Positions 1 through 64,000 of a stretch of DNA of 64,000 nt are shown piece after piece. The notes beneath the pieces are model-generated. The model was not told the origin of the DNA, made no database searches, and was given only the letters and a program-made list of their open reading frames with translations. Both the position numbers and the translations under genes were made by a program. Each line of letters starts with the position of its first letter. Position 1 is the first letter of the stretch. This DNA comes from Candidatus Krumholzibacteriia bacterium (GTDB lineage: Bacteria > Krumholzibacteriota > Krumholzibacteriia > Krumholzibacteriales > Krumholzibacteriaceae): the NCBI GenBank assembly GCA_963836185.1, contig CAWIIQ010000001.1, positions 512,001 to 576,000 of the forward strand. The letters are read 5' to 3'.

Positions 1-370
1 GCTGACGGCGCGATTCGATCGTTGTCTCTATAGCCTCGAGCATGGTCTTCAGCGGCAGACTCGAGTACAGGACCACATCGGCGCCCTGCGCGACCAGGTT
101 TGCGTTCTCTTCCTGGGATCTGCTGTCATGGAGAATGATCGTCGTGGGATTTTCGGGCAGATCGTTCAGCATCGCAATCGATGATTCTATCGGATTCGGC
201 ATCAGCGAGGAGCTGATTATCACTATATCGCCATTGGTACGTATCGCTTTCTGGAACGGATTCTTCAGGTGCCAGAAGCTTTCAACGGTCAAGTCATGCC
301 CCGACAGGTGCTTCCGTATCTTCTTGTCGAGCTCTTCGGTCTTGACGGCGATTACTACTCTCAGCAGCAT
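1..370 (-). CDS. Partial regulator with an atypical receiver-like N-terminal domain, probably a sigma54-dependent (NtrC/Fis-type) activator; runs off the window edge
   Basis: Not in the ORF track. Manual translation from ATG at 370 (RBS GAAAGGAG) gives MLLRVVIAVKTEELDKKIRKHLSGHDLTVESF...GDIVIISSSLMPNP...PTTIILHDSRSQEENANLVAQGADVVLYSSLPLKTMLEAIETTIESRR, a REC-like alpha/beta pattern. It is divergent from a -24/-12 motif. No AAA+ domain is visible inside the window. Confidence 0.6.
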   Translation of the reverse strand, partial: MLLRVVIAVKTEELDKKIRKHLSGHDLTVESFWHLKNPFQKAIRTNGDIVIISSSLMPNPIESSIAMLNDLPENPTTIILHDSRSQEENANLVAQGADVVLYSSLPLKTMLEAIETTIESRRQ

Positions 371-609
371 TTCAGCTCCTTTCCATGAAATAATCAGTAT
401 ATATATACCTGTTATCCAGGCCGGCCAATTACATCGTAATATCCTGTATTATACGTCCTTATATGCAATAAATCGTATTCATAAGCCATATCAGATTCTG
501 ATATGAAGATTAAGGAATGAATAACGGTAACATTATACATGAAAATAGAATTAAAAGGTATAAATATACAGATAATTGAGAATCACCCGGGCGGTTGATT
601 TTGCATAAC

Positions 610-629
610 ATCTTATCAATCAATAAGAT
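610..629. promoter_or_regulatory. Inverted repeat ATCTTAT-N6-ATAAGAT, candidate regulator binding site
   Basis: Perfect 7-bp arms in the AT-rich intergenic region, about 30 bp upstream of the -24/-12 motif. Confidence 0.35.
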
Positions 630-656
630 AACGAGATGATACGTTTTCTTGGAAAA

Positions 657-672
657 TGGCTTGTAATATGCG
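657..672 (+). promoter_or_regulatory. Candidate sigma54 (-24/-12) promoter
   Basis: TGGCTTGTAATATGCG has GG(658-659)-N10-GC(670-671) spacing and lies upstream of the 766-5015 operon. Confidence 0.55.
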
Positions 673-765
673 TATACCCCGAATCGATCGTACAATCCGC
701 AAGATGGACCCGCGTTTCATATGCGGCGAGGCATTCAGAACGGAAAGGAACAGAGATAGACGGTT

Positions 766-984
766 ATGGATAGCTTATCAAGAAGGCCTGATGATTCCGA
801 TGATCTCGATTTCGGGGATGACTGGTCTGATGATGATTTCATCGATCCAGACGACATTCCACTGCTTCCCACCAAGGAACAGCGCGAACTGGACGAATAT
901 CTCGAGAGAAAAGAGAAAAAGCGCAAGCTTAAGAAAAGGCGCAAGGAGAAACATGACAGACATCGCGATGGCTGGGATGACTGA
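766..984 (+). CDS. 72-aa highly charged small protein (Asp-rich N-half, Lys/Arg-rich C-half, ends DGWDD)
   Basis: ORF with genome-like codon usage and strongly biased composition. First ORF after the putative sigma54 promoter. RBS is weak. Confidence 0.6.
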   Translation: MDSLSRRPDDSDDLDFGDDWSDDDFIDPDDIPLLPTKEQRELDEYLERKEKKRKLKKRRKEKHDRHRDGWDD

Positions 985-1051
985 AGCAACGGATGTCCGG
1001 GATTCAGTCTCTGAGCCTCTTTCGTACATCGTGAAAGGAAATATCGATCCG

Positions 1052-1450
1052 ATGAAAAACGATGAAACCTGGTTCGGGCAGGGCCGGGAGGCCCCGGCCG
1101 ATGTCTGGGGCCTCGCGTCCAGCATAGACATCTACGGATGTGATCCGGATGCTATCAGGGACGCTGACCTGATAAGGAGATTTACCGCCGAGTTGTGTGA
1201 TCTCATCGAGATGAAGCGGTTCGGCGAGACACAGGTAGTCCACTTTGGTGAGGATGAGAAGGTCGCGGGGTACTCGATGGTCCAGCTGATAGAGACGTCG
1301 CTGATCTCAGCTCATTTCGCCAACCAGTCGAATGCCGTATATCTCGACGTGTTCAGCTGTAAATCCTACGACCCCGATACGGTGCGGGAGTTCGCGCGTA
1401 AATATTTCGGCGGGCAGCATACCATCATGAATGTCAACTACAGGCGCTAG
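1052..1450 (+). CDS. S-adenosylmethionine decarboxylase-like pyruvoyl proenzyme (SpeD/SpeH fold)
   Basis: IDIYGCD, GYSMVQLIETSLISAHF and YLDVFSCK motifs. Start placed at ATG 1052 after GAAAGGAA; the 656 start is an in-frame extension overlapping the 72-aa ORF. Substrate uncertain. Confidence 0.85.
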   Translation: MKNDETWFGQGREAPADVWGLASSIDIYGCDPDAIRDADLIRRFTAELCDLIEMKRFGETQVVHFGEDEKVAGYSMVQLIETSLISAHFANQSNAVYLDVFSCKSYDPDTVREFARKYFGGQHTIMNVNYRR

Positions 1451-1453
1451 GAA

Positions 1454-2419
1454 ATGAATATACGCACGAGCTGCGATCTCGAAGAAGCCGGCAGGGTCTG
1501 GCGTGAACTCTGGCCTGCCGAGGATGTCTTCGATTGCTGGGAAGTACGTGAATGCTTCCAGAAGAGCTTCGGCCGCCCGATTCATTTTATTATTGCAGAG
1601 TCAAACGGCAGACCCGCCGGTTTCATCGGACTCAGCTGGATAGATGAGGAGGGTTACTACGGACAGTTCCCCGGTGAGACATGGAGGGGCAGGACATGGT
1701 TCGAGCAGAACCGGATCCCAGCCAGCTCCGACATCGTGAGAATGATGCTCTGGGACGCCGCGCCCGGCGACACGAAGCTTCGCTATCTCGTCGCCGATTC
1801 CGGCGGGCTGCTTCCAGGAAGCACAGTCGATGAGACCGGATATATTTTCCGTCCGCCGCAGTACGGTTACGATTTCGAAAGATACTGGAATGCGTATTCC
1901 GGCAAATCGCGGAAGAAGATCGGTCGGGAGATCGAAGCTCTGGGAGACCTCACATACTCGTATGACAGAGTTGATTCAGGGGACATCGAGTGGATGTTCG
2001 ATACGAACAAGGCGAATTTCGGGGCCGATTCATACTTCGAAGATCCACGGTTTCTCGATGGTTTTGAGTCACTGATCTCGCTTTTATCAGAAAAAGGCAT
2101 GCTGCGTGTCTCAAAGGTAAGTCTGAAGGGCAGGCGAGCCGCCGTTGACGTAGGAGCAGTATGCGGGGGACGGTATACAGTGCTGGCGGGGGCCACCGAC
2201 CCGGAACTGCGAGGGGTCGCGAAAGCGATCAACCTTTTTCATATTAAATGGGGATGCCGGTTGCGGGTCGATCAGATCGACTTTCTTTGCGGGGATTTTG
2301 GATGGAAGAGACGCTTTCACCTCGAGCCGCGTCCCTTATTCCTGTCGACAAAGGCCGTTTCCGGGGCAGCAGTCGTGACTTCGGAAAAGAGAAAGGTCGA
2401 AAGTGTCATCGCATGTTGA
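1454..2419 (+). CDS. GNAT-family acyltransferase (Acetyltransf_6 / CelD-BcsL / Fem-like)
   Basis: SGKSRKKIGREI, GVAKAINLFHIKWGC and IDFLCGDFGWKRRF match the C-terminal signature of this double-GNAT family. Confidence 0.75.
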   Translation: MNIRTSCDLEEAGRVWRELWPAEDVFDCWEVRECFQKSFGRPIHFIIAESNGRPAGFIGLSWIDEEGYYGQFPGETWRGRTWFEQNRIPASSDIVRMMLWDAAPGDTKLRYLVADSGGLLPGSTVDETGYIFRPPQYGYDFERYWNAYSGKSRKKIGREIEALGDLTYSYDRVDSGDIEWMFDTNKANFGADSYFEDPRFLDGFESLISLLSEKGMLRVSKVSLKGRRAAVDVGAVCGGRYTVLAGATDPELRGVAKAINLFHIKWGCRLRVDQIDFLCGDFGWKRRFHLEPRPLFLSTKAVSGAAVVTSEKRKVESVIAC

Positions 2420-3674
2420 TCCGGTGATCGTAGTCGGGACTACAGCTGACTATGTCGAGAGGATCGGCGAGAGGATGCCGGAGAGAACCATATTTCTTTC
2501 CGACCTCGATATATATGCGGATTCGTTACGTTCCATGCCCGCGAGAGTATACCAGGTCTTCTCATCGCTCCGCGATCCGGACGAGTCATTCTCCAGACTG
2601 CGGAGATTCATGGATGATAAGGGGCTCAGCCCCGGAGGCGTAGCGTGCTTTGACTGCGAATCTCTTCTTCTCGCCGCCGATATCGCGCGGAGATTATCTC
2701 TGCCTTTTCCCACATGGGAAGCCGTGATGAACACTCGCGACAAGCTCATCTCGAGGAGGCTGTGGCACGAGAATGGGATCAAGTGCCCCAGGGCAATAAC
2801 GGCGCGTGACGAGGATGACGTGAGAGCTTTCATAGAGATAATGGACCGTGCCGTTGTCCTGAAACCGGCCACGCTCAGCGGAAGCGAGCTGACTTTCGTA
2901 TGTGAAAGGCCCGAAGACGCAGTCGAAGCGTTTCGTGTGATAAGAGACGGTCTTCGCCGGAGAGTGACCGACAAGACACTCAACAGGGACCGCATAGTCG
3001 ACGAGAACATTGTCTTATGTGAGGAATATATAGATGGGCACGAATACAGCTGCGATTTTATCAGTGACAAACATGAGACAAAGATCATAAGGACGGCCCG
3101 AAAGTATCTGATGGAAGAGGGACCCGCCGGAACAGCGCAGGCGTATGAAGTGCCGGGGATGTCGCGTGAAAAAGCGGACGCGATCGATCTCGCCGGACGT
3201 GTATCAAGAGCCGCCAGGGTGCTGGGGCTGGAGCGCTGCCAGGGGATGGCTGATTTCATCATGAGGGCTGGAGCGCCGTATTTTCTGGAGATAACACCGA
3301 GGCCCGGGGGCGATTGCCTGCCGCAGATAATAGAGCATAGCTGCGGCATGGATATGCTCGGGACACATATCGATTTCTCGGCAGGAAGAAAACCGCGGAT
3401 AGTTCCTGAGAAAGACTGGAAACATACCGTTGGACTCAGGATCCACGCGAAGAGGCGGGGGCGCCTGTCGGCGATCCGTCTCTGGGCCGACCGAGTCCGG
3501 CAGGAGATCCTGGAGACAGGATGGTACAGGGAACCGGGAGACAGGATCGGATTGCCGCCTGAAGACTACAGGACATGGGTCATAGGCCATGTGATCTTCA
3601 GGCCGCTTCAAGGAGTGGCCGTATCCGATCAGATCGAGGATCTGATGGAAGCGGTCGAGATCAGGATAGAGTAA
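2403..3674 (+). CDS. ATP-grasp ligase (L-amino-acid-ligase-like)
   Basis: RDKLISRRLW, VVLKPATLSGS, CEEYIDGHEYSCD and FLEITPRPGGD motifs, plus a LAL-type C-terminal region. Overlaps the GNAT stop. Confidence 0.85.
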   Translation: MSSHVDPVIVVGTTADYVERIGERMPERTIFLSDLDIYADSLRSMPARVYQVFSSLRDPDESFSRLRRFMDDKGLSPGGVACFDCESLLLAADIARRLSLPFPTWEAVMNTRDKLISRRLWHENGIKCPRAITARDEDDVRAFIEIMDRAVVLKPATLSGSELTFVCERPEDAVEAFRVIRDGLRRRVTDKTLNRDRIVDENIVLCEEYIDGHEYSCDFISDKHETKIIRTARKYLMEEGPAGTAQAYEVPGMSREKADAIDLAGRVSRAARVLGLERCQGMADFIMRAGAPYFLEITPRPGGDCLPQIIEHSCGMDMLGTHIDFSAGRKPRIVPEKDWKHTVGLRIHAKRRGRLSAIRLWADRVRQEILETGWYREPGDRIGLPPEDYRTWVIGHVIFRPLQGVAVSDQIEDLMEAVEIRIE

Positions 3675-3686
3675 GGGTATTCAGCG

Positions 3687-5015
3687 ATGGCGGAAGAAAA
3701 GAATATGCTCGAACGGGCGCGGCTGATCTTGAGGCAGGATGTCCCGCCGATGGATCAGGGGCGTATGGAAAGATTCGTGGGGTCGTGCGTTTCACAGGCG
3801 GATCTCTTTCTGGATCTGCGGGAAAAACACGGAGCGCCTCTTTACATCGTCGATCGCGGCGGACTGGTAAACGAGTTCGAAAGAATGCGGGAAGCGTTCA
3901 AAGTACTTCCGGGCGAGGTCGAAATATTCTATGCCCTGAAAAGCAACAGTATGCCCGAGATCTCGGATATCCTCGCCGGCGCCGGCGCCGGCCTCGATGT
4001 TTCGAGCGGAAAGGAACTGAGACTCGCGATAGAAGCGGGAGCGCGGTCGATAATATTCAGCGGACCGGGCAAGACGGATGACGAACTGGCCCTGGTGATC
4101 GATCATGCGGATCGTGTCACGCTGATGATAGACAGTTTCGGTGAGTTCGACCGGCTTGACCGGCTCACGCGGGAAAAAAGGAAAACGGTCAATGCAGGCG
4201 TACGGCTCACCGTGAATCCGACCGGTCTCTGGCGCAAGTTCGGGATCCCGCTCAAGGAGCTGGCCCGGTTTTTTGCCGGGGTTGACAGAAGCCCGTTCAT
4301 CCAGTTCGAGGGATTGCAGTTTCATACGAGCTGGAACCTTACCCCTGAAGCGCATATATCATTTATCGGTGAACTGGGCGCGGCTCTGAAATCCCTGCCC
4401 GATATGATCTCGAGGGAGATCAGCTTCATCGATCTTGGAGGGGGGTTCTGGCCCGAGCACGGCGAGTGGCTTCGCGCCGGCGGCACAGAACCCGGCAGGT
4501 TGCGTAACCTCCTGATGCCGGAAAGGCCCGACACCTCGTCCAGATACATCCTGGAGAGCGCGGATATCAGTGAGTTTGCCGTAGGGATCGCGTCAGCGCT
4601 GGATAAGTCGCTTCCATCGTCGATTAACTGCCGATTCTTCATCGAACCGGGGCGCTGGCTCTGCCATCAGAACATGCACATCCTTCTGACAGTCGTAGAT
4701 GTGAAGGCATCCGACATCGTGATAACAGATGCGGGCACTAATGCCATAGGGTGGGAAAGGTTCGAACACGACTATTTCCCCGTGATCAACCTGTCCGACC
4801 CGGATATCCGCGAGCATCCATGTCATGTCTTCGGATCGCTGTGCACTCCCCATGACGTATGGGGTTATTCGTATTTCGGCAGGGGGATCAGCAGGGGCGA
4901 TGTGCTTCTTATACCCTCGCAGGGAGCCTATACGTACAGCCTCAGGCAGGAATTCATCAAGCCTCTCCCCGCTAAAGTCGTCGTGCAGGGCCCGCTCGAT
5001 CTTCGCTGGTTGTGA
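3687..5015 (+). CDS. PLP-dependent fold-type III decarboxylase (LysA/ODC/CASDC family)
   Basis: FYALKSN (PLP lysine), FSGPGKT, KFGI, IDLGGGF, FIEPGRW, GSLCTPHD and GAYTYS motifs. Confidence 0.9.
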   Translation: MAEEKNMLERARLILRQDVPPMDQGRMERFVGSCVSQADLFLDLREKHGAPLYIVDRGGLVNEFERMREAFKVLPGEVEIFYALKSNSMPEISDILAGAGAGLDVSSGKELRLAIEAGARSIIFSGPGKTDDELALVIDHADRVTLMIDSFGEFDRLDRLTREKRKTVNAGVRLTVNPTGLWRKFGIPLKELARFFAGVDRSPFIQFEGLQFHTSWNLTPEAHISFIGELGAALKSLPDMISREISFIDLGGGFWPEHGEWLRAGGTEPGRLRNLLMPERPDTSSRYILESADISEFAVGIASALDKSLPSSINCRFFIEPGRWLCHQNMHILLTVVDVKASDIVITDAGTNAIGWERFEHDYFPVINLSDPDIREHPCHVFGSLCTPHDVWGYSYFGRGISRGDVLLIPSQGAYTYSLRQEFIKPLPAKVVVQGPLDLRWL

Positions 5016-5114
5016 TAAATAGCGGTGCAGGACCCGCTCAGTGACGACCGGTATTTCGTTCAGGGCCCGCACGACTTTGACACGACAACTTTGAATATAC
5101 AGGCGCCCCTCAGT
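4983..5114 (+). repeat. Four degenerate 18-bp copies of the decarboxylase 3' segment
   Basis: gtgcagggcccgctcgat (4983), gtgcaggacccgctcagt (5025), gttcagggcccgcacgac (5058), atacaggcgcccctcagt (5097). All four are in the decarboxylase reading frame. Confidence 0.6.
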
Positions 5115-5160
5115 GTATGTAGAATGAATCCAATCTCGTACACACACAAAGGAGGGCGCC

Positions 5161-6033
5161 ATGTTATTTTTTATAGGAGCTGCGGTCCTGTTCTTCTTCC
5201 TGATAGGCATCAGGATAGTCAGGCCCACTCACAGGGGGCTCGTCGAGAGGCTCGGAAAGTACAACCGCTTCGCTCAGCCGGGATTCCACTGGGTATTTCC
5301 CCTGATCGAGCGGATGATCAGGATCAACGTCACCGAACAGATGGTCGACGCCCAGCCGCAGGAGATCATCACAAACGACAACCTCAACGCGCGAGTCGAC
5401 GCCCAGGTATACTTCAAGGTCAAGAATGACGAAGAGAGCGTGAAGAGCTCGCAGTACAACGTCAACGACTACCAGTACCAGATAGTCAACCTCGCTCGCA
5501 CGACGCTTCGTAACATCATCGGTACGCTGACCCTCAAGTCGGCGAACAGCGAGCGCGACAAGATCAACGGCGAGCTGCTCACAACGCTTGCCAACGAGAC
5601 GAAGAACTGGGGTATGGAGATAGTCAGGACCGAGCTCAAGGAGATCGATCCTCCGAAGGATGTACAGGAGACGATGAACAAGGTCGTCAAGGCGGAGAAC
5701 GAGAAGATCGCAGCGCTTGATTACGCCAACGCGGTGGAGCGCCAGGCGGACGGAACGAAGCGCTCCGAGATCAAGAAGGCCGAGGGCATCAGGCAGGCAC
5801 GGATCCTCGCGGCCGAAGGAGAGGCCGAAGCGATCAGGCTCGTCAACGAGGCAGCGAACAAGTATTTCATCGGAAACGCGCAGATCCTAAGGAAGCTCGA
5901 GACGGTGGAGAACGCGCTGAAGAACAACGCGAAGATAGTCGTCCCTGCTGACTCGGAGCTGGTCAACGTCATCGGCGAGCTCGGCGGCGTCGTGCCGGTC
6001 GGAAGGAAGGGTGGCGCGGAGACGGAGGCGTAG
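5161..6033 (+). CDS. SPFH/Band 7 (stomatin/QmcA-like) membrane protein
   Basis: N-terminal TM, VERLGKY, QEIITNDN, WGMEIVRTELKEIDPP and AEGEAEAI coiled coil. RBS AAGGAGG. Confidence 0.93.
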   Translation: MLFFIGAAVLFFFLIGIRIVRPTHRGLVERLGKYNRFAQPGFHWVFPLIERMIRINVTEQMVDAQPQEIITNDNLNARVDAQVYFKVKNDEESVKSSQYNVNDYQYQIVNLARTTLRNIIGTLTLKSANSERDKINGELLTTLANETKNWGMEIVRTELKEIDPPKDVQETMNKVVKAENEKIAALDYANAVERQADGTKRSEIKKAEGIRQARILAAEGEAEAIRLVNEAANKYFIGNAQILRKLETVENALKNNAKIVVPADSELVNVIGELGGVVPVGRKGGAETEA

Positions 6034-6065
6034 GCGGCATTCCGCTGAAAAGAGACATCTATGAT

Positions 6066-6093
6066 AACGGGGGCGTTTTTCGCCCCCGTTTTT
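6066..6093 (+). terminator. Rho-independent terminator
   Basis: AACGGGGGCG-TTTTT-CGCCCCCGTT followed by T residues. Confidence 0.8.
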
Positions 6094-6133
6094 CATCTAC
6101 CCCGAGATATCCTCCGAATAACGTTGCAATCCG

Positions 6134-6176
6134 TTCAGACTGTGCTAAAAATATAGTACGTTCAGAAAGGATTGAA
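6134..6176. promoter_or_regulatory. Two imperfect TTCAG-N6-YTRAA boxes, candidate autoregulatory operator
   Basis: TTCAG-ACTGTG-CTAAA (6134-6149) and TTCAG-AAAGGA-TTGAA (6161-6176, covering the RBS). Confidence 0.35.
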
Positions 6177-6178
6177 AC

Positions 6179-6679
6179 ATGATGACGGAAGAACACAATC
6201 ATTTCATCGAGACATGGGGCTCGATGGGGGTGCTCTGGGGGATCAACAGATCGATGGCGAGGATTCACGCATTCATCATGCTCTGCGAGGAGCCGGTCGA
6301 CCTCGAGACCGTATCCGAGGAGCTCAACATCAGCCGCGGCAACGCGAGCATGTCGCTAAAGGAGCTGAGGAACTGGGGAGTGATACACCGCGTCCATATC
6401 TCGGGCGACCGTCGCGACTTCTATATCGCCGAGCCTGACATCTGGAAGATGCTCTTCAGTATCGCGCGGGTCCGCAAGGAACGCGAATTCGATCCGGCCC
6501 TCGAGGCGCTTCGCGGCCTGCTATCCAACGCGGGGCTGGCGAAGGGGAGCGGAGTCTATACACGGATGAACGATCTGGAGAAATCGTGCAGCAAGTTTGA
6601 CAGGATCCTGATGAAGGCCCTTGGCAATGAGAAAAGGAGCAGGGTGATGCTCGACCTGCTTGCTGTCTACAAGGACTGA
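6179..6679 (+). CDS. GbsR/MarR-family transcriptional regulator
   Basis: FIETWGSMGVLWGINRSMARIHA...ISRGNASMSLKELRNWG...GDRRDFY is the GbsR-type signature. Confidence 0.9.
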   Translation: MMTEEHNHFIETWGSMGVLWGINRSMARIHAFIMLCEEPVDLETVSEELNISRGNASMSLKELRNWGVIHRVHISGDRRDFYIAEPDIWKMLFSIARVRKEREFDPALEALRGLLSNAGLAKGSGVYTRMNDLEKSCSKFDRILMKALGNEKRSRVMLDLLAVYKD

Positions 6680-6707
6680 GAATCACCCTGCCGCCCCACC
6701 GTATCTA

Positions 6708-8076
6708 TTATTTTACGGTCCTTTCCGAGATGTCCACGCGGCCGCTGTCATAGTGCCCGCGCAGAATCGTCGGTACCCCGTCATCGCCGACGACCACTTC
6801 GAGCCTGAAGAAGTCGAGCTCATCGAAACAGAACATCGTTTCTGAGATCGCGTACATCCTGAACTTCGGGCGCTCCTCGCGCTGGTAGTACAGCTGACCG
6901 TCCTCGAACAGGATATTGCGGGGCCCGTACTTCCCGGCATAGCTCTTCATCGTCTTTTCGTCGATCTTGAAAGGTTCGCGGATCGCTTCGTAGCGTTCGA
7001 GCGCCCAGCCGAGACTTTCCTTCAGTTCGGGGATCTCCGCTTCTTCGTATAGCTTCTTGAGAGCTTCGTACTTCGCTACTTCGAGCGCGTCCTGCTGCGG
7101 AACCTGGATGTGAGGCTCGATTCCGGTGCCTTCCCAGTTGGTCATCGTTATCGGATTGACCGCGCGTCCGAAGGGAACACCGAGCTTGACGCCGAGGTCG
7201 GGGAATACCACAGTCGTGGTCGGGTGCGCCCCTCCGCCGGTCGTCTCGCCGATTATCGTGGCCCGTTCGAGGTTCTTCATGTTGTAGGTGAATTCCTCCG
7301 CGCCGGAGAAGGTCCTCCTGGCGGTGAGAATGTAGAGCGGTTTGTCGGCGAGGCTGGGCCCCTCGATATGCGACTGGGTCCAGAACTGCTTTATCGTGTC
7401 GGCCTCGCGGATGTAGAAGTTGTTGAGATGGGTAGCCTCCTCGAAGAAGTAGCTCGAGATGAGCTGGACCATCGTCGGGCTGCCGCCGCCGTTCTCGCGC
7501 AGGTCGATGATCACCGCGTAGCAGTTGGCGAGGAAGTTCATCGCCGCTACCGCCGTCGCGCCGCCGTATTTGGCGTTCGGCGAAGCCGTTGAACTTGAGG
7601 TACCCGATGTTGTTTTCGAGCCGCTCGACCCTTTCGAATCCGAAATTCGAATATGCCGCACGCGCGATGCGCATCTCCCTGTCATCGTCGGTCGGCTCAT
7701 CCTGCCTGGCGATGCGGATATCTTCCTCGGTGGCGGGGAAGACCCACAGGTGCCGGTCATGGCTGATCTCCTCCATGTCCTCGGTCAATCTCCTGGTGAA
7801 GACGTCGAGATCGTCGAGGTCATCGTATTTGCCCTTCTTGAGGTTTTTGGACAGGGTCTTGCCCATCTTTTCGGCCGTCTCGGCGAAGATGTACGTCTTG
7901 TCGAGGTGGAACCGGACGCTGTCGATGATCGCGGCCTTCGTGTCCTTGTCGAGTTCCGCGGCATCGGCGCCGGAGGGAAGGAACACGAGGAATGTCGCGG
8001 CGAGCAGCACTGCCGCCAGCACGATTATTATGAGCGCCATTTTTAAAGTATTGTGATCACCGGTCTCTGTTTTCAT
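6708..8076 (-). CDS. Secreted S41-family peptidase, frameshifted near 7577
   Basis: The N-part has a signal peptide, HDRHL and NIGYLKFNGF. It continues in another frame as IIDLRENGGG, TFSGAEEFTY, IIGETTGGGAHP and WEGTGIEPH. Removing one base restores FADAKYGG. Confidence 0.85.
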
Positions 8077-8552
8077 CTCCTGTTCCTTTCTCCGATACGT
8101 TCACTGAGACTTCTTTCGTCGAAGGCGTCTTCGATGCCGGCGAGTCCGCTGAGAAAGTCGACTCCCGTCTCATCGACGACACCGGTAGTGACATCGCTGA
8201 CATCTTTCCACAGCGGCTCGAGCGCCGTTACCGTCTCCCTGCCTTTTGCTGTAAGGGAGATCAGGCGCCGCCTTCCGTCATCCGCGTCCCTTTCGTAAGT
8301 AATAAGGCCCTTGCTGTGCATCCCCGCGACCATCTGGCTGACAGCCGGGCGGGAGACCCCGAGTTTATCCGCCATCTCCGAGGCGGTGATCCCGTCCCTC
8401 TGAGAGAGCATCCACGCGGCGAGAAACCAGGAGTCGTTAAAATCGATCCCCCGGTCGCGGTAGACCTTCGACGCCTCGACCTTGAGGCGCTCGGCAAGCC
8501 TCTTCATCCGGCTCGCCAGTGCGAAGATCCCGAGTTCTCTCAGTGTGTCCAT
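8073..8552 (-). CDS. MarR-family transcriptional regulator
   Basis: wHTH ASEMADKLGVSRPAVSQMV and DGRRRLISLTAKG. Overlaps the peptidase start. Confidence 0.9.
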   Translation of the reverse strand: MDTLRELGIFALASRMKRLAERLKVEASKVYRDRGIDFNDSWFLAAWMLSQRDGITASEMADKLGVSRPAVSQMVAGMHSKGLITYERDADDGRRRLISLTAKGRETVTALEPLWKDVSDVTTGVVDETGVDFLSGLAGIEDAFDERSLSERIGERNRR

Positions 8553-8577
8553 CGAAATGACCTCTTCCGGCTATTTA

Positions 8578-8591
8578 GTTAAGCCCTTAAC
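8578..8591. promoter_or_regulatory. Palindrome GTTAAG-CC-CTTAAC, candidate MarR operator
   Basis: Perfect 6-bp arms about 25 bp upstream of the marR start. Confidence 0.45.
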
Positions 8592-8706
8592 CATCTCTGT
8601 ATTAATATACGCCTGATGGGTCTCCGTGTTCCAGAAAAAATCATTAGATGATGGTATATATGCAGTTACATGAGCCTGGAGGTGCCGTTGTCAGATCGTT
8701 CTGAAG

Positions 8707-8772
8707 GTACGGTGGTCACATCAGTTGATAGTGTGGCGATCACATCAGTTGATGGTGCGGTGGTCACATCAG
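8707..8772. repeat. 24-bp tandem repeat (about 2.75 copies) spanning the stop codon of the 8764-9303 gene
   Basis: gtacggtggtcacatcagttgata / gtgtggcgatcacatcagttgatg / gtgcggtggtcacatcag. Confidence 0.85.
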
Positions 8773-9303
8773 CCTGAAGGTATAGGCGATCTCCCTGAAC
8801 TGGTCGTGGAACTGGTTGAACTGTGCGCCCCTGGTGACCCCGCGGAAGATATAGATAGCCGATCCCCTCTTCTGCATGTACTCGAGTCTCGCCTCGTAGC
8901 GCGGCTCGGTATCGATGACGTACAGGATGTACATCGTCTTCTGCCCGCCAACCTTGATCTCGCCGCTGTCCTCGTACTGGTAGTAGGCTTTTCCCTCGGG
9001 GAGCCTCTTCTTGTAGCTGTCGAAGAACTTCTCCAGGTCCGGGTCGCTCTGCATCCGCATTATAATCACCTCGAACGCGGTGCCCCTGATCTCGGGGTCC
9101 GCGCCCTCCTCAAGCGGCGCGTGAGCCGCGACGACCCTGCCGCCGCCCGGATCTTCCTCCACGGTCCAGTCTGCCGGGAAGGTGATGTGGAAGCCGTTCA
9201 CCTTGTCGCAGTAGACACCGGGATCGCCGGGGCACCTCGAACAGGAGAGCAGCGCCGCCGATGCAGCGAGAATACAGGTAAGAACGATGCAAGAGAGTTT
9301 CAT
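8764..9303 (-). CDS. Lipoprotein, PsbP/DcrB-like fold
   Basis: Lipobox LLSC, GFHITFPADW, KVGGQKT and C-terminal FREIAYTFRL resemble PsbP/Mog1-like proteins. Confidence 0.65.
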   Translation of the reverse strand: MKLSCIVLTCILAASAALLSCSRCPGDPGVYCDKVNGFHITFPADWTVEEDPGGGRVVAAHAPLEEGADPEIRGTAFEVIIMRMQSDPDLEKFFDSYKKRLPEGKAYYQYEDSGEIKVGGQKTMYILYVIDTEPRYEARLEYMQKRGSAIYIFRGVTRGAQFNQFHDQFREIAYTFRLM

Positions 9304-9471
9304 ACTCCGGACCTCCTGCGTGGATGATTACGTCATGGATATATCCTCATGTAGCCCGCCGGTCCGGTCAGTGTCAATCATCATTATCCGGCCCCGGTCT
9401 GTAATTGATTTACTCCTTTCCCTGTGATATAATCCCGGCGGCTCATCCCACATTAAAAAGGAGGGTGTCTC

Positions 9472-11894
9472 ATGGGCAACCGCATTATCCTTGCGGCGGC
9501 GCTTGGCGTTTTCGTCATTGCATCGGCAAGCGTATCCGTGCGTGCCGACTGGCCGGAGAATGGTCTATTGGTCTGCAATGAACTCAACACACAATCGAAT
9601 CCCCTTGCCATACCTGACGGTATGGGAGGTGTGATCGTGGTCTGGAGAGATTATCAGACAGGTGATGATATTTATGCCCAGCGGTTCAACGTGAGTGGAA
9701 CCCCGCTCTGGGACGCGCGTGGCGTCCCCTTGTGCACGGAAGCATCCAGTCAAACTATAGCCTATGCACAGATATGTTCAGATGGCTGTGGTGGTGTGAT
9801 CGTAGCGTGGGGGGACGGCAGGAATGGCGACTGGGATATCTACGCTCAGAGGATCGGCCACGACGGGACCGCACGCTGGACCGTCAACGGGGTTCAGATA
9901 TGCACCCTGGTTTCCAATCAACAGTATCCTCAGGCAGTACCTGATGGAGCGGGCGGCGCTTTGATCGTCTGGGAGGACTGGCGAAACAGCAATCTGGACG
10001 TCTATGCGCAGCGGATCGATGCCGGCGGGATAGTATGGTGGACCCACAACGGAGTCGCTCTCTGCACCGCGGTCAGTAACCAGACATGGATCAGAGCGGC
10101 ATCGGATGGAAGCGGGGGGATGATCTGCGCATGGATGGACTCACGCGCAGGTAATTACGATGTCTATTCACAGAGGGTCGACGGGAGCGGGAACGTCCAG
10201 TGGACAACCGACGGAATGCCTGTCGCCACTCTCACGACAGTTGACGGGAATCCCTGCATCATTGCCGACGGATCCGGAGGCGCGTTCATAACATGGATGG
10301 ACGGGAGGCCCGGGACGGACGGTATTTACGGGCAGAGGATCGATTCATCCGGTAGTCCGCAATGGACCGTAAACGGGGTATCGGTATGCAGCGCCGCAAG
10401 CAGTCAAGTCTACTCCTATCAGGACCTCGATGGAGAGGGGGGGATGGTCGTAACCTGGCTCGATTACAGAAACGGTATATATGATGTCTATGCCCAGCGC
10501 ATGAACGGTTCAGGAGTTGCTCTCTGGACGGTGGACGGGGTTCTTCTCGAGTCGCGTCCGCAAAACATGTACGACCCCAGGATCGTGTCCGACAAAGATG
10601 GAGGAGCGATCGTGACCTGGACGGAGAATGAAAACATATACGCTCAGAGGGTCGATGGAGCGGGAACGGTCCAGTGGCAGATGGAGGGGCTCCTTGTCTG
10701 CGGCGCCCCGGCCTACCAGGATGATTGCAGGATAGTGACGAACGAAGCCGGCGGAGCATATATCGTATGGCACGACTACCGGTCGGGAGATTACGACGTC
10801 TATGTGAGCAACGTAGAGCCTGATGGATCTCTTTATAGTGCGCCCCCCTCGATATCTTCGGCGAATGATGTGCCGGCCGACCAGGGCGGCTATGTCTATC
10901 TGTCATGGGACGCCAGCCGGGATGAGCGCTTCCGGGGCGATCTTGTGACTCACTATTCCATATGGAGGGCGATCGATCCCGCCGCCGCCCTTCTGGCTGC
11001 CGGCAGCGGAAGGCAGATTCTTGAGGCGGGCGCCGGCAATGCTTCCGTCATCCCCCTGGCTGCCGATATTCCCATCGGCGCTGTAAAGATGGAGATTCTC
11101 GACGGCGCGCCATGGTACTGGGAACTTGTTACCACACAGGAACTCTACTACCAGGACACGTACGGGCTGTCCGTATCGACACTCTGCGATTCCGTAGGCT
11201 TGGAAGAATGCTGGCACTACTTCCAGGTCGTGGCGCAGACTGCCGATCCGATGGTCTACTGGGCCTCGCAGCCGGACAGCGGGTACTCGGTAGACAACCT
11301 GGCCCCCTGCCCGCCCCTGGCGCTTGCCGGCGAGCAGAGTTTCACGCCGGAGGGGCTGGAGCTGACCTGGGCGCCGAACACGGAGCCGGACCTCGACTGC
11401 TACAACGTATACCGCGGCATCGGCCCCTCGTTCGACCCATCGCCCGGCAATCTGCTGGCCGAGGCATGCGACACACTTCTTTTCGACGGCGGCTGGTCGT
11501 GGGACTCGGATTTCTGCTACAAGGTCGCCGCGGTCGACGTACACGGGAACGAGAGCGGTTTCGCTCTGCTGTGCGCAGAGCAGGTCACAGGCGACGACCC
11601 GATGCCGCTGCCGGAGGCGACTTTCCTCGCGCAGAACTATCCCAATCCGTTCAATCCCGCGACGACGATTGCGTTCGGGCTTAAAAGAGTCCGGGTCTGT
11701 GTCACTCCGGATATATGACGCGGCCGGACGACTCGTAACTACTCTTGTCGATGAATCAAGACCCGCAGGCAGATATACCACTGAGTGGAAAGGCAAAAGA
11801 AGCTGATGGATCATCCGCCGCGAGCGGCGTCTACTTCTACAGGCTTATATCGAAGGAGTTCGAGGAGACCAGGAAGATGATCCTGCTGAGGTGA
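9472..11894 (+). CDS. Secreted beta-propeller-like repeat protein with FN3-like and C-terminal FlgD-Ig domain; two frameshifts (about 11685 and 11800)
   Basis: Signal peptide; about 7 repeats of DGxGGxIxxWxDxRxxxxDIYAQR; QNYPNPFNP. The tail continues in shifted frames to ASGVYFYRL...RKMILLR-TGA at 11894. Confidence 0.8.
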
Positions 11895-11950
11895 TAAGTA
11901 AAGATGATCCTGCTGAAGGGATGATTTTGTTGAAGCGATGATCCTGCGCA
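11874..11950 (+). repeat. Four copies of the gene's terminal codons (GATGATCCTGCTGA)
   Basis: aagatgatcctgctga at 11874 and 11901 (identical), gatgattttgttgaag at 11920, gatgatcctgcgca at 11937. Confidence 0.8.
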
Positions 11951-12084
11951 TGTAGATCTAGGGTTACGGCCGGATCCATATTGTCTGGTACTGTATATGC
12001 CGCATGCACATCTGAGCCGGTGGCGGATACTGCGAAGACCTGCTGCCATGACAGGATTTTTACGCACGATGGGACTGCCGTTTC

Positions 12085-12118
12085 AAAAAAAGCCACTCCC
12101 GGCGCCGGGAGTGGCTTT
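12085..12118 (-). terminator. Rho-independent terminator (possibly bidirectional)
   Basis: AAAGCCACTCCCGG-CG-CCGGGAGTGGCTTT with an A7 tract, between convergent genes. Confidence 0.8.
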
Positions 12119-12173
12119 CGTATTTCCTGACGCAAACAGGATATTTGCGAATTGCGCTGGTCAAGGCTCCAGT

Positions 12174-13194
12174 CTACTTTTCGAGCTGCTTCTTCATATA
12201 CTTCTCGACCTCTTTCTCGATCGAGCCGGGCATCTTCATGTTCTTCATGAAGGCGGTCGTGCCCGCATCCTCGAAGTAGACCTTCATGCGGTACATCGTG
12301 TCGACCATCGCAACCCTTATAACACCCATCTCATCCTGGTAGACGACGATCTCGAGCGGGTATGCGCCGGCGTGCGAGAGGCCGGGGCACGCGAAATCCT
12401 TGCGCTGCTCGTTCTGGCCGTTCTTGACTATCTGGTAAGACTTGGTGTCCATCGGCGAACCGGAGAGGCCCACTATAAATACGTTATGAGCCGGTACGTG
12501 GACCTGGTAGACGAGCTGAAGGCCCCAGTGTCTTTGTCTTCTCCTTGAAGCCGAGGCCGATGTCCAGACCGACCGCTGAGACCGAGCCCTTCTTGACGAC
12601 GTACTTCTGGTTGACGAGCTTCTTGAAATCGCCGCCGGCGACGACGCCCATCGTCTTGCCGATCTTTCCCTCGGTACGGAACTCGCCGTACTGGGCGCTG
12701 CTCGGTGTGCCTTTTACGGCAGACTGGATCATGGCGCTGAGCTCCGCGAGATGCTTCGCGGAGACATCCATGTATTTCTTGTCTTCCATCAGGACCGTGC
12801 GTGTCAGAGGGATGGGATTTACGACCGAGACGTGCGTCCCTTCCTCGTCCTGAAATATGTTGATGCGGTCGAGAGCCGCGTATGGGCCGGTCTCGACATT
12901 GGCGCCGACGATGATGTCGGCGAAATTCGGCTGGTAGACCACTATCACGCGGGACATGAAATCGCAGTTGTTCGGATCCTTCGAGTCTGTCGTTCCTGCG
13001 ACTATCCAGCCGGAATTTATCGCGGCATCATTGATCGCGGCCGAGATCTCATCTATCGAGCCTTCAGCCTGCCGGACGACGTACTGGAAGACGCCGTATG
13101 TCTCTCCGTCTATCGCGTTTGCCGGAAGAGCCAGCGATACCAGGACGGCAAGCATGATGACTGAAATACTGATGCCTGATTTATAAATCTTCAT
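12174..13194 (-). CDS. Secreted/periplasmic protein, possibly tandem DUF302-like; frameshift near 12530
   Basis: Signal peptide. The 236-aa and 99-aa ORFs join as ...KHWGLQLVYQVHVPAHNVFIVGLSGSP...; contains CPGLSHAGAYPLEIVV. Family call is tentative. Confidence 0.6.
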
Positions 13195-13215
13195 CGATCG
13201 TCTCCTTGTTCACGG

Positions 13216-14509
13216 CTAGAAAGCAAAGCCTATTCCGAATTCCCACTGGTCCATTTCCAGTTCTATCATCTGCTGGCCCGGTACCTCAAGAGGATTCGGT
13301 CCGGATACCGAGTTGCTGAACGCGCGGGTCACGACAAATGAGAGCTCCTTGTCCATGCCGACGTCCTTGCTGATACCGAACGAAAGATGCTGCTCGACGA
13401 CCCCGGGAGCGAGGATGTTAAACATCACTTCACTCTCAGGTATCGGCTGACCGCCGTAAGAGTAACCGCCCCTGAACATCCAGCCGCCGTTTGTCATGTA
13501 CCAGGCGCCCGTCTTGAATATCATCATGTCCTCCCACCCGAACCCGGCGCCGCTGTCGTTGCCGAGCTGCGCTTCCTGGAGATTGGGGAGGATGGGATTG
13601 GCGATAGACTTAACCTGGCTGTACAGTGATCTGCTGGACATCGAACGCCAGGCCCATGCCGGGGAATCCGAACGCGACGCCGGCGGTCCAGTTCGCCGGG
13701 ATGTCGAATCCGCCCTGCTCGGCGAAGAGGCCGGCGTAGTCATCGAATTTGTCCATGTAAGTCTTGGTGACTGGTATGAGGCGCCGAATGAGAGGTACCC
13801 GAGCCATTCGCCGAGGTATCCGACCTTCACGCCGTATCCGACCGCGCTGCTGCTCGCCGTTATTTGTGAGGTTGTCCGGATCTGACGAAAAGCCCATCTC
13901 ACCGAAAGCCTGCAGTCCTTTTGCCTCGAAGCTCTGCCATGCGAAGATCGGGGTGATGCCGATCCCGTGGCTGTTGGCGATGAGCACGGAGAATGTAGGG
14001 GCGACGAAGAGCTGCATGAGGTTGACGCCTGTCGGCGTCGTCTGGCCGAACATCCCGCCCGGATCGAAGGTCGCCGTGGGATAATCGGTGTTCATCCCGC
14101 CGTTGCCGTAGACTGCCAGGCCGAGGGCCATCGTCTCTTCATCATTCAGAAGCCAGTTCGCCGAGATCGTCGGTACGTAGAAGACAGGCGAATCGCTCTC
14201 GTATGTCCCGGGAGCGAGGCCGAATGTCCCGGGGTCCATCGAGGGATCGCCCGTTACAGTGTACCTGCGGCTCGGATTGAAGATCGACAGCGACAGGTCG
14301 TACTGCTTGCCGACGAATGCCATGCCGCCCGGGTTTGTGGCCGCTGCCATCGGGCCGAGGTAGAGCGCCGCGCCGGCTCCTGCGAGCGCCTTGTACTTCA
14401 CGCCGTAACCATGTGAGAAATAGCCGTTTGTGGCGGTTGCCGGGGCCGCGAGGGCGCCGAGCAGGAATACCGCGATGAGCTGCCCTGAGGATTGACATCG
14501 AGACTTCAT
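13216..14509 (-). CDS. Outer-membrane FadL/OmpP1/TodX-family transporter; frameshifts near 13857, 13769 and 13625
   Basis: TNGYFSHGYGVKYKALAGAG, ATNPGGM, YGNGGMNTDY, NILAPGVVEQH and a C-terminal Phe. Confidence 0.85.
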
Positions 14510-14847
14510 GAGGAATACCCCCCTGTAAAATGAAAGATCTCTATCAGGTAAAAGATCTGCATCGAATGAAATGACGGTATCAGATGCCTGGAGCCATATC
14601 AAACGAATGCCTGACAATATATATCGGAATAATAGTACCGGAATGATTATAAATCAACCGATTTGTACACATGGAATCAGGAGAATTGATTGGCAAATGA
14701 TGGGCGATAGGAGCATATTTATAGCAGGTAAGCAGAGGTCCTTTAAAGACAACTCAATCCCCACCGACCCCACCGGGTTTTTCTTTCCGGTGCGCTCGCC
14801 TGTGCGGCGGTCAGCCGGATACACATCTTATTGCAGGGGGTAAAGCG

Positions 14848-16892
14848 ATGCGCTCTCTTATTTCCACTCACTATCATCCTGGTCCTGGTACTCGTCCTGC
14901 CTGCGGATTCACGGGCAAGGGAGGATGGACATCTGGTAACAGACGGTAGTCGGGACAACCTCGGGATAATGGTGTTAGACGGCTCCGGGGTCCATGACAT
15001 CGGGAGCTTCTTCTCCATACTGGAAACTGGGGGATCTTCGGGTCGTATCCCGGCTCGAGCATTCCCATTGCGGATTATCCTTCGGCCATGTGGCCGGCGA
15101 GCAGCGGCGTCGAGCATCTATTTATCGAGGGGATATGGATCGGCGCGAGAAAGGGAGGCTGGCCGAAGGTATCGACATCGGCTTTCGAGAGGGAGTTCAT
15201 GCCGACCGACGACCCGGTCGATATCATATACGACTCGTACGAGGGAGCCCCGGGGGGGATAAGGCTTCCGTCACCAGGCGCAGATGACGACGGCGACGGG
15301 ATGATCGATGAGGACTGGCTCGACGGACACGATAATGACGGGGACGGCCTTATCGACGAGGACTTCGCCGCCATTTCGCCGCAGATGTTCAGTTCGTGGT
15401 TTGCCGACAACATGCCGGGCATCACCGAGATCTATCCTGAACATGATCCCCTGGACATAGTGTTGAGGATGGAGACCTACCAGTGGGACGACGATGATTT
15501 CGACGATTTCGTCGGTGTGAAGTTGACCATGACCAATGTCGGCGAAGAGGTCCTCGAGGATATCTACTTCGGGATGTTCACCGATGCAGATGTCGGGCGA
15601 AGGAGCGACGGGGAATACTACAAGGACGACGCCTGCGCGTACTGGAGGGGGATGAGAGAGTCGGGGGACGGTGAGGTATATGTCGATATCGGTTATGCGT
15701 TCGACGCTGATGGAGACGGTGGAAGTACAACGAGTTATTACGGAACGATGATACTGGGCTGTTCGGTCGATCCGGAGTGGTCGACCGTGAAGGGCCGGGC
15801 AGAATGGACTGACATTCCGTGCTTTCACCGGAGGAGACCAGCCGTATGAGAACGGCGGCGATCCGACGAACGACTTTCAGCGCTACGAAATCATGTCGAA
15901 GGCCGGTTGGGACGCCGTTGCCCCGGATGGGATCGATGTCCGTTATCTCTGCAGTACCGGGCCGTATACCGAGCTTCAGCCCGGTGGTTCGATCACATTC
16001 CACATCGCGCATGTCTGCGGCTTCGGCCTCGAGGGGCTTCTCGACAATGCCGCTAAGTGCAAGCGCCTGTTCGACGGGATAACATTCGACTATAACGGCG
16101 AAGAGACCCAGGTTCACTGGACGCTCGACGAGCCTGCTCTCGCCGGTGTGCTCGACATCAAGCCCGGCACATGCAAGAACCCGTTCAACATCAAGAACTT
16201 CGAGTTTGCACATGAGCGGGAACCCGAACAAGGGCGGCAAGATGCCGGTCGCGATCCTCGGCGGCGAAGGATTCGACGTGACAGAGATCGATATATCCAC
16301 GATACAGGCTCAACGGAGTGGCGCCTCTCTGCAAGGGTCAGTCGTTCTGTGATGTCGCCGGGCCGGGAGAGAATGAGGGGCCGTGTCAGTGCGGGGAGGA
16401 AGGACCGGACGGATACACCGACCTTCTGCTGAAGTTCAGCAACCAGGAGATCGCCGCGACGAGGCTGATCCTGTCGATACCTCAGCCGGGCGAGAAATGG
16501 ACACTGGCGATGACAGGTGAGTTCAATGACGGGACGGAGTTCCAGATGACAGACTGCGTCACCTTCGTCGGCGAGCCGCCGAAGTTCGATAAGCCGGACA
16601 GGCCGATGCTCACAGGGGAGACGAGGCTGATGAGCGCGTCTCCCAACCCGTTCAATCCGGCGACGACGATAGCGTTCGAGCTCGCCGCGCCGGGGCAGGT
16701 GTCGATCACTGTCTACGATGTCAGCGGACGGATGATCCGAAGTCTCGTCGACGGGCACCTGCCTGCAGGGATGCACGAAGTGACATGGAACGGCCGTGAC
16801 CGCAGCGGCGCCACCGTGGCGAGCGGAGTCTACTTCTACAGGCTCATGGCCGGCGAGGTCTGGAGACCCGTAAGATGGTACTATTGCGCTGA
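14848..16892 (+). CDS. Secreted protein with Ca-binding-like DxDGDGxIDED repeats and C-terminal FlgD-Ig domain; several frameshifts
   Basis: Fragments 14831-15262, 15088-15849, 15893-16432 and 16318-16911 join into one gene. DDDGDGMIDED..DNDGDGLIDED; SPNPFNP; ends RKMVLLR-TGA at 16892 after a shift. Confidence 0.7.
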
Positions 16893-16907
16893 TTGCAGGC
16901 ACAGACC

Positions 16908-16951
16908 TTGACAATGAGGACCTCCTGTATTACAATGTAATACAGGAGGTC
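16908..16951 (+). promoter_or_regulatory. Sigma70 promoter with overlapping perfect palindromic operator
   Basis: TTGACA(16908)-17 bp-TACAAT(16931). GACCTCCTGTATTACA-A-TGTAATACAGGAGGTC (16919-16951) covers the -10 box and the RBS. Confidence 0.85.
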
Positions 16952-16956
16952 TTGTC

Positions 16957-17175
16957 GTGAAAAAGCCGATCACAGTACGCCTGCCGGACGATCTGCGTGA
17001 AGAGCTTCAGGATATGGCCAGCCTGGAAAACATTCCGGTCAGTGACATTGTCCGTGAATCGATACGCAAATATATATCGGTCCACAGGTTCAGGCGTCTG
17101 AGGAACAAGGTTCTGCCTTTTGCCGAGGCCCAGGGGCTACTTACCGATGAAGATATCTTCGAGGAACTGGGATGA
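16957..17175 (+). CDS. Ribbon-helix-helix (CopG-type) antitoxin
   Basis: ITVRLPDDLREEL...SDIVRESIRKY; ATGA overlap with the PIN gene. Confidence 0.85.
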   Translation: MKKPITVRLPDDLREELQDMASLENIPVSDIVRESIRKYISVHRFRRLRNKVLPFAEAQGLLTDEDIFEELG

Positions 17176-17573
17176 GGCTTGTTCTCGATTCAAATGTCAT
17201 CATAGCCGCGTTCGCAACTCGCGGGCTCTGCCAGGCACTGTTCGAGTACTGTCTCGAAAACCACGACGTGATCCTCTGTGAAGAGATTCTCGGCGAAGTG
17301 AGGGCAGCGTTGCTGGGTAAAATAAAGGTGCCGGAGGAAGTAGTCGGCCAGATAGAGAGTTACCTGCGAAACAGCGCGGAACTGGTCAGGCCAGCCGCAG
17401 TTGATATTCCAGATCTCAAAGACAGGTCCGATCTGCCGATCCTTGGAGCGGCAGTTTCATCGGGAGCGGATTATCTGGTCACTGGTGATGGAGAGTTGCA
17501 GGCGCTCAGGAAGGTCGCTGATACGGCGATAGTATCTCCACGGACGTTATGGGAGAAGATGAAGAGTGGATGA
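17172..17573 (+). CDS. PIN-domain toxin (VapC-like, PIN_3 type)
   Basis: MRLVLDSNVIIAA, D..D..IL..A, ADYLVTGD and IVSPR motifs. Confidence 0.9.
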   Translation: MRLVLDSNVIIAAFATRGLCQALFEYCLENHDVILCEEILGEVRAALLGKIKVPEEVVGQIESYLRNSAELVRPAAVDIPDLKDRSDLPILGAAVSSGADYLVTGDGELQALRKVADTAIVSPRTLWEKMKSG

Positions 17574-17577
17574 AGCT

Positions 17578-20500
17578 CTAGGAGCTTCTCAGTTTTTCCA
17601 GCCTGCGCCTCGCGTCATCGACCTCGATGATTCCTGTCGTCGGCGTGCTTCATGATATCGAGATACCGCTCGTAGTTCCTGGCGGCGAGATCGTACTGCC
17701 CCTCTTCCTCGTATAGAACGGCAACACGGTAAAGATAAACAGGTACGAGCATGCGTCGGTCGGCGTCCGACGGGTCGATTGTCAGCATCCGCTCGTATTC
17801 CTCGATCGCGCTCTTGTTGTCTCCGAGGGCGAGCATGGGCCCTGGCGACCACGTCCTGATGAAAGGCATGTTGTAAAAACCCATCTCGGTGTATGTCAGG
17901 GTAGGGGTGTACATCGTGTCTTTCGCTTCCATGAACGCGATCGCTTCGGCAGGGTTACCTTCGGCGAGGAGCACCTCCGCCTCGAAAAGTGTCGGCATGC
18001 GGCGGATAACGCTCGATGCCGCCAGCGTCTTCCTCAAATACCGGAGAGGAGACCAGGGCATGCATGTCTTCCAGAGCGGTCCTGGCTCCAGCGAGATCTC
18101 CCTTCTCGATGGCGTTTAATCCCTTGTAGGTGGTTATTGTCACCTCACCTGAAAGAGGGATCTCCAGATCCAGTTCTCGGCTGTTTCAACGAAATCATCG
18201 ATAGCCTCTAGTGATTCATCGAATCTATCCTCTTCATAAAGATGCTGGACCGTGAACATCTTCATAAAGAATCTGTCTCATGGGATGCGTAGATTTTAGA
18301 AGGTATTCTTGAGCTTCGCCTCCTGTTTTCTCGCTTCCCGGAATCTTCCCTGCATGCGCTTGTATCCCGCGCTGTATATCATACCAACGGCCCGCATCCC
18401 GGGAGACCAGGCTGACTCTATGCCGGTTTCGATCCAGTAGTCGGCTTTGTCCAGGTCTCCCTCCATCGCGTACAGATAGGATACGCATAGCCTCGATGTA
18501 TAGAACTCGGGACTGATCTCGATAGCTTTTCAGATAGCTGGCTTTCGCTTCATCTATTCTGCCCATCCTGTAGAGGCAGTCACCCTTCGAATCCCAGGGA
18601 TTGGCGTCGCCCGGTTTCAGGTATGTGTAGCGCTCGAAATACTCGAGGGCCTTGTCGTATTCGTTGATATCCAGGTGGATATATCCAAGCATGTTCAAAG
18701 CGTCCACATAGAGGGGGTCGAGCTCAAGGACCCTTTCCAGCAACCTGATTGCTTCTTCATACTTTCCCTGGGATCTCTTCCAGACAGCAAGGGTGAGGTA
18801 TGCCCGCTTTTCCTTGGGATAATTGCTGGCTATCTCTCTCGAAGATCGTGATCGCTTTCTCCAGGTCGTGTTCGATCCGCTTGGCGTAAAATCCTTCTAT
18901 ACTCAGACGGTCCTTTTCGGATGCACGGTCCGAAGGCTCAGGGCCTTTATTATCAGGCTGTCGGCGGTCGCATGATCGAGCAGACGGGACTTGGTTATAC
19001 CGAGGTACAGATACGCCGAAGCGAAGGTCGAGTCTATCTCGATAGCTCTTTCGAATTTCAGTGCCGCGTCACGGAAGTAGAACCTGTCATAGAGATCTAT
19101 TCCGGAAAGGTAGTAGTTATATGCCTCCATCGAGTGTGTCGTTATCTCTGTAATCGGCCCGCTCTGCTCGGGGATCCGCAGCCTCGATACATCCCTTGTG
19201 ATATCGCTGCTCAGATCGTCGATCTGGCTCTTGAGGATGCTTTCGACGCCGTCGCCCTCCGTGTTGGCCGTATGGAGGAGTTTCTTCGATCTGACATCCA
19301 TCACCTTCGCCTCGATAGCGAAGGAGTTGCCGGCCCTGATATAACTGCCGACGATGACCACATCGATACCGTCGAGCTCGCACAGCTCGAATCCGAGCTC
19401 CTTGTCGATAATTTCGGTCTTCTCTCTGCCGGTCTGCTGGAGAAGGTCCTGCATCCGTTCCCACGTCATCACCTGGAGCCGCCGGGACTGCTCGAGGCTC
19501 GTTATCAGGAGATTCGGGATCGCCGCGGAGAGGTAATCGAACGATTCGTCTCCGGTTCGGTTCTCGAATGTGATAACGGCGACCGGCCTCTGGCCGGCAA
19601 CGAGCTCCGAACCGAAGAAGAGAGGCTTTATCACGAATATCGCTATCAGGAGCGCCGCGATGACGGCAACGGCTATGCCTGCGGTCCGGAGACGGTGCGG
19701 TTTTTTCGGTTTTTCCGTCGCGGGGCAGGGCTGGCATTCACCTGTGAAACGGAACTGTCCGTCTTTGTCCCCTCGATAGTCTTTCTTCTGCAGCGCCCGC
19801 AGGTCGGAGATCATCCCGTCGGCGTGCTGGTATCTCTCGCCCGGGATCCTTGCTCAACGCCTTCAGCGTGATCCGCTCGAGTTCCATCGGCACGCCGGTG
19901 CGGACCGAGGTCGGGGCAGGAGGTTCGTCGTTGAGGATCGAATAGATCACGGCCTGTTCGTACTCACCGGCGAAGGGCTGGCAGCCCGTGATCATCTCGT
20001 AGAGGACCGCGCCTGCCGACCAGATGTCGCTGCGCCCGTCGACGTCCTTTCCCTGTGCCTGCTCGGGCGACATGTAGGCGACGGTGCCGGGGGCGGCGCC
20101 CTCGCGGGTCAGGCGGGTCCGGTCGGAGAGCTTTGCCAGGCCGAAATCCATGATCTTCGCCGTGCCGTTGCTCTTGATCATGATGTTGGCCGACTTGATG
20201 TCGCGGTGGACGATCTTCTGCTGGTGGGCCTGGTCGAGCCCTTTCAGTGATCTGGATCATCAGTTCGATCGAGTCTTCGATAGGCAGCGGGCCGCCGGCT
20301 ATCCGGTCGGAGAGGTTCTCGCCGTCGATATATTCCATCGCGATGAAGGGGCCCTCGTCGGAGTCCTCGATCTCGTAGATCGTCGATATGTTGGCGTGAT
20401 TGAGCGATGCGGCGGCCTGCGCCTCGTTGATGAAGCGTTTGTGCTCCTCTTCGGGGAGCGCCATCCGGCGGGAGAGGAACTTCAGCGCGACCTTGCGGCC

Positions 20501-20593
20501 CAGCTTCGTGTCCTCGGCGAGATACACGACTCCCATCCCGCCCTCACCGAGCTTCTCGAGGATCGTGTAGTGAGATATCGTTTTGCCTATCAT
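17578..20593 (-). CDS. Hanks-type Ser/Thr kinase with TM, TolB_N-like domain and TPR repeats; many frameshifts
   Basis: [31 protein letters not shown]; a TM segment; [12 protein letters not shown]; TPR fragments across 17615-18900. Terminal TAG at 17578. Confidence 0.8.
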
Positions 20594-20719
20594 TGTCAAT
20601 CGAGTCCCCTGCCTGACCCGGGCTCGTGACTGTTACCGCTTGATATGATGATATATCACATGGCGGCGGCGGATATACATAAAAAACGATCAGGTTATTT
20701 GTTCAGTTACAGGCCGGTT

Positions 20720-23125
20720 TCATCTGAGCAGAGCCATCTTCCTCGTGATGATCGTTCCCGCAGCTTCGAGACGATAGAAGTAGATACCCGACGCTACAGC
20801 CGATCCATCCCTGTCCGTACCGTTCCAGAAGGCGTCGTGGGAACCGGCCGTCTTCTGCTCATCCACGAGTATGTGCACGAGCCTTCCCGCGACATCGTAG
20901 ACGGCCAGCCTGACGAAGCAGTCTCCCGGAAGTTCGTACCTGATCGTAGTGCTCGGATTGAACGGATTGGGATAGTTCTGCGCGAGGCGAACGTGGTCGA
21001 CAGGAGGTATCTCCGTGCCGGTAGTGGTCAACTCGAGTTCTACCGGGATTTCAACCTGGTACGGCGAGCCGCATACGTCCTCGAACTCGACATCTAGCGT
21101 CACGGTGAAGGGGCCACCGGGGTAGGCGGACATGTCGAGCGTATATGTGTCTCCATTGCCGAATTCCGTGATGTCGAGCGGGATGAGGCCGTAATCCGCA
21201 GTGGAGTCAGGGAGGGTGAGCCATCCCGGTCCGTATTTCATCGTCGCGGAGACGTTGTAGGCGATACGGATGCCGGTGTTCTTCAGGCCCGCTTCGATCT
21301 CCCAGAGCGGGTCGCTCCACGAGACCTCGTTGTATCCAGCTTCGACGAGTACAGGCTGTCCACAGAACCTGTTGGGAACGCGGGCGATGTTCGATCCGTA
21401 GCTGACGTAGCAGCGTCTGTCCTGGAGCATCAGCGCTATGGAGTCTGGAGATCCCAGAGCGATGTAGACGTCGAAGTAGAGGCTGTCCAGCTCATCGGAA
21501 GAGTCGAGTTCCCCGAACTCACTGAGTGTCGCCCAGGTAGCGGCGTTCTGAAGCTCGAACCTTCCGCGGGAGTTGTCGGGAGCGAACGGATAGAGGTCCG
21601 GAGCCGGCTCGAACAGTTCCGATGGAACATCGCCGTTGTTATGCACCTCGACCCAGTACCGTTTGAAATCGGCCGTGCCGTGGGTGACGGTCTCAGTGTG
21701 GAATATTCTGATGTCGAGCTGCGGGACCCCGAGGTCGCATTCAGGCATCACTCGTCCACGGATGCAGAGGTCGCCTATGTTGTTGTCTCCCTGGTCCTGG
21801 GCTTCCCAGGTAGTGCCGGAGTTGCTGGCCCACGACCTGTTCGTCTCCATCGGTCCGAAATGATCGTGCGGCAGGCAGCCTTGCCAGCCGGGCGTGTTGA
21901 AACTTACGGCTATGAAGATCGGGTCGCTGCAGACGACATCTATCGATTCGGGGAGGTCTATGCTGTAGAATCCCGATTCCTGAAGCGAACCGTTGTACGG
22001 GCCGCCGAGGATGTTCTGCGGATTGCCGCCGGAGAAATCGTCGTAGATCGTTATCGAGTAATTGCAGGGCTCTGAAGTCGTCCAGATATCCACCGCGTAC
22101 AGAAAACCGCTCCAGTCGGGGATATGCTCGATCATTCCCCAGTCGGTATAGTCCGCCCACCCCGAGTACCAGTTATAACCGTATTCGTCGAGGTAGTAGA
22201 TCTTCTCACGATCGTCATGGAACCTGTAGCGGGATATGACGGCGGAGTAGGAGCCGATCTTGGCGTCTCCGTATTTTATGTAGAAGTAGCCCGCGTCTCC
22301 CCACGATGTTCCCCACGAGTTCTTCACGATCCATGCGCCCTCGCCTCCGCAAAGTGTGTCGTTCCAGCCTACGATCAGGACGCTGTGGTTCGGGTCCTCC
22401 GTCCCGGAATAAGTGAGACAGGTGTCCGTATCGTACTCGTTGAACTCGGCCCAGCTGCTGTACATCGAGGTGATCACCGGGCCGTAAGTCATCACGGCGT
22501 TCTTAATTGCTTCTTCGTCAAGAGCAGTCACCGGCGGATCGCCTGTTATGGACCGGAATTCCCGCGCGTTGACCTGCAGGTACGGAGTCGCGTCAAAGCA
22601 GCCTGCCATGTTGGGGCAGGAGCCGGGGTATACGTCTGTGCTCTCATTGACCGCTCCGAGAAGTGAGAGGTAATTCGCGGCGATCCAGGCGTTTCCGCCG
22701 ACATTGCAGTTGTACCCATACAAGTCGTAGAAACGGTTGTCGGCGCAGGAGACGACGTTGTACTCCGAATAGTCGCGGGTCAGTACCTGCTGGATGTGCA
22801 GGGCAGATTCAAGACAGCCGATAGTTGCGAATGCCCAGCAGGTGCCGTACGGATTCTGGTTCTTTACAGAAGTGACGTCGCCGCTTGTCCGCCAGTCCCA
22901 TGCCAGGGGAGCCTGAGGCATCGACATCAGCTTTTCCGGAGTGGCGTGCAGGTGATGCATGTACATCGGCGGCGGTATGAATCCGCCCTTCCCGATGTCG
23001 GCCGGGGCCGGCCTTTCCGGTCCGGTCCTCTGTTGTCCGGTATCCTGTGACGCGTAGAGAAAAGTCGCGGCCGCAGCGAGCAGGATCACTCCAGCAACGA
23101 TTGTGAAACCTTTGCGAGTCTTCAT
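20720..23125 (-). CDS. Secreted papain-like (C1A) cysteine protease with lectin-like and FlgD-Ig domains
   Basis: KNQNPYGTCWAFA, NHSVLIVGW, WIVKNSWGTSWGDAGYF; QNYPNPFNP...RKMALLR. Confidence 0.92.
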   Translation of the reverse strand: MKTRKGFTIVAGVILLAAAATFLYASQDTGQQRTGPERPAPADIGKGGFIPPPMYMHHLHATPEKLMSMPQAPLAWDWRTSGDVTSVKNQNPYGTCWAFATIGCLESALHIQQVLTRDYSEYNVVSCADNRFYDLYGYNCNVGGNAWIAANYLSLLGAVNESTDVYPGSCPNMAGCFDATPYLQVNAREFRSITGDPPVTALDEEAIKNAVMTYGPVITSMYSSWAEFNEYDTDTCLTYSGTEDPNHSVLIVGWNDTLCGGEGAWIVKNSWGTSWGDAGYFYIKYGDAKIGSYSAVISRYRFHDDREKIYYLDEYGYNWYSGWADYTDWGMIEHIPDWSGFLYAVDIWTTSEPCNYSITIYDDFSGGNPQNILGGPYNGSLQESGFYSIDLPESIDVVCSDPIFIAVSFNTPGWQGCLPHDHFGPMETNRSWASNSGTTWEAQDQGDNNIGDLCIRGRVMPECDLGVPQLDIRIFHTETVTHGTADFKRYWVEVHNNGDVPSELFEPAPDLYPFAPDNSRGRFELQNAATWATLSEFGELDSSDELDSLYFDVYIALGSPDSIALMLQDRRCYVSYGSNIARVPNRFCGQPVLVEAGYNEVSWSDPLWEIEAGLKNTGIRIAYNVSATMKYGPGWLTLPDSTADYGLIPLDITEFGNGDTYTLDMSAYPGGPFTVTLDVEFEDVCGSPYQVEIPVELELTTTGTEIPPVDHVRLAQNYPNPFNPSTTIRYELPGDCFVRLAVYDVAGRLVHILVDEQKTAGSHDAFWNGTDRDGSAVASGIYFYRLEAAGTIITRKMALLR

Positions 23126-23285
23126 TGATTCGTTCCTTTGTTTTTGCCATGCGGCGGCGAGGCCCGCAGGCCCAGGTCGCTTTAAATGTTGTGCTGTTAC
23201 TTATTCGTTCCCTCGTTTAATATTATATCCATGATTCGGTGGTGGAGCAGGGGGGATTCGAAAAAATCCGTATAGAAAGGAACAT

Positions 23286-24932
23286 ATGATGTATAGAACG
23301 ATGACTTTGATCCTTGCTGCTCTGCTTGTCTCTTCGCTCGCATGCTCCGAGCGGGAGTTCGGTGTTGCCGATGGCGCTCCGCGCGAGGTGTCGAAACTCG
23401 AGATGCAGTCTATCGTGGAGTACCTCTCGAGCGACCTTCTCGAGGGGCGTGCTCCGGGGACCAGGGGAGGAGAACTCGCAGAGGAGTATATCCGCAGTCT
23501 CCTGAAATCTTACGATATAGAGCCGTACCAGGGTGAGTACTTCCAGGAGTTCGCTCTGTCCGGCTTTATCACTACGGATCTTGTTGTCGAGGCCAACGGG
23601 GTGACGCTCGCTTTCCGTGACGACGTGGTCGGGAGCTTCACCAGGGTAGATCCCGAATTCGACATCAGCGGTCCGGCCGTATTCGTCGGCTTCGGAATAA
23701 GTACCGGCACATGGTCGTGGGACGATTACAAGGACGTCGATGTGACGGGGAAGATCGTGATCTGCCGTGTAAACGAACCTGGACAGAACGATCCGACCCT
23801 CTTCGAGGGAAACAACCTCACATATTACGGCCGGTGGACGTACAAGATCGAGGAGGCCGCCCGCAGGGGAGCGAAAGCGATACTTCTCGTTCACACGGAC
23901 CAGTCGGCCGGGTACGGATGGCATGTCGTGCGCAACTCGTGGGGAGGCGAAGAGCTTTACCTGGAGTCGGAGATCGATGACGATCTCATCTTCCGCGGAT
24001 GGATTCGCGAGGAGAAACTCGACGACATGCTCCTGCCGACGGGAATATCGCTCGCCGACCTGCTCGCCGCATCGGAGAGCCGTGATTTCATCCCTGTCGA
24101 CCTCAAGTTTGATATCGATATCTCGGGAAAGGGCGAATCGCGCAGCATCGATACGAGAAATGTCGTCGGGTACATCCCTGGAAGCGATCCGGCTCTGCGA
24201 GGCAGGGCGATCCTGCTCAGCGCCCATATCGACCACCTCGGGATGAGCGATACGGGGCAGGCAGAGGACAGGATCTACAACGGCGCTATCGACAACGGAT
24301 CGGCGGTGACCGCGATGATGCTGACGGCAAAACTGCTCAGGGAGCGCCACAAGCGCCTTAGATACTCCGTAATCATCCTCGCCTGCCAGGCGGAGGAGGC
24401 GGGCCTTCTCGGTTCGCTGTATTTCGCGAACACGATCGACCCAGCGGCGATCGTCTGCAACATCAACTACGAGTCATCGCCGGTATGGGGACCGGCCACC
24501 AGCCTGATGGGAGTGGGGTCGAAGTTCTCGACGATGGAGGAGCTCCTCACCGGAGTGGCCGACAGGATGGGGCTCGGATACTCCGAGTTTTCGATGTCGG
24601 ACCGGGGATTCTTTTACCGGTCCGACCAGTTCAGTTTCGCGCGCAAAGGTATCCCGTCGATATGGATATCCGCGGGGCAGGATTTCGAGAGCGGGACGAA
24701 CCACCTCTACGAGTTCTTCGTCGGCGACTACCACACCGTCGACGACGAGTACGATCCCCAATGGGAGCTGGAGAGCCTTCGCCAGACGATCGAGGCGGCT
24801 GTACTTCTTGCGAACCGGATCAATATCGATACGCCGGAGATCATGTGGAAGGGTAAGCTGACTTTCCCCGTGGACGCAGACGCGAGGGCGATAGAGATGG
24901 TTCCCGCAGAAGGAGATCAGGATGGCTCTTAA
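23286..24932 (+). CDS. M28-family metallopeptidase with PA domain (lipoprotein)
   Basis: Lipobox SLAC; LEGRAPG, YYGRWTYK, SAHIDHLG, GAIDNGS, AEEAGLLGS, RSDQFSF and YHTVDD motifs. Confidence 0.92.
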   Translation: MMYRTMTLILAALLVSSLACSEREFGVADGAPREVSKLEMQSIVEYLSSDLLEGRAPGTRGGELAEEYIRSLLKSYDIEPYQGEYFQEFALSGFITTDLVVEANGVTLAFRDDVVGSFTRVDPEFDISGPAVFVGFGISTGTWSWDDYKDVDVTGKIVICRVNEPGQNDPTLFEGNNLTYYGRWTYKIEEAARRGAKAILLVHTDQSAGYGWHVVRNSWGGEELYLESEIDDDLIFRGWIREEKLDDMLLPTGISLADLLAASESRDFIPVDLKFDIDISGKGESRSIDTRNVVGYIPGSDPALRGRAILLSAHIDHLGMSDTGQAEDRIYNGAIDNGSAVTAMMLTAKLLRERHKRLRYSVIILACQAEEAGLLGSLYFANTIDPAAIVCNINYESSPVWGPATSLMGVGSKFSTMEELLTGVADRMGLGYSEFSMSDRGFFYRSDQFSFARKGIPSIWISAGQDFESGTNHLYEFFVGDYHTVDDEYDPQWELESLRQTIEAAVLLANRINIDTPEIMWKGKLTFPVDADARAIEMVPAEGDQDGS

Positions 24933-25620
24933 GACTATCGGGATGTTCGCCGGGATGAGCTGGGCCTCGTCTGTGGAGTACTACAGGATAATCAACCGGA
25001 CCGTCCAGGAGCGGATGGGGGGCAGCAATTCGGCGAAGATCATCATGAACAGCGTGAACTTCGCCGAGATGATCAGGCTTCGGGAGACCGGAGGCTGGGA
25101 AGCGGTGGGCGACGAGGTCGTCGATATCGCGATGCATGTCCAGGCAGCCGGCGCGGATTTCTTCATACTCGCGGTGAACACCGTTCATATCGTCGCCGAT
25201 CGCGTGGAAGCGGCGCTCGACATACCCCTCCTTCACATAGCCGACGCTACCGCCGGAGCGATAAAGGCCGCCGGGATGAATAAGGTCGGGCTGCTCGGGA
25301 CGAGGTACACGATGTGCGAGGATTTCTACCGCGTCAGGCTCGCTGAGAAACACGGCATCGATGTCGTCATCCCCGGTGAGGAGGATGTCGAGAGGATCCA
25401 CAGGATCATCCTCGATGAGCTCGTCATCGAGAAGTTCCTCGATGAGTCGAGAGACGCCTGTCTTGAAATGATCGACAGGCTCATAGCCGAAGGCGCCGAG
25501 GGGATCATCCTCGGGTGCACCGAGCTGCCGCTGCTTATCGAGGCGGAGCAGATCTCCGTGCCCTCATTCGATACGATGACGATACATGCCGTCGCCGCGG
25601 CCGAAAGATCGATGGAGTGA
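24922..25620 (+). CDS. Aspartate/glutamate racemase family (RacX/YgeA-like)
   Basis: IGMFAGMSWASS, NTVH, GLLGTRYTM and ILGCTELPL. The first catalytic position reads AVNT rather than CxNT. Confidence 0.9.
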   Translation: MALKTIGMFAGMSWASSVEYYRIINRTVQERMGGSNSAKIIMNSVNFAEMIRLRETGGWEAVGDEVVDIAMHVQAAGADFFILAVNTVHIVADRVEAALDIPLLHIADATAGAIKAAGMNKVGLLGTRYTMCEDFYRVRLAEKHGIDVVIPGEEDVERIHRIILDELVIEKFLDESRDACLEMIDRLIAEGAEGIILGCTELPLLIEAEQISVPSFDTMTIHAVAAAERSME

Positions 25621-25629
25621 CCGGCCCGG

Positions 25630-27646
25630 TCACTTCTCCTTCGCGAACCTGTTGATCGAGTGGATCACCAGCGCCGGTGACTTTGCCCTCTGCGTCCTTG
25701 TCGAACGACATCTTGTTCTTCCCGAACTCATCTATCCAGATCCCTTCCTTGTCGGTCCGCTCGATGCCGATATCGGCCTTTTCCATCGGGTCGTTGACCA
25801 CCAGTCCGCCGTTTCTGTAGAAAACGGTGAAATCGGCGTTGACCTGGACGAGCCTGTATTTTCCGAGGTAAGGCCTGAACTCCTCAGGCACGTCATCCGT
25901 CGATCTCCTCATGATCGGCATTTTTCGTGCATCGGGACGAGCTGGACAAGGCGCATCTCATCCGCTGTTCCGGATTCTCCCATGTCGAACTCGAAATGGA
26001 TCCTGTGGCCTATCATGCTCTTCCATTTGCCGTCTTCGCCGGGGTCCTGCAGCGGGAAGACCGCGGTGCCCGGTATCTCGACTGCGAGCGAGCCGTCACG
26101 TACAATTGCCGTTACGACATTACCGTTACTGGTATTTCTGTATTTGCCGAGGTATGGAGCGTAACGCGCCATCCGCCGCTGCCGCGTCACCTGTCTCCTC
26201 ATCCCCGCGTACCCGGTGATCGAGTACCTTCAGTTCCCTCGGCCCGAACGAGATCGTCGACGATACCCAGTCGCTTATTCGGAGATGCCCCGAGTCGACA
26301 AAGTCTATCTCGAAGGCTGTGCAGTCGACGGGGACCCAGCCTGCCTCGCCCATGTAGATCTCGTTCCAGGCATGCTGGCCGAATTTGCCTCCCGAGACGT
26401 ACATGCATCCCCAGACTACCCGTGCGGGGATGCCGACGGACCGGCAGAAGGAGGCGAGCAGGAGTGAATGACCGCCGCATTCCCCCGCCTTTATGTCATA
26501 GACCTTCCTCGGCAGCCCGCCGCCGGGGATCGCGTAATCGATATTTTCGGCGACCCAGAGGCTGAGCCGTTTTGCCGCTTCCCATGAATCCTCGGCTCCC
26601 TCGGTGAGCTCGATTGCTTTCTTCGTGAGGACAGGATCATCGGCAACTACGTGATTGTTACTTTTGAGGTATTCAGCGATCGGATCGTCATCTTCGAAGC
26701 GGGGAGGGAAGGGGGGAGCGCCCGCTCCATCGTATCTCGGATGCTCGATCTCGAAGACGCCGTCGATGATATTTTCCGTCACCGTTCCTTCGAACTTCTG
26801 CCCCGGGACGTTCAGGCTCTCGGGAGTGGGCCGCGCTCCGCTAGGCTCCAGTATGGCCTGGACCTTCATATAGGTGATTCCGTGGTAGTCAGTGATATTT
26901 ACCCCTGCGTCGGCCATGATGTTGCCGTCGAGCGAGGCGACCTCTATTTTCTTCTTTATCGATTTGTCGGCAAGAAATGAGTAACGGTCCTGCATAGCCT
27001 GTGTCTTGAGGATCATTCCCGTTTCCGTATCGATCCAGAAGGTCGTTTTCAAACCGGAGTCATTGTCGAACCTGTCGAGGACCATGGCGTCGTACTTGTT
27101 CCCGGCCAGTTTCAGCTTCTCAGTATCCGCTTTTGTATAAGTCACACTGTGGACCTCGGAATCCCTGACTTCGTAGTTGTTGAAAGACTTCTCTGAGAGG
27201 CCATCGTCTACAAAAGCTTTTTTCAGGTGCGGGAAAAAGAGTGTGTTCTCGAGGATGGTCCCTTCCGGCAGGAATGTGACACCGGTGTCGTCATCGAGCA
27301 TCGAGTTGAAACGGGCCGAATCTCCGTCGACATGTACCGCTCCGCCGTAGTGTTGGCCGCCCTGTTTGATGTCGCTGTCATGATAGACGAAGTTCCCTGT
27401 TACAGGATCGATATGGTATGTGAATCTCATCTTCGAATCGAAGGTGCTTCCCAGGGCGGAGAGCTTCATGGTAAATGACTGTTCGAGCAGGATCAGCTTT
27501 GCGCCGTCCTTTTCGATCTCCGAGGTCTGTACTCTCGAGTACCCGCAGACCACCCCGGCGATCTCGACGCCATAGTAGTATTCCTCAGCCCGCGCCGGCG
27601 CTGCCGTGACGAGTATCAGGATAAGCAGAGTGATGACCTGTTTCAT
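25630..27646 (-). CDS. Secreted transglutaminase-like domain protein with C-terminal YLGKY repeats; frameshifts near 26180, 25920 and 25670
   Basis: GECGGHS..GIPARVVWG..HAWNEIY..GWVPVD (Cys-His-Asp). The tail continues in ORFs 25909-26202 and 25535-25921. Confidence 0.82.
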
Positions 27647-27717
27647 GATTTTCCCCTCCCGTGAACGAATGAGTGATTGATGATGCTTGCATGTATACTA
27701 CATCGGTAACTTAAGGA

Positions 27718-28341
27718 TTATTCAGATTCCTTCTCCGGGCCTGCGAGGATCTCGATGACCCCGTTTTCTGTCAGCAACTCGACGAGGTCTCTTATTTCGG
27801 GCTTATAGGACTCATCGATACCGGCCTTGTCCATTATCGAGGCGGTGCTCATCATCGCCGCGTTTGGAAAAGGGAGGTGGAAGAGGAACGATCCCTGGGC
27901 GTTCGTAAGGCTTATCTTCCTCTCCTTCCTGTCCCGGCCCACACCGGTCCAGACGGTCACCGAACTTATGCGGTTCCCGCCCCTTGCCGTAGTGAACATC
28001 GCGCCGGAGTTTTTCATCTCTCGTATGACCGTTCCCGTCTCTTCCCCGGGGCCGTCCCCGGCGATTTCCTCGAGGTCTATTTCCATAGATATTTTTGACT
28101 GGGAGAGGGTGTAACGATAGTATGGCCTCTTCTTCTCGTAGACCTCCTCCTTCGAGAGGATGCCGAGCGATTCCATCGCCTCGAGGAAGTCCTGAGCGGT
28201 GCGGATATGAAGGCCGAGCCTCGATGCCGCCTCCGAGGCGGAGATGTCGCGATACTTGGCGAGCAGGTCGAACATATCCCGGGCATAGTCCTTCGAGATG
28301 TATGTGCCGAGTTTTGCCGCTGTCGCAAAATCCATGATCAA
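27718..28341 (-). CDS. Winged-HTH transcriptional regulator
   Basis: ISASEAASRLGLHIRTAQDFLEAM...RPYYRY. Confidence 0.75.
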   Translation of the reverse strand: MIMDFATAAKLGTYISKDYARDMFDLLAKYRDISASEAASRLGLHIRTAQDFLEAMESLGILSKEEVYEKKRPYYRYTLSQSKISMEIDLEEIAGDGPGEETGTVIREMKNSGAMFTTARGGNRISSVTVWTGVGRDRKERKISLTNAQGSFLFHLPFPNAAMMSTASIMDKAGIDESYKPEIRDLVELLTENGVIEILAGPEKESE

Positions 28342-28356
28342 GCCGTGCTTTCCTGT

Positions 28357-29223
28357 CTATGACATGATGCCGATTTTTACGGAGTTAAGCCTGTCGATGA
28401 TACGGACCGTCATGTCCCTTCTGTACAGGTCGAGAAAATCGATATACACGCCGGCCAGCGACTCGCAGAGCTGATTGAAAGAGAGGTCGTCGCGGTAGAG
28501 ATAGTAGTCTTCCTTCGATATATTGACGGTGACGTTTCCCTCCGAGTCGAAGCAGACCCATGTGTCTTTCGAGATGTTCCGCGAGACGTTCCAGAGATGG
28601 AAGTACTCCTTGCCCATCCTTACCGGGACGAGATAGACCTTCTCCGGTTCGATATAGGGAAGGGAGATCATATGCCTGCCGCAGAATCTCGCAAACCCGA
28701 GGATCTCTCCCCAGTCGTAATCGGCCTTGCCCGATGGATAGGGCCGTTCGGTGAAGCCGTCGCCCAGCTCATCGACCGGCGCTGCGGCGAGCTCGAGGAT
28801 GTCGCGCCCGCGCCACTTCGCCCTGCGCGTGACCATCATGTAGATCAGCACCCCAATGCATGGAAGTGTCAGGACCTTGAAGAAATTGAATATCGTCCTG
28901 TCCCTGAATCCAAAGACGCTGTCGGGCGCACTGGCCAGAGCCAGCGTCGCTATGAGAAGGTATACGAAAGATGCGATGTATGACAGCGCTCCCGATCTTC
29001 GCTGGGCTGCGAGAGCGAAGCCGGTGAATCCGGTGAATATGATCGTGGCGGTGAACGCAACGCCGCGCCTTCCGAAGATGACAGCGGCAAGAGCTATCAC
29101 CACAAGTGACACAAAGGCCGGCAGCAGACCTGTGAGCGAATAGTCGGGTTTGAGCTTCTTTTCCTGGGGCATACCTTTCACCTCGCTGAATACTGGTTTC
29201 GCGCTCTCGAACCGTATTGTCAT
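28357..29223 (-). CDS. Hypothetical membrane protein (about 4 TM plus soluble C-domain)
   Basis: Hydrophobic segments in the N-half; co-oriented with the HTH gene. Confidence 0.7.
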   Translation of the reverse strand: MTIRFESAKPVFSEVKGMPQEKKLKPDYSLTGLLPAFVSLVVIALAAVIFGRRGVAFTATIIFTGFTGFALAAQRRSGALSYIASFVYLLIATLALASAPDSVFGFRDRTIFNFFKVLTLPCIGVLIYMMVTRRAKWRGRDILELAAAPVDELGDGFTERPYPSGKADYDWGEILGFARFCGRHMISLPYIEPEKVYLVPVRMGKEYFHLWNVSRNISKDTWVCFDSEGNVTVNISKEDYYLYRDDLSFNQLCESLAGVYIDFLDLYRRDMTVRIIDRLNSVKIGIMS

Positions 29224-29277
29224 GTCGATTCCTTTTCTGTGAAGTGCTCCTGATTACGTTGTTGTTAATGCTGTTGC

Positions 29278-29324
29278 ATACTTCAAACAAAGTGAAGTAT
29301 ACAGATATTGAATTATGTTGTCAA
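29278..29324 (-). promoter_or_regulatory. Sigma70 promoter with overlapping operator palindrome
   Basis: Minus strand TTGACA(29324-29319)-17 bp-TATACT(29301-29296). ATACTTCA-N7-TGAAGTAT at 29278-29300. Confidence 0.75.
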
Positions 29325-29496
29325 GGGGGTAGCATCTTTTTGTCCCGCATAACGGCTGATATGTCAGGTGTTCGTCTGAAGCCATATCCCGTTGAAGAAA
29401 GGGGATATACGTGGTATAATGCGACCCGGCTAGAATCATGAAAAAATATATCCGGCATCGCTTCGAGGGGCAGTCTTGTCCCGGAAGGAGAGATTT

Positions 29497-30099
29497 ATGC
29501 GAAGAGATAGAGTAGGCCGCACCGCGGCCAGCCTGATCGTGCTGTCGCTTGTCCTGGCAGCGGCGCTCCTGCAGCCGCCAGGGCAGGCCGCGGCAGAAGA
29601 GGAGAAGGCTCCGGGGAATGTTGCTGAGAGTTCTTCATACAGTCTCAGCCGGGCCGTCTTCGGTTCAGCCGGCCGGCAGTCTTCAGGGGCGGCTTACTCG
29701 ATAAACGGCACACTCGGGCAGCCGCATCCGGTCGGGTCCGTCTCCGGTACGAACTACGGGATGTTCGCCGGATTCTGGAGCTGGATCGATCCTGTCGCTA
29801 CAGGCACGGACGATATGCCTCTCGCGTTCAGACTCTCCCAGAACTATCCAAACCCGTTCAATCCAGTTACGACAATAGACTATTCGATATCAGAGAAGGT
29901 TCCGGTCGACCTGGTGATATTCGATGTGTCCGGCCGCAGGGTTCGGACGCTTGTCAGGGAGAAGCAGCTTCCGGGCGGTTACTCGGTCGTCTGGGACGGC
30001 CGCAATGACGGAGGCAGCCCCGTTGCGTCAGGAATCTATTTCTATCGGCTGGCCGCCGGCAGAAACAGCGGTGTAAAAAAGATGGTCATCCTGAGATAG
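29497..30099 (+). CDS. Small secreted protein with Gly-rich N-domain and FlgD-Ig domain
   Basis: Signal peptide; YSINGTLGQP...YGMFAGFW; QNYPNPFNP...KKMVILR. RBS GAAGGAG before ATG 29497. Confidence 0.85.
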   Translation: MRRDRVGRTAASLIVLSLVLAAALLQPPGQAAAEEEKAPGNVAESSSYSLSRAVFGSAGRQSSGAAYSINGTLGQPHPVGSVSGTNYGMFAGFWSWIDPVATGTDDMPLAFRLSQNYPNPFNPVTTIDYSISEKVPVDLVIFDVSGRRVRTLVREKQLPGGYSVVWDGRNDGGSPVASGIYFYRLAAGRNSGVKKMVILR

Positions 30100-30112
30100 G
30101 GAGGAAAGAGCG

Positions 30113-32929
30113 ATGAGTAAAACTATCAAGGTTCTGGCGCTGATGACCGGGATGATTGTTCTCACCGTCTCGGTGAGCGCGCAGATACCCGGGCGCATCA
30201 ATTACCAGGGACTTGTCGTGGACAAAGAGACGGGCGAAAGCCTCGAGGGGCCGGTGGTCCTGACTTTCAGGCTGTTCAAGCTGGATGATTGCGACACCGG
30301 CACCCAGTCAGATGCGTTTTGGTCCGAGATACATACCTCGGTCGATCTGGACAACGGGATATTCAGCGTCATGCTCGGAAGTGTGACGGCCTTTCCCGAC
30401 AGCCTTAAATTCGACGAGGAGTATTGTCTCGGCATCGAACTGGATGGAGAGGAACTGCTGCCGCGGCAGCCTCTCTCATCGGTCGCCTATGCGATGAATT
30501 CTCTTCGGGCAGATACGGCGCTGACGGTCCTCGAGTATCCCTCTCACAACCACAACGATCTGTACTACACCGAAGCGGAACTCAACACCGCCGGGACGCT
30601 GAACGATCCTGCGAACCCGGTTGACTGGACGAACCTGAAGAACGTTCCGGCTGATTTTGCCGACGGGATAGATAATACATCCGCGGGGGGATTCCTCGAG
30701 GTCCTCGCTGGAGAGGGGCTTTCGGAAGAGGTGCTTGGGGACACCAAGGTCCTCTCCGTCACGCCCGGCGGGATCCAGGAGACGATGCTCGCAGACAGCG
30801 CGGTCACCGGGGACAAGATCCGCAGCAACTCGATCACTTCCTCGCAGATCGCCTCCGGTGCGGTCACCGCAAGCGAGATAGCTTCCGGGACTATCACCTC
30901 CGCGCAGATAGCGGCGAGCACGATCACGGCAGCCGAGATCTCCGGCAATACGATAACCGCGGCTCAGATCTCTCCTGCCGCGATCACCGCCAACGAGATA
31001 TCCGGCAACACCCTTACGGCCGATCAGCTGGCGACGGCCGCGGTCGACAGCGATGAGCTTGCCGACAGTTCTGTCACGACTGAAAAGATAGCCCCGGATG
31101 CCGTGACGGGAGCCGAGATTGCGGACAATGCGGTGACCACTTCGGAAATAGCCGACGGCACGGTCATGTTCGGTGATATCGGGCAGAACGGAGCCTCGGC
31201 AGGCCAGGTGATGATGTGGAACGGCTCGGCCTGGGTGCCTGACGACGACAGCGAAGGCGGAGTCGGGGACATCACTTCCGTTACGGCAGGCGCCGGATTG
31301 AGCGGCGGCGGGGACACCCTTGATGTGACGCTTGCCGTCGATTTTGCCGGTACAGGTACCGTCGATTCAGTGGCTAGAAGCGACCACGGCCACGATCTGA
31401 CTTATGTGAACGAAGGACAGATCGATGCGGTCAGCGGCGCGATGATCGTAGACGGGACGATCGGTTTCGAGGATATCGCTCAGAACGGAGCATTGGCCGG
31501 CCAGGTGATGAAGTGGGACGGTCTGGCCTGGGCCGCGGCGGATGATTCTGTCGGTGCCGGTGGATCCGGCAGCGGGGGATGGGCCGACGACGGGTCCGTT
31601 GTCAGGCTCGAGGCCGGCATCGATTCCGTGGGGATCGGGACGGCAATGCCGACGGAGAAACTCGATGTAGTCGGAAACATGCGCGTGAGTGGAACGGCTG
31701 TGACCGGACCGGGGCATAACATCCACCCCGGCGGTAACGGCATCAATATTACCGGGGAGAATCACGAGGCGGATGGCGACAATGTCATAATAGGCGGAGG
31801 TTCGGAGAACCAGGCGCATGGCGATCATACGACGGTCGCGGGCGGCTGGCAGAATACTGCCGATAGCGACTTCGCGACAGTCGGAGGAGGGACATTGAAC
31901 AGGGCCCTCGGAATGTATTCGGTCGTATCCGGTGGCGGAGGAGAATACTCCCACGAGGAAAACAGGGCGGAAGGCAATTACTGCGTGATCGGGGGAGGGA
32001 GTCAGAACAGGGCCGGGAGTACCTCAAGTCCCGAGGAGGATTATTACTACGCTACCGTCAGCGGAGGGCAGGACAACCGGGCAGAGAGAAGATACTGTAC
32101 TGTGGGAGGGGGCCAGGAAAACAGAGCGAGTGAAGAGTACGCGACAGTCGGCGGCGGCAGGCAGAACACCGCAGAGGGGAGATCGACAGTCGGGGGCGGC
32201 AGCAACAACATGGCTCTTAACGGAAACAGCACCGTCGCGGGCGGTATGGACAATACAGCGCATAATGGTGCGACAGTCGGCGGCGGCAGTAATAACCTCG
32301 CCAGCGGGGACGGATCGACGATTCCAGGAGGGCGAGAGAACGAAGCGACTGAAACCGGCACATTTGCCGCCGGATCGATGGCTAGAGCGAGGCACGAGGG
32401 CTCGTTTGTCCTCGCGGCGAGCTGGCCGTCGAGTGGTGACGATACGATCTCTACAGGAGGGGACGAGCAGTTCGTCATCCGTGCCGACGGGGGGATCTAC
32501 CTGACGAACACGAGCGAGCAGGCGACCTACAACCCCACGAGGTTAATAAATACTTCGACCGGAGCATATCTCGCCAATGACGGTACATGGCACGACTCAT
32601 CTGACCGGAACCTTAAGGAGAATTTCGAGCCGGTCGACGGTGAGGAACTACTCGAGAAGATCTCCGAACTTCCCGTCACGAAGTGGAACTACAAGATCGA
32701 CGATGGGAAAGCATCGCACATCGGCCCCGTAGCGCAGGACTTTTACTCGATCCTTGGCATAGGCAGCGACGACAGGACGATTGCCGCCCTTGACGAGGCA
32801 GGCGTATCTCTCGCCGCGGTCCAGCAGCTCTACCTGAGATCGAAGGGCCAGGAGAGCGAGATTGAGGACCTGAGAAATGAGATCAGTGAGCTGAAGAAGC
32901 TCGTCAGGACGTTGTTGGACAAAGAATAA
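30113..32929 (+). CDS. Secreted tail-fibre/adhesin-like protein with C-terminal Peptidase_S74 intramolecular chaperone
   Basis: Signal peptide + INYQG; 10-aa ITxxQI repeats; TVGGGxxNxA repeats; SSDRNLKENF..WNYK..HIGPVAQDF; terminal coiled coil. Confidence 0.88.
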   Translation: MSKTIKVLALMTGMIVLTVSVSAQIPGRINYQGLVVDKETGESLEGPVVLTFRLFKLDDCDTGTQSDAFWSEIHTSVDLDNGIFSVMLGSVTAFPDSLKFDEEYCLGIELDGEELLPRQPLSSVAYAMNSLRADTALTVLEYPSHNHNDLYYTEAELNTAGTLNDPANPVDWTNLKNVPADFADGIDNTSAGGFLEVLAGEGLSEEVLGDTKVLSVTPGGIQETMLADSAVTGDKIRSNSITSSQIASGAVTASEIASGTITSAQIAASTITAAEISGNTITAAQISPAAITANEISGNTLTADQLATAAVDSDELADSSVTTEKIAPDAVTGAEIADNAVTTSEIADGTVMFGDIGQNGASAGQVMMWNGSAWVPDDDSEGGVGDITSVTAGAGLSGGGDTLDVTLAVDFAGTGTVDSVARSDHGHDLTYVNEGQIDAVSGAMIVDGTIGFEDIAQNGALAGQVMKWDGLAWAAADDSVGAGGSGSGGWADDGSVVRLEAGIDSVGIGTAMPTEKLDVVGNMRVSGTAVTGPGHNIHPGGNGINITGENHEADGDNVIIGGGSENQAHGDHTTVAGGWQNTADSDFATVGGGTLNRALGMYSVVSGGGGEYSHEENRAEGNYCVIGGGSQNRAGSTSSPEEDYYYATVSGGQDNRAERRYCTVGGGQENRASEEYATVGGGRQNTAEGRSTVGGGSNNMALNGNSTVAGGMDNTAHNGATVGGGSNNLASGDGSTIPGGRENEATETGTFAAGSMARARHEGSFVLAASWPSSGDDTISTGGDEQFVIRADGGIYLTNTSEQATYNPTRLINTSTGAYLANDGTWHDSSDRNLKENFEPVDGEELLEKISELPVTKWNYKIDDGKASHIGPVAQDFYSILGIGSDDRTIAALDEAGVSLAAVQQLYLRSKGQESEIEDLRNEISELKKLVRTLLDKE

Positions 32930-33067
32930 AGGCTTGATAGACAAAGGGTTACATTCCTCCGCGTTTTTCCCGTTGTAATAACTGATAATAATTAGTGTAT
33001 TATTATACGTGGCCTGATTATCATGTGCCTTGCCGACTTACATCCATGTATCAGGGAGCGTGAAACG

Positions 33068-34351
33068 ATGAGTATCTCTTCAGGACCCTGGATTCGTTTG
33101 CTGTATCGTCTATTATTCTGCTTTCGATCTCCGCTGTCGCGCCGCGGCGGGGCTATTCTCGGGCCTGAGCAGATCGTCCAGGCGGGCGGCATGGATATTA
33201 ACATTCCCGGATACTCGGTCCCCTCGTTTGTCGACTGGAACAGTGACGGCCTGAATGATCTCGTGGTAGGAGAGGGAAGCGGGCTCACCGGGTTCGGCCT
33301 TGTGCGCGTATATCTCAACAGCGGCACTCCGGGTGATCCCGCCTTTACGGGGTATTTTCATGCGCAGTCGAACGGGTCCGTGCTGCAGAGTCCCGGCGGC
33401 GGCTGAATGGGGATCTTTCCCCGCGTGGTCGACGCGGATCTGGACGGCCGGAAGGACTTGCTCACAGGCGAGGCCGAAGGCAACATCAGGCTCTATCTCA
33501 ATATCAATACAGATACAGATCCGTCATTCGATGGCGGCACTCTGATCGAGGTCGGCCCGGCCGGCTCGAAGACAGCCATCGATGTCGGGCAGCGCACGAC
33601 CCCTGTTGTAGTCGACTGGGACAACGATGGCAGGAGGGATATCGTCGTCGGCAGCAAGGACGGCGTGGTGAGGCTCTACAGAAACACCGGCACCGATGCG
33701 GCATGGGATTTCGAAAGCGCGGAGATGATACTCGATGGAGGTATCGATCTCGTTGTACCTGCTCTTCGATCGAGCCCGCATATCGAGGACCTCGACGGCG
33801 ACGGGAAAAAGGACATTCTTGCAGGCAACACAGCGGGCCAGATCATGACCTGGTTCAATACGGGCACGGATGCCGTGCCTGTCTATAACGGATACACCCC
33901 TGTCGAGTCGGACGGTTCGGCGATAGACCTCGCTGGCGACCAGAGAGCGCGGCCTTTCGTATGCGACTGGAACGACGACGGGATCAGGGATCTGTTGATC
34001 GGGTACGGCGACGGCCTGGTACGTCTGTACATCGGCCTGTCCGACCTGACGGAGTGCGTGTGCGATACTCCTGCTTCGGTCCGGTTCCTGCAGGCCTGGC
34101 CCAATCCATTCAATCCCGTTACGACGATCGGATTCGAACTCGATGTGAGGGGGCCGGCGAGTCTTCGCATCTACGACGCTACGGGAAGACTGGTAAAGAC
34201 TCTCGCGAACGGCCTCTTCGACGCGGGGCTTCACGAGACGGTCTGGAACGGGACGGGGGACGCAGGCCAGCGGGTCTCGAGCGGGATGTATTTCTGCAGG
34301 TTCGAATCGGGGACATTCCGGCAGACCCAGAAACTCATACTGCTGAGATAG
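33068..34351 (+). CDS. FG-GAP/VCBS-repeat + FlgD-Ig protein with in-frame UGA (33404-33406), predicted selenoprotein
   Basis: ORFs 33023-33406 and 33407-34351 share a frame and are separated only by TGA. Five DxxxDG repeats run across the junction. WPNPFNP...QKLILLR. SECIS-like hairpin follows the UGA. Confidence 0.75.
33412..33440 (+). promoter_or_regulatory. Putative bacterial SECIS element
   Basis: Stem CCGCGT(33421-26)/ACGCGG(33432-37) with loop GGTCG starting after a 20-nt gap from the UGA. Possible lower GAT/ATC pairing. Confidence 0.65.
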
Positions 34352-34374
34352 TCACTTAAAGCGAAGCCCGCAGC

Positions 34375-37300
34375 TCAATATTCTTTGCTCCAGTTGATTT
34401 CCAGCCCCGTTTCCTGATCCTGATCGATGAAGCTCTCGATCTTGAAACGTTTCGTCAGCTGGTACTCGAGGTTGATCAGGAAATTGGCCGTGTTCTCCAG
34501 GCCCTGTTCGTACTTGAGCATAGTCTTTGTGTTTATGTACTTGCCTACGGTCAGGGCCGTCTCATTCGGATCCCTCGTGCTCTGCTGGAAGGTGAACATA
34601 TCCACGCCGAGTCTTTTTGACATCTCCCCTTCCAGTTTCGAGGCGCCGAATACCAGCAGGATCTCCGTGGTCCGTTCCTGAAGCAGGTTCGACTGGGAGC
34701 CATCGAGGTTGTCCATTGTCTGGCCGAAAAGGAGGAGGGACATGATATCGCTCTCCGACTTGGCCGGATTGGAGGTGAGCTCGATCTCTGGCTCGAGCGC
34801 CGTTCCAGTGAGCTTGATGAAGATGTCTATGTCGGTCACTTTCGCTTTCAGGCTCAGGTCGAACGACGGATTCATCTCGTCCTCTCCATAGAAGAAGACA
34901 CTGCCGCGCTGGATCTCGAAGTACCTTCCCATGAAAGAGAGCCTGCCCTTGGTCGGTTTAAGTTCGCCTGTTATGACAGGCCTGTCTCCCTGCTGCCTGA
35001 TATGAAGGTCGCCCTCCAGCTCGAAGTTGATCCGTTCGCTCTCGATCCGGAAGGAGTTGGGAATGGAGATCGTCACGTCGATATCCATTCCTTTGAAGCC
35101 CTCCGGTTCACCTGCGCCCAGACTGTCCGGATTGCTGTTTTCAGCCGCCGTAGTGTCGTTCGAGATACGGAAGGAGTCGGCAGCTACCCACAGGATCGCG
35201 TCGCCTTCGACATCGTGAAGACTCTCCTTCATCTCGGGAAGGCGGAGCAACGCGCGCTCGATGACGACGCTTCCCCTGACGGACGGTCTGGCAAGGTCGC
35301 CTCCGAATTCAAGGTTTATTGTCGGGGAGGCCTGAAGATCGCTCGCTACCGCGATGGACATGTCTTTCGTGTCGAGCCGGCCGCTGAAGCCGGGGTTGGC
35401 GATATCTCCGGCTGCGGTGAATTCTATATTCATGATTCCTTCAAGGTCGATATCGGGCGGAAGCAGCGGATCGAGGTCGGTGAGGGCCAGTTCCTTCGAT
35501 TTGATTTCTACAAGCATCTCAGCGGCTTCAGGATGCTCGAGCTTGAAAGGGGCAAGAGTAACATCCAGCGGGTATTCGAAGACACCGGTCAGGACATCCT
35601 GTTTCGATTTCGTAAGTGAGAGACTGGCAGACAGGCCTGAAGTACGGGATCCGGCAGCTGCTCCCGCTGCGTTCCTCGAACTCATCAGCCGTGTAAGTGC
35701 TGTATCAGATACAGCCTCGCGCGCGTACGTCCCGTCTATGGAGAGCAAGTATTTTTCAAGCTCCTCGCCCCCTGTAAATGCGCAATCGAGCTGAACGACA
35801 GCTTCGGGATCTGAGAAGGTGCCCCTGGCCGCTATCCTTCCGCTGAGCGAACCAATCAGCCTGGGACTATCGGATATAAAGGGATTAGCGTTGCCCGACA
35901 CCGGCATCCCGTCTATGACCATGTCCATCATGAGCGGGCCCTTCTTGAACGATCCATCTTTCTGAAGGGGTGGAAGGGTGCTTTCCAGTGAGATGATCGT
36001 CTTCTTCGGGCCCTCGATACCAAACGACGCCTGAACGGCATGGTCGTCTGATGACACGTTGAAGTTGATCGCGGTCCTTCTCCCGTCGACGATCGTTATC
36101 CCGCTTATCATACCATCCGCGGTAACTCTCGAAAGGCCATCGGCGCGTACGTCGACAGTCACGCTGTCGGGCCAGAGGCGGTCAGTGATCCTGATCATCT
36201 TTGGCTTCTTTGGCACAGCGATCTCGATATGAGCTTCCAGGTCGGAGGAGTCAGGGGACGCGGACCCGTTCGCCCTTATGCTCCCGATGCTTCCCTCGAG
36301 AGAGAGCCCGTCCACGATGAAGCCGCCCCCGGCGATCGTGGATATCGTGAACGGACCTGTCGATGCCAGGGTCTGCCCTGAGAGAGAAGTGAAGAAGGTG
36401 TCGGCGCGAACGGAGAAGCCGTTCCCCTGCGGCATCCTCAAAGCGATAAGTATGTTCGAGTCGATTCCGTCGGCGGCAAGCCTTACGGCCGGGCCGGTCG
36501 TATCGCCAGGTTCCGCCTGATCGGTGTAGGAAGCCCTGACGCTGTCGAACATGACGACGCTTGTCTGGAGCCCTTCGGGAAGGAAAAGGCCGGCGGTCGT
36601 TATCCCCTCGTTCCTTTCTGCAGTCCCGGAATATCGCGGGATGACCAGGCCATCGGTGGAAAGCATGCCTTCGATGCCGATTGAATACAGACGGATCGTC
36701 CTTCGTTCCCGTGATCCTGCAGTCAGCGTTCATCGTCAGGTTGATACTTCTGCCGGCGAGCCGTTCCAGCCGCCGGACGAGAAGCGAATCGGAGAGTGAC
36801 ACTGCGGCTGCGAGATCGATCATCTCTCCGGCGATGCCGCCTTCCGCCGAGATCCTCAGCCCCTCGAATACGACCAGGGCGGTATCGACGGCCATGCTGC
36901 CGCCGCTGCCTTTGATCGAGACGAGGGCGGTATCGATCCATTCCGTTCTACCTAGATCGAAACGCCCCGCGATGGAGCTTCCGCTGTCTTCCGGCGCTAT
37001 TGCCGCCTCAAAATCTATCATCATCGGGCCGAGGTCTACGATTGCGTCTCCCTTTCCCGTCAGTGGAGCGAGCAAGCGCGGGCCGGGAAGCAATGCGGAG
37101 CCGGCCGCTGTTATCTCACGGCCATTGTGCGCGATTGTTCCGCCGACACTGAGTGAGAACGGCCCATCGGCCCGCCACAGGGCCGTCATGGAATCCCATG
37201 ATGAAGAATCGGGCTGGAGCATCGTTTTCAGCGAAGCGGGAGGTTCGGGCCACTCCCCGCGAATGTCAAACCGGCCGCTGCGCGTGGAGTCGATATCCGC

Positions 37301-38935
37301 GCTTACAGAGATTTTTCCGAACATCCCTTCGGTGTGAAGGTCCCGTATAGCAATATCGCCGGTCACGCCGTCCACGCGCACATTCCCGGCGAGATAAACC
37401 GTTCCCGAATCGGGCCATGTCCCGTCAGTGCGTGAGAGTGTCACATCGATGCCGGAGGAGAGATCGGCGACGGCGCTTGTTATGATCCTTATACCGGAGG
37501 TCTCTAAAAGAAGATCTGCCGTATATGGATCGCTTCTCTCCACGGGAATAAATCCCGAGACATCTATAGAATCCAGGGAGGTTCCACCCGCTGTAAGATG
37601 TCCCGTGAGCAGCATCGGTATTCCTTCCGGTCCCCCGCACTCACCAGTTTCGAGTCTCAGTTCGGCGGAGGTCCCCTCAGGGAGTGAAACTCCGGGAAGT
37701 ATACGTGTCAGCCATGTCATGCTGTCGGCCCTCAACTGTGCGGACAGATCGGGGATACTGTCTGTCAGCGAGCCGGAGGCGCTCAACATGAGTCCGGGCA
37801 TCTCGAGAAGCAGGTCTTCGACCTCTATCAGATCATCCGCGTATGTTCCGGAGAGATGAAGAGTGTCGATATAGGAGGTACCTCTGAGATGCATGTCCGC
37901 GGACGCCGAGAAAGACGGCGACAGGGCAAGGTGACCCGTGATATTGCCGCGGGCGCCTTCCAGGACCCCGATCCCTTCGAGCGAACCTGCAAGGAAGGGG
38001 AGAGCAGCCAGTTCTTCGGTTCCCGGGGTGAGAAACTCGATCTCCAGGTCGATCGATTCGATGCGGTGGTCGACGACCTTGGCGATGCCGCCGATTGATA
38101 TAAATACGCCAGCCGCGGCCGAAGGGCCGTCAGCAGGGACGATTCGGATCGTGAATGAACTGTCCGGCTCCGTACTGCATATCATGCGGACATCCATATC
38201 GTGGGGCAGCAGGATTCTGCCGTTACCATCGAGAGATGGAGCGGCCAGATCCGCTTTCAGCCGGAAACTGTCGACGGATACGGGTGCGCTGGACCTGTCG
38301 AGGGACAGTTCCTCGATCGCTATGAACGGTTCTGACCCGGAGAGAAGGTCCAGCCCGCCGGACAGCTTCAGTCCGACCAGCTCGACTCCATCCGCGGCGA
38401 TGATCCGCCGTCCTTCGACTTCGATCCTGTCGACGGCGATCGAGGGGACGCCGGGGAGCGATCCGGCACGGGGGAATCCGCCTCCAGAGCTTTCCTGATC
38501 CATTGATCTGTCCGTAGCACCGGCGCTGTCTGCCGAGTAGGCGAAGATCTCCGTGATCGCCGGGATATCCGCGCCGATTCCGCGAAGCGCGACCTTATGG
38601 ATGTGAATATCTCTCGAGAACAGTCTGGAGATATCGATCGATACGGCAAGTTCTCCCGCCTCGGCGAGGGTGTCCGTGTAGTCTGTCCAGGCCACTCCAT
38701 CGATCTCGATGGTTCCGAGGGAGGGCCAGCGCGCCTCCGATACTGCAAACTCGCCGGGAAGTGAATGCCCCGCCCTGGATATGGCAATATCAAGCGCCTT
38801 CTCACGTACGGGCCTTACGAGCAGGAGCAGCAAGAGGATGATCACTATGGCGAACAGCGCCGCCGCCGCAATGGCGAGTATCTTAAGTGTCTTTCTTATG
38901 CCGTTCTTAACATTCATCGTCTCTATACTCATCAC
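34375..38935 (-). CDS. tamB: Translocation and assembly module TamB; frameshift near 36680
   Basis: N-terminal TM; long beta-rich body; C-terminal DUF490-like LTSNP..SESDIMSLLLFG, LTVGKY and W..EY end. Directly downstream of an Omp85 gene. Confidence 0.82.
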
Positions 38936-40764
38936 ATCGGGTATCCGATAGCGAAGTGGAACGCGTATTCAGGTTCGTCCGGCTGGTAGTCAGTCAGCCT
39001 GTAACCGAAGTCGAAGCGAAGCGGGCCGACGGGAGTCATGATCCGGATTGCGGGACCTACGGCGATCTCGATATTGTCCCAGGTGAAGTCGCTGTGTGTC
39101 TGCCAGGCCTGTCCATAGTCGGCGAAGATCGCTCCATTGAATTTCCAGAAAAGCGGGAACCGCAGCTCGACGAAGCCTGTCATCATCACTTCGCCGCCGA
39201 GAGGCAGGCCGTTTTCGTCCAGCGGCCCAAGTTTTCTCCTGTTGAAGCCCCTGTGAGACGTTGATCCCCCAGCGTAGAACCGTTTGTCGGGGAGAAGCAC
39301 CAGTGATGGTGATATTGGAGTGGCCGATCCCAGGTGCAGGTTCGTAGCGAATGCGAGTTTCTTCGTAATGGGGATATGCGCCGTCCCATTGATCTCGGCG
39401 AGAAAATAGCTGCTGTTCGAAACTCCACCTTCCGGGCCGTACTGGATGCTGAACCAGGAATAAGTGCCCTTCGTCGGATTGATGCGGTCGTCAGTGCCGT
39501 CACGCACGATGCGATAAAAGAACCATGTAACCGGTCCCTTGGGATCCTCGAAGTATTCCTGCTCCGTCGTTTTGACGGTGTAGTCAGCCCTCTCGATCAC
39601 ATATCCGATCGATGATTTCATTGTGCGGGAGTGGGCAAGGCTGAGACCGACACCGATGCCGGGGGCTGTCTTGTCATAACTGTCCTCGCTGATGTCGTCT
39701 ATTCCGATTCGCAAGGTCCCTACCACCCTGGCATTGAACAGAGCCGGCCACCATGATACCCATCTGCCGGTCCTCTTGTACTGGGTGTAGGAGAGTTCGA
39801 TGCTAGAGCCGCGGCCTCTCTTAAAGAGGTTGGAATGCCTCCACCGGACCCTCGCGCTGAAGCCGTCGTCCGACCAGTATCCTCCCGCGAGTTCTATAAG
39901 GCGATGCTGCCTTTCCGAAAGCTCTACGACCATGGCAAGTGAGTCCGGCCCGGTATCCTCGAGCGAGATGCGGATCTGCCTGAAGAGCTGCAGGTTCGAG
40001 AGATTCTCTCTCGCGTCAGTGACCATCTTCGGCTTGAATCGTTCGCCCCTGTCGATGTTTATCGCGATCAGAGCCAGCTTGTTGAGATCCTCGCTCGCCC
40101 CGCTCGCACGGAAATCGTCGAAGTAATAGACCGCACCCGCCTCTATCTGGATGCGCACTCTTACCGTAGTCGTGTCTGTCATTTCCACGGATGATGACGC
40201 GGTAGCGCGGGCATGGCCTGCCTCTCTCAATATCTCCAGAACGGCTATTTCATCGGCTACAAGGTCATTGTCGGAAAAGATCGAACCAGCCTTCGTCTTC
40301 ATCTTTTCCGCGGCCGGTTCCCTGAAATGTTCAGGCAGGCCGTTGATCTGGAGGCCCGAGACTCTGACTGGAGGTCCGGGGTCGATATCAAGTGTGAGCT
40401 TGATCTCACGCTTATCCTCTTTCGCAGAGACTGACAAAGAGACCGTGCTGTATGGATATCCCCGTAAAGCGTAAAAGAGGCGTATCCTGTCGAGATCCCT
40501 TTCGAGGCTTCGCTCGTAGAGAGCGGCGTCCTTTTCCTTTAGCTCCAGGCCCTTCTCGAGCTCATCGATATATGTTTTGTCCGGGGCGGTGAGTGAAAGT
40601 GAGCTGACTTCCCAGCCCCGGTAGTTGGATATCTTGTCCCATATGGCAGTGTCATCGGCAACAACGGAGGAGGCGACAGAACCAGCGGCATGCACCTGCT
40701 CCTGCTGCGCATGAGCGGGTATGGTGATGGCCAGAAACATCAGAATGACAAGAAGGCGTTGCAT
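38932..40764 (-). CDS. tamA: Omp85-family outer membrane protein (TamA/BamA) with POTRA domains
   Basis: RFYAGGSTSHRGF, TPVGPLRFDFGY and FHFAIGYPM. The signal peptide starts at MQRLLVILMF (40764). Confidence 0.85.
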   Translation of the reverse strand: MQRLLVILMFLAITIPAHAQQEQVHAAGSVASSVVADDTAIWDKISNYRGWEVSSLSLTAPDKTYIDELEKGLELKEKDAALYERSLERDLDRIRLFYALRGYPYSTVSLSVSAKEDKREIKLTLDIDPGPPVRVSGLQINGLPEHFREPAAEKMKTKAGSIFSDNDLVADEIAVLEILREAGHARATASSSVEMTDTTTVRVRIQIEAGAVYYFDDFRASGASEDLNKLALIAINIDRGERFKPKMVTDARENLSNLQLFRQIRISLEDTGPDSLAMVVELSERQHRLIELAGGYWSDDGFSARVRWRHSNLFKRGRGSSIELSYTQYKRTGRWVSWWPALFNARVVGTLRIGIDDISEDSYDKTAPGIGVGLSLAHSRTMKSSIGYVIERADYTVKTTEQEYFEDPKGPVTWFFYRIVRDGTDDRINPTKGTYSWFSIQYGPEGGVSNSSYFLAEINGTAHIPITKKLAFATNLHLGSATPISPSLVLLPDKRFYAGGSTSHRGFNRRKLGPLDENGLPLGGEVMMTGFVELRFPLFWKFNGAIFADYGQAWQTHSDFTWDNIEIAVGPAIRIMTPVGPLRFDFGYRLTDYQPDEPEYAFHFAIGYPM

Positions 40765-41033
40765 TGAAACAGTATACCTTATAGGGAAGGTTTGGGAAAG
40801 GCAGGAACCTCCCGCTGCCTTGCATTCACTGCCTGTGATGGTCTTGCCCGGGCGGGCGGGATAGAGTCTTTTGTTGCAGGTCCGGGCGGTTTTCACCTCC
40901 TGAAGCGATGTCAATTTCCGTTTCCCGGCCGGAAAAAATGGCGGTCCTGACGTTCCCTGTAATTTCCCGTTTTTTCCCATGTTGCTGTTGTCGTTTTCCA
41001 TCGTCCCTGTAGTAATATTTCCAATCCCGGGGC

Positions 41034-41049
41034 GGGCATGGAACTTGCC
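41034..41049 (+). promoter_or_regulatory. Candidate sigma54 promoter
   Basis: GGGCATGGAACTTGCC has GG(41035-36)-N10-GC(41047-48), 80 bp upstream of the 41129 gene. Confidence 0.55.
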
Positions 41050-41128
41050 GAAATCCACTTCAGCCAGTGTAAATCTGTATCAATTCTCTCCCGCGTGACA
41101 GGGCAGAACGGCAGCAGAGGGGGAAGCG

Positions 41129-42367
41129 ATGAGTGGACCGAACAAGGTATACGTCATCGATCCTATGGATCCTGAGACCAGAGTCAACGTTACTTCTCCA
41201 TCGAGTGAGAACGGAGGAGAACTCCCCGATTATCTCAAGCCGTCTTCCGGCGGGGACCAGGCCGGCCAGGGCGAATCCAGGTCGAGGGCGAACGAGAAAC
41301 AGTCGGGCGTACCTTTGATCCTGTCCTATCTCACAGGGCCGTTTTCGATCCTGGCGACACGCCGGGGGCGCAGGAGCCGTTTCTGGGCAGGACTGTCCCT
41401 GTTCAGTGTAATCCTTTCGATTGTCGTTATATGGATGTGGAGGGGACTCTCATACTGGTCCACGCGAGAGAACCCCGTTGGAGCCGTCATGGTTCTCCTG
41501 GCGGTCGCGGCGGTCATATCCGGTTTCTCCGCGTGGACACGGGCAGTAGTGCTTGCCGGGCGATACGAGGGCCCGAGGATCAGGCGGTCGCCGGACTGGA
41601 TGAGGTCTTCATTTGCCGCTGGTCTGTTCGGGATCATCTGCCCGGGGATGGGACTCTACGTCGCCGGTCGCTCGAAGAGAGCGGCGTCGGCATTGTGGAT
41701 GGCCTGCCTGACCGTCATATCCCTGCTCGTTCTCGCGAGAGCGGCCTGGCTGTGGGATTTCAATATATACGCGGGCGCTTTCGCCGTAAGGCCGGATACT
41801 CTCGAGTATATTTTCATCTTTGCGGGTGCGGCGGCGGTTCTTGGAGGACTGGCCTGGGTCGTTCAGGCGCTTAATGGGGCGCGCCTGGCTGGCCGGGCCG
41901 CGAACCGCAAGACGGTCTCCCGGAGAAACTGGGCCGCCGTCGCCCTTCTGATATCGATGATCAGCTTTTCCATCCTTTCGAAACCGGCGGTCGTGGCCGA
42001 GGCGCTCGACAGTGGCGCAGCGGCGGCTCGCAGCGAGGGTATGCGGATCATCCCTCTCTATCTCTCGCGGGCGGCGGTCCGTCTCGATCCATCACAGCCT
42101 CGATACGTCATAAGATCGATCGAACTGTATGAGGAGATCGGAGAAAAGGCAAAGGCCGACGCGATGCGGCGAGAGCTCATTGCGAGGCTCGAACCTTCGA
42201 TAGGGCTGCTGGAGGAAGAGGGAATAGTCGTGCCGACAATATGGATGAATGACGGCGCGGTCATCCCCGCATCTCCCGATATCGATGCGGCGTCCGGACC
42301 GGCAGAGGCAGTCATATCCGCCGAGCTGATGTTTCTTGACTGGGATATGAGCCGAACGATCCCCTGA
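41129..42367 (+). CDS. Hypothetical multi-pass membrane protein
   Basis: Several TM segments, IICPGMGLYVAG motif and a TPR-like C-terminal region. Confidence 0.7.
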   Translation: MSGPNKVYVIDPMDPETRVNVTSPSSENGGELPDYLKPSSGGDQAGQGESRSRANEKQSGVPLILSYLTGPFSILATRRGRRSRFWAGLSLFSVILSIVVIWMWRGLSYWSTRENPVGAVMVLLAVAAVISGFSAWTRAVVLAGRYEGPRIRRSPDWMRSSFAAGLFGIICPGMGLYVAGRSKRAASALWMACLTVISLLVLARAAWLWDFNIYAGAFAVRPDTLEYIFIFAGAAAVLGGLAWVVQALNGARLAGRAANRKTVSRRNWAAVALLISMISFSILSKPAVVAEALDSGAAAARSEGMRIIPLYLSRAAVRLDPSQPRYVIRSIELYEEIGEKAKADAMRRELIARLEPSIGLLEEEGIVVPTIWMNDGAVIPASPDIDAASGPAEAVISAELMFLDWDMSRTIP

Positions 42368-42488
42368 GAGGCATCAAATATAAAACAGTCAATCACGAGG
42401 GGACGCTTCCGTACCGGGGGCGTCCCCGATTTTTATCATGCAACCGGTGCCGTGATGTGATATATCTCCGATTGAAAGCGGCACTGCC

Positions 42489-45143
42489 ATGATAGGAAAA
42501 ACTGTATCGCACTACAATATCCTCGAGAAGCTCGGCGAGGGCGGTATGGGCGTGGTCTATCTTGCCGAGGACAACAGGCTGAACCGGAAGGTCGCGCTGA
42601 AGTTCCTGCCGAAACACTTCACATCCGATACTGACGCACGTGAACGTTTCGAACGCGAAGCGCGGGCAGCCGCGGCGTTGAATCATCCCAATATCGTAAC
42701 GGTCTATGACATCGGTGAAGCCGATGGCCAGGTTTTCATGGCGATAGAGCCGGTGGAGGGGCAGACCCTGGCCGATTGCATCTCGGCCGGGCCTCTGCCG
42801 TTCGCCGAAGTACTCGACATAACCCGGCAGATTGCCGAAGGCCTGGGGAAAGCGCATGAAGCGGGCATCGTGCACAGGGATATAAAGCCGTCCAACATCA
42901 TGCTCGACCGCGACGGCAGGGTGAAGATCCTCGATTTCGGCCTGGCGAAACTGAAGGGATCCAGCAAGCTGACCAGAGAGGCCTCGACTCTCGGAACGGT
43001 TCAGTACATGTCACCCGAGCAGGCGCGGGGGGATGAAGTAGACGGGCGAAGCGACATCTGGTCGATCGGCGCCGTCCTCTACGAGATGCTTACGTGCAGG
43101 CAGCCCTTCACAGGGGATTACGACCAGCACGTGATCTATTCGATTCTTAATGAAGAGCCGGAAGCGCCAGGTACGATCCGGAAAGATCTGCCTATCGGTC
43201 TTGAACGGGTTGTAAGGAAAGCTCTGCGGAAGGATCCGGATGAGCGATACCAGGACACAGGCGGGATCATCAGGGACCTGAATGCCGGTGACAGAGAGGG
43301 TGTCGCGAATAGAAGTTCAGGGGGTGCGGTAGTCGCGAAGTGGGTATTCGCGGCAGTCGCCATTGTCACTGCTGCCGTGGTTGTAATAAAGCTGAGTTCC
43401 GGTGATGGCAGCCGCAGGTCCCACGATCCGGTTTCGAGGCAGTTTACTTTTACCGGAGACGCTGAAGATCCGTCGATCAGTCCGGATGGAAAGATGGTCG
43501 CCTTTGCTGCAGGAGGAATGACTCCGGACGGCGCTGTTTACATCAAGGACATAGAGAGCGGATCAAAGGTCAAGATCCTCTCGAGCTCCAGGACTTTCAA
43601 TATTAAATGGGCGCCGGACGGATCGAAGCTGATCTACAGTGAATTCATTTCCGATGAGAACTCGGGGACCTACCTGCTTCCCTGCCTTGGCGGCTCTCCC
43701 CGAATGCTTCTGAGGCTGCCATGGTACTTCATATCATGGGCCCCGGAAGGAGACAGGATCGCCTGTTCCCTGGTAGGCTCCGGCGAGCTTTTTATCCTCG
43801 ATATCGTTTCCGGTGATACAACAGTCGTTCTCCTTGATCAGGATATCGGAGAGATAGAGGATATCGACTGGTCCCCGTCGGGAGAGGAGATTCTGCTGCA
43901 GGGGAACGATCATGAGATGATGTCGCTCTGGACGGTCGAACCGGATGGAAGAGGTCTGACCAGGCTGTTCGAGATAGACCAGGCAAGCGGCTTCTTCCTG
44001 GGAAATCCGAGATGGTCCCCGTGCGGGGATGCGATCTACTACCTCGAGACCGGGATAAGGGGTCAATTCATCTCCGACCTGATGAAAGTCGGCTATGACA
44101 GGAGCGAAAGACTGCTTGATGGTGAATCGAAGACAGTTCTAAGCAACCTTTCCGTAGTGAATATCCCCGGATTAGATATTTCATATTCGATCTCTGACGA
44201 TGGGAAAAGACTCGTCTTTGAACAGAGGTCCGAGAGGATGGATCTGTGGATGATGAGGGCGGAAGGCGAGGGGGAAGAGGTACAGTGGAAGACCAGGCGT
44301 CTCACCAATTCGACGATGCTGAAGACGAAACCCAGCCTTTCTCCAGACGGGGGAATGGTAACATTCGCGATGGGAAACGAAAGATCGTTCGATATCTATA
44401 CGCTTGCGCTTCCCGCAAACCACGATGAACCGGTCGCCGAACCGGTCAGGCTCACCTATCTCGAATCTAACAGCGACCTTCCGGCTTATTCTCCCGACGG
44501 CAAAGAGATAGCGTTCTACTCGATGGACGATGACATCATGAGGATCTGGCGGGTCGATGCCGGGGGCGGCACCCCCAGGCCATGGACTTCCTCTAGGGGA
44601 AGCATGATGGACCAGGAACTTACCTGGTCCCCCGGTGAGAAGATTATTTACAGAGCTGGAAAATTCAACAATTACAGGATCCTTGATCCTTCCACTGGCG
44701 AGGAATCGGACCTTATCGAAACTGAGTTCAAGGGGGCATATACGTTCAGCCCCCAGTGGTCCAACAGGCGGGACCGGGTGGCACTGTTCCAGAATGTGAT
44801 TACAGAGACTTCCCAGGAGATGAGGATCTATCTGTTGTCACTGTCAGACGGGAATTACAGCTCGATATCGGGCGCCATGTATTATCCTGTTGGATGGTCA
44901 TCTGATGACAGATCAATATTTGTATTGAATTTTCCGGAGGACTGGAGCAACGCGGGCGAGATGTTTGTCTTTCGGATGGACCCCGTGGATGGCAGCACCG
45001 AGGAACATGCACCGGTCCGATTCGCTCCTAACGAGGTAAGGGAGCTCGTCATCTCTCCGGACGGCCGCACGATAGTATTTCTGCACAGGATAACCTCGAC
45101 GGATATCTGGCTCGTCGAGGATTTCGATCCGGGAATAGAGTGA
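42489..45143 (+). CDS. Hanks-type Ser/Thr kinase with TM and TolB/PD40 beta-propeller sensor
   Basis: [27 protein letters not shown]; a TM segment; repeated SPDG/WSP motifs. Confidence 0.93.
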   Translation: MIGKTVSHYNILEKLGEGGMGVVYLAEDNRLNRKVALKFLPKHFTSDTDARERFEREARAAAALNHPNIVTVYDIGEADGQVFMAIEPVEGQTLADCISAGPLPFAEVLDITRQIAEGLGKAHEAGIVHRDIKPSNIMLDRDGRVKILDFGLAKLKGSSKLTREASTLGTVQYMSPEQARGDEVDGRSDIWSIGAVLYEMLTCRQPFTGDYDQHVIYSILNEEPEAPGTIRKDLPIGLERVVRKALRKDPDERYQDTGGIIRDLNAGDREGVANRSSGGAVVAKWVFAAVAIVTAAVVVIKLSSGDGSRRSHDPVSRQFTFTGDAEDPSISPDGKMVAFAAGGMTPDGAVYIKDIESGSKVKILSSSRTFNIKWAPDGSKLIYSEFISDENSGTYLLPCLGGSPRMLLRLPWYFISWAPEGDRIACSLVGSGELFILDIVSGDTTVVLLDQDIGEIEDIDWSPSGEEILLQGNDHEMMSLWTVEPDGRGLTRLFEIDQASGFFLGNPRWSPCGDAIYYLETGIRGQFISDLMKVGYDRSERLLDGESKTVLSNLSVVNIPGLDISYSISDDGKRLVFEQRSERMDLWMMRAEGEGEEVQWKTRRLTNSTMLKTKPSLSPDGGMVTFAMGNERSFDIYTLALPANHDEPVAEPVRLTYLESNSDLPAYSPDGKEIAFYSMDDDIMRIWRVDAGGGTPRPWTSSRGSMMDQELTWSPGEKIIYRAGKFNNYRILDPSTGEESDLIETEFKGAYTFSPQWSNRRDRVALFQNVITETSQEMRIYLLSLSDGNYSSISGAMYYPVGWSSDDRSIFVLNFPEDWSNAGEMFVFRMDPVDGSTEEHAPVRFAPNEVRELVISPDGRTIVFLHRITSTDIWLVEDFDPGIE

Positions 45144-45239
45144 TCCGGATAAAGTGCCGCACCTCATTAAGATTGAATCGACACCCATTTCATAGTAGAA
45201 TGAGCCCGATATATTCAACGGCTCTTTCCGGGGGAAATT

Positions 45240-46736
45240 ATGAAAATCATCATCAGCCTTCTGGTGGTATTTATCATGTTATCGGTCCTTGTATGGATCG
45301 GATGCAGCAGCGATTCGGGCGTCACAGATCCGGTCGGCGGCGGAAACGGCGGCGGGGACGCAGATACACTCGCTCCGGTGGTCAATGTCACAAGCCCGTC
45401 TGACGGATCAGGTCTGCCCGCCTCGCTCAGCATCACCGGTACGGCGACCGATGATTCGGTAGTCGATACGGTCTTTTTCGAGGCGCGCGACCTCTGCGGT
45501 CAGACTCTCTGGTCGGAGCTGGACCTGGATTCTCCCTACGCTGCGACGTGGGACGCGAGCGGAGTCCAGGACGGTGGCTACCGTATCTGCATGGCGGCGG
45601 TCGACTCGGCCGGCAACATGTCGGACTGGTCATCCGTGGATGTCACAAAGGGGACGACGACCGCCCAGATAACCGGGTTCTCACCCTCGGCTGTGTACAT
45701 CGGGAGGAGCATCGGGGCGGTGGGTAGCGGCTTCGGGCCCGACAACGGCAACGGCCGTGTGACGGTCTTCGGGATTGAGGCGACGGTGGAGTCATGGACC
45801 GATACCCTCGTTACATTCACTGTACCGGCGGGTGTTCCCGTAGATGCCGGTATGAGCATGGAGATACTGGCGAACTGCCGCTGGCGGATAACGGGGCAGA
45901 TCGAGGTCCTTCCAGACCGGGTAACCCGGATTACAAACGATAACTCAATGGTGGAATATCCCTGCTGGAACGCAGATGGGTCTATGATCTATTTCTGCAT
46001 GGCGACAGGGACAAACTGGGATATCTGGCGGATGGATGCCGATGGCAGCAACTGGCGGCAGGTGACCTTCTACCCCGAGGCTGATTTCATGCCGGACATC
46101 AAGCCTTCGACGGGAGAGATGGCCTGGATGTCGAGGAGGGGCGTAGAAGGTGAATACGATATCTTTCACGGGTTCCTGATAGCTGAGCCCCCGGGAAATG
46201 CAGTCTGGGAAGGGCCGATAACCGCCGACAACGATCTGAACAGGGCGCCCGCATATGCGAACCAGGTATACATGGGGTATTCCATGGTCTATGGACAGTT
46301 CTACGACCCTGACGATGATGGTTATGCGGTACCGACGATATTCCTCTGGGGTTCGACAGGCGGCGCTGAAGAACTTGTCGAGGGGGACAATCCGGCTTTC
46401 ACATATAATGGCAGATGGGTCGTTTTCCAGGACGAAGATCACGACATAGCCAGGATCGAGGTGGGGGGAAGCGGCGAACCGGAAAAGCTGACCACTGGAT
46501 TCGCCGACTACAATCCCCATGTCGGGTGGCAGAACGACAAGATAGTATTTACCCGCGGCAGTATGAACGGATACCGTGGTCTCTGTGTCATCAATCTCGA
46601 CGGGACCGGGTTCGAGGTCCTGCTCGACCAGAGATGGGACCAGTATGACGCCGCCTGGTCGCCCGACTGCACGAAGATCGTTTTTACCGGGCACAGGATG
46701 GGTCGATCCGATATATATGTTTACGAGGTCCCGTAG
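45240..46736 (+). CDS. Lipoprotein with Ig-like, IPT/TIG and TolB-like domains
   Basis: Lipobox IGC; DTLAPVVNVTSP; GSGFG..SWTDTLVTFTVP; PD40-like repeats. Confidence 0.8.
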   Translation: MKIIISLLVVFIMLSVLVWIGCSSDSGVTDPVGGGNGGGDADTLAPVVNVTSPSDGSGLPASLSITGTATDDSVVDTVFFEARDLCGQTLWSELDLDSPYAATWDASGVQDGGYRICMAAVDSAGNMSDWSSVDVTKGTTTAQITGFSPSAVYIGRSIGAVGSGFGPDNGNGRVTVFGIEATVESWTDTLVTFTVPAGVPVDAGMSMEILANCRWRITGQIEVLPDRVTRITNDNSMVEYPCWNADGSMIYFCMATGTNWDIWRMDADGSNWRQVTFYPEADFMPDIKPSTGEMAWMSRRGVEGEYDIFHGFLIAEPPGNAVWEGPITADNDLNRAPAYANQVYMGYSMVYGQFYDPDDDGYAVPTIFLWGSTGGAEELVEGDNPAFTYNGRWVVFQDEDHDIARIEVGGSGEPEKLTTGFADYNPHVGWQNDKIVFTRGSMNGYRGLCVINLDGTGFEVLLDQRWDQYDAAWSPDCTKIVFTGHRMGRSDIYVYEVP

Positions 46737-46775
46737 ACCGGCAGACAGGTTTATCAACCGATATCCCGGAGGCCC

Positions 46776-47843
46776 ATGGATCTGTACGAAAACGGCGCAG
46801 TATCAGCCCCTTCCGTGAAGAAGGTCCGGCAGGGCGTGCGCCTCTTCCTCGTCCTTACCGTACTGGGCCTGGTCTTTGTCCTGTACAGGTCCTCATTCGC
46901 CGGGAGTATTGAGAGCCTCTCCGGATTCAGGTGGCAGTACCTGGCGCTCGCGCTTGGACTGGTCCTTTTCGACTGGGTCCTGGCCGGCCTTCGCATATAT
47001 GTCTTCGCAGTAAAACTCCAGCCGGGGATCTCATACATCGGGTGCGTCCGCGCCGGCCTCGCGAACATCTTCATGGGGGGCATCACTCCTTCCCAGACTG
47101 GAGGAGGGCCGGGTCAGATATATATGCTGTACAAGGAAGGGATGCCTGTCTTCGACGCGATGGTCGTCAGTTTCCTGAGCGCATTTCTTGGAACCGTGCT
47201 CTTTCTGCCCCTGTGCAGCCTCTTCTTTCTCGTCTTTTTCGAGCCCGTCGCCGTCGACTTCCGTCTTCACTACCTGCTTTCGGGATCGTTCGCGATATTC
47301 CTGTTTTTTATCGCCCTCGCGATCGCCGGGCTGGTCGCTCCGGGATTCGTGAAGCGGTCGGTGAGGTTTGCCGCCGGATTGATACCGCCGCTGGACCGCT
47401 GGCTCGAACGAAAAGGATATCTCGAGGCAGCGGACAGGCTCGTCGAACGCTACCATACGATGATGAAGTTCTTCCTCGAGAGGGGGAAGTCGGCGTTCGC
47501 CGCGGGATTCATCCTCTCGGCTGCGATCTATATAAACAAGTTTACCATAGCCTGGGTCGTACTGCGGGGGATGGGGATCACAGTGCCTTACCTCGAGGTG
47601 ATATACACCCAGCTTGTCCTGATAATGATCTTCTACTTCGCTCCGTCGCCCGGCGCGGCGGGCCTCGCCGAGATAAGCGCCGCCGAGGTGATGAAAGGGA
47701 TCGTTCCCGCGCAGTACATCGGCGCTTACGTTCTTCTGTGGAGACTCTTTACGCTGTTGATCGGCCTCGGGGCGGGCGCGCTGGTTATGATGCGAGCTTT
47801 CTACAGGAGCCGGAAGGAACGGCCGCCGGCGGATATCGGCTAA
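46776..47843 (+). CDS. Lysylphosphatidylglycerol-synthase TM / flippase-like (UPF0104) protein
   Basis: ITPSQTGGGP, APSPGAAGLAE and LLWRLFT motifs. Confidence 0.88.
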   Translation: MDLYENGAVSAPSVKKVRQGVRLFLVLTVLGLVFVLYRSSFAGSIESLSGFRWQYLALALGLVLFDWVLAGLRIYVFAVKLQPGISYIGCVRAGLANIFMGGITPSQTGGGPGQIYMLYKEGMPVFDAMVVSFLSAFLGTVLFLPLCSLFFLVFFEPVAVDFRLHYLLSGSFAIFLFFIALAIAGLVAPGFVKRSVRFAAGLIPPLDRWLERKGYLEAADRLVERYHTMMKFFLERGKSAFAAGFILSAAIYINKFTIAWVVLRGMGITVPYLEVIYTQLVLIMIFYFAPSPGAAGLAEISAAEVMKGIVPAQYIGAYVLLWRLFTLLIGLGAGALVMMRAFYRSRKERPPADIG

Positions 47844-48126
47844 CGGAAATAACCAACAGTACTTGTAAGCAATTATCGTCGTTTTTCTGTTGAAAAACGA
47901 TTCTTCTTCTGGTATCATTCCGCCCGTTAAAGCGGCTTTTATTTACAGGCCAGTTCTGGCAAAAAATCGTGATTCGTATTGTGTGGATCTGATGCACTGG
48001 TGGGCTGAAACCGGTGTCAGATCCAAGAGGTGAGGTGTGTCCTGAACAAGAGCTATACCCGATCCTGTGAAATGTATTATCCAACGTGACTTGTCACCAA
48101 ACCGACTTCGTGGAGGGGAAATCACC

Positions 48127-49557
48127 ATGAAAAGATTCTTCGCTCTCATAACGCTTCTAGTCCTTGTATCCGTATCCTGCAGCAATGAGGATGTTGTAGA
48201 TCCTCTCGATAACGCGGGTTCGGCGGCGGTCAGCCTCGATCCGGAATTCATCGCCAGCGAACTGATCGCCCAGACTGGCTGGCCCGACGCGGACGACCAG
48301 ATGCGCCTGCCGGAAGGATGCGGGAATATCATCGACATCGAGCGAGAGGAGATCCTTCCTGGTATCGTACACTACAGCTATCTGCTCAAGATCGGTGAGG
48401 GGGAGTACGATTTTATCAAGCTCCATCGCGTCGTGAAGGAGTCCAGACCATACAAGCCGATCAAAACATGCAAGAATGTCTTCTTCCAGCATGGAGACGG
48501 AGTGGGATTCGAGGGAATGGTCCTTTACGGGGTCAACGCTCCCAGCGTTCCTTTGGAACAGTCCATGGCTGTCTATATGGCGCAGAACGAAATCGATTTC
48601 TGGGGGATCGACCAGAACTGGATCCTCATTCCGCAGGAGACGACAGATTTCGGCTTCGCGGAAGGCTGGGGTATCCAGAACCAGGTCGAGAATCTCGACA
48701 TCGCGCTGTCCATCGCCAGGTTTACGCGCCTCATGACGGGATGCGGCCCGGGTAAGATGAATCTTATGGGTTACAGCAGCGGCGTATGGACGAGCTATGC
48801 CTACTTAAGCTGGGAGACGCAGAAGAAAGCCCAGTTCAGGAACGTTGGCGGATATATCCCTGTTGACGGAGTGTTCAAGACGGATGACGAATATATGATC
48901 GGTATATTAAGCACATTTTCTGCCATGTACCGGATGAACTATGAGGGCGGGCAGTATGTAACTCCTGTGCCTTTCGGACCCGCAGGATATCTGGCGATGA
49001 CAGATCCGGATGGCGATTCGCCGCTTGCCCCGGGATTCACCAATTACCTGGTCGGGATGGTGTTCGGCGCCGCGACTCACATGTTCTCCCCCTACACTCC
49101 CACGTTTCACTACGTCGCCGGAACATTCGATCCCGTGACGAGCATGCCGGACGGGTTCCAGTTCACCACGGATCAGAAATGGTTCGAGTTTATCGTGTCC
49201 GCTGCTTCGTATGAGTCGATTCTGTTCCAGATCGAATATATGGAGCTTGCTGCCGATTCGTATGATATGCCGTTTGACGATTATCTCGGCGATGTGACGG
49301 TCCCGATATTTAACGTCGGAGCGGGGGGAGGACTGGGTTACTACAGTGAGTATACTCTGTCACTTCTCGGCAGTACTGATGTGACGAGCCTTATTGTCGC
49401 ACTCTATCCGCATGAGTACGGGATAATCGACTTCGGTCATATCGACATCTTCATCGCGGACAACGCGCAGAGCCTTATCTGGACGCCTGTTCGCGACTGG
49501 ATCGTCGACCATTCGTGCCGGCAGGGTAAGGGAGACCGGAACCGGGCCAAGGAATGA
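48127..49557 (+). CDS. Lipoprotein, alpha/beta hydrolase fold
   Basis: Lipobox VSC; FQHG, GYSSG nucleophile elbow, FGHID. RBS GGAGGGG before 48127. Confidence 0.8.
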   Translation: MKRFFALITLLVLVSVSCSNEDVVDPLDNAGSAAVSLDPEFIASELIAQTGWPDADDQMRLPEGCGNIIDIEREEILPGIVHYSYLLKIGEGEYDFIKLHRVVKESRPYKPIKTCKNVFFQHGDGVGFEGMVLYGVNAPSVPLEQSMAVYMAQNEIDFWGIDQNWILIPQETTDFGFAEGWGIQNQVENLDIALSIARFTRLMTGCGPGKMNLMGYSSGVWTSYAYLSWETQKKAQFRNVGGYIPVDGVFKTDDEYMIGILSTFSAMYRMNYEGGQYVTPVPFGPAGYLAMTDPDGDSPLAPGFTNYLVGMVFGAATHMFSPYTPTFHYVAGTFDPVTSMPDGFQFTTDQKWFEFIVSAASYESILFQIEYMELAADSYDMPFDDYLGDVTVPIFNVGAGGGLGYYSEYTLSLLGSTDVTSLIVALYPHEYGIIDFGHIDIFIADNAQSLIWTPVRDWIVDHSCRQGKGDRNRAKE

Positions 49558-49608
49558 TCGATCATTGAATAGATGCCCCATGGAACCATGTCACCCTGGC
49601 GGGCATTG

Positions 49609-49644
49609 AAAAAGCCCCCTCTGGATATTTCCGGAGGGGGCTTT
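49609..49644. terminator. Bidirectional terminator
   Basis: AAAGCCCCCTCTGGA-TATT-TCCGGAGGGGGCTTT between convergent genes. Confidence 0.75.
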
Positions 49645-49783
49645 CTTCCGCGGGCTGACCGCCGCTGCTGCCGGCGGCCCCTGCTTCGCTCAGCGATCTT
49701 GCTGCTTCGCTGTCCTGTAAACGGCCACCAGACGGGTGGGGCCGGAAAGCCCTGTCCGCCCGGCGGCCAAAATAATCAGATCA

Positions 49784-52700
49784 TCAGCTCTTGTCGGGAT
49801 CCACGGGCTTCTTCCATATCTGCTTCGGAGGATCCTCGGCGATCTTGTTCATCAGGTACTCGATCGTCTTTTCGAGCTGCGGGTCCTTTCCGCTCACGAC
49901 TTCGTCGGGCATGTTCTCGACTTCGATATCGGGAGCGACTCCAAAGCCCTCGACCTCATATTCTCCACTGGGATCCATGAACCCTACCGTCGGGACGGTG
50001 AGATATCCGCCGTCCACGAGAGGGGTGTTCCGGTTCATGCCCACGAGGCCGCCCCACGTGCGTTTACCTACCAGGGGACCGAGTCCGGCCTGGCGGAACA
50101 TGTAGGGGAAAGCGTCTCCGCCGGAACCGGCATACTCGTTTATCACGCAGGCGAGGTGCCCGGTCGGCCCGCTCATCGGGAACCTGCGGACTATGCCGTA
50201 CCGTGATCCCCAGAGGCTCTTGAGTTCCCTGCCGAGCCTGTCGACAAAGAGGGAGGGCATCCAGCCGCCGCTGTTGTAGCGGACGTCGATGACGATTCCG
50301 TCCATGTTGGCCTGCGGGAAGAACTGCCTGCCGAACTCGTACAGGCCTGTGATGGCTGTGCTCGGTACGTGGACGTAGCCGATCTTTCCGTCTGAGGCTG
50401 CGAGACATTTCTGCCTGTTGCCTTCGACCCAGTCCTCGTACCTGAGGCCGATGTCGGCACCTGTCGGCACGACTGTCCATTCCTTGGCGTCCTTGCCGTC
50501 CGCTTCCTTGCTGACTTTAAGTACGGTCTGATGACCAGTAGTGTTGGCAAGCAGGTCGAACGGGTTGGTGGGGTACTTCAGCTCCTGGCCGTTGATCGCG
50601 ATAAGGTAGTCACCCTCGCTGATATCGATGCCGGGCTGATTGAGGGGCGCCTTGAACAGGGGCTCCCAGTTGCGGCCCTTGTATATCTTCGAGATCTGGT
50701 ACCGGCCATTTTTTCCGACCTCGAAATCGCATCCGAGCTTGCCGTTCGACACTCTCGGGCTCCTCGGGTAGTAATCTCCGCCGCCGACGTACGAGTGGCC
50801 GATGTTGAGCTCGGCGATCATCTCTCCGATTATATAGTTGAGATCATCCCTCGTCGTCAGATAGGGGAGAAGCGCTTCGTAGCGTTTCTTGATCTTCTTC
50901 CAGTTGACGCCGTGCATGTTCTCGACATAGAAGAAGTCGCGCTCGAACCTCCAGGCCTCGGTGAACATCTGTTTCCACTCTTCCATCGGGTCGAGCTTCA
51001 TCCTGAGGTTCGCCGTATTGATCTTGTCGTCACCGACCTTCTTGCCGGGGGCGATATCGATGATGCCGTACTGGCCCATGGCCGAGTAGATCAGCTTCTT
51101 GCCGTCGGCCGAGACATCGTATCCGTTGATCCCCGAGATGACGGTCTTCGACTCGCGCTTCTTGAGGTCGTAATACTTGATGGTGCCGGAGAACTGGCCG
51201 TTGGGCGGCCCGTAGGTCATGTTCGGGCCGGAGAAGGTCGCATAGAGGAGCTTGTCTTCGAGACCGACGAGGCCTGCGATGTTGCCCGGTCCTATAGGCA
51301 AAACGACCAGCCTGTCGCCGAGCCCGTCGAGGTCTATCTCCCAGGCCTTGTCTTCCTCGGCCTCTTCTTCCTTGTCTCCGTCCTTCTTGTCCTTGCCGTT
51401 TTCCTCGTCGGCTTTTTCATCCTTCTTTTCTTCGTCGCCCTTCTCTTCCTCCTTCTCCTCTTTCTTCACCTCGATCTCGTCGCTCTCAGGCGCGAGAAGG
51501 GAAGGAGTGTCGGCCTTGAGCGTGAGGGCACATACTACTGAAGCTGATTCATAGCCGATATCAAACTCGAAATTATTGAACGTCCAGTTGATCGATCGGT
51601 CGGACATGAAGTAGAGATACTTCCCGCCCGGATCAAAGGACGGACCATAGTCGTTGTGCATGTCGCCGGTCACTTTGTGCGCGACACCTTCGTCAATGTT
51701 GTAAAGGTAGATCGATGAGAACCCGGCCTCGTTGTTCTTAGTGTAGGCGATCCACTTCGAGTCGCCGGCCCATGTGTAACTGTTGATGTCAAAAAGAGGA
51801 TCCTCGTCGATCACGACGATCTTCTTCGCGTCGATGTCTACGTAGTAGAGCTGGTACGACTCGTCGTGGAAGAGGATCTTCTCGCTGTCAGGCGACCAGT
51901 AGATGAGCCATGGGAAGTTGCCCAGGCCCTTTGTTATCTGGTTCTCTTCGCCTGTGCCGTCCGACTTCATCGTGTAGATCTCGTATTCGCCTGATTTGTC
52001 GGAGAGGTAAGCAACCCACTTTCCATCGGGCGAATACGCGGGGCTGCGTTCGCGTACACCAGATGTGTTAGTAAGGTTGCGTACCTCCCCCTTCTCGGCG
52101 GGAACTGTGAATATTTCACCTCTCGCGCCGAAAATAGCTCTTTTGCCGGTACTCGAGACGTTGAAATACCTTATGTTGCGGGAGGCATTGACGTATCGTG
52201 TCCTGCGCCATGAATGATCGCTCGGTATCGTTACCTTGATCCTGTTCGACTTCCCCGTATTCAGGTCAAGTACGTAGAGATAGCCGCCGTTCTCGTAGAC
52301 GATAGAGTCGCCGCCGAGACTCGGGAATTTTACGTCGTATTCATTATGATTTGTGATCTTCTTGATCTCGCGGGTCGCAAGGTCGAGTGAGAAGATGTTC
52401 ATCGTGTGATCACGGTCCGAAATGAAGTAGATCTTGTCTCCGTGCCACATCGGGAAGGCGTCGGTGCCTTCGAACTCGGTCAGTTTGGCCGATTCGTTCT
52501 TCTCAAAATCGTAGAGCCAGATATCCTGGGCCATTCCGCCCTTGTACCTCTTCCAGGTCCGGAACTCACGGCTCATCCTGTTGTATGCGATCTTCTTTCC
52601 GTCAGCTGAATATGAGGTGAGCTCTCCTTCGAAGAGGGGAAGCGCCTCGGGGTATCCGCCCCCGGTGCCGATAGTGAAGAGCTTCCTGTAGCGCGGGCCG

Positions 52701-53110
52701 GGATTGGTCTTCGACTCGCGGATCGAGCGAAAGAGGATCTTGTCGCCCTTCGGGTGCCAGTCGACGACGAGGTCGCCGGATGAGTGATACGTAAGCCGCT
52801 TCGGGATCCCGCCGGTTACGGGGATCGTGTATATATCCTGGTTTCCGTCATAACTTCCTGAAAATGCCAGTGTCGCGCCGTCGGGAGAGAATTTCGCGAA
52901 TCCCTCGCCTCCGGTGTGTGTTGTAAGGCGCGTCGCCGTTCCGCCAGCGGACGGGACGGTCCAGATGTCTCCAGCATAAGTGAAGACGATGAGTTCCCCG
53001 TGGATGTCGGGGAATCGCATGAGCCGGCTTTCCTCGGTCACGGCATACACGTCTGCCGCCGTCAGAAGGACAGCCACCATTGCCAGGGCCAGTAATCCTC
53101 GCTTACCCAT
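49784..53110 (-). CDS. Tricorn protease homolog (S41B; beta-propellers + PDZ)
   Basis: WKRYKGG, IDVRYNSGG, AGSGGD, GKRTWGG and GVAPDIEV motifs; signal peptide. Confidence 0.95.
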   Translation of the reverse strand: MGKRGLLALAMVAVLLTAADVYAVTEESRLMRFPDIHGELIVFTYAGDIWTVPSAGGTATRLTTHTGGEGFAKFSPDGATLAFSGSYDGNQDIYTIPVTGGIPKRLTYHSSGDLVVDWHPKGDKILFRSIRESKTNPGPRYRKLFTIGTGGGYPEALPLFEGELTSYSADGKKIAYNRMSREFRTWKRYKGGMAQDIWLYDFEKNESAKLTEFEGTDAFPMWHGDKIYFISDRDHTMNIFSLDLATREIKKITNHNEYDVKFPSLGGDSIVYENGGYLYVLDLNTGKSNRIKVTIPSDHSWRRTRYVNASRNIRYFNVSSTGKRAIFGARGEIFTVPAEKGEVRNLTNTSGVRERSPAYSPDGKWVAYLSDKSGEYEIYTMKSDGTGEENQITKGLGNFPWLIYWSPDSEKILFHDESYQLYYVDIDAKKIVVIDEDPLFDINSYTWAGDSKWIAYTKNNEAGFSSIYLYNIDEGVAHKVTGDMHNDYGPSFDPGGKYLYFMSDRSINWTFNNFEFDIGYESASVVCALTLKADTPSLLAPESDEIEVKKEEKEEEKGDEEKKDEKADEENGKDKKDGDKEEEAEEDKAWEIDLDGLGDRLVVLPIGPGNIAGLVGLEDKLLYATFSGPNMTYGPPNGQFSGTIKYYDLKKRESKTVISGINGYDVSADGKKLIYSAMGQYGIIDIAPGKKVGDDKINTANLRMKLDPMEEWKQMFTEAWRFERDFFYVENMHGVNWKKIKKRYEALLPYLTTRDDLNYIIGEMIAELNIGHSYVGGGDYYPRSPRVSNGKLGCDFEVGKNGRYQISKIYKGRNWEPLFKAPLNQPGIDISEGDYLIAINGQELKYPTNPFDLLANTTGHQTVLKVSKEADGKDAKEWTVVPTGADIGLRYEDWVEGNRQKCLAASDGKIGYVHVPSTAITGLYEFGRQFFPQANMDGIVIDVRYNSGGWMPSLFVDRLGRELKSLWGSRYGIVRRFPMSGPTGHLACVINEYAGSGGDAFPYMFRQAGLGPLVGKRTWGGLVGMNRNTPLVDGGYLTVPTVGFMDPSGEYEVEGFGVAPDIEVENMPDEVVSGKDPQLEKTIEYLMNKIAEDPPKQIWKKPVDPDKS

Positions 53111-53318
53111 CAGGATCTCCTTTCAGGGGTAAAGAGAAAAGGGTGACTAAATGATTCATTCAAATCCAGTAACCTGTTGTTTGATATGACATTAAGACAG
53201 GACAACCCCGTAGACCGCCCCGCTCTTTAACAAAGGCACGCCAGTGCCGATATCTATACTACTTGTAGAGGGGTAAATAGTTTCAATTTTTTGCGATATA
53301 GTGAAACCGATGGCTGTT

Positions 53319-54665
53319 TTACCAGGCTGCCACGCAGATTCCATCGCGGCATTCGAGGGGGGGAGGTACGGGCACATCGCAGGTCGACATGTATCCATAT
53401 TTCATGTTCATGTAGTCCTCGAACGAGGCGTGTTCACTGACGAGTGCCTGCAGGTGCTGCTCGTCGACCGTCGAGGCTGAATAGATGAGAAACATCCAGG
53501 GGCCGCCGCATGGCTTCGAGCCTGTTCCGATGACCCTGCAGTCGTCATCGCCCGAACAGTACGGGGTTCCGATGTAATCGACGATCCTTTCGAACAACTC
53601 CTTCAACTTTGCCTGGTCCTGCTCTTCGCTAAATTCGACATCCCAGGGATATCCCTCGCGCTGGACGCAGTATTTCCAGGTGCCCTCCCGGGAGAGGTCG
53701 ACCGTGATCTCGAGCTGCTCCTGTCCCACGGGGAGGTACGGCTCGACGAACCGGATCGTCGTGACCGCCTGCTCGTAGTTGGCTATCGAGTAGTTGACGT
53801 CATATAGACAGATGCAGTCGCAGAGCCCGCCGGGCGGGTGCTCGATCCCGGTGATCGTTATAAGGCCCTCCGCGAATTCGAAGTCGGCGTCGAGGGCGTC
53901 GACGCAGCAGTTGTATGCCGTATTCGTTTGGTATATCCGAAGGAGGTTGTCGGCGGGGAAGTTATACAATATCACGCATGCGGAATCGGCGCTTAAAGAT
54001 CCGGCGTCGTCGTTTGTCCCGGTCACGTCCTTGCACCCGCTGTAGTTATCGATCATGCCGATCGGATCCTCGCCGGCCTGGCCGGTGTTCCACGGGTATG
54101 TGAATCGCTGAACGCAGTGTGAGCCTGAAGGTTCGGCATCGAGGTCTATCGAGATATAGAGCGGTTCCGCTCCCTCGTCGAGATACTCCTCGAAGAACCT
54201 TATCCAGAGGGCGCCTCCTTCTATCCCCGCTATCTCGTATGAGAGATCGTAAAGGCAGAGGCAGTGGCACATCAAAGCGTCGTCGCCTTCGGTCTCCGTG
54301 ATATTGAGTCCCACGAGTTGAGTATCATCCTGGTTGTCATAGATGGCGTTGTAAACGGGTTCGATGAGCCCGACAATCGTCCCGGGGCAGCAGTTCAGAG
54401 CCGCGTTAAGATGGACGACCCTCAGGGTATCGGAGCCGTCCCATTCCCAGAAGACGCAGTCCAGAACGGTCGGCGCGCCGGCATCGAAGCCATATTCGTT
54501 CTCCTTGCACTCTGTAGCGTGGACGAGTGTCCCGGAGAGGTTTAAGGGCTCATGGCCGACCGGCGGTGTGATCTCGTCGCTGCAGCCGTGCGTGAGAAGC
54601 GCGAGTGTCAGGATCATCGTCGAGAGTGATATAAGGCGGATCAGGCGAGTCTTGTCGGAAAACAT
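53319..54665 (-). CDS. Cysteine-rich lipoprotein
   Basis: Lipobox THGC; two NCC...CxCxCLYD domains; C-terminal KPCGGP...STC domain. Start chosen by RBS AGGGGG. Confidence 0.8.
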   Translation of the reverse strand: MFSDKTRLIRLISLSTMILTLALLTHGCSDEITPPVGHEPLNLSGTLVHATECKENEYGFDAGAPTVLDCVFWEWDGSDTLRVVHLNAALNCCPGTIVGLIEPVYNAIYDNQDDTQLVGLNITETEGDDALMCHCLCLYDLSYEIAGIEGGALWIRFFEEYLDEGAEPLYISIDLDAEPSGSHCVQRFTYPWNTGQAGEDPIGMIDNYSGCKDVTGTNDDAGSLSADSACVILYNFPADNLLRIYQTNTAYNCCVDALDADFEFAEGLITITGIEHPPGGLCDCICLYDVNYSIANYEQAVTTIRFVEPYLPVGQEQLEITVDLSREGTWKYCVQREGYPWDVEFSEEQDQAKLKELFERIVDYIGTPYCSGDDDCRVIGTGSKPCGGPWMFLIYSASTVDEQHLQALVSEHASFEDYMNMKYGYMSTCDVPVPPPLECRDGICVAAW

Positions 54666-54833
54666 CGTAATCATCCCCCTGGCCCGAGAGGGCCGGAATA
54701 TCGCGGTGAGGTCCACATATAAAGATAGCCGCGTACCCTGGGCGTGTCAACCGCCTCGGGAAGGTGTATAACCCGTTGAACACACAGGGCCGTTCCGCTA
54801 GAGTATCGGTGGTTCTTTTACAAGGCGGTAGAT

Positions 54834-57302
54834 ATGACAAAGCGTACGAAAAGACTGCTTGTTACCCTCTGCGTCATCGCCGGGGTGATAATAGCGGCGA
54901 GTATAATTCTCAGGGTCGTGCTTACCAAGGAACGTCTCACAGCGATGATCGTACCGAGGATCGAGGCGCGCGCAGGCGCCGAGATCGAATTTGCCGACAT
55001 CGGCATCAGGTTTCCATTCGGGTTCGGCGTGAGGATCGACAGGCTGCAGGTCTCCAGGGTCATGCCGGAGGGAGGAGCGATCAGCCTGACCGCCGAGAAA
55101 TTCAACGTAGATGTCTCGCTTATGAGCCTCGTGAGGCGCAGGCCCGAGGTCAAGAGTGTCACCCTCGGGGGAGCGGCCCTGAGCATAACGGGCGTGGCGC
55201 CTGATATCGATGTTGAGGTCGAGCAGCTCGGCGCGAAACTGTCGATGACTCCGTTTGATTCGATCTTTGTCCTCGATCCGGATATCTCCGCGGAAAAGAT
55301 CACGATCATCACGACAGCGACAGGCGAGAGGATGGAACTGCCTCCGTTGAGCTTCAGCGGAAGGGTTGAGGCGCAGGCCGACCTGACCCGGGCGGCCGTA
55401 AGGGACGGTAAACTTTCGATCGCCGACCTCGCGGCCTTCCAGGTCGAGGGCGACATGGCCGACCTGCGCGGAAGCCGGGAATTCACCATGAGCGTGAAAT
55501 CGTCAGGCCTCGAGGTGAAGCAGCTCTTTGGCCTTCTCGTGGAGAAGGGGTTGCTGAAACTGCCGGAGGATCAGCCTGAATTCACTGTCGAGAGCGGGAC
55601 CGCGGGTATCGAGGCAAGGGCCGCCGGCATGGTTTCCGATCCTTCCGGGATCATGGTCAGCGGCAGGTTCGATATGGAAGAGCTGGTGGTCAGCGTGCGG
55701 CCGGCCCCGGCGCTCACGGCGGATGGATCTGTCGATTTCTCCGATTCGCGGGTGTCGTCAAAGAATCTATCGCTCAAGACGGAAAAATCGAAGGCGACGG
55801 TCGCTTTCGGGATGGATATAGACAAGGCACAGAAAAAGCCCGAATACCTCAGCTTCGACGTCCAGGCCAGAATCGATCTGGGCGAGCTGAGCTCGATAGC
55901 GCCTGCCGGGCCTGATCAGGAAGAACCGATTGTAATGGAGGGGACACTGAAAACCGTTTTCAAGGGAGGCGCCCGGCCCGTTACCCTGAAGAATCTCTTC
56001 CCGCCCAAAGATGGCGGAACCACTCCGGAGAAGATCTCCCGCGCATGGAAGGATCTCAAGCTCGACGGGACCATCGATCTGTCCGCTGACGAACTGTCCG
56101 GGGAGAAGGGTCCGGCGAGTATCTCCTCGCTTGAAACGACAGCCGCTATCAACGGCGGGAGCGTCAAGTCGATCGATGCATCGTTCGATATGGGGGGAAG
56201 GCCGTGGAAGGTCAAGGGTGAGATGAAGGATGTCATGCCGGCTCTCGCCGAGCTGATGCTCTTCGCCCAGAAAGGCGAGATGCCTGAAACGCTGGGGCCG
56301 GTGCTCGACGGGCTCATCAATTCCCCCGACATGTCGATATATGTGGAGGGACGGGCGTTCGATGCCGCGGCATTCCAGGCCGAGGCCGAAAAGGCGAAAA
56401 TCTCGGCTGACAAGAGTTCCGGCGGCGGGGGTGCGCCGATGGAAAAGGCCGGCGCTGACCCTATGATCGCGAATCCCGTGACACTTCTTATGCTGAAGAA
56501 GACATTCGTATCCGTGAAGGTAGATTCGATAATCTCGAAGGGGGCTGTCCTTACATCCCTCGACGCCCGGGGCAGGATAAGCAACGGTGTTCTCCGGGCG
56601 GACCCCGTTACGGTCGAATACGCAGGCGGTAAAGGGAAAGGCAGGCTTGTCTCGGATCTTCGCGATCCATCGAAGATACGTAATGATATAGACATAGATT
56701 TTACCGGCATCGATGCGGGCAAGGCTCTTTCGGGTTTCAACAGCGCCGGAGGCCTGGTGAGCGGGAAATTCGCAATGAAACTCGACGGCCGGTTCGCCGC
56801 GGGCCCCGGTATGGATATCCTGCAGAACCTGACCGCCACAGGCAGGGCGACCTCTACGAGCGGCACGGTCGATTTCACGCGGTTTATGGCTCCGCTCAAG
56901 TCGGCGGGATTCAACCTTTCCTCGATCGAGAAGTTTGATTTCCACGAGTGGACCGAGAAGTTCGTGATCGATAAGGGCAGGGTCAGCAGCGAGGTCTGGA
57001 CGATAAAGTCGAATAGCGGAGACTGGGACGTCGCGGGATCGTTCGGTTTCGACGGGACGCTCGACTACAAGGCGGGACTAGTGATAAACCCGCAGCAGCA
57101 GGCGCAGATGAAGGATCTGGCTAAGTACGCCGCGATCATCGATCTCTTCAAGGATGACGCGGGGAACATACTCCTTATGCTCGATATCGGAGGCACGGCA
57201 AAGCAGCCGAAAGTGAGGCTCGATCAGTCGAGGGCTAAGGAGAACGCGGGGAAAAAGCTGATCGATGGAGCCAGGGACAAGCTCAAGGACCTGTTCAAAT
57301 AG
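54834..57302 (+). CDS. AsmA-family protein
   Basis: N-terminal TM; beta-rich body; GSFGFDGTLDY and IGGTAKQPKV C-terminal pattern. Confidence 0.75.
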   Translation: MTKRTKRLLVTLCVIAGVIIAASIILRVVLTKERLTAMIVPRIEARAGAEIEFADIGIRFPFGFGVRIDRLQVSRVMPEGGAISLTAEKFNVDVSLMSLVRRRPEVKSVTLGGAALSITGVAPDIDVEVEQLGAKLSMTPFDSIFVLDPDISAEKITIITTATGERMELPPLSFSGRVEAQADLTRAAVRDGKLSIADLAAFQVEGDMADLRGSREFTMSVKSSGLEVKQLFGLLVEKGLLKLPEDQPEFTVESGTAGIEARAAGMVSDPSGIMVSGRFDMEELVVSVRPAPALTADGSVDFSDSRVSSKNLSLKTEKSKATVAFGMDIDKAQKKPEYLSFDVQARIDLGELSSIAPAGPDQEEPIVMEGTLKTVFKGGARPVTLKNLFPPKDGGTTPEKISRAWKDLKLDGTIDLSADELSGEKGPASISSLETTAAINGGSVKSIDASFDMGGRPWKVKGEMKDVMPALAELMLFAQKGEMPETLGPVLDGLINSPDMSIYVEGRAFDAAAFQAEAEKAKISADKSSGGGGAPMEKAGADPMIANPVTLLMLKKTFVSVKVDSIISKGAVLTSLDARGRISNGVLRADPVTVEYAGGKGKGRLVSDLRDPSKIRNDIDIDFTGIDAGKALSGFNSAGGLVSGKFAMKLDGRFAAGPGMDILQNLTATGRATSTSGTVDFTRFMAPLKSAGFNLSSIEKFDFHEWTEKFVIDKGRVSSEVWTIKSNSGDWDVAGSFGFDGTLDYKAGLVINPQQQAQMKDLAKYAAIIDLFKDDAGNILLMLDIGGTAKQPKVRLDQSRAKENAGKKLIDGARDKLKDLFK

Positions 57303-57324
57303 GACGACGATCGACTGTGCATAG

Positions 57325-57378
57325 AAAAAGCCCCCCGGGATCAGCGGCTCTCAAGCCGCGTCTCCCGAGGGGCATTTT
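57325..57378. terminator. Bidirectional terminator-like hairpin
   Basis: AAAAGCCCCCCGGGA..GCGGC/GCCGC..TCCCGAGGGGCATTTT between convergent genes. Confidence 0.65.
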
Positions 57379-57396
57379 ATCTAAACTATGCGACCT

Positions 57397-58242
57397 CTAC
57401 TCAGAGTAGTTCAGGGCCGCGGCGCGTCCGTTTACCTCGACGATGCTTTTCAGCTCGTCACAGGTAGATATGATCGGACGGTCGTTGATCGAGGACGGGC
57501 TCGGACCTATCTTGAACGACAGGTTGTCGAGATCCTCGAGAAGCAGAAGGCCGAAAGTAACGACAAGAGCGTTGCCGTAATAGGCCTCGTGCCATTCCCT
57601 GTTGAACGTGATAGCGACGCCGCTGAACGGATCGCCCATCGTCAACTCGACTGCATCCGAATAACTGACATACGAATGGGTATACTGCGTGCCAAGCTGA
57701 AGAGGATTGCCATTCTGGTCCTCTATCGTTACCTGGAACTCGGTGCCAAACGCACACTCCTGATCTCCACCCTCGAGCATAATGAATATGTAGCAATCGA
57801 GAGGTGTGAACGCCATCGTCTCGCCGCCGCACACAGTCGCTTCGCCATCATAGAAGATAGCGATCGAAGGATTGGCAGGAACTTCGACGTCGAGAGTGTA
57901 AGCGGCCTGGTCGGTGTGGGGAGTTCCGGCGGCGTCAGTAGCGACGACGCTGAAGTTCCACGTACCCGAGTCCTCCAGAAGCCCCATGATCTGGCCTTCC
58001 GAGGAAAGGGTGACACCGGCAGGAAGCGTCGAACCAGCAGCAAGGGACCAGGTGTAAGGTGCCGTACCGCCGGTAGCTTCGAGCTGGATGTTGTACGGAG
58101 TACAGGTGTAACCCGTAGAAATCGCAGCGGTGGTGATCCCGAACTCTGTCGGCTCAGGGTTCACCGGTGAATCGTCATCCGAACAGGCAACCATTAGCCC
58201 GGCCAGTGACAATGCCATAAGGACCAGGAAGACCTTCCTCAT
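57397..58242 (-). CDS. Lipoprotein with putative Ig (He_PIG-like) domain
   Basis: Lipobox VAC; LEATGGTAPYTWSLAAGSTLPAGVTLSSEG. Confidence 0.85.
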   Translation of the reverse strand: MRKVFLVLMALSLAGLMVACSDDDSPVNPEPTEFGITTAAISTGYTCTPYNIQLEATGGTAPYTWSLAAGSTLPAGVTLSSEGQIMGLLEDSGTWNFSVVATDAAGTPHTDQAAYTLDVEVPANPSIAIFYDGEATVCGGETMAFTPLDCYIFIMLEGGDQECAFGTEFQVTIEDQNGNPLQLGTQYTHSYVSYSDAVELTMGDPFSGVAITFNREWHEAYYGNALVVTFGLLLLEDLDNLSFKIGPSPSSINDRPIISTCDELKSIVEVNGRAAALNYSE

Positions 58243-58295
58243 GATGAGACCTCCTTCTCTTCAAGTGAGTCCTGTTGTCCCCTCGACGACCTTTG

Positions 58296-58311
58296 AGCAA
58301 CCAGTGTGCCA
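58296..58311 (-). promoter_or_regulatory. Sigma54 (-24/-12) promoter
   Basis: Minus strand TGGCAC-ACTGG-TTGCT is a perfect consensus match, about 54 bp upstream of the lipoprotein start. Confidence 0.8.
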
Positions 58312-58476
58312 ATCACAACCGGCTCTTCTTGTGGTGTGTTAACGTCTGTTATTATAGGGATTTAGACCTATTGCGAGAAGGGTGTCTCAGGGCCCGGTAC
58401 TGCCCAGTTGATTCTCATAATGCCATACTCGTGCGTGTAGCGTTCTGCCATGTTCTCTGATTGCGTGCTGTTGAGC

Positions 58477-59115
58477 CTACCGGTCCCTCATCGCTCTTTT
58501 CAGCGCTGTAAAGACCTCGGTTGGGGCAGGGGTGCCTTCTATGGCTAACAGGCGGCCCGCATCGCGGTACATGTCTATCACGGGCTGGACGTCGCTGTGG
58601 AATATCTCGAGTCTTTTTCGTATCGCCCCGGCGTTATCATCGGGGCGCAGCCCGATTTCTCCACCGCATGCATTGCAGACGCCGGTCCTCGCCGGAGGGT
58701 GGAAAGCCGCGTGGTAGATAGCGCCGCAGCCGGAGCAGGTGAGGCGGCTCGATATCCTGTCGACAATAAGATCGTCAGGAACGTCGATGAGCAGACACCG
58801 CCCGGGGCGGTACCTTGCATCGAGCTTTTCAGCCTGGTAGATGGTCCGGGGGAATCCGTCGAGGATATATCCCGAAGAGTATCCTTTTCTCTCTATATAA
58901 TTGAATACGACATCGGTGATCAGCTCCTGCGGGCCGATCTCTCCCCTGAGCACGTATTCCTCTATCCGTACGCCGAACGGGGTCCTTTCCTTTATCTCGT
59001 CGCGAAGTATCGCTCCGCTGGAAAGATGGGGCAGCCCTGTCTCTTCAGACAGCATCGCTGCCTGCGTTCCCTTCCCCGATCCCGGTTTTCCCAGCAGAAC
59101 AATTCGCATATTCAT
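58477..59115 (-). CDS. adk: Adenylate kinase (zinc LID type)
   Basis: GKPGSGKGTQA, ILDGFPRT, CSGCG..CNACG and RPDD motifs. May be a paralog of the main adk. Confidence 0.9.
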   Translation of the reverse strand: MNMRIVLLGKPGSGKGTQAAMLSEETGLPHLSSGAILRDEIKERTPFGVRIEEYVLRGEIGPQELITDVVFNYIERKGYSSGYILDGFPRTIYQAEKLDARYRPGRCLLIDVPDDLIVDRISSRLTCSGCGAIYHAAFHPPARTGVCNACGGEIGLRPDDNAGAIRKRLEIFHSDVQPVIDMYRDAGRLLAIEGTPAPTEVFTALKRAMRDR

Positions 59116-59267
59116 CCTTTTGCCGTGAATATTCGAGGCGGCTACAGGGTATTATGTACGGCCGGAAGGGGTCAATGAGTGATTGTCGGCCGCGCCGCGA
59201 GGCGGTATAATCGTGGCCGGATACTTAAGCGGCGGAATCAACCGGGAAACTGTGGAGGTAGGAAGCT

Positions 59268-59819
59268 ATGGCATGGATACTTTTGATCGCGGTCGTCCTG
59301 ATCGTCTTCTGGGCGGTCGGCCTGTACAACACGCTCGTACGGCTTCGCAAGAGGTGCGACAACGGGTGGGCGCAGATCGACGTTCAGCTAAAACGCAGGT
59401 ATGACCTGATACCGAACCTCGTGGAGACGGCCAAGGGTTATCTCAAGCACGAGAGAGAGGTCCTCGAAAATGTGACCAAGGCAAGGCAGCAGGCGATAGA
59501 CGCATCTGGAGTGAAGGATCAGGCGCAGGCCGAGAATTTCCTCTCGCAGACGCTGAAATCCCTGTTCGCGGTCGTTGAGGCCTATCCCGACCTGAAGGCG
59601 AACCAGAACATGCTCGCCGTTCAGGAGGAGCTCGTCTCGACGGAGAACAAGATCTCGTTTGCGAGGCAGCACTATAATGACACCGTTATGAGGTATAACA
59701 CGAGGACCGAGGTCTTCCCCTCGAGCATCGTCGCCGGCATGTTCGGATTCGAGGAACGCGAATTCTTCGAGCTCGAAGACGAAGCGCAGCGCGAGGCGCC
59801 CAAGGTCGACTTCTCCTGA
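59268..59819 (+). CDS. lemA: LemA family protein
   Basis: IDVQLKRRYDLIPNLVET, EAYPDLKAN and TENKISFARQ motifs. Confidence 0.95.
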   Translation: MAWILLIAVVLIVFWAVGLYNTLVRLRKRCDNGWAQIDVQLKRRYDLIPNLVETAKGYLKHEREVLENVTKARQQAIDASGVKDQAQAENFLSQTLKSLFAVVEAYPDLKANQNMLAVQEELVSTENKISFARQHYNDTVMRYNTRTEVFPSSIVAGMFGFEEREFFELEDEAQREAPKVDFS

Positions 59820-59825
59820 TAAGAC

Positions 59826-60716
59826 ATGTACGACCAGATATCGCAGAACAAGCGGAACTCATGGTTGCTCGTGATCGTCATCACGATCTTCCTCGTGCTT
59901 CTCGGGTACCTGATGGGAGAGTACTGGGCGAAGGGATACGGTTACGGGGGGATCATATTCGCTCTGGTTATCGCCCTCATCTCGGGGCTGATAAGCTATT
60001 ACGGCGGCGCCGGCATGATACTGGCGATGAGCCGGGCTAAAAAGATCGAGAAGAAGGACCACCCGCAACTGTTCAATGTGATCGATGAGCTCTCGATCTC
60101 TGCCGGCGTGCCGATGCCCGCTATCTATATAATAGATGATACGGCGCCGAACGCCTTCGCTACGGGACGCGATCCCGAGCACGCCTCTGTCGCCATCACG
60201 ACGGGACTGCTTTCAAAGCTCGACCGCGACGAACTGCAGGGTGTGATGGCCCACGAACTCTCACATGTCCAGAACCGCGACATCCTCTTTTCGATGATGG
60301 TCGGGATCATGGTCGGTTCGATCGTCCTTATAAGTGATTTTTTCGTTCGCAGCGTCATCTGGGGAAGGGGAGGCAGGAGAAAGGGGAACGACAAGAGCTC
60401 GGGGCCGCTGATCCTCATCGGCCTGGTCCTCGCCATACTTGCGCCCATTTTCGCGAAAATGCTCCAGCTGGCCGTATCGAGGCAGCGCGAGTATCTCGCC
60501 GACGCCTCGGCGGCGCTGATAACACGTTATCCGGAGGGACTCGCCAGCGCGCTGGAAAAGATATCGGAGGACAAGGAAGTCCTGGAGGTCGCCAACCGGG
60601 CGACGCAGCACCTCTATATCGTCAACCCGATCAAGCCGTTCGAGAAGCGGGCGAAATCGCTGTTCAGCACACACCCACCGATCGAAGAGCGTGTAGCGAG
60701 ACTTCGTTCAATGTAA
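59826..60716 (+). CDS. htpX: M48 zinc metalloprotease HtpX
   Basis: PNAFATG, AHELSH, SRQREYLAD and FSTHPP motifs; follows lemA. Confidence 0.93.
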   Translation: MYDQISQNKRNSWLLVIVITIFLVLLGYLMGEYWAKGYGYGGIIFALVIALISGLISYYGGAGMILAMSRAKKIEKKDHPQLFNVIDELSISAGVPMPAIYIIDDTAPNAFATGRDPEHASVAITTGLLSKLDRDELQGVMAHELSHVQNRDILFSMMVGIMVGSIVLISDFFVRSVIWGRGGRRKGNDKSSGPLILIGLVLAILAPIFAKMLQLAVSRQREYLADASAALITRYPEGLASALEKISEDKEVLEVANRATQHLYIVNPIKPFEKRAKSLFSTHPPIEERVARLRSM

Positions 60717-60723
60717 TAAAGGC

Positions 60724-60812
60724 CCGGTATTCCCCTCGGAATCCCCGGATGAAACGCCGATATTCCCCTCTGAATCCCCGGAGGCACCGAGGGATTCAAC
60801 GGGGAATACCGG
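60724..60812. repeat. Direct + inverted repeat element between convergent genes
   Basis: ccggtattcccctcggaatccccgga (60724), ccgatattcccctctgaatccccgga (60757) and inverted copy gggattcaacggggaataccgg (60791). Confidence 0.8.
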
Positions 60813-60835
60813 CTCTTATGACTCTGAAATAAATA

Positions 60836-61798
60836 TCAGACCAGCAACTTGCCCGAATCCATAATAACCTTGCCGTCCAGCTCGAGCGTCGGGTCCTTGA
60901 TTATCCCATCCAGATGGATCGGGACGTCGAAAGTGCCGCCCATCGACATATTGTTACCCAGTGCGATGTGGACGGTGCCCATGACCTTTTCGTCCTCGAG
61001 TATGTTCCCGATGATCTTTGCCGCGTCGTTGGTTCCGACACCGAGCTCGGCGGTATGGAAAGCCTTCTTTCCGACGGCTTCGAGCTTCGACCTCAGCTCA
61101 TCGGCTTCAGGGCCGCCGGTGATCTCTACGGCGTAGCCTCCCTCGACCTTGATCGTGATCGGCGTCTTGCCGTTCAGGTCGCCGATTCCCGCCATCGAGC
61201 CGTCGACTATAAATACGCCGTGCGACTGTTCCTCCGCCGGCATCATGTACGATTCGCCCGAAGGGAGGTTGCCGAAAGAGCCGGGATCGTGGATCAGCCC
61301 CGTAGACGGTATCGCGTTTATCCCGTCTATAGGGATCGTGAGGTCGGTGCCGAGGGCCGTTGTCACCCTGGCGACCTTCGCCTTGTCGAGAAGGGCAGTG
61401 ACTTCGTGGGTCCTGTCCGCGATAGCGTAATAATCGGCGTTGAGGCACCTGACCATCGTGTCGAGAGTGATGCCGGGCATCGTTGCCACCCTCGAACCGG
61501 CCTCGCACGCGTTACGCCGCGCCGCTGTATGGGTCAGAGATTTCGAGGCGGGGCAGATGACGGCGTCTGCGAATTTCATCGCCTCCGAGACCATCTTCGG
61601 CGGTTCTTCGCCGTTTCGGCTCAACGGCTGCATCTCCATTATCACGCTTGTCGCGCCGAGTGAGCGTCCTGCCTCGACGAGGGCCCTGCCTATCCCGACC
61701 AGTTCGGTGTCGGTCACTACGAGTAGTTTCTCGCCTTCGACAACCTTGAGGCAGTCCCTTACAGCTATCAGGGCCGAGTCCATCAGAGCCTTGTCCAT
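60836..61798 (-). CDS. M29-like (thermophilic metalloprotease / leucyl) aminopeptidase
   Basis: SLTHT, NLPSGE, AELGVGTN, EDEKVMGTVHIALGNN and HLDG motifs. Confidence 0.9.
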   Translation of the reverse strand: MDKALMDSALIAVRDCLKVVEGEKLLVVTDTELVGIGRALVEAGRSLGATSVIMEMQPLSRNGEEPPKMVSEAMKFADAVICPASKSLTHTAARRNACEAGSRVATMPGITLDTMVRCLNADYYAIADRTHEVTALLDKAKVARVTTALGTDLTIPIDGINAIPSTGLIHDPGSFGNLPSGESYMMPAEEQSHGVFIVDGSMAGIGDLNGKTPITIKVEGGYAVEITGGPEADELRSKLEAVGKKAFHTAELGVGTNDAAKIIGNILEDEKVMGTVHIALGNNMSMGGTFDVPIHLDGIIKDPTLELDGKVIMDSGKLLV

Positions 61799-61871
61799 TA
61801 TGGTCCTTTCGTTTCATTTGAATGTTGATTGCGTATTCAGCGTGGAGATTCTAGCAGGTACCGCGGGACAG

Positions 61872-62833
61872 TTACAGGCCGAATTCCTGCGGGGGAGGGG
61901 CAGTGATCTCGATCGTTTCTTTCGTCACGGGATGCGGCAGCGATATCTTCCACGCGTGAAGGAGCATTCGGCCCTGCCGGTCTCCACCCCGGTCGCTGCC
62001 GTATACGGGATCGCCCGACACGGGATGACCGATCGACAGCATGTGAGCCCTGATCTGGTGCGTCCTGCCTGTTTCTATCCTTATCTCGAGCAGGGCGCGT
62101 TCATCCGGCAGTTTCCTGATCACCGAGAAATGGGTCACGGCGCTCTGGCCGGCACTGTCGGGCGACCGCCCTCGACGACTCGCCCTTTTCTATCGAAAGA
62201 GGCGTGTCTATCGTTCCGCTTCGTTCCCCGGGTACGCCGTCTACGACGGCGAGGTATGTCTTTACCGGCTCTCCCCCGGCAAACGCCCGCGACATCTCGC
62301 GAGCGGCGAGTCGGGTCTTGGCGATGACCAGCACTCCCGATGTCTCGATGTCCAGCCTGTGAACGGGTGATGCGGCGAAGAGCGGCGGTCCGTCCGGGTC
62401 CTGCTCCGCGGGAGGCAGGTACCTGCACAGCAGATCGAGGAGCGATCCGAGCTCGCTGCGGTTCCCGGGCTGCACGGGAAGCCCGGCCGGTTTGTCTATC
62501 ACGAGTATGTCCCTGTCCTCGATGCAGTACGGCTATTCCCATGCCGATATCTCCGAACCTCATCGCCGGTTTCTCGTCTCCTGCGGGGACTTCGGGGAGG
62601 ACCTCGGCCGGCCTGTCTTTGCGAAGGCGTATCTCGACTACGTCACCGTCCTTGAGCCTCGCCTTCCCCGGAACCTTTTCGCCGTTAAGCCGGATCTTGC
62701 CCTTCCTGATAAGGGTCTGAATGACGGGAAAGGAGAGAGCGGGACGCACAGCTCTTACGAACCTGTCCAGCCTCGATCCTGTCCAGTCTTCCATCACGGT
62801 TATCTTTGTCTCTTCTATCTCGCTCATCGTCAT
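61872..62833 (-). CDS. RluA-family pseudouridine synthase with S4 domain; frameshifts near 62515 and 62160
   Basis: RLDRFV (S4), DKPAGLPVQ, VHRLDIETSG, TGRTHQIRAH, GDPVYG and LHA motifs over three frames. Confidence 0.88.
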
Positions 62834-64000
62834 TCCAGTGCTTTTACGTCGATGCTCTCGACCCTGTCACCATCGTAATTGAATTTTATATAGATACAAG
62901 GAGCGAAAGCCCGTGCCTGCTCCAGTCCGCCCTCGACCTCGTATTACCTTCCAGTCCGGCTTGTAGAGTGAGACCGCGTCAGCGGCATATGGGAATGCGA
63001 GAGGCGGTTTCTCGACTGCGGCAACCGTGTAATCCGGATTCTCTTCTATGGTTGATACCAGGAAGCCGACAGATTCCCTGTACATACGGGTGAAATCGCT
63101 CCAGATCCGTTCAAGCCGGTCGACCCTGACGATGCTGCCGGCGATGAAAACGCAGATCGCCGCGATGCATATTACTTTCAGGACCTTTTTCCTCGAGTTC
63201 CACAGCAGGCCGAGGACGAGAGTGAACAGGAGTATCGGCTCCGACCGACGAGAGATAGTAGTACCGGTTCTGCGTGATAGAGACGGTCGAGAAGAACCTG
63301 TATCTGAAGGCAGAGGCGGGTACCAGGGCGGCAAGGGTCCAGAGCGCAGCCAGGGTGAACTCGCGGCGCCTGCCGGCCACGCGGCCGATGTACCATATTA
63401 ATGCGAGTACGCCGATAACGAGAAGTTCGGGGAGAAAGGGATGAGTCGGTTCCTGCAGCATCGTGCCTTCGTGATAGAAGAGGGAGAAGAACGGCCACGG
63501 CCAGAGCTGGTAGAGGAACCCGCCTGCCGTGTTGCGGAGCATATGCAGCCCCGGTTCCCAGTTGTGCTGGGTGAATCCGCCTATCACCAGTCTTCTGGTG
63601 ATCAGGTACAGCGGCGGACACTGCAGACCAGGATATCAGGGAGATCCTGATAGTGGCCGCGTTCTTCCATTCTGTCCCGGTACAGGAACCATATGACCAT
63701 CAGTATCGGCAATCCCGCGATCGCCGTCTCCTTCGCCAGAAGGGAGAGGGCGAACAGGGCGGTCGCGGAGATGACAGTGGATCGTCCGCGTTTCTTTCCT
63801 GTGATCAGTACGAGGATGGCGCCGAGCAGCAGCGCCGTTGACAGCAAGTGTCGTTCTCGCGCTTATCCAGAAGACGGCTCCCGTATGGATGCTCGAGACA
63901 GCGAACAACGCCGCTCCGGCGGCGGCCTGCCTCCAGTCACTCAGTATCCGGATAAATAGGTGAAAGACGAGCACCGAGCAGATGAAATGCAGCAGGATAT
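62830..64000 (-). CDS. Partial multi-pass membrane protein, GT-C (ArnT/PMT/TMTC-like) glycosyltransferase; frameshifted
   Basis: AALFAVSSIHTGAVFWISAR, LLAKETA and NRYYYL motifs spread over several frames. 5' end lies outside the window. Confidence 0.6.

Follow-up and report, generated by a model that had tools for sequence, protein, structure and literature searches.

Organization of the operon and its control region

By the window we mean the whole 64,000-nucleotide stretch of DNA that was analysed. On its forward strand, four enzyme genes follow one another closely: a gene for a predicted SpeDC-type pyruvoyl-dependent L-ornithine decarboxylase proenzyme (1052–1450), a tandem-GNAT transferase of the Fem-type fold (1454–2419), an ATP-grasp amide ligase (2403–3674) and an alanine-racemase-fold (fold-III) PLP decarboxylase of the FigC/BtrK/SbnH type (3687–5015). 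Re-measuring the junctions bore out the tight coupling described in the original prediction: in the ORF reading, the SpeD-like frame ends at 1450, leaving a gap of 3 bp to the GNAT gene, the GNAT and ligase genes overlap by 17 bp, and 12 bp separate the end of the ligase gene from the PLP enzyme gene. The first gene of the operon, an ORF at 766–984 on the same strand that encodes a 72-aa small protein, acidic and then basic, had been overlooked in the earlier reading. The SPFH gene at 5161–6033 was rejected as part of the operon, as L002, the closest relative, is the one locus in which it adjoins the PLP enzyme gene.

The -24/-12 motif and the divergent regulator of the original prediction also held up. 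The regulator is a sigma-54 activator on the reverse strand, whose 5′ part occupies positions 1–370, with the start at 370 and the rest outside the window; the whole gene (G000:C1:510952-512370) encodes 472 aa. The protein (Pfam Sigma54_activat, 3.1e-66) has an AAA+ domain with an intact GAFTGA motif and a Fis HTH. Its N-terminal domain is receiver-like but atypical, the usual phospho-acceptor Asp being absent in most copies, and its look-alikes, receiver and FleQ-like domains, can be taken as a lead. The window's genome also contains rpoN. The sigma-54 site at 657–672 (forward strand, GG-N10-GC) is weak when taken alone, with 9 of 12 matches to what we take to be the -24/-12 consensus, a score reached by 11.5% of 200 shuffles. 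Its position is kept in 35/35 activator-type loci. All of these loci have a forward-strand match of at least 9 behind the activator, and 32 of the 35 have one of at least 10, a level reached in the controls by 2/35 reverse strands and 3/13 TetR-type stretches. In 34 of the 66 related loci, an orthologue of the activator is transcribed away from the cassette; in other lineages a TetR gene takes its place. Scans for sigma-70 promoters and terminators gave counts at chance level, and a sequencing-run search listed no RNA runs with the operon.

Conservation and distribution

The four genes are kept in the same order in 54 of the 66 related loci, so they form one co-conserved unit, and the objection that they might not be co-conserved elsewhere fails. 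Carriers of the operon are dozens of mostly anaerobic bacteria of several phyla, and its presence is patchy (10/151 genomes of the window's phylum). The core of the unit is the ligase and the PLP enzyme, whose genes adjoin in 62/66 loci and in all 12 matches from a phylum sample of 301 genomes. Two genomes, G010 and G021, carry a two-gene sister operon of ligase and PLP decarboxylase, in which the decarboxylase loop reads C-D-P-x-D; both genomes are devoid of the GNAT and of any SpeD. In L051, the GNAT and the ligase are fused into a single 752-aa ORF.

Among the recurring neighbours within 8 kb, with clusters read by eye, we found no IucA/IucC (NIS) synthetase, receptor or conserved exporter, and no Mur ligase, racemase, transpeptidase or acyl-carrier protein. 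As the cassette is accompanied by no transporter or receptor of demonstrated conservation, the chelator product suggested earlier is disfavoured, and so is a secreted antibiotic.

The pyruvoyl enzyme

The SpeD-like frame is open from 656, the start given by the ORF caller, with alternative starts at 953 and 977. The start is probably 1052, since L002 and L003 have a Met at the aligned position and the homologues measure about 130–145 aa. The product (Pfam AdoMet_dc, 2.7e-23) shares 78 of 114 residues (68%, counted by eye) with a tested Desulfotignum ODC domain. In the part of PMC10407285 that defines them, SpeDC enzymes decarboxylate L-ornithine, depend on a pyruvoyl group and descend from class 1b AdoMetDC. 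The window's enzyme has in common with them the cleavage Ser and the catalytic His and Cys (its segment ETS-LISA-HF...DVFSC aligns with Fig. S5 of that paper), and also the diagnostic Gln, Thr, Phe and Tyr, which are named in the text of PMC10407285 and whose positions we placed with the help of the tested domains shown in Fig. S5. Together with the identity to the tested domain, these residues refine the earlier assignment as a SpeD-like pyruvoyl decarboxylase: we strongly infer a gene of the ornithine decarboxylase type and not a spermidine gene. The signature occurs in 53 of 55 SpeD-like neighbours; it is missing from L028, a decayed copy in the one named isolate among the loci, and from L056, where a SpeD fusion lies apart from the cassette.

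SpeDC lies within the operon in 55/66 loci, with identities of about 60–85%, and SpeE exceeds its cut-off in 11/50 carrier genomes, which is most simply accounted for if the putrescine serves the operon itself. No stand-alone SpeE was found in the window's genome (92.5% complete), in which SpeE-like domains occur only in membrane proteins of 743 and 1046 aa. SpeDC is absent from six otherwise intact loci, none of them cut by a contig end. One of the five SpeDC-less genomes tested has SpeDC elsewhere, one has only two canonical-type SpeD beside SpeE, and three have no AdoMet_dc match; a fold-I ODC exceeded the cut-off in 0/5, and no other putrescine source was found in G051 and G060. The SpeDC genes described in the relevant part of PMC10407285 adjoin SpeD/SpeE, CASDH/CASDC or HSS, whereas here the neighbours are the GNAT, the ATP-grasp ligase and the fold-III decarboxylase.

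The GNAT transferase and the ATP-grasp ligase

Searches of the PDB with the GNAT (Acetyltransf_6, 6.2e-22), by sequence and by profile, gave nothing significant. With its structural model (pLDDT 90), the Foldseek matches listed had Sbb17/Sba18 (1e-11), FemX (3e-11) and MprF-type proteins on top, and tandem GNATs that use acetyl-CoA appeared only from rank 29 (E 3e-7). The Fem-type aminoacyl-tRNA-dependent transferases Sbb17/Sba18, Orf11, DhpH-C and FemX (PMC12945691 and PDB titles) have a double-GNAT fold, a basic helix that opens the second domain and an aromatic-Lys pair near the C-terminus; the hallmarks of the Fem type are the basic tRNA-binding helix and a catalytic Lys (FemX K305, DhpH-C F328-K329). 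The window's enzyme has a basic helix, K151/R153/K154, and the pair W284-K285 (K151 in 59/60, K154 in 58/60, W284 in 60/60 and K285 in 59/60 sequences). K151, K154, W284 and K285 match the Fem-type sites by position only, identity to the Fem-type structures is 10–16% with a TM of about 0.6, and a G-x-A motif at 254–256 is compatible with acyl-CoA. The modelled fold, nearest to Sbb17/Sba18 and FemX among the matches listed, refines the earlier reading, which had pointed to Fem-like GNATs; the enzyme is likely to depend on aminoacyl-tRNA. Among distant GNAT relatives, 0/15 loci have a cassette gene nearby, several of the contigs being short. Sister GNATs were scanned for in metagenomes within a single sub-branch, and in L087 a sister GNAT follows genes that by eye resemble surface-glycan genes.

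The ligase (ATP-grasp_3, 1.4e-11; weak LAL_C2) falls into the structural class of the L-amino-acid ligases (LALs), with which it shares the ATP-grasp core and a LAL-type C-domain. Its best annotated profile matches are BacD, RizA, BL00235 and DdaF (8e-25 to 3e-13), all outscored by 4dim, an entry of Anaerococcus type that is uncharacterised and carries the label GARS; D-Ala-D-Ala ligase and RimK/LysX match far worse, and the score stays far below every curated cut-off. R230, K234, D284, E296 and R300 are invariant in 60/60 sequences. The Glu of the LAL FEE/FTE motif is absent from all 60: the column aligned with the FTE glutamate of BacD holds T, I, V or A, as judged from the alignment only. 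This glutamate, E273 in BacD, presumably binds the alpha-amine of the donor, and its replacement alongside an invariant Arg and Lys (R230/K234) would suit a dicarboxylic donor. To our knowledge, characterised L-amino-acid ligases activate alpha-carboxyls.

The PLP decarboxylase

The PLP enzyme (Orn_Arg_deC_N, 1.5e-23) has the fold-III hallmarks, namely the PLP Lys, His, Glu and Cys (K85, H213, E320 and C386) and the Gly loop, together with a W-E-R-F-E specificity helix. Its C-T-P-H-D loop, kept in 63/63 sequences, is devoid of the amine-binding acid. In ODC, ADC and DAPDC, the acid that follows the catalytic Cys binds the free side-chain amine, as stated in section 8 of PMC7857480. Here Thr387 directly follows the Cys, as it does in BtrK (CTPED) and SbnH (CTPKD), and in a HMMER alignment Trp356 stands in the column of the specificity-helix Arg of DAPDC. 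With Thr in place of the acid and Trp in place of this Arg, the substrate would be a conjugate and not free Orn, Lys, Arg or DAP; E357/E360, conserved in the same helix, would be suited to an amine at the distal end.

BtrK, SbnH and FigC decarboxylate conjugated amino acids, FigC acting on acyl-ornithine, according to the sections of PMC7857480 devoted to them. Profile searches against the PDB ranked FigC (1.7e-38), BtrK (1e-35) and SbnH best, with DAPDC behind by small margins; Foldseek on the model placed DAPDC first and did not separate the subfamilies, and identity to solved fold-III enzymes is in the range of about 20–25%. H389 and R420/Q421 occupy positions where FigC binds citrate carboxylates, the His of C-x-x-H-D is common to FigC, and R387/N389 of FigC lie beside the conserved R420/Q421. 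Orthology to FigC, SbnH or BtrK was rejected, as the NCBIfam FslC model gave 66.9 bits against a cut-off of 500 and neither a NIS synthetase nor an acyl-carrier protein recurs nearby. The enzyme would thus resemble these three in mode of action without being one of them.

It is not a plain LysA either, as the original prediction had held: the LysA model TIGR01048 gave 139.3 bits against a cut-off of 297.9, the loop reads CTPHD, and 37/50 carrier genomes have a separate LysA. The window's genome has DapF and no other fold-III enzyme; in 41 relatives, DapF matches 39 and LysA exceeds the cut-off in two.

The small ORF in the first slot

The 72-aa protein belongs to no Pfam family. It is conserved in L002, with 37 identical residues and codon differences of 18, 17 and 31 by position, and also in L003. 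Of 32 activator-type loci, 14 carry a small charged ORF in this first slot; in the controls, the reverse strand gave 0/32, shuffles an expected 0.22 and activator-less loci 0/16. LysW-like Zn ribbons are found in the first slot of four loci and 1–2 kb downstream in four more. Three of the four first-slot cases fall into the window's clade of a quickly built gene tree (36 hand-picked rows out of 63, with 4 added), from which the remaining one, L009, is absent. In L008, a PG_binding_1 gene (1.8e-17) lies between the promoter and SpeDC, with look-alikes in L009 and L010, and in six loci a C39-like peptidase adjoins the cassette.

LysW was rejected as an obligatory carrier, as it exceeds the cut-off in 8/50 carriers and a search of the window's genome, 92.5% complete, did not reveal it. 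The hallmark of the LysW/AmCP pathway, a LysW-like carrier with a LysX-type ligase in every cluster, is not seen here: the LysX model gave the ligase 15 bits against a cut-off of 276. The LysW-like proteins are without the C-terminal Glu tail, which we take to be the LysW motif.

A possible pathway and its alternatives

Our working model, tentative and somewhat short of an even bet, is that the operon builds a small amide-linked putrescine derivative inside the cell. SpeDC would convert L-ornithine to putrescine, a step strongly suggested by the tested homologue. The ligase may then activate Glu or Asp at the side-chain carboxyl and join it to putrescine, and the PLP enzyme may remove the free alpha-carboxyl in the manner of BtrK, giving 4-aminobutyryl- or beta-alanyl-putrescine, which would be amide analogues of homospermidine or spermidine. 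Judging from its fold, the Fem-type enzyme could finally use a charged tRNA to place an amino acid on a terminal amine. The sigma-54 promoter with its activator, or TetR elsewhere, would switch the operon on upon a signal.

BtrJ of butirosin biosynthesis is an ATP-grasp enzyme that ligates Glu through its side chain. The fold-III decarboxylase BtrK then forms the 4-aminobutyryl unit and shares the CTP-x-D loop (for BtrK, the part of PMC7857480 on this enzyme); unlike in butirosin, no acyl-carrier protein recurs and no aminoglycoside genes are present here. Ligation followed by decarboxylation is also the logic of the FigA/FigC (FslA/FslC) route to rhizoferrin and of SbnH in staphyloferrin B, as outlined in the same partial source, but here an ATP-grasp enzyme replaces the NIS synthetase, the operon has its own putrescine source, and no receptor or exporter recurs. 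Against the putrescine pathway stand the SpeDC-less loci, the sister operon without GNAT and SpeD, the top profile match to FigC together with H389 and R420/Q421 at its citrate-binding positions, the alpha-carboxyl activation by characterised LALs, the first rank of DAPDC in Foldseek and the cassette-free GNAT relatives.

Several of these points would fit a route, rather unlikely in our judgement, in which ornithine enters first, much as Francisella makes rhizoferrin. The delta-amine of ornithine would be acylated by the ligase or the Fem-type enzyme, the PLP enzyme would yield N-acyl-putrescine, and SpeDC would offer an optional second entry through free putrescine to a di-acylated product. 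Such a route accounts for the loss of SpeDC and for the stand-alone ligase–decarboxylase pair of G010 and G021, and the match to FigC and the residues shared with it point the same way. Yet the lead of FigC over BtrK is small, SpeDC would be redundant although most loci keep it well conserved, and the siderophore-type neighbours are missing. We consider modification of a macromolecule unlikely, be it the cell-wall stem peptide (bound DAP being decarboxylated, putrescine placed on a Glu carboxyl and a branch derived from tRNA) or the acidic protein of the first slot. The loss of both distal contacts of DAPDC would also fit peptide-bound DAP, FemX scores close to Sbb17/Sba18, and the PG_binding_1 gene and its look-alikes, the C39-like peptidase, the LysW-like ribbons and the sister GNAT of L087 are in line with such a target. 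However, the small charged ORF is absent from 18/32 activator-type and 16/16 other loci, LysW is found in few carriers and without the Glu tail, no Mur ligase, racemase or transpeptidase recurs, and the ligase fits the LALs better. That a LysA serving lysine synthesis and a SpeD serving spermidine synthesis merely happen to be housekeeping neighbours, the case named as refuting the original prediction, is highly improbable. It draws on the database label 'diaminopimelate decarboxylase' and on the PLP enzyme being the sole fold-III match beside DapF in the window's genome, but it fails on the LysA scores and separate LysA genes, on the relatives that keep DapF without LysA, on the SpeDC residues, for which SpeE is not needed, and on the patchy distribution.

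It is possible, though doubtful, that in anaerobes of several phyla the operon supplies a polyamine substitute whose synthesis relies solely on amide chemistry, with ATP and charged tRNA but neither SAM nor NADPH, or else that the same four enzymes, under sigma-54 control, convert the cell wall or a small acidic protein into a form that bears putrescine and aminoacyl branches. Either, if true, would stand without described counterpart among polyamine pathways. The operon gives SpeDC a fourth pathway context and points to an amine metabolite made by sulfate reducers, planctomycetes and further anaerobes of sediments, organisms with a little-known small-molecule chemistry. Each enzyme fold is known; our literature search found no description of the four-enzyme combination. 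The database labels of its members (DAP decarboxylase, alanine racemase, AdoMet decarboxylase) are wrong. The unit is 4 kb long, soluble and self-contained.

Results

The original prediction described four tightly coupled enzyme genes, and ORF and family checks agreed with it: the forward-strand genes for a SpeD-like protein (probably 1052-1450), a GNAT (1454-2419), an ATP-grasp ligase (2403-3674) and a PLP enzyme (3687-5015) are joined by a 3 bp gap, a 17-bp overlap and a 12 bp gap. To compare this cassette across genomes, 67 loci from species-representative genomes were retrieved by exact peptide words of the PLP enzyme only; related loci are not independent. After one contig-end fragment (L068) was dropped, all four genes occurred in the same order in 54 of 66 loci. 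The SpeD-like gene was absent from seven loci (one truncated by a contig end) and the ligase gene from one (L028), one locus was truncated upstream of the ligase, and the PLP gene stood alone in three. Pairwise-identity correlation was highest for the ligase versus the PLP enzyme (0.79); the SpeD-like gene, which is short, gave the lowest values, at about 0.5. By record title, the carriers belong to Thermodesulfobacteriota, Planctomycetota, Verrucomicrobiota, Zixiibacteriota and others. Presence was patchy, with 10 carriers among 151 genomes of the window's phylum; in a second phylum 12 of 301 genomes gave a match, all with the ligase adjoining; the query used there was weak and failed to pick up one known carrier. 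Phyla were intermixed in a quick tree and the window's own family appeared in more than one place, a pattern that would fit transfer of the cassette as a unit. The complete genome of Desulfoluna limicola carries a decayed cassette (L028:6138-9290), in which the activator, GNAT and PLP genes are still there, the ligase is gone and the SpeD-like protein has no cleavage Ser.

The gene of the divergent regulator extends beyond the window start and in full encodes a sigma-54 activator of 472 aa whose GAFTGA loop is intact; rpoN was found in the same genome. Such an activator is divergent from the cassette in 34 loci, and a TetR gene replaces it in 14. Taken alone, the predicted -24/-12 site (GG-N10-GC at 657-672, scored out of 12 against the consensus) is weak, as 11.5% of shuffles score equally well. 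Its position is conserved, with a forward match of at least 9 in 35/35 activator-type loci and at least 10 in 32 of them, against 2/35 on the reverse strand and 3/13 in TetR-type stretches that served as controls. The N-domain of the activator resembles a receiver domain, a likeness that we regard as a lead. Because most of 23 aligned copies have Ser at what we take to be the phospho-acceptor Asp position, this domain may sense a ligand.

The PLP enzyme is the sole fold-III enzyme of the window's genome, which also encodes DapF; LysA identity therefore had to be excluded. The enzyme scored 139 bits against a LysA cut-off of 298, and 37 of 50 carrier genomes have a separate LysA, in line with the prediction that the operon does not make plain lysine. 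Among 41 relatives of the window's organism, DapF was matched in 39 and the LysA cut-off was passed in 2, so the absence of LysA is normal in this lineage. Two genomes of the same genus (G004 and G001; loci L075 and L076) contain a different fold-III decarboxylase, at ~220 bits to LysA and below cut-off, next to a PHP/polymerase-III-like gene. In the window's genome, two short frames share the match to the DapB N-domain (G000:C3:222292-222584), a split due to a frameshift or an assembly error.

All catalytic residues of the PLP enzyme are invariant. Among solved structures, the family profile matched FigC, BtrK and SbnH best and DAPDC next, by small margins, and Foldseek on the predicted model did not separate the subfamilies. 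One study ties fold-III specificity to the residue following the catalytic Cys and to a 3-10 helix (PMC7857480). Here the loop is CTPHD in 63/63 sequences, resembling those of BtrK (CTPED), SbnH (CTPKD) and FigC (CMQHD), and the Arg of DAPDC is aligned with Trp. These features make an amino acid conjugated via its side chain the likely substrate. The specificity helix combines two acids (E357, E360) with an Arg (R358) and so does not discriminate between gamma-Glu- or beta-Asp-putrescine and acyl-ornithine.

SpeDC is a clade of SpeD homologues that decarboxylate ornithine, and four residues, Gln, Thr, Phe and Tyr, set it apart (PMC10407285). All four were present in the window's protein and in 53 of 55 SpeD-like neighbours, and by-eye counting gave 78/114 residues identical to a tested Desulfotignum ODC domain. 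No stand-alone SpeE was found in the window's genome (92.5% complete), and 11 of 50 carrier genomes, out of 65, passed the SpeE cut-off. Given these marks, the Desulfotignum likeness and the scarcity of SpeE, the gene most likely provides putrescine for its own operon. Its absence from six intact loci counts against an obligatory role. In five genomes with such loci, SpeDC was encoded elsewhere in one, no SpeD-family match was found in three, a fold-I ODC exceeded the cut-off in none, and two had no evident source of putrescine. At L056 (1033-4185, reverse strand), a separate operon contains a SpeD fusion, SpeE, a GNAT and an MprF-C-terminal-like (PF09924) gene, and a cassette-type PLP gene stands alone ~4 kb away; here too, polyamine synthesis is paired with the fold of a tRNA-dependent transferase.

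By profile, the ligase groups with L-amino-acid ligases, yet falls far under every curated cut-off. In a sequence alignment, its R230 and K234 are invariant in 60 sequences, and the Glu of the FEE/FTE motif of L-amino-acid ligases is replaced in 60/60. As this Glu presumably holds the alpha-amine of the donor, we infer that the donor may be activated away from its own amine, e.g. at the side chain of Glu or Asp. A two-gene sister operon of an ATP-grasp ligase and a fold-III decarboxylase occurs in two relatives of the window's organism (L071:7235-9681 and L072:30-2668), the decarboxylase being ~35% identical to the window's enzyme with the loop C-D-P-x-D; neither a GNAT nor any SpeD was found in these genomes (94-95% complete).

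The GNAT model, predicted with confidence (pLDDT 90), was structurally nearest to the aminoacyl-tRNA-dependent Sbb17 and Sba18, then to FemX and MprF domains, with acetyl-CoA tandem GNATs ranking below these among the matches listed. Conserved elements of the GNAT include a basic helix and a terminal Trp-Lys, which agree, by position only, with features of FemX and DhpH-C (PMC12945691). In a single Verrucomicrobiota assembly, GNAT and ATP-grasp are naturally fused (752 aa; L051:5776-8034). In one sub-branch of distant GNAT relatives, which include one from a Roizmanbacteria genome, 0/15 loci, several on short contigs, had a cassette gene nearby; given these relatives and the sister operon without GNAT, the GNAT is the less fixed partner.

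The operon is headed by a 72-aa ORF, acidic then basic (766-984, forward strand), conserved in two other loci (L002, L003). A small charged ORF occupies this first slot in 14/32 activator-type loci, far over controls, and in 0/16 others; LysW-like Zn ribbons occupy it in four loci, three of which also have a peptidoglycan-binding gene. Both the charged ORFs and the ribbons are restricted to activator-type loci in this slot. The LysW cut-off was passed in 8/50 carriers, and no LysW was found in the window's genome (92.5% complete). At L008:4476-4787, L009:3262-3579 and L010:4450-4770, a gene for a small peptidoglycan-binding protein with a hydrophobic N-terminus lies between sigma-54 site and cassette. 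These first-slot genes are optional; their association with activator-type loci points to a part in regulation no less than to one as a substrate. A cluster of ABC ATPase genes, putative orthologues, occurs near the cassette in 10 loci, and a C39-like peptidase gene adjoins the cassette in six (L012, L015, L024, L025, L033, L047), four of them without SpeDC in the operon. No conserved transporter was established among the recurring neighbours, which favours an intracellular product.

Discussion

We found no description of this gene combination in the literature searched, which was largely outside subscription journals; the operon is a variant among NRPS-independent amide-bond biosynthetic clusters. 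As a tentative scheme, which we hold somewhat short of probable, ornithine would be decarboxylated to putrescine, Glu or Asp would be ligated to it through the side chain, the conjugate would undergo alpha-decarboxylation, and the GNAT would add a tRNA-dependent aminoacyl group. An ornithine-first route is rather unlikely. It too would lead to a related small molecule, so a small-molecule product of either kind is moderately probable. That the enzymes modify the cell wall or the small first-slot protein has a low probability and is still a live rival. A housekeeping role is nearly excluded: the PLP enzyme falls well below the LysA cut-off.

Outside the cassette, an SPFH/Band 7 gene (5161-6033) with a hairpin terminator (6066-6090) is followed by a GbsR/MarR-type regulator gene (6179-6679). 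A secreted peptidase-like gene on the reverse strand (6708-8076) is apparently split into overlapping frames (6820-8076 and 6708-7760), and similar overlapping pieces lie at 13216-14617; both are possibly sequencing frameshifts.

Follow-up and report, generated by a model that had tools for sequence, protein, structure and literature searches.

With regard to decoding, the closest described counterparts of the gene analysed here are the SelB-dependent, bSECIS-containing genes represented by fdhF of Escherichia coli; with regard to architecture, they are the FG-GAP/VCBS repeat propellers and the five-bladed propellers of the glycoside hydrolase families GH43, GH62 and GH32. The gene lies in a window of 64,000 nucleotides (the whole stretch of DNA that was analysed) from a Candidatus Krumholzibacteriia bacterium, and all positions are counted from the first letter of the window. 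With the fdhF-type genes it shares an in-frame UGA at the position of a cysteine column, a hairpin within the coding sequence whose loop starts with a G at 20 nt from the UGA, and the selABCD set, of which selB is frameshifted here. In contrast, the encoded protein resembles, by name or by domain, none of the 119 families in Table 1 of the 2026 review on the prokaryotic selenoproteome (PMC13188914).

FG-GAP propellers usually consist of seven repeats. Integrin alpha, CRTAC1/ASPIC-UnbV, ITFG2 and the Psathyrella and Agrocybe lectins share DxDxDG-type repeats and export with the protein described here and match it weakly in sequence and fold, but the latter contains five repeats and carries an invariant Cys/Sec and a set of arginines before the first strands. 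GH43, GH62 and GH32 enzymes have the same blade number and overall fold as predicted here at 7–14% sequence identity, with FG-GAP loops present only in our protein. No glycoside hydrolase match was obtained in Pfam, NCBIfam or the PDB sequences, and an acidic catalytic set is unsupported.

Selenocysteine in envelope proteins and selenocysteine beside cysteine both have precedents among the families of Table 1 (PMC13188914), which also lists exported selenoproteins, namely the ABC substrate-binding proteins SaoB and SaoX, a TonB-dependent receptor and ExtKL. The novelty of the protein therefore resides in its fold and not in its export. The folds of SaoB, SaoX, SaoL, SaoC, the TonB-dependent receptor (FCYXU type) and ExtKL are unrelated to it, their NCBIfam models do not match it, and none of the selenoprotein models in NCBIfam 20.0 matches it. 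The terms FG-GAP, VCBS, propeller, FlgD, T9SS and repeat are absent from the searched text of the review, Table 1 included, and the searched text and four supplements of the deep-Sep paper (PMC12013277) contain only a chance occurrence of the letters 'flgd'. A search of the open full-text literature yielded no relevant paper on FG-GAP, VCBS or propeller selenoproteins. The proposal of the initial annotation that the protein falls outside the known selenoprotein families thus agrees with the 119 families of Table 1 (PMC13188914) and with NCBIfam 20.0. While the selenocysteine system is of the known bacterial type, the fold is very likely new to the catalogue. The families described by Haft and Tolstoy in 2025 are included in the review's table.

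Gene organisation and reading frame

The gene (33068–34351, plus strand) consists of one reading frame of 427 codons (33068–34348) followed by TAG, whose sole internal stop is the TGA at 33404–33406 in the context SPGGG-TGA-MGIFPRVVD; the two ORFs noticed initially are accordingly a single frame broken by this TGA alone. A Shine-Dalgarno-like AGGGAG (33053–33058) precedes the ATG at 33068 by 9 nt, and GGGAG is found at the same site in the same-genus genomes G003 and G154. The product with UGA read as selenocysteine (P0001) comprises a signal-peptide region (33068–33157) that is garbled in the assembled sequence, as judged by DNA alignment and three-frame translation, five FG-GAP repeats at residues 31–327 (33158–34048) predicted to form a five-bladed β-propeller, and a C-terminal FlgD-Ig or T9SS-type sorting-like domain (34097–34339). 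The repeats were recognized by Pfam (PF13517, 64.3 bits; PF01839, 34.8 bits) and contain DxDxDG-type motifs. One of them is located 5′ and four are located 3′ of the TGA, followed by the tail, so that the Pfam assignments and the repeat layout agree with the arrangement described earlier. The tail was matched by PF13860 (38 bits, cut-off 27), PF18962 (27.3 bits, cut-off 27) and TIGR04183 (32.5 bits, cut-off 23), Pfam ranking FlgD_ig above Por_Secre_tail; a tblastn search against the own genome returned more than 100 segments, nearly all of which correspond to this tail. Scans for promoters and terminators gave results at chance level, and no plasmid match was found.

The TGA, at which selenocysteine 113 is predicted in the loop preceding the first strand of blade 2, coincides with a Cys/TGA column of the family. 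On the basis of the comparisons outlined below we are highly confident that this codon is decoded as selenocysteine by SelB-dependent insertion, and the gene is very likely a member of a genuine, uncatalogued selenoprotein family.

Cysteine and selenocysteine among relatives

In a database search 7995 candidates were scored, of which 1277 matched at E-values of 1e-20 or better, and membership was checked for the top 120. These best 120 of 1277 matches provided 123 aligned domains, and in all 110 domains that span the site the residue is cysteine. The remaining 13 belong to proteins of 308–314 amino acids that start directly after the site, as expected from truncated gene calls. Additional cysteines are present at position −5 in 35 and at position +3 in 38 of the 110 domains of this close family. 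Named matches include Planctomycetota, and the tails vary between FlgD-Ig, PEP-CTERM and dockerin types.

Within the phylum the gene was detected in 30 of 208 genomes, in 20 of which a TGA is placed at the cysteine column or one codon earlier. Exactly one TGA is present in 21 of the 37 phylum matches, distributed over 20 genomes and four families. The expectation that homologs carry Cys or TGA at this column was hence borne out both in the database domains and in the phylum. The motif occurs in several variants, G-U-[ML], G-U-C (8 copies), U-P-C and C-G-U, and one member (L054) has an arginine at the column. Besides this arginine, L054 has a truncated Cys paralog; a frameshift follows immediately after the TGA in L046 (G094), and L047 (G044) is only a fragment. 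In a metagenome pattern search at least 17 of 68 matches are family members with TGA, most of the 68 loci being chance matches or duplicates; since the pattern demanded a TGA, it yields no Sec/Cys ratio. A contig scan with generic FG-GAP patterns contributed at least four close members among the 75 loci listed.

Mapped onto a tree of 76 rows, the Sec label changes 7 times, and at least four of these changes are forced by strong branches; the tree was calculated by a quick method with the site masked and is unrooted, such that gains are indistinguishable from losses. Four genomes (G065, G011, G005 and G061) each contain both Cys-type and U-C-type paralogs, and in the proteins P0002–P0004 of ca. 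700 amino acids two propellers of the Cys type are arranged in tandem, together with a dockerin tail. The second conserved cysteine, C299, in the RPFVCDW motif of repeat 5 (33962–33964), is kept in 108 of 110 database domains and in 24 of 28 aligned Sec carriers. Because it is absent from some Sec carriers, it is probably not the partner of the selenocysteine. A search of the ESM Atlas gave no match scoring 0.9 or more; a cluster of 106-aa hypothetical proteins with 93 members, mostly from Ca. Fermentibacterota (score 0.77), may represent N-terminal halves ending at the UGA.

SECIS-like hairpin

According to section 5 of the review, a bacterial SECIS element has a loop of 3–9 nt, a stem of 4–16 bp, a G within the first two loop positions, a distance of 16–37 nt from the UGA and a folding energy of −7.5 kcal/mol or lower (PMC13188914). 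The candidate element (33421–33437) agrees with this consensus in its loop of 5 nt (GGUCG, beginning with GG), its 6-bp stem CCGCGU/ACGCGG, its distance of 20 nt and its energy of −9.5 kcal/mol, the specificity of this consensus being low with a background of 5–8%. The hairpin CCGCGT-GGTCG-ACGCGG is thus located where it had been seen initially; the 20 nt hold for the loop (33427–33431), whereas the stem (33421–33426 and 33432–33437) already begins 15 nt after the UGA. The same hairpin test is passed at 22 of the gene's 266 in-frame positions and by 16 of the 318 ORF pairs that a TGA splits in this genome. A stricter filter that left this gene alone among the 318 TGA splits was fitted post hoc to this hairpin and was given no weight. 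Local folding did not exceed chance in this copy, with z-scores of 0.17, −0.55 and −1.08 relative to shuffled sequences, and a competing GGGGA/UCCCC hairpin claims the two outer base pairs, whose pair probability is 0.23–0.28 compared to 0.71 for the inner four.

Across the family, the region from +10 to +36 has a mean folding energy of −9.35 kcal/mol in U carriers (n = 22), −11.8 kcal/mol in U-C carriers (n = 6) and −5.6 kcal/mol in Cys carriers (n = 17), after collapsing 54 rows to distinct windows and leaving out the Arg row. The native sequence folds better than 90% of its synonymous recodings in 18 of 28 UGA carriers, compared to 2 of 17 Cys carriers; in these comparisons of UGA and Cys carriers relatives are not independent and significance is overstated. 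An isolated bSECIS-type stem of −7.5 kcal/mol or lower was found in 14 of 34 Sec carriers versus 1 of 18 Cys carriers, kin again not being independent, while 20 of the 34 Sec carriers, and also the selD of the own genome, remain above this threshold. The stem occurs in two registers, each accompanied by residues that depart from the usual VVxW (VVDA/VVYA and VAR/VAH/VTR, respectively), VVDA being present in some Cys members as well. In each of the 8 U-C copies the register is the one with the loop 21 nt from the UGA. Inspection of the carriers revealed no two-sided compensatory change in the stems. Folding is thus stronger in UGA carriers, but no compensatory pair was seen and the isolated stem is too weak in 20 of 34 carriers. 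Taken together, the placement of the TGA exceeds chance, the hairpin by itself does not.

Selenocysteine machinery

The own genome (3.5 Mb, 92.5% complete) contains selA above the cut-off (502.6 bits), a long-armed tRNA-Sec (71.2 bits) whose acceptor stem has 8 pairs and whose CCA is preceded by a G, and a selD with its own in-frame TGA (SCSG-U-ASK). SelA, selC and selD are intact, and selB was found in frameshifted pieces at G000:C1:47922-49803, so that the presence of the selABCD genes is established with the reservation that selB is broken in this assembly. In relatives, selB is above the cut-off in five of five genomes and full length in four, and all 26 other carriers that were tested have selA, among them genomes with only Cys forms. 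Within the class, selA is therefore a necessary context and no discriminator.

Two further selenoprotein candidates were recognized by eye in the same genome, each with a hairpin downstream: a SelW/Rdx-like protein with a CxxU motif (EYCVP-U-DY) at G000:C1 ~1386353 (minus strand) and a thioredoxin-like protein with a UxxC motif (FSPT-U-PPC) at G000:C2 ~103353 (plus strand). A selenium operon was considered, as Cys paralogs lie 9–10 kb from selA in G011 and G005, but was rejected given that the intervening genes resemble smc and ftsY (G011).

Predicted fold and conserved site

An AlphaFold model based on a 51-row alignment (pLDDT 94.5, pTM 0.92) predicts the FG-GAP domain to be a five-bladed propeller. 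The best structural matches are five-bladed GH43 and GH62 proteins with Z-scores of 17–18 (top 17.9) and an rmsd of 3.3 Å over 244 residues at ca. 10% identity, whereas Foldseek matches to integrin, CRTAC1 and fungal lectins are weak (TM ca. 0.4–0.5). No close solved structure was found either by sequence against the PDB or by Foldseek. In the model one blade precedes the UGA and four follow it, and read-through would therefore be required for a complete domain.

Residues R119, R176 and R295 are present in all 110 database domains, R234 and R293 in 109 and Y49 in 108; the set is slightly weaker in Sec carriers, several of which are devoid of R234 or R293. Y49, R176, R234 and R293 occupy positions before the first strand of other blades that are equivalent to Sec113, and R119 and R295 flank strand starts. 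From the equivalence of the repeats and the general topology of FG-GAP propellers, Sec113 is predicted to lie on the face that points away from the calcium loops, where the central pocket opens, with Tyr49 and four to five conserved arginines next to it. The FG-GAP loops themselves are putative calcium sites, as judged from their motifs. This copy contains neither a cysteine beside the selenocysteine nor a CxxU or UxxC motif nor a thioredoxin fold. The initial statement that a redox fold is lacking is correct in this sense, but distant relatives, described in the following, suggest thiol chemistry by their U-C/C-C variants and their fusions to DsbD-N and thioredoxin.

A distant branch with vicinal Sec-Cys and Cys-Cys pairs

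In four loci of other phyla, with ca. 27–33% identity, the motif is a pair. The Chthonomonadaceae locus has YG-U-C-VG and the Planctomycetota locus NW-U-C-IG, both associated with good hairpins and with selA in the genome; W-C-C-IG occurs in Rikenellaceae and Ca. Foliamicus, and selA was found in neither of these two genomes. An hhalign comparison of the close family with the distant branch gave a probability of 99.6 with the cysteine column aligned. The C-C pair is present in 23 of 24 strong profile matches, where strong denotes at least 80 bits (24 of 74 aligned stretches) in a representative search dominated by long repeat proteins. Among 17 scanned C-C proteins, which represent 15 of the 24 strong matches, long ones being favoured, plus two loci, DsbD_N was detected in 10 (9 over the cut-off), a CGPC thioredoxin in one and DUF4369 in one. 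The branch lacks the arginine set of the close family, and the functions of both groups need therefore not be identical. Its members (L064, 1612-5197; L066; L070; L076; P0172-P0295) are distributed over Bacteroidota, Armatimonadota, Planctomycetota and Ca. Foliamicus, L064 having two copies in tandem.

Vicinal cysteines on the face of a β-propeller are known from PQQ methanol dehydrogenase, and adjacent cysteine and selenocysteine from mammalian thioredoxin reductase. Both enzymes offer only an analogy, which applies to the U-C/C-C relatives and not to the single-Sec copy.

Mechanistic implications

Our preferred explanation, held with good confidence as a whole, is that the gene encodes an exported five-bladed FG-GAP propeller in which selenocysteine serves as a thiol-redox centre outside the cytoplasm. 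In a first scenario, SelB and the hairpin just 3′ of the UGA would insert selenocysteine at codon 113, a signal peptide would export the protein, and the tail would retain it at the cell surface. The arginines might then hold an anionic sulfur-containing or oxidised substrate, which would be attacked by the selenol under formation of a selenenyl-sulfide or a mixed adduct, and an extracytoplasmic partner of the DsbD/thioredoxin type would finally re-reduce the selenol. For the redox function proper, i.e. selenol turnover with re-reduction by such a partner, we regard the chances as evenly balanced. The U-C and C-C versions and the DsbD-N and thioredoxin fusions in other phyla would point to extracytoplasmic thiol chemistry. 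A more far-reaching reading, possible although we lean slightly against it, combines both groups into a multi-phylum superfamily of surface five-bladed propeller selenoenzymes with a new redox fold, which would use a single selenocysteine in an arginine-lined pocket here and, in the sister branch, a vicinal pair, either Sec-Cys or Cys-Cys, to which DsbD-N or thioredoxin would feed. If true, it would imply that sediment bacteria carry out extracellular thiol chemistry that depends on selenium.

Two other roles of the selenocysteine have to be weighed. It might be the nucleophile with which a hydrolase or transferase attacks, in a GH43-like pocket, substrates such as sulfate, phosphate or carboxylate esters, thiosulfate or arsenate; Dsb proteins would then not re-reduce it. 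Five-bladed propeller enzymes carry their active site in the central pocket, the top five-bladed structural matches are enzymes, Y49, R119, R176, R234, R293 and R295 are nearly invariant, and most close relatives have a single U or C without a neighbouring cysteine. We nevertheless consider this role rather unlikely, as ca. 10% identity to glycoside hydrolases allows no catalytic inference, R234 or R293 is lost in several Sec carriers, and the U-C, U-x-C, C-G-U and C-C variants together with the DsbD-N/thioredoxin fusions favour redox chemistry.

Alternatively, the selenocysteine could be a ligand of a soft metal (Hg, Cu, Zn) or take part in a Se-S bond that supports the structure of a surface lectin or adhesin. 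This is conceivable insofar as a binding function is frequent among FG-GAP propellers, the Foldseek matches including integrin, CRTAC1 and fungal lectins, the surface tails vary (FlgD-Ig, PEP-CTERM, dockerin), and CU/UC motifs are known from catalogued metal-related selenoproteins. However, the close family shows no conserved cluster of His/Cys ligands, and cysteine and selenocysteine switch repeatedly on the tree. Such repeated exchange is more typical of catalytic sites, and we judge a metal-binding or structural role to be improbable.

As a very likely selenoprotein, the protein brings the FG-GAP β-propeller into a prokaryotic selenoproteome in which thioredoxin-like and metalloenzyme folds prevail, and its selenocysteine indicates where the active site probably lies in a large family of proteins annotated as 'VCBS/FG-GAP repeat hypothetical protein'. 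The family also reveals a systematic annotation error, as gene callers split it at the UGA and deposit leaderless fragments of 308–314 amino acids in the databases. Its natural Cys, Sec, Sec-Cys and Cys-Cys versions provide a test of the contribution of selenium at the cell surface, and it is suited as well for studying how a coding sequence accommodates a SECIS element.

Leader sequence and assembly quality

Relative to the same-genus genomes G003 and G154, on which the leader alignment is based (the G076 row was set aside), the leader lacks single bases at three places, near 33074, 33143 and 33154; together these gaps amount to one codon and keep the frame. Because of these gaps the assembled N-terminus (MSISSGPWIRLL...) is garbled and makes a poor signal peptide with a hydrophobicity of 1.94, whereas the hydrophobic leader FAVSSIILLSISAVA is present in a different frame. 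A hydrophobic stretch (9-residue mean of at least 2.2) directly before the propeller is found in 46 of 50 family loci, compared to 1.94 in this copy. By hydropathy, a signal peptide is thus present in the homologs, that of this copy being garbled. The initial contrast between a clean UGA and indels elsewhere stands only in part, the UGA being in-frame while the same gene has three indels in its leader.

The leader gaps and the selB frameshifts might be genuine, in which case the family would be real but this copy decaying, with no exported product, a question independent of that of function. Three gaps within one leader and a selB in pieces are what such a decay would look like. Yet indels also affect essential genes of this genome: one of two EF-Tu copies (G000:C1:71107-71980) carries a 1-nt insertion and is otherwise 99.75% identical to its twin. 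Moreover, propeller and tail show no break, their identity to G003 being 85%, and selA, selC and selD are intact. We therefore read the leader gaps and the selB frameshifts as errors of an indel-prone assembly and regard decay of this copy as quite improbable. Seven public sequencing runs were listed (best share of words 0.14); the four that were compared with the region gave only short matching pieces, none of which covers 33404–33406 or the leader.

Alternative readings of the UGA

The TGA could be an ordinary stop that arose by nonsense mutation or base-calling error or that marks where two coupled genes meet (TGA-ATG). In this genome TGA is the most frequent stop (667 of 1231 ORFs of at least 400 codons), an ATG follows directly, and databases call a downstream ORF of 314 amino acids. 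However, the same TGA recurs in metagenomes and across four families, in 20 genomes, and never as TAA or TAG (0 of the phylum matches), both halves being conserved. In carriers the codon after the TGA often specifies Leu, Val, Pro or Cys rather than being ATG, which excludes a coupled TGA-ATG gene pair as explanation, and the split would cut the five-bladed propeller and leave four blades leaderless. We consider an ordinary stop very improbable.

Reading of the UGA as Trp or Cys via an altered code or a Cys-type UCA tRNA is barely conceivable, even though the aligned residue is cysteine and UGA-to-Cys decoding exists in some anaerobes, since RF2 is present above the cut-off and TGA ends most long ORFs, which together indicate the standard genetic code, the sole UCA tRNA of the genome is of the Sec type, and no homolog among the database domains and genome loci has Trp at the column.

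Genomic neighbourhood

A conserved gene neighbourhood of the family was not detected beyond the genus. Directly upstream (29476–32929, plus strand) lie the genes of a FlgD-Ig protein of 207 aa and of a protein of 938 aa that has a Peptidase_S74 chaperone tail, a block that is absent from the same position in G003. Downstream (34375–41058, minus strand), two convergent ORFs of 763 and 894 amino acids resemble, as judged by eye, one TamB-like gene split by a frameshift, and are adjoined by a 708-aa Omp85/TamA-like gene, likewise assigned by eye. In another genome (G082) the homolog adjoins a convergent gene (L233:6326-7471) whose product the source annotates as acetyl-CoA synthase subunit gamma and which may be HgcA-like.
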